From the NCBI GenBank assembly GCA_037137395.1, contig JBAXKK010000077.1, positions 1 through 12,295 of the forward strand: 12,295 nt of DNA. The letters are read 5' to 3'. Positions 1 to 12,295 of the stretch are shown here, one piece after another. Numbering within the stretch: the first letter of the stretch is position 1; the number at the start of each line of letters is the position of its first letter. This stretch comes from Elusimicrobiota bacterium. GTDB lineage: Bacteria; Elusimicrobiota; Elusimicrobia; Elusimicrobiales; UBA9959. The notes under the pieces are model-generated. The model saw only the letters and a program-made list of their open reading frames with translations. It had not been told where the DNA came from and did not search any database. The position numbers and the translations under genes are program-made.

Positions 1-102
1 GGTCTTATTATTATTAGTCCACCAGTTATAAAAAAGAAAAGAGGGCACAGCTAGCACGGCTGCCAGAAGAAGCCAACCGATTATACTGGTGAAGTTTTTC
101 AT
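1..102 (-). CDS. N-terminal part (34 aa, runs off the window) of a membrane-anchored protein following the PilO-like gene; by position possibly a PilP/GspC-like component
   Basis: ATG at 102-100, one base after the TGA of the upstream ORF, preceded by GGAGGTGA Shine-Dalgarno; translation MKNFTSIIGWLLLAAVLAVPSFLFYNWWTNNNKT contains a hydrophobic helix; open to the window edge. Product guess is from gene order only. Confidence 0.7.
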   Translation of the reverse strand, partial: MKNFTSIIGWLLLAAVLAVPSFLFYNWWTNNNKT

Positions 103-103
103 A

Positions 104-703
104 TCACCTCCCCCCCGCTGCGCCGAACTTGGGGAAGACGCTCGAAAGCTTCATATTGATTCTGACCACACCTGTGCGGGAGCCGTCTTTTTTTAGACTA
201 ACTTCGGTCACTTTAAGCAACATAGGGGAATTCTCGATATCAGCCACCCACTTGCCGAACTTAACGTAGGTTGTCGTAACGGACACAACGCGCGAAACCA
301 ACAGAAAATTCCCGATCTCACTCTCGGTCTGCGCGGCAATGGAATCGAACGATATTCCGTGGGCTTTAGCCGTGGAGGTCATCATATAGTTGAGCCACTC
401 GTCTTTATCCCTGATAAGTGGAAGCCGCTTCTGATATGCCGCCAGCTTAGTCTTTGCGTCATTGTAATCTGCGTAATGGGCTGCGATTATCTGAGATTTT
501 TCCAGTTGGTCCATATCAACCTTGACCTTCGATGCCCGTGGTGCGTAAAACACCACATAAAGCATAAGCACCGCGGGTAAAGCAATAAGAAGCGGCTTTT
601 TAAAAGGCTCTATGCCTTTTTCAGCGTAGATTATAAGGATATTATCGTACATATCCTTAAAAAAAGCCGCCATTGTGTTAAACAGTGCCATTATAACCGG
701 CAT
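104..703 (-). CDS. pilO: PilO/GspM-like type IV pilus or secretion assembly protein (199 aa)
   Basis: ATG at 703 overlaps the upstream TAA (TAATG) with AGGAGG SD; one TM helix (PLLIALPAVLMLYVVFYAP), a coiled coil, then a PilO-like C-terminal pattern (VSVTTTYVKFGKWVADIENSPMLLKVTEVSL); lies directly after the PilM/PilN-like gene. Confidence 0.72.
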   Translation of the reverse strand: MPVIMALFNTMAAFFKDMYDNILIIYAEKGIEPFKKPLLIALPAVLMLYVVFYAPRASKVKVDMDQLEKSQIIAAHYADYNDAKTKLAAYQKRLPLIRDKDEWLNYMMTSTAKAHGISFDSIAAQTESEIGNFLLVSRVVSVTTTYVKFGKWVADIENSPMLLKVTEVSLKKDGSRTGVVRINMKLSSVFPKFGAAGGR

Positions 704-2274
704 TAGCCTTTCCTCCTGGCCGTGCACAATATAGTAAAGCCGGTGGATTTAATAGCCGATTCCTGGTCCGATCCGTAGCCTCCGGATCCTCCGGGAGTCT
801 CACTTTCCGTGGTGAATGATATGCCGCCATTCGGGGGTCCGAAGATCTTGAATTCCGGGGAATCCTTAAGAGCTCTGTTAAAACTTTCCACTATTCTTTG
901 TTTCATGTCGCCGGCGAGATTCGTCTCCCCGTTAAGTTTCATCTCTTTTGCCGAAGTCTGTAGTTCCGAGGTTGCAAAAGGCGCCAGGTACTGTATATCC
1001 TGCAGCCAGAGCTCAGGCGGTATTTTATCCAGAATGACCTGAAGTTTTGGGGCAAGGGAATCGGTATCGTTGACAAGCATGGACAACATCTTCGCGCTGG
1101 CCTGCATCTTTTCTATCTTGGCCCTTATCGCGTTGCCATCATTACCCTGCAGTTCTGAGGCGTCCTCCACCTGAGCGTTGATAGCGGCAATTTTTGACGC
1201 CATAGTCATTATGCGTATCTGATTGAGCACAGATAGGACCAGCAAGAGGCCCCCCAGAACAAAAACACCGCTCCACATATATTCCCGCAGCTGCTTCTCA
1301 ATCATGGCGGACGTGCTGATGCCGGAAACATCCAGAGCGAGTTTTTCAGGAACCCGGCCCCGCATGGAGGCGCCCATGGAAAAGAACTGGACAGAGACGT
1401 TATCCTTGAGTGTGGCCGCCTTGGCCGGATCCCAGATTTCCACCGGCATCGGGGATTCCTGTTCAGCCACGGCTTTCCACGTGTCCGCACCGTCGCCGCT
1501 CAGCATAAGGTATTTATATTCCTGCCCGCCGACATAACGGTCCACGAACTGCACGGCTCCTTTTATATCCAGCCGCTTGCGCTCCGACAATGTGCTGGCG
1601 GCTTCGTAATCGGCTTCCCGGTAAAGGACCGGGTAGCCGGCGCTGGAGAACAACATAAGGCTGGCGCCGCCGGAAAAATGTATGTAACCCTTGGACGCGT
1701 GATCTTTAGGATCCAGGTAAGCGAAAAAGCGCTCCACGGAACAGGGTGTTATCTCTACGGCTGTGAGTTCCAAGTCCACACTCTTGAGGATACTTATGAT
1801 AAATTCCACACTCTTGCGTTGAGTAAGGCCAAAAAGAACGCCAAGCTTTTTACCGTTTTCCAGAGGGTAGGCGGAAAAATCATACGCTATTTCGTCAAAG
1901 GAAACGGGGATATACTTCTTGGATTCAATAGGAATAGATTTATTCCAAAAACGCCTCTCAACGAAGGGCATTACAAAATAGCGGAGAATCGCGAACTGCG
2001 GCGAGAGTGTTACGACCGCGCTGGAACTGCCCCAGCTGACATTCTTTACGGCGCGCTTGAACGCGGTGATCCAGGAGGCTTTTTCGTCGAAAAAATCGCC
2101 GTTAAGCGACAAGGGGCGCAGAAGCCCCTCCCTCGCCTGAAAAGCAGTGGGGATCGTAATCAGATGCTCGGCATCCACCCGCCCGTTTTTCCCCAGCTTG
2201 GTCTGGGCGATACTGATCTCTTTGGGGGAGATATAGATTCCGATAGAATTTTTAACAACCGCGCTATGAGCCAT
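703..2274 (-). CDS. PilM-PilN fusion-like (GspL-like architecture) assembly protein (523 aa)
   Basis: Likely ATG at 2274 with AAGGTG SD. N-terminal ~315 aa resemble PilM (IGIYISPKEISIAQ; ESKKYIPVSFDEIAYDF; LMLSGDGA), followed by a TM helix (WSGVFVLGGLLLVLSVL), a coiled coil and a PilN-like segment (LDKIPPELWLQDIQY...MKLNGET). Confidence 0.75.
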   Translation of the reverse strand: MAHSAVVKNSIGIYISPKEISIAQTKLGKNGRVDAEHLITIPTAFQAREGLLRPLSLNGDFFDEKASWITAFKRAVKNVSWGSSSAVVTLSPQFAILRYFVMPFVERRFWNKSIPIESKKYIPVSFDEIAYDFSAYPLENGKKLGVLFGLTQRKSVEFIISILKSVDLELTAVEITPCSVERFFAYLDPKDHASKGYIHFSGGASLMLFSSAGYPVLYREADYEAASTLSERKRLDIKGAVQFVDRYVGGQEYKYLMLSGDGADTWKAVAEQESPMPVEIWDPAKAATLKDNVSVQFFSMGASMRGRVPEKLALDVSGISTSAMIEKQLREYMWSGVFVLGGLLLVLSVLNQIRIMTMASKIAAINAQVEDASELQGNDGNAIRAKIEKMQASAKMLSMLVNDTDSLAPKLQVILDKIPPELWLQDIQYLAPFATSELQTSAKEMKLNGETNLAGDMKQRIVESFNRALKDSPEFKIFGPPNGGISFTTESETPGGSGGYGSDQESAIKSTGFTILCTARRKG

Positions 2275-2301
2275 AAAAGTCACCTTGAATGCTGACTTTA
2301 T

Positions 2302-2330
2302 AATATAACTTATATTAACGAACGCCGCAA
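2302..2330 (-). promoter_or_regulatory. Putative sigma70 promoter for the pilMN-pilO operon
   Basis: Minus strand TTGCGG (2330-2325), 17-nt spacer, TATATT (2307-2302) in the short AT-rich intergenic gap. Confidence 0.5.
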
Positions 2331-2335
2331 TTATT

Positions 2336-4168
2336 CTATTCCTTACCCAGCATTTTTATTTCCACGATGCTTTTGGGAGTATCAGATATCTGCGTGGAAA
2401 TATCCATGCGGTCTTTTTCAATTTTATACTTGCTGGTAAGGCGCATGGAAACATAATTAACCCTGTTCTGGGCCATAGTTTCAGAGTTGGCCTCTCCGGA
2501 ATAGGCGTAACCGATTAGTTTAATTTTGGCCATGGGATAATAGCCCATAGTTTCCGCGACTTGGGCGAGCTTCTTTTCGCTGTTGGATGTAACGATAGCC
2601 GTCTCCTCCCGAAAGTATATTTTATAGCTGACCTGGCCGCTGAACTCCGCCTGAGACTCCTGCGCGCCCCCCTCACGGGAGGCCGCTTCATCTTTCTGCG
2701 CGGATTCTTCCGCGGAAGCCGCTGAAACTTTTTTAGGCGCACGGGCAGCGGCTGGTTTTTTATTAGCCAGAGGTGCCGATTTACTCTTGCCTTTACCCGC
2801 CTTGAGGGCCGCCGCGCCCTTGCCTGAAAGGGGCTTCTTCCCCTTAACTACTTTGGTCTGCGCGGATACGCCGGTCTGCTTGGACACCGCCACAGATTTA
2901 GCGACAGTCTTTGCGGTCTGAAGAGCTTTTTGCTCTTCAGGACCGGGCTTCACCATCAGGAGCCGGCGGAGATTCGTCTCGCGACCCTCCGGATCTGTCG
3001 CCGTCACTGAGAACAGATATTTGCCTGAAGGGTAGGCGGTGCCGAAAAAATTCTTGCGCCCGTTCCAGTAGCTCTGGTTATACTGCGAACCATAGCCTTC
3101 CATTTTTTGCAGTGAAACGATAGAGTTATCAGGCTGCACGGAAAAGATTTCAAATTTCCAAGAAGGTTTACCCACGGGAGATTCGAACACCGAAAACTCA
3201 ACAAGGGCGCCTTCGTTCTTCTGCACGGATATCGCCGTAGGATAGATGCCCAAAGAGACTTTTGGTCCTTTTGATTTAACGTCAGAGCTTTCCACAAGTT
3301 TGGGAACCATATCGTAATTAAAAAGGATCACCATACCGCTGATACTGGTCAATTCCTTGGGGAATTTAACCTCCGCACCCGTCAGATTGAGGTCAATGCG
3401 GGATTGGGAAATACCCCTTGAAACCAGATAAGAATTAAGGGCTATGGCCTGCCTGATGCTCCGTATCTTCACATCCACTTCTACCGTACCCTCCGGCAGG
3501 ATAAGGATGTTCGCCTTACCGAGAGTAAAAATGAGCCCGGCCAGATTTGAGAGATCGGCGGCCGCATTCGCCTTGAACACGGTTTCGTTTGCGAAAAAAT
3601 ACTGGGAGTTTATTGTGACGGCCCTGGGCAGAGAATCGCCCATATATATTTTGACGGCGCTGGATTTGTCCAGTTCCAGAAGAATCGCCCTTCGCATCTC
3701 TATCATCTTTTCGTTTATTCGACTGGTGACGCGTTCCTTGCGGGCCTGGGGCTCGTCCTGGGCTAACGCCTCCTCCTCCGAGGGCGTCTGGTCAAACCTG
3801 ACTGATTGCTGCCTCTGGACAGGCGCCTGAATAGTTCCCTCCACTTCTTTTATCGCCCCGGCTTCCAACCCCGGGTCTTTCACGGTCTTTACCCCGGTAT
3901 TCATACGCAAGGTGATCCTGGAAATATAGTCGTTAGCGAGGGATTTTTCAGAAGGCGTGCCTTTTACCAGAATGTCCATAAAGCGATCCATCGCCTCGTT
4001 ATCCTCTCCTTCGTGATACAGCCTTATGGCTTGCTCCATGGAACGGGTAAGCCCGCTCCCGGTAGAAGCGGGTTGGCCGCTAAGTCTGGACAAACCACCT
4101 CCTGAAAGCAGGAACACGGCGATAATAGCCGCGGCAATCCGGGATTTGGAAATTAAATTTTTTTTCAT
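2336..4168 (-). CDS. Exported OmpA-like domain protein with FlgD-type Ig-like domain (610 aa)
   Basis: ATG at 4168 with GGAG SD; signal-peptide-like N-terminus (MKKNLISKSRIAAAIIAVFLLSGGG); TPR-like helix pair; internal OmpA/MotB-like segment (ALNSYLVSRGISQSRI); FlgD-Ig-like YWNGRK...YPSGKYLFSVTATD; Lys/Ala-rich linker; C-terminal OmpA-like domain (IYF...KKLAQVAETM..YP..KIKLIGYA...MAQNRVNYV). Confidence 0.75.
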   Translation of the reverse strand: MKKNLISKSRIAAAIIAVFLLSGGGLSRLSGQPASTGSGLTRSMEQAIRLYHEGEDNEAMDRFMDILVKGTPSEKSLANDYISRITLRMNTGVKTVKDPGLEAGAIKEVEGTIQAPVQRQQSVRFDQTPSEEEALAQDEPQARKERVTSRINEKMIEMRRAILLELDKSSAVKIYMGDSLPRAVTINSQYFFANETVFKANAAADLSNLAGLIFTLGKANILILPEGTVEVDVKIRSIRQAIALNSYLVSRGISQSRIDLNLTGAEVKFPKELTSISGMVILFNYDMVPKLVESSDVKSKGPKVSLGIYPTAISVQKNEGALVEFSVFESPVGKPSWKFEIFSVQPDNSIVSLQKMEGYGSQYNQSYWNGRKNFFGTAYPSGKYLFSVTATDPEGRETNLRRLLMVKPGPEEQKALQTAKTVAKSVAVSKQTGVSAQTKVVKGKKPLSGKGAAALKAGKGKSKSAPLANKKPAAARAPKKVSAASAEESAQKDEAASREGGAQESQAEFSGQVSYKIYFREETAIVTSNSEKKLAQVAETMGYYPMAKIKLIGYAYSGEANSETMAQNRVNYVSMRLTSKYKIEKDRMDISTQISDTPKSIVEIKMLGKE

Positions 4169-4337
4169 TGTATTGCTCCAGCAACGCAAACCGACTGATG
4201 CAGCGCGTGAATAGTGAATACCTAGAATTTTTAATCCTGAAACACCCGATCCGCTACACTATTTAACATCTTTATATTTACCTAAATATTACGGGATTGT
4301 TACGCAAATATTGCCCAAAATTCTCTCCCCCGTTCTT

Positions 4338-7121
4338 TTAACGAGGCAGGTTGTTAAGGTGCCCGGCTGCTGAAGCGTTGCCGGGTTCGGTCTTAAGCAG
4401 CGTTTCCCATTCGTTTCTGGCGGATTTAAAATCCCCCTCTTTTTCGTATATCACGGCCAAACCATAACGCGCGCCGGTGTCAGAAGGTTTCACGCGCAGG
4501 ATCTTAAGAAGATCACTCTTTGTGTTTTTAATATCCCCCGCCTTAAAGCTCAGCTTCGCCCGCAAAGCCAGGGCGTTGATATTTTCAGGTTCAAGCCTGA
4601 TCAGCGTATCTGCCGCAGATATCGCTGAAGCGGAAGCATCGTTGGCGGCCAATCGCCCCTGAACTTCCTGATACTTCCTCAGCCATAGAACATCAGGGTC
4701 GTTCTTCAGCCCAAGCTGCGCGGCCACGCCAATAAGGTTCTGGGCCGTCATGGTGTCTCCGGGATTAACCCTGACACCCCGCCCATACGTGTCTTTGGCG
4801 GAGCGATAATCCTTAAGCATGGTGTAGAAATAGCCGAGGTTATTTAAGATGGCGGAATCACCCGGGAAGATATCGCCAGCCGGCTTAAAAATTTCCACAG
4901 CCTCCTTGGCGGAGCTGGCTCCGGCTTTCACATATATTTCCGCCATGACATTATAGGTTGCTACGCTTAAAGGGTTTATGAACGCGGAAACCTTCAGATG
5001 GGACAGCGCCGAGTCCGTCTCCCCCAGACGCTTTTCCACTATAGCCATGTTGAAGTATATCTCATCATATCCGGCGTTGGATTTCAGAGCCTCGCCATAG
5101 GCCCATTTAGCGGCGTTCAGGTCTCCAGCCCGCACATAGGCGTTGGCCAGCTCATAGTTATTGTTCACTTCACGCCCATGGTTATCGTACGCTTTTTTCA
5201 ATTCAGCAGCCGCCCCGCTGAAATCGTTCCTGCGCATATTTTTAAATCCGCGAAAATAATGCATCTCGCGCATAAACTGCGAAGACCAGCACCAGGCGCC
5301 TCCCGCGCAAAAAAGCAGGAGCAGGCACGCGGCAGCGGTTCCGGCGGCGGGTTTAGCCCACAAAACTCCGCCTGCCTCGCGCGAGCCGGAAAGTTTCTTG
5401 GAAAACGCGCCAAGAAGCCACCAAAAGAGCAGCGCCGGAACCGCGAAATGCAGCGATACGTTGAACATATTATCCGCGAGCATCCCCAGAAGGGCCGCAG
5501 CGAACGGCAACGCCCAGAAACGCTCTTCCGGACCGGAACCCCGGTAATAGCGGAAGAAGGCCGCACAAAGAACAGCGAAGAGCCAGACATAGACGCCCAA
5601 GCCCACCAAACCGGTCTGAGAGAACATCTCCAGGATTTCGTTATGAGCGTTATTGGCGTGAGTTCGCAGGTTCCTTATGCTGTCGAAATTCAAAAGCAAG
5701 CCGACCTGATAGAAAGGGTAGAAATTTTCAAAGAGGCCCCAGCCCTTGCCCAGCATCGGGCTTTCAAGCCCCATCTGCCAGGCCGAAGTCCAGATAAGCA
5801 GGCGCTGATGAAGAGAAGAATAGACTTTTTCGCTGCGCACGGATAAAGAAAGAGCGTCGATGGAATTTATTTTAGGCGACCCCTCCGAAACCCTTTCAAA
5901 AAGCGCTGAGCGGAGATCCCAAAATCCGCCGGAAGGTTTGAGCGGCTCGGGGCGCCAAATCATGAGCAAAATAATTATGGCCGCGAATAATGGCAACAGG
6001 AACCTTTTATTCGCAAAAAACTTCCGCCGCGCGGAGTTCAGGGAGAACAGAAAACAGATTCCGAAGCTTATATACCAGAATCCGCCGGAAGGCACAAGGG
6101 ACTGACTGGGCCAGAGTATCAGCAAAATCAGAGCCGCGGCAAAAAAAGAAATAAGGAAGTTTTTGTTATCAGAAAACTTACTTCTTACACCGGGGAACGT
6201 GAAGAGGAACGCAAAAGCGATAAAGGCGCCTACCCAGGATGACCTGGTCAGGCTCGACATTAACATGGCCAGATAAGAGAGGAATACGAACCCGTAAAAA
6301 AACCTGTGCGCCGCTTTCCTGGCGGATATGAGGTAAGACGCCGCGAATGGACAGAGCATCACAACATAAGACGAGATAAAATTAGGATTGCCGAAAGTGG
6401 AAACTGAGCGGTTGCCGTATGGGGTCAGTATCTTATCCCAGATCAGCTCCACGCGAAAATACTGCAGAATGCCGTAGCATGAAGCGAGCGCGCCAACCGC
6501 CATGGCCAGATGTAAAAAATCTTCCTGGTTAAAATATCGGACCAGGTACCAGGCTGCGGCCGCCCCTGCCAGCCAGAGGAATCCGCCGTAGGGGTCCCAA
6601 AAACGAGAAACAAGGCTGTCGCCGGCAGCCGGAGTTCTCAGGTCCTGAAACAGGAACCACATCCCCCCCCATAACAGAATGAGAGCCAGCCAGCCGTACA
6701 TTGACTTTCGCTGCGGCTCGAAGTCGAACGGAACCTTCTGGGCCAGCATGAACACCAGGGCGCAATTGACGGCCATAAACATTCCGGCCCGGGTGAATTC
6801 ACTAAGCATGGAGGGGCGAAAAAATGCGGCATGCGCGAAGTAAGCCCGCGCGAAACTGAGCGCCATGACAATCAGCAGCGCCGCGAGCGGAACATAAAGG
6901 ATATTTGGAGGAAAACCCCAACCCTTCCGTCTGATCGCGGCCACCATCAAAACAGCGCCACCGGACAGGAGGGATATATTCAAAAGCGTTATCTGCAGGT
7001 AATAAGGGTTGCGCGTCAGATCAGTGAAGAACAGCAGGGGTGAGACGAAAAAAGAGATTACAAGAGACATGGCAAGCAAACACTTGTCCCGTGTTTCGGC
7101 TTTTTCAGAATTTTGTGGCAT
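4338..7121 (-). CDS. O-antigen ligase / O-oligosaccharyltransferase (Wzy_C)-family membrane protein with C-terminal TPRs (927 aa)
   Basis: Many TM helices; family motifs RSVSTFGNPNF, SLTRSSW, RLLIWTSAWQM...PMLGKGWGLF, NAHNEILE; C-terminal TPR-like repeats (YELANAY, YFNMAIVE, LNNLGYFY, YGLAVIYEKEG). Start overlaps the upstream stop (TAATG). Confidence 0.85.
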   Translation of the reverse strand: MPQNSEKAETRDKCLLAMSLVISFFVSPLLFFTDLTRNPYYLQITLLNISLLSGGAVLMVAAIRRKGWGFPPNILYVPLAALLIVMALSFARAYFAHAAFFRPSMLSEFTRAGMFMAVNCALVFMLAQKVPFDFEPQRKSMYGWLALILLWGGMWFLFQDLRTPAAGDSLVSRFWDPYGGFLWLAGAAAAWYLVRYFNQEDFLHLAMAVGALASCYGILQYFRVELIWDKILTPYGNRSVSTFGNPNFISSYVVMLCPFAASYLISARKAAHRFFYGFVFLSYLAMLMSSLTRSSWVGAFIAFAFLFTFPGVRSKFSDNKNFLISFFAAALILLILWPSQSLVPSGGFWYISFGICFLFSLNSARRKFFANKRFLLPLFAAIIILLMIWRPEPLKPSGGFWDLRSALFERVSEGSPKINSIDALSLSVRSEKVYSSLHQRLLIWTSAWQMGLESPMLGKGWGLFENFYPFYQVGLLLNFDSIRNLRTHANNAHNEILEMFSQTGLVGLGVYVWLFAVLCAAFFRYYRGSGPEERFWALPFAAALLGMLADNMFNVSLHFAVPALLFWWLLGAFSKKLSGSREAGGVLWAKPAAGTAAACLLLLFCAGGAWCWSSQFMREMHYFRGFKNMRRNDFSGAAAELKKAYDNHGREVNNNYELANAYVRAGDLNAAKWAYGEALKSNAGYDEIYFNMAIVEKRLGETDSALSHLKVSAFINPLSVATYNVMAEIYVKAGASSAKEAVEIFKPAGDIFPGDSAILNNLGYFYTMLKDYRSAKDTYGRGVRVNPGDTMTAQNLIGVAAQLGLKNDPDVLWLRKYQEVQGRLAANDASASAISAADTLIRLEPENINALALRAKLSFKAGDIKNTKSDLLKILRVKPSDTGARYGLAVIYEKEGDFKSARNEWETLLKTEPGNASAAGHLNNLPR
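5919..6230 (-). repeat. Intragenic in-frame tandem duplication, 2 x 156 bp (52 aa), diverged
   Basis: PSGGFW codons at 5919-5936 and 6075-6092 are exactly 156 bp apart; ungapped hand alignment of the two 52-aa units gives 24 identities. Confidence 0.85.
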
Positions 7122-9529
7122 TATCTACTTATTTTTTCGGGCTCCACCCGGGGGCTGAAGCCGAATTTCTGCTTAAGGCCCGCGTACTGGCTCTTAGCCG
7201 GCTGGGCTTCAGGGTTCAGGGCGAGCGCTTTGCCATACGCCTCGAACGCTTCTTTGAATTTTCCCAGGGCGTATTCTATATTGCCCAGATACGTATAACC
7301 TTCAGGAGTCTCGTGCCGATGTCCCGGGCGATGACATTTCCAGGCGTTGATGTTATTGAGATATTCACGCTCCGCCGCGGGATAATCCCGCTTTGCCACA
7401 TAGATCTGCGCTTTCCTGTAATAATTAGGAGCGTAGACGGGATCAATGTTTTCATACAGGCTCAGTCTGGCCATGGCCTTATCAAAGAATTGAGCGGCCT
7501 CATCGGGCTTGCCCTGGCTCACGTAATAATCGTGCATCTTCATGTAAAGCGTTCCAACCTGGTGATGCATCTGCACATAGTTGGGAGCGATGGACCGCAC
7601 CATCTCATACGCGGCCATGGCCCGTTCGAAATCAGTGCGCGGAATTTCATTTTCATCACCCCAATCCTTGCGGTACTGCCGTTCCATGTTAAAACGGTCG
7701 TTAAAAACATTGCCGACAAAGTAATAGGGCATGATAAAATACGGGTTGAAATGGTTGACGCGCTTGTAGTAGCTTATGGCGTCCTCCCACTTGCCTTGCT
7801 TGGAAAAGAATATCGCCATATTATGATAAACATCGCCTTTAAACCAGCCCCAGAAATAATAAACAGGCAACAGCGTGACCAGGGCGACCAACGGAACAGC
7901 GCGTGACAGACCTTTAAGATTGATGCGGATGAAAGAGTAGGCAAGGCCCAGCGTTATAGCCAGCATCGCGAGCCAGGAGACCCACCACTGGAGTATCTCT
8001 CCGCCCATGGCGTACCCGCTGAGAGGCCCCTGCAGCCCTGAGAATTCCTGTATCAGCAGGAAAGCGGTGTAAAGAACTCCGGCCGTGGCGGCGGCTCTAA
8101 GCGCCCAGAGGGAATAGACATGGAAACCGGAACCGGCTTCCGCTTTTTGCGCGCTCTCGGGTTTGTCTTCTTTGTAATGGAGTTCCCAGATGGCCTGACC
8201 GCGGGCGAGATTCACGATAACCCCCGGCAAGAGCCCCAGGAAGATACCGGAGGACACGAATCGCATACTGACATCGGTAAAATTATGAAAAAGCATGCCC
8301 AGGAGCGCGGTTAAATATCCCAGAAGGTCGTAGGCCACTGGCGGAGGGCGGCTTCCTTTAAGCGTCTCAGTCATGGAATTAAGCCCGCGCAGGCCCACCA
8401 AGGTGACGAAAATAATCAACCACAGGTAGATGCCAAAGCCTATAAGGCCGTTATCCATTAACTGTTCAAGGTGCTCCTGTTCGGCGTGGTCGGTTTCCGT
8501 GTTGTGCTTGCCTTCAAGATGGAAGATGATCGGCCGACGGAAAGTCGGATAAATAACCTTAAAACTGCCCACTCCGGTGCCGATAAGCGGATGAGTCTCT
8601 ACCATCTCCCAGGTGGAAATCCAGGTCGCGATACGGAAAGGGACGGAGGTCGGACTTTTCATCGCGTAAACAAGTACCAGAGCCACCGCCACGAGAGCCG
8701 CGGCGGTAAGCGCTAAAAAGGTCTTCAGAAGCTTCTTGCGGTCCATCTGGGTGAAGAAATAAACATAAATGGCCGTGAATACGCAGGTTGAGATACCAAA
8801 ACCTATCCAGGCGCCTTTAGTGTCGGTGCCGTAAAGGCATAGGAGGTCCAGAAATATAAGCGGGATCAGGTAAACAGAACGACTCTTGAGATATTGTGTT
8901 ACTACGATTGGGAGTATTAGGACTAAGAAATTGCCGAAAAAATTAGGGTTCCCGTAGGTGGAGAATATGCGGGGGCCAAAGGCCTGGCGCCAGATAAAAG
9001 GATCTATGCCCGGCCCCATGTCTTTGGGCGGGAAGCAGCGTGAGTCCAGGAACTGTACAAAACCGTAGAGGACCGCGATGTAAGCGGCCACGATAAGCAC
9101 CCGGGTCAGACGATTGATAGCGCTTTCGTTAAACTCACGGAGAACGATGAGCGAGACCGACATATAAAGAGTGTATCGGACAAGATCGTCCACGCTCGCC
9201 CCCTTGTAAGGAGCGTGGCAAAACGAAATAAGGACGTAGATAAGGTAAGCAAAAAACGGGGCCAAAAACACAAAGTCCTCTTTTCTAAAGGCCTTGCGCC
9301 CCTCAAGCACAAGCAACGACACCCATAGCCCCACCAGGGAAAATCCTCCCATCTGAAGCAGCGTGATTTTCACCTGCGCGGAATCATAGGTTCGCAAATA
9401 AAAAGAATCTGATATCAGCAGGTAGAGAAGCGGGATGCCCCACCAGATCGCTTTCCTGGCAAAAGCCACGCCCGGCGCGAAATTAATTTCGGAGAATTCC
9501 GGAAGCTGTGGATAATTTTTTTTGGACAT
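7121..9529 (-). CDS. O-antigen ligase (Wzy_C)-family membrane protein with C-terminal TPRs, paralog of the downstream gene (802 aa)
   Basis: Many TM helices; motifs RIFSTYGNPNF, TDTKGAW, RIATWISTWEMVETHPLIGTGVGSF; TPR-like C-terminus (YHNMAIFFSKQGKWEDAISYY, YTYLGNIEYALGKFKEAFEAYGKALALNP). No clear SD before the ATG. Confidence 0.85.
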   Translation of the reverse strand: MSKKNYPQLPEFSEINFAPGVAFARKAIWWGIPLLYLLISDSFYLRTYDSAQVKITLLQMGGFSLVGLWVSLLVLEGRKAFRKEDFVFLAPFFAYLIYVLISFCHAPYKGASVDDLVRYTLYMSVSLIVLREFNESAINRLTRVLIVAAYIAVLYGFVQFLDSRCFPPKDMGPGIDPFIWRQAFGPRIFSTYGNPNFFGNFLVLILPIVVTQYLKSRSVYLIPLIFLDLLCLYGTDTKGAWIGFGISTCVFTAIYVYFFTQMDRKKLLKTFLALTAAALVAVALVLVYAMKSPTSVPFRIATWISTWEMVETHPLIGTGVGSFKVIYPTFRRPIIFHLEGKHNTETDHAEQEHLEQLMDNGLIGFGIYLWLIIFVTLVGLRGLNSMTETLKGSRPPPVAYDLLGYLTALLGMLFHNFTDVSMRFVSSGIFLGLLPGVIVNLARGQAIWELHYKEDKPESAQKAEAGSGFHVYSLWALRAAATAGVLYTAFLLIQEFSGLQGPLSGYAMGGEILQWWVSWLAMLAITLGLAYSFIRINLKGLSRAVPLVALVTLLPVYYFWGWFKGDVYHNMAIFFSKQGKWEDAISYYKRVNHFNPYFIMPYYFVGNVFNDRFNMERQYRKDWGDENEIPRTDFERAMAAYEMVRSIAPNYVQMHHQVGTLYMKMHDYYVSQGKPDEAAQFFDKAMARLSLYENIDPVYAPNYYRKAQIYVAKRDYPAAEREYLNNINAWKCHRPGHRHETPEGYTYLGNIEYALGKFKEAFEAYGKALALNPEAQPAKSQYAGLKQKFGFSPRVEPEKISR

Positions 9530-9545
9530 AAGTTGAAGGGAACAT

Positions 9546-9565
9546 AACAGCCGAGGATGGGATTT
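9546..9565 (-). repeat. 20-bp direct repeat of the tRNA-Thr 3' end (att-like copy)
   Basis: aacagccgaggatgggattt at 9546-9565 is identical to 9684-9703 (last 17 nt of the tRNA plus 3 trailer nt), 138 bp apart. Confidence 0.9.
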
Positions 9566-9683
9566 CTGCTCCCTCGCTCACTCCCGTTCGCTCATCCGCA
9601 GCCGGCCTCTCCCGCTGACGGCCGCCACTGCGGCCTTTTCATCCACCGGATGCGCGGGAGTTGGCTTCAAATCCTTTGCTTAA
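9566..9683 (-). other. 118-bp structured non-coding element between the tRNA 3' end and its duplicate
   Basis: Nested inverted repeats: ctcccgc 9609-9615 / gcgggag 9654-9660 enclose ggccgc 9620-9625 / gcggcc 9630-9635 and catcc 9640-9644 / ggatg 9648-9652; outer agcc 9600-9603 / ggct 9663-9666. Confidence 0.6.
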
Positions 9684-9686
9684 AAC

Positions 9687-9758
9687 AGCCGAGGATGGGA
9701 TTTGAACCCACAACCTATCGCTTACGAAGCGATTGCTCTACCGTTGAGCTACCTCGGC
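9687..9758 (-). tRNA. tRNA-Thr (anticodon CGT), CCA not encoded
   Basis: Minus strand GCCGAGG TA GCTC AACGGTA GAGC A ATCGC TTCGTAA GCGAT AGGTT GTGGG TTCAAAT CCCAT CCTCGGC T folds into a canonical cloverleaf; anticodon at 9726-9724. Confidence 0.96.
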
Positions 9759-9823
9759 GCCATACTCAAAAAGATCTACAGAAATCGCTCTCTGTTTCAG
9801 CGGGCGTCCAGCCCAAGGCTGCG

Positions 9824-9881
9824 ACCCACAACCTACCCCCCCAAGCTTGGGGGGGTTGCTCTACCGTTGAGCTACCTCGGC
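9824..9881 (-). pseudogene. tRNA-Thr-derived fragment, copy 2 (acceptor 5' strand + D arm + palindrome replacing anticodon arm + variable loop + 5' T-stem)
   Basis: First 26 nt and TAGGTTGTGGGT are identical to the tRNA; the inner 15 nt of the anticodon arm are replaced by CCCCCCCAAGCTTGGGGGGG; the T-loop and 3' acceptor strand are absent. Confidence 0.85.
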
Positions 9882-9946
9882 GCCATACTCAAAAAGATCT
9901 ACAGAAATCGCTCTCTGTTTCAGCGGGCGTCCAGCCCAAGGCTGCG

Positions 9947-10004
9947 ACCCACAACCTACCCCCCCAAGCTTGGGGGGGTTGCTCTACCGTTGAGCTACCT
10001 CGGC
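9947..10004 (-). pseudogene. tRNA-Thr-derived fragment, copy 1 (identical to 9824-9881)
   Basis: Same sequence as 9824-9881; palindrome at 9958-9979; lies immediately downstream of the putative promoter. Confidence 0.85.
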
Positions 10005-10017
10005 GCTCCAATGAATC

Positions 10018-10050
10018 ATTATATATTAGTAAATTAAAGCGGATTTTCAA
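10018..10050 (-). promoter_or_regulatory. Putative sigma70 promoter for the tRNA locus
   Basis: Minus strand TTGAAA (10050-10045), 16 nt, TAATAT (10028-10023), with an overlapping perfect TATAAT (10023-10018) ending 13 nt before the first tRNA-like 5' end at 10004. Confidence 0.55.
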
Positions 10051-10080
10051 AATCACTTTTCGGCCGGCTGCAAACAGCGC

Positions 10081-10977
10081 TCAAAGATTTTTACTTACTT
10101 TTTCTTCCTGTCTTTTTATAAAATCGCGCGCCGCAAGCATATATTCATCCGCTTTTTCGATATGGTGGGAATGAGAGGCATCTTCAAAAATGCGCATTTC
10201 CGAACCCGGCAAGGCCTGATGATATATGGCCGTCGCGGCCGGGGAGGCTTCATCAAACCGTCCGCAAGTAAAAAGCACGGGGGTTTGTATTTCTCCGAGT
10301 CTGCCCACCCTGTCATAACCTTTCAGCGTGCCCGTTACAGTAAATTCGCTCGGACCCCACATATGGAGGTAAATCGCGAATTTTAATTTCTCTATACTTT
10401 TGCTCAGAAATTCCGGCCATGGATCTAGCCGGCAGACATGAAGCTTATAAAACGAAAGCATCGCGTTCTGATAATTCTGCGAAGTAAAATCTCCGGAGGT
10501 TTCACTGTGCGCTATTATTTTCCGAATGTCCTCCGGCAACTCCTCAATATAAACCTTCTGGTCAGCCGCCCATTGAGCCGCGCTGAGGCAAGGCCCGGAG
10601 AGTATCATGCCGGCCACTCCCTCGGGCTTGCGCGTCAGCATATAATCCACGGCCAACATCGTTCCCCATGATTGGCCGAGTATGAAAACTTTTTCCAGCC
10701 CAAGCGCGGCACGCACCCGCGCCAGTTCCTCCACAAAACTCTCGGTAGTCCAAAGCCGCGGGTTGTCCGGCGCCGGAGAATTTCCGCCGCCCAGCTGGTC
10801 ATAAAAAATCACGGGCCGCTCATCGGCAAGAGCTTCCAGCGGCTTAAGGTATTCGTGATTAAGGCCGGGGCCGCCATGCAGCGCGATCAGGGGAGTCCCT
10901 TTTTTCTCCGCCCCTGCGACGCGGTACCATGTTCTCCCCCCTTCCACGTCCACAAAACCTTCCAGCACATTGGTCAT
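10081..10977 (-). CDS. Proline iminopeptidase-family alpha/beta hydrolase (proline-specific peptidase / L-amino acid amidase type, 298 aa)
   Basis: LHGGPG oxyanion motif, FYDQLGGGNS, nucleophile GQSWG, MWGPSEF, GRFDE acid and ASH His motif; AAGGAG SD upstream. Confidence 0.92.
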   Translation of the reverse strand: MTNVLEGFVDVEGGRTWYRVAGAEKKGTPLIALHGGPGLNHEYLKPLEALADERPVIFYDQLGGGNSPAPDNPRLWTTESFVEELARVRAALGLEKVFILGQSWGTMLAVDYMLTRKPEGVAGMILSGPCLSAAQWAADQKVYIEELPEDIRKIIAHSETSGDFTSQNYQNAMLSFYKLHVCRLDPWPEFLSKSIEKLKFAIYLHMWGPSEFTVTGTLKGYDRVGRLGEIQTPVLFTCGRFDEASPAATAIYHQALPGSEMRIFEDASHSHHIEKADEYMLAARDFIKRQEEKVSKNL

Positions 10978-11058
10978 TTTCGCGTTCTCCTTACACTAAC
11001 ATGCCATGCGTCCATTCCCCCTGGAACACCTGAATACATTACAACACCGTCAGTTCCC

Positions 11059-11097
11059 AAAGAAAAGGCCGGCCGCCTGATGCGGACGGCCTTTTTT
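11059..11097 (-). terminator. Rho-independent terminator (potentially bidirectional)
   Basis: Minus strand AAAAGGCCGTCCGC-ATCAG-GCGGCCGGCCTTTTCTTT, a GC-rich stem with one mismatch, 12 nt after the stop at 11110; U-tracts on both strands. Confidence 0.8.
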
Positions 11098-11109
11098 CAC
11101 CTGCAATAT

Positions 11110-12093
11110 TTACTTTCCAACTCCCGCGGAAAGCGAGAACAGTTTATCGGTGGCAGACTTAATGCCGCCGGTCACTTCAGCGACCATCCCGGAATCCCAA
11201 TCCTTCTTTTCAACACGCAGGAAACTGGTTTTATCCACGCGGTTGTCAAAGCGGCCTATGGGGATATGAAACTTCTGACCCGCCGAGGTCACTGTGATAG
11301 TGCCCGGCACTTCAGAGCTTCGCTCAAGATAGTCCATATCGTCACAGCCATAGTCGTTGAGCATAACTTCCATAGGCACGCCGTGATGTAATATTGAGCC
11401 CGGATCGTTAGGGTTGGTGCGGGCCGTATTCTTACGGCGGCTTTCTTCAGGGGTCACCCAGACATAAAGAATAACGGCGCGCTTAAGGATCTCGGGATCC
11501 ATTTCACCCAGCGAGTACTGATAGCCGAGCGGGGCCGGCAGAGGATAGGTTGAGCCATCGGGACCGCCGCGGGCGGCTTCTATAACTATAGTTTTTCCTT
11601 CAAAGGATTCCGGATAGGCCGCGTGTTTCTCATCAAGCATGGCGCGAGCTTCTTTTTCAAGAGCGGCGGCTACGGCAATATGAACGCTCTTATCGAGACC
11701 GGTAAGGCGCGTGGGTATACCGGCCTTCTCCCCGGCCTTATCTATGCGCCTCATCAGGAGATCACCGGCAGAATGGGCCTTTACAACGTTCTTTTTAATC
11801 AGATCCTGATAATCCTCATTGAGCAGATGTATCAGCGTGCCCCAGTCCTTCGTGTTCTGGAAAGGCCTGTTGCCCGCCTTAAAGAATATGCGGATATAGC
11901 CGAGTTTCACCAGTTCATCGTCGATACGGCGCATTATGTGCACATAAGGGAAGTCGTCCAGCTGCAGATTGGAACCGATGTGAAATTCTTTCTTAAGCCG
12001 CTCGGGCTCAATGTTGGCAAGAAACCGCCGCACTTCGGATTTACCTGAAGCCGGCAGGGCCAGCAGAAGCACGATATCAAATGTTTTTTCCAT
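11110..12093 (-). CDS. Hypothetical P-loop protein, nucleoside/nucleotide-kinase-like topology (327 aa)
   Basis: ATG at 12093 with GGGAGG SD; N-terminal IVLLLALPASGKS Walker A variant, TIVIEAARGG second strand, AVILYVWVTPEESRRKNTAR lid-like segment; own promoter and terminator. Confidence 0.75.
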   Translation of the reverse strand: MEKTFDIVLLLALPASGKSEVRRFLANIEPERLKKEFHIGSNLQLDDFPYVHIMRRIDDELVKLGYIRIFFKAGNRPFQNTKDWGTLIHLLNEDYQDLIKKNVVKAHSAGDLLMRRIDKAGEKAGIPTRLTGLDKSVHIAVAAALEKEARAMLDEKHAAYPESFEGKTIVIEAARGGPDGSTYPLPAPLGYQYSLGEMDPEILKRAVILYVWVTPEESRRKNTARTNPNDPGSILHHGVPMEVMLNDYGCDDMDYLERSSEVPGTITVTSAGQKFHIPIGRFDNRVDKTSFLRVEKKDWDSGMVAEVTGGIKSATDKLFSLSAGVGK

Positions 12094-12120
12094 ACAACCT
12101 CCCGGTAAAATTATCACTTA

Positions 12121-12149
12121 ATTTTAAACTATATGTATTCCTATTGCAA
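12121..12149 (-). promoter_or_regulatory. Sigma70-like promoter of the P-loop protein gene
   Basis: Minus strand TTGCAA (12149-12144), exactly 17 nt, TAAAAT (12126-12121), 27 nt upstream of the ATG. Confidence 0.7.
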
Positions 12150-12241
12150 GGAGGACCTGTTTACCAAATCCTCCGCTAAGATAAAAAAAGTGGCTATTCT
12201 GTAATTGGAAGGATGGCGGCGGGGTGGCAGACATGGGTCGG

Positions 12242-12295
12242 ATCGGGCCGAGGCGGAACCGGCGCTCTAGTCGCCGGGCCGGCCGCAGGCCCGAT
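12242..12295. repeat. GC-rich nested inverted repeat at the window edge
   Basis: atcgggcc 12242-12249 / ggcccgat 12288-12295, with inner ccggcg 12259-12264 / cgccgg 12272-12277. Confidence 0.5.

Follow-up and report, generated by a model that had tools for sequence, protein, structure and literature searches.

The two tandem units located upstream of the tRNA-Thr gene in the window, a term that denotes here the whole stretch of 12,295 nucleotides that was analyzed, are probably gene-less remnants of a selfish element that targets tRNA genes and consists of a GIY-YIG nuclease and short hairpins, the enzymology of which is proposed by analogy. This reading is supported by the finding that a related unit and a nuclease gene are jointly present at the tRNA-Asp gene of the same genome and jointly absent at that gene in a relative. 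Throughout the text, G000 denotes the genome holding the window and G001 the relative, which belongs to the same genus; L, C and X denote loci, contigs and runs, respectively.

On the minus strand, a promoter-like region is followed by unit 1, unit 2, the intact tRNA-Thr(CGT) gene and a downstream repeat of 138 bp, in this order. The features are as follows.

10018..10050, minus strand: promoter-like region, by consensus match only (one sigma-70-type site against 0.4 expected)
9884..10006, minus strand: unit 1, 123 bp, by repeat comparison
9958..9979, no strand: anticodon-arm plug of unit 1, a perfect 22-nt palindrome replacing tRNA positions 27-43
9909..9945, minus strand: T-loop insert of unit 1, a probable decayed double hairpin of 37 nt, by in-register alignment to L347
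9761..9883, minus strand: unit 2, 100% identical to unit 1, with the junction backed by run contigs
9835..9856, no strand: anticodon-arm plug of unit 2
9786..9822, minus strand: T-loop insert of unit 2
9687..9758, minus strand: intact tRNA-Thr(CGT), CCA not encoded (ARAGORN; Rfam RF00005, 74.4 bits)
9546..9683, minus strand: downstream tRNA-linked repeat of 138 bp, ending in a direct copy of the tRNA 3' end

A perfect -10 hexamer is found at 10018-10023, upstream of the units, and relatives of the same genus have a similar AT-rich stretch before tRNA-Thr; transcription of the tRNA probably includes the units as a leader. The arrangement given in the original prediction, with two identical 123-bp units between the promoter-like region and the intact tRNA-Thr, was borne out by ARAGORN, Rfam and the repeat comparison. 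The start of each unit had been placed at the tRNA +1, which needs correction, as the repeat begins 2 nt before it and 28 nt are common to both units and tRNA-Thr, giving three copies of this segment.

Each unit is composed of tRNA-Thr positions -2 to 26, the anticodon-arm plug, the variable loop with the 5' strand of the T-stem, the 37-nt insert, a T-arm remnant and a 25-nt tail. The plug is a hairpin of 22 nt with a 9-bp stem and a 4-nt loop, which occupies the position of the 17-nt anticodon arm. The predicted swap of the arm was thus found, although its exact extent, given as the inner 15 nt exchanged for 20 nt with the closing A-T pair kept, is equally well described as replacement of the whole 17-nt arm by the 22-nt hairpin. 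The latter description is favored because the arm of tRNA-Asp closes with T-A but the plug found at tRNA-Asp closes with A-T.

In the 5' half, the tRNA sequence is unbroken as far as position 26, and the insertion point coincides with the anticodon arm, as might be expected if the units were parts of a split, permuted or intron-containing gene from which a working tRNA is processed. This explanation is very improbable, because the anticodon is absent instead of being interrupted, there is no 3' half, and the intact gene follows directly. The units contain no 3' acceptor strand, CCA or anticodon, and neither ARAGORN nor Rfam calls them as tRNA, the only Rfam match being the intact tRNA.

The neighboring genes in the window encode an alpha/beta hydrolase and O-antigen-ligase/TPR proteins. 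ORFs of 111 and 205 aa overlie the units on the plus strand and were treated as by-products of the repeat. Two further regions on the minus strand were observed: positions 104-4189 contain PilO-like, PilM-like and OmpA-domain ORFs with Pfam matches near or below the cut-off, and positions 11110-12117 contain an ORF of 335 aa with no Pfam match, to which a coding sequence upstream of tRNA-Thr(CGT) in several relatives is similar by eye.

The part of the unit behind the T-stem strand, which had been described as 65 nt of unrelated sequence, begins with 37 nt that probably represent a double hairpin, now decayed, within the T-loop; the T-arm remnant comes next. The insert sits after the T-C of the T-loop and before this remnant. 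When it was aligned globally and in register with the insert of L347, a tRNA-Ser copy beside a GIY-YIG gene that was chosen by eye among four T-loop inserts tested, of which two (L125 and L109) were not significant, 1 of 5000 shuffles for G000 and 0 of 5000 for G001 reached the observed level. An unanchored local alignment of the tail against 137 nuclease loci did not rise above shuffles. A pattern scan for the T-loop arrangement in 301 genomes gave 15 matches, which were mostly ordinary tRNA ends and included one real plugged copy (L368); this copy is not independent, as the pattern had been derived from the window and L347. From the alignment, the insert is a probable double-hairpin plug of the T-loop akin to that of L347.

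The G000 assembly consists of 174 contigs with 7.7% contamination, and the palindrome contains homopolymer runs, so that an artefact of assembly or sequencing has to be considered. In run X1, which is possibly the source run, a 151-nt contig of the unit has a depth of 22.1 compared with 10.6-11.6 for the flanks, and a 32-nt contig of the unit-to-unit junction has a depth of 11, as expected for two copies. The unit is present in five of the six DNA runs, namely X1, X3 (from the study of X1), X4, X5 and X6, with an X6 contig spanning the junction (9768-9920), and it also occurs in G001. The two copies, which had been proposed for checking against reads, are thus backed by the depth and the junction contig of X1, and an artefact is so improbable that it can practically be set aside.

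A comparison of the orthologous locus shows that the copy number varies among relatives, being 0, 1 or 2. G001 carries one unit, with three differences from the unit of G000. In X2 and X5, contigs from related populations run from tRNA-Thr straight to the promoter region with no units, and in X5 the depth of the unit is 7.3 against 7.5 for the flank. Among 80 family genomes searched, the 5' part of tRNA-Thr is single-copy in 35 of the 37 that matched, and a scan of 401 genomes of the phylum for the arm-swap pattern gave matches in G000 and G001 only. The variable copy number agrees with the original view of a repeat system that targets tRNA genes. Two independent pseudo-copies were seen upstream of tRNA-Thr(CGT) elsewhere: L008 in G019, a control locus, has hairpins inserted in the D-loop and no gene, and L020 in G025 is heavily decayed.

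Arm-swapped copies were found for two of the 42 G000 tRNAs tested, namely Thr and Asp(GTC). The possibility raised at the outset that other tRNA fragments carry palindromic anticodon arms was therefore realized within the same genome, by a sister unit in the following cassette.

G000:C130:3979-4171 and G000:C20:34950-35273 (L317, L318): complete cassette of a plugged 5' copy, intact tRNA-Asp(GTC) and an 84-aa GIY-YIG gene

The Asp plug, on C130, replaces the anticodon arm with a hairpin of the same dimensions as the Thr plug (22 nt, 9-bp stem, 4-nt loop). Six of the nine pairs are identical between the two plugs, and the other three are altered on both sides. C130 and C20 overlap by 55 nt, and the 84-aa ORF on C20 (34950-35204, minus strand), which matches PF01541 above the cut-off, begins 16 nt past the CCA. 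At the tRNA-Asp gene of G001 (L320), the same upstream flank is found with neither the unit nor the nuclease gene, and a GIY-YIG scan of this locus gave no match. The 5' part of tRNA-Asp is doubled in one of the 33 matching family genomes, which is G000. At L180, a plug with C and G runs lies at a tRNA-Asp gene in a context nearly identical to that of G000, beside a truncated nuclease that is 59% identical over 39 aa.

Several other features of G000 and its relatives were observed. At the Asp locus, the leader directly before the tRNA +1 can pair over 12 bp with the CCA and trailer, and the Asp and Thr units share their final 7 nt. A small GIY-YIG gene with an internal TAA (G000:C11:43842-44309, L319) is separated by GC-rich hairpins from tRNA-Ser(CGA), which lies just downstream of it, and G019 has a more eroded form of this gene at the matching place (L419). 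Tandem units of 115 bp at C45:34-186 and C73:13148-13281 of G000 combine the 5' 22-24 nt of tRNA-Arg(GCG) with a different repeat and have no arm plug.

The association between the nuclease and tRNA genes extends well beyond this genus. With the L071-L099 loci set aside, a search by the protein alone gave 72 GTDB homologues, 62 of which have a tRNA gene no further than 400 bp away, always on the same strand, and 18 of the 30 homologues of the phylum lie within 400 bp of a same-strand tRNA; the chance expectation is about 2%, as calculated from 43 tRNAs in the 2.7 Mb of G000. Strict arm swaps occur at 24 of 97 nuclease-plus-tRNA loci (18/63 GTDB, 6/18 phylum and 0/16 further family loci) and at none of 54 control loci (0/18 Thr orthologues, 0/21 GIY-YIG loci at tRNA-Gln(TTG) and 0/15 other tRNA loci), where the loci counted are phylogenetically non-independent and the strict detector misses cases such as L180. 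Among those of the 16 further family loci that were listed, several have hairpins in the D-loop or T-loop by eye and others have none.

The layouts include a plugged 5' copy followed by the gene and the tRNA, a tRNA followed by the gene and a plugged 3' copy, and tandem gene-less copies upstream. The last layout occurs beside nuclease genes, with six copies at L155, four at L178 and two at L175, and at L118 and L336 the order is plugged copy, gene, plugged copy and tRNA. Plugged copies thus accompany a minimal Slx1-like GIY-YIG gene of about 85 aa at many tRNA isotypes and in several phyla, which is stated as an association. The expected co-occurrence with a nuclease or transposase gene held in part: GIY-YIG genes lie beside arm swaps at tRNA-Asp and in relatives, but no nuclease or transposase gene is present among the seven long ORFs scanned in the window. 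As side observations, long arrays of plugged tRNA copies exist in Bacteroidota (L147, L155, L178 and L160), with 11 copies counted at L147, and ARAGORN calls some plugged copies as tRNAs with odd anticodons, which is a likely source of mis-annotation.

The best solved relatives of the nuclease in the PDB are UPF0213 BH0048 (E = 7.9e-5) and Slx1, and an Atlas search returned GIY-YIG clusters only. A quick tree, in which most forks are open, places the tRNA-linked proteins apart from the conserved Gln-linked ones, with no co-evolution with the plugs visible. The Gln-linked proteins form a second small GIY-YIG clade (L071-L099; G000:C11:30305-30514), conserved near tRNA-Gln(TTG) in many family genomes and free of arm-swapped copies. 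Among the GIY-YIG genes of G001, which is 91% complete, only the conserved small one and a long UvrC-like frame were found. None of 180 GIY-YIG loci lies beside the exact Thr palindrome, and one site among them, on C192 of G019, has a related C-rich hairpin, for which the pattern was picked after the site had been seen. In a metagenome scan with a loose pattern, the 115 loci among the matches listed were nearly all due to chance, with two ordinary tRNAs, one plugged tRNA-Arg copy (L204) and no GIY-YIG gene. None of the 22 loci from a scan of viral sequences was a plugged copy by eye.

The palindrome itself is dispersed, as the original prediction of a REP-like element implied. The 20-nt core of the plug occurs within two mismatches in 10 of 80 family genomes, where a reversed control matched once; there are 21 copies in G019, two in G000, where the plug is found only on C77, the contig of the window, and 0-3 in each of the other 78 genomes. 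The palindrome is nearly confined to the family (9 of 401 phylum genomes) and gave no match in viral sequences. In 28 loci surrounding dispersed copies, no tRNA was called by ARAGORN, which indicates that the palindrome itself is not specific to tRNA genes. Two sites in G019 are located within genes.

L024/L375 (G019:C37:2058-2077) and L398: palindrome inserted in frame

At these sites, the palindrome stands where the G000 orthologues have a short stretch instead, adding 6 nt net, or two codons, in frame. By their motifs, the two genes are putatively a glmU-like and an inositol-monophosphatase-family-like gene. Other copies in G019 fall in long open frames that are putative genes.

This dispersal away from tRNAs in G019 raises the question of whether the palindrome spread by another route, through a Y1/RAYT-type transposase or template switching at stem-loops, and struck an ordinary 5' duplication of a tRNA, with the GIY-YIG gene as a fellow passenger. 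REPs are known to insert in frame in genes (PMC3733652), plain 5' tRNA duplications with no plug exist in G000 at Pro-GGG, and G000 has four Y1 transposase matches, two of which lie about 85-90 bp from a 24-nt hairpin with similar C-run and G-run ends. However, the Y1-linked hairpin has a different core and is not a plug at any of the 42 G000 tRNAs, and template switching that perfected a native arm would retain letters of the arm, which the plug does not. Moreover, the arm swaps track the GIY-YIG gene, as seen in the counts against the controls (24/97 vs 0/54), and the unit and the gene occur together at tRNA-Asp of G000 and are both absent in G001. Such a route is considered unlikely. As a separate observation, the 24-nt hairpin forms a family of 10 copies in G000 (C4:35616, C47:5038 and eight other sites), of which two adjoin Y1 genes as a REP/RAYT-like pair.

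Another explanation is that the units yield a functional anticodon-less tRNA-like leader RNA, which would act as a decoy or antitoxin for a nuclease or tRNA-targeting enzyme, or as a tuner of tRNA processing, with the copy number setting the dose. The units are flanked by the promoter-like region and the tRNA and share their strand, the D arm is retained, the plug is a stable stem (fold z of -2.5), tandem arrays occur upstream of a tRNA and nuclease gene at L155 and L178, and tRNA-linked repeats of E. coli can give processed sRNAs (PMC8144298). In addition, the units of G000 and G001 are identical at 121 of 124 positions (97.6%), compared with 87-91% for the neighboring genes. An identity above that of the neighboring genes indicates constraint or a recent transfer of the locus, so that an RNA or decoy role keeps some weight, and the cassette reading is strained in this respect, because the unit is conserved more than a decaying scar should be on the sequence comparison.

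On the other hand, neither a 3' acceptor strand nor CCA is present in the unit, structure prediction gives the G000 and G001 units different folds, neither of them a cloverleaf, and two pairs are broken in the second hairpin of the T-loop. The unit at the Thr locus is missing in most relatives, as judged from the single-copy 5' part in 35/37 genomes and from the X2 and X5 contigs, and the same palindrome lies inside protein-coding genes, where a role in RNA mimicry is implausible. The GIY-YIG nuclease SsnA does not bind RNA (PMC11893778). In two of the six RNA runs listed (X15 and X18), the coverage consists of mature tRNA of other organisms with foreign flanks. The functional tRNA-mimic RNA of the original prediction is therefore not supported, given the missing 3' acceptor strand and a predicted fold other than a cloverleaf, and we regard such an RNA as improbable.

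The selfish nuclease and hairpin element would account for the units as follows. At the Thr locus, a 5' part of the tRNA gene is present in duplicate upstream, with an intact gene retained behind the same promoter-like region. A tRNA gene is a string of stem-loops, and the duplication would preserve the working gene. The spare copy has short GC-rich palindromes in its arms and loops, and the same palindrome is also dispersed, including at in-frame sites in genes. By association, the plugged copies go with the minimal GIY-YIG gene, including at the tRNA-Asp locus of G000. By analogy with SsnA and NTS, the nuclease may recognize the hairpin in single-stranded DNA and nick beside it, and repair from a donor bearing the hairpin may overwrite the existing stem-loop. 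At the Thr locus, the nuclease gene would have disappeared or the enzyme would have acted in trans, and the 28-bp direct repeats may have allowed the unit to double by slippage or unequal recombination. On this reading, the units would act at the DNA level even if they are transcribed; those in the window are probably passive leftovers.

A further-reaching proposal is that the minimal GIY-YIG nuclease drives a base-precise replacement of one hairpin by another in DNA, writing its own palindrome over tRNA arms and loops in genes, and that the tandem plugged copies are selected as DNA or RNA decoys that shield the intact tRNA gene. This is speculative and, in our estimate, rather unlikely; if true, it would represent a self-limiting selfish system and a natural short-patch writing of DNA by an 84-aa enzyme.

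No description of plugged tRNA copies accompanied by a GIY-YIG gene was found in the literature surveyed, which included few subscription papers. The present results point to a widespread class of selfish DNA in which a bare GIY-YIG nuclease and hairpins would overwrite the stem-loops of tRNA genes. Such a class would give stand-alone Slx1-like proteins a testable role, and may explain why genomes from metagenomes contain pseudo-tRNA calls and short peptides inserted in frame. G000 provides a ready test set: the nuclease gene is intact and accompanied by its own plug at tRNA-Asp, tRNA-Thr carries a related plug, and the allele of G001 is empty.

Among known systems, phage and E. coli elements resemble the locus in its location beside tRNA genes. 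SegB of phages T4 and T6 cuts tRNA genes at a T-arm motif (PMC2330249) and drives segmental amplification (PMC13096335); its GIY-YIG gene is likewise lodged among tRNA genes, and tandem amplification is possible there as well (PMC2330249; PMC13096335). However, SegB is a phage homing enzyme that acts on double-stranded DNA, and the parts of these two papers considered here describe no hairpin-plugged tRNA copies. Of the features expected for a SegB-type enzyme, a location among tRNA genes and empty alleles are found (62/72 homologues near a tRNA; the empty tRNA-Asp allele of G001), but a separate DNA-binding region is absent, as the 84-aa ORF comprises the catalytic domain only and scores 20.5 bits with the group I intron endonuclease model TIGR01453, far below its cut-off of 56 bits.

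The TLRs of E. coli are likewise arranged in tandem next to a tRNA gene and have one end of it in common, but they lie downstream and repeat the 3' 18-19 bp (PMC8144298), whereas the units in the window are found upstream, contain the 5' part and have plugs. The TLR layout is instead fitted by the downstream unit at 9546-9683 (PMC8144298), which belongs to a repeat family other than that of the upstream units. Downstream units ending in a copy of 17-21 nt of the tRNA 3' end were observed for 8 of the 36 G000 tRNAs with enough flank (window 9546-9683, minus strand, and C24, C26, C43, C59, C65, C113 and C130 of G000); seven of the eight also hold an inverted copy of the T-loop of their own tRNA, and these repeats are well conserved across the genus. 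With respect to functional or split tRNAs, the anticodon and both acceptor strands are not recoverable from the unit.

The REP/RAYT systems (REPtrons) and the palindromic elements of Rickettsia are similar in having dispersed short palindromes, some of them in frame, and one small linked enzyme (PMC3733652). The 21 copies in G019 represent such a dispersed multi-copy palindrome. In contrast to the REPs described in PMC3733652, the plug does not have a defined GTAG/CGTC tag, it replaces the arm base-precisely, and the linked enzyme is a GIY-YIG nuclease instead of an HUH tyrosine transposase. Furthermore, the palindrome does not lie beside a Y1 gene in G000, as the plug is on C77 and the four Y1 matches are on other contigs.

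The Ssn system with its NTS/SRM repeats (Chenal et al. 2025, PMC11893778) is similar in pairing a single-domain GIY-YIG protein of less than 100 aa with short hairpin repeats, which flank it and are scattered elsewhere in the genome as well, and SsnA cuts single-stranded DNA near its own hairpin repeat, NTS (PMC11893778). A single-domain GIY-YIG protein of about 90 aa has its counterpart in the 84-aa ORF at the tRNA-Asp locus, outside the window. However, the main text of PMC11893778 contains no mention of tRNA, whereas in the partial gene copies described here tRNA arms are replaced or interrupted by hairpins, and by eye the plugs do not match the NTS consensus as printed in that paper. The matches to UPF0213 BH0048 and Slx1 fall under the Slx1-like group (PMC1564403), and the sequence comparison leans against membership of the nuclease in CDD cd10448, the SsnA clade. 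The nuclease and hairpin element described here appears to work in the manner of an Ssn/NTS or REP-type system, but for each of the two some of the membership features examined are absent.
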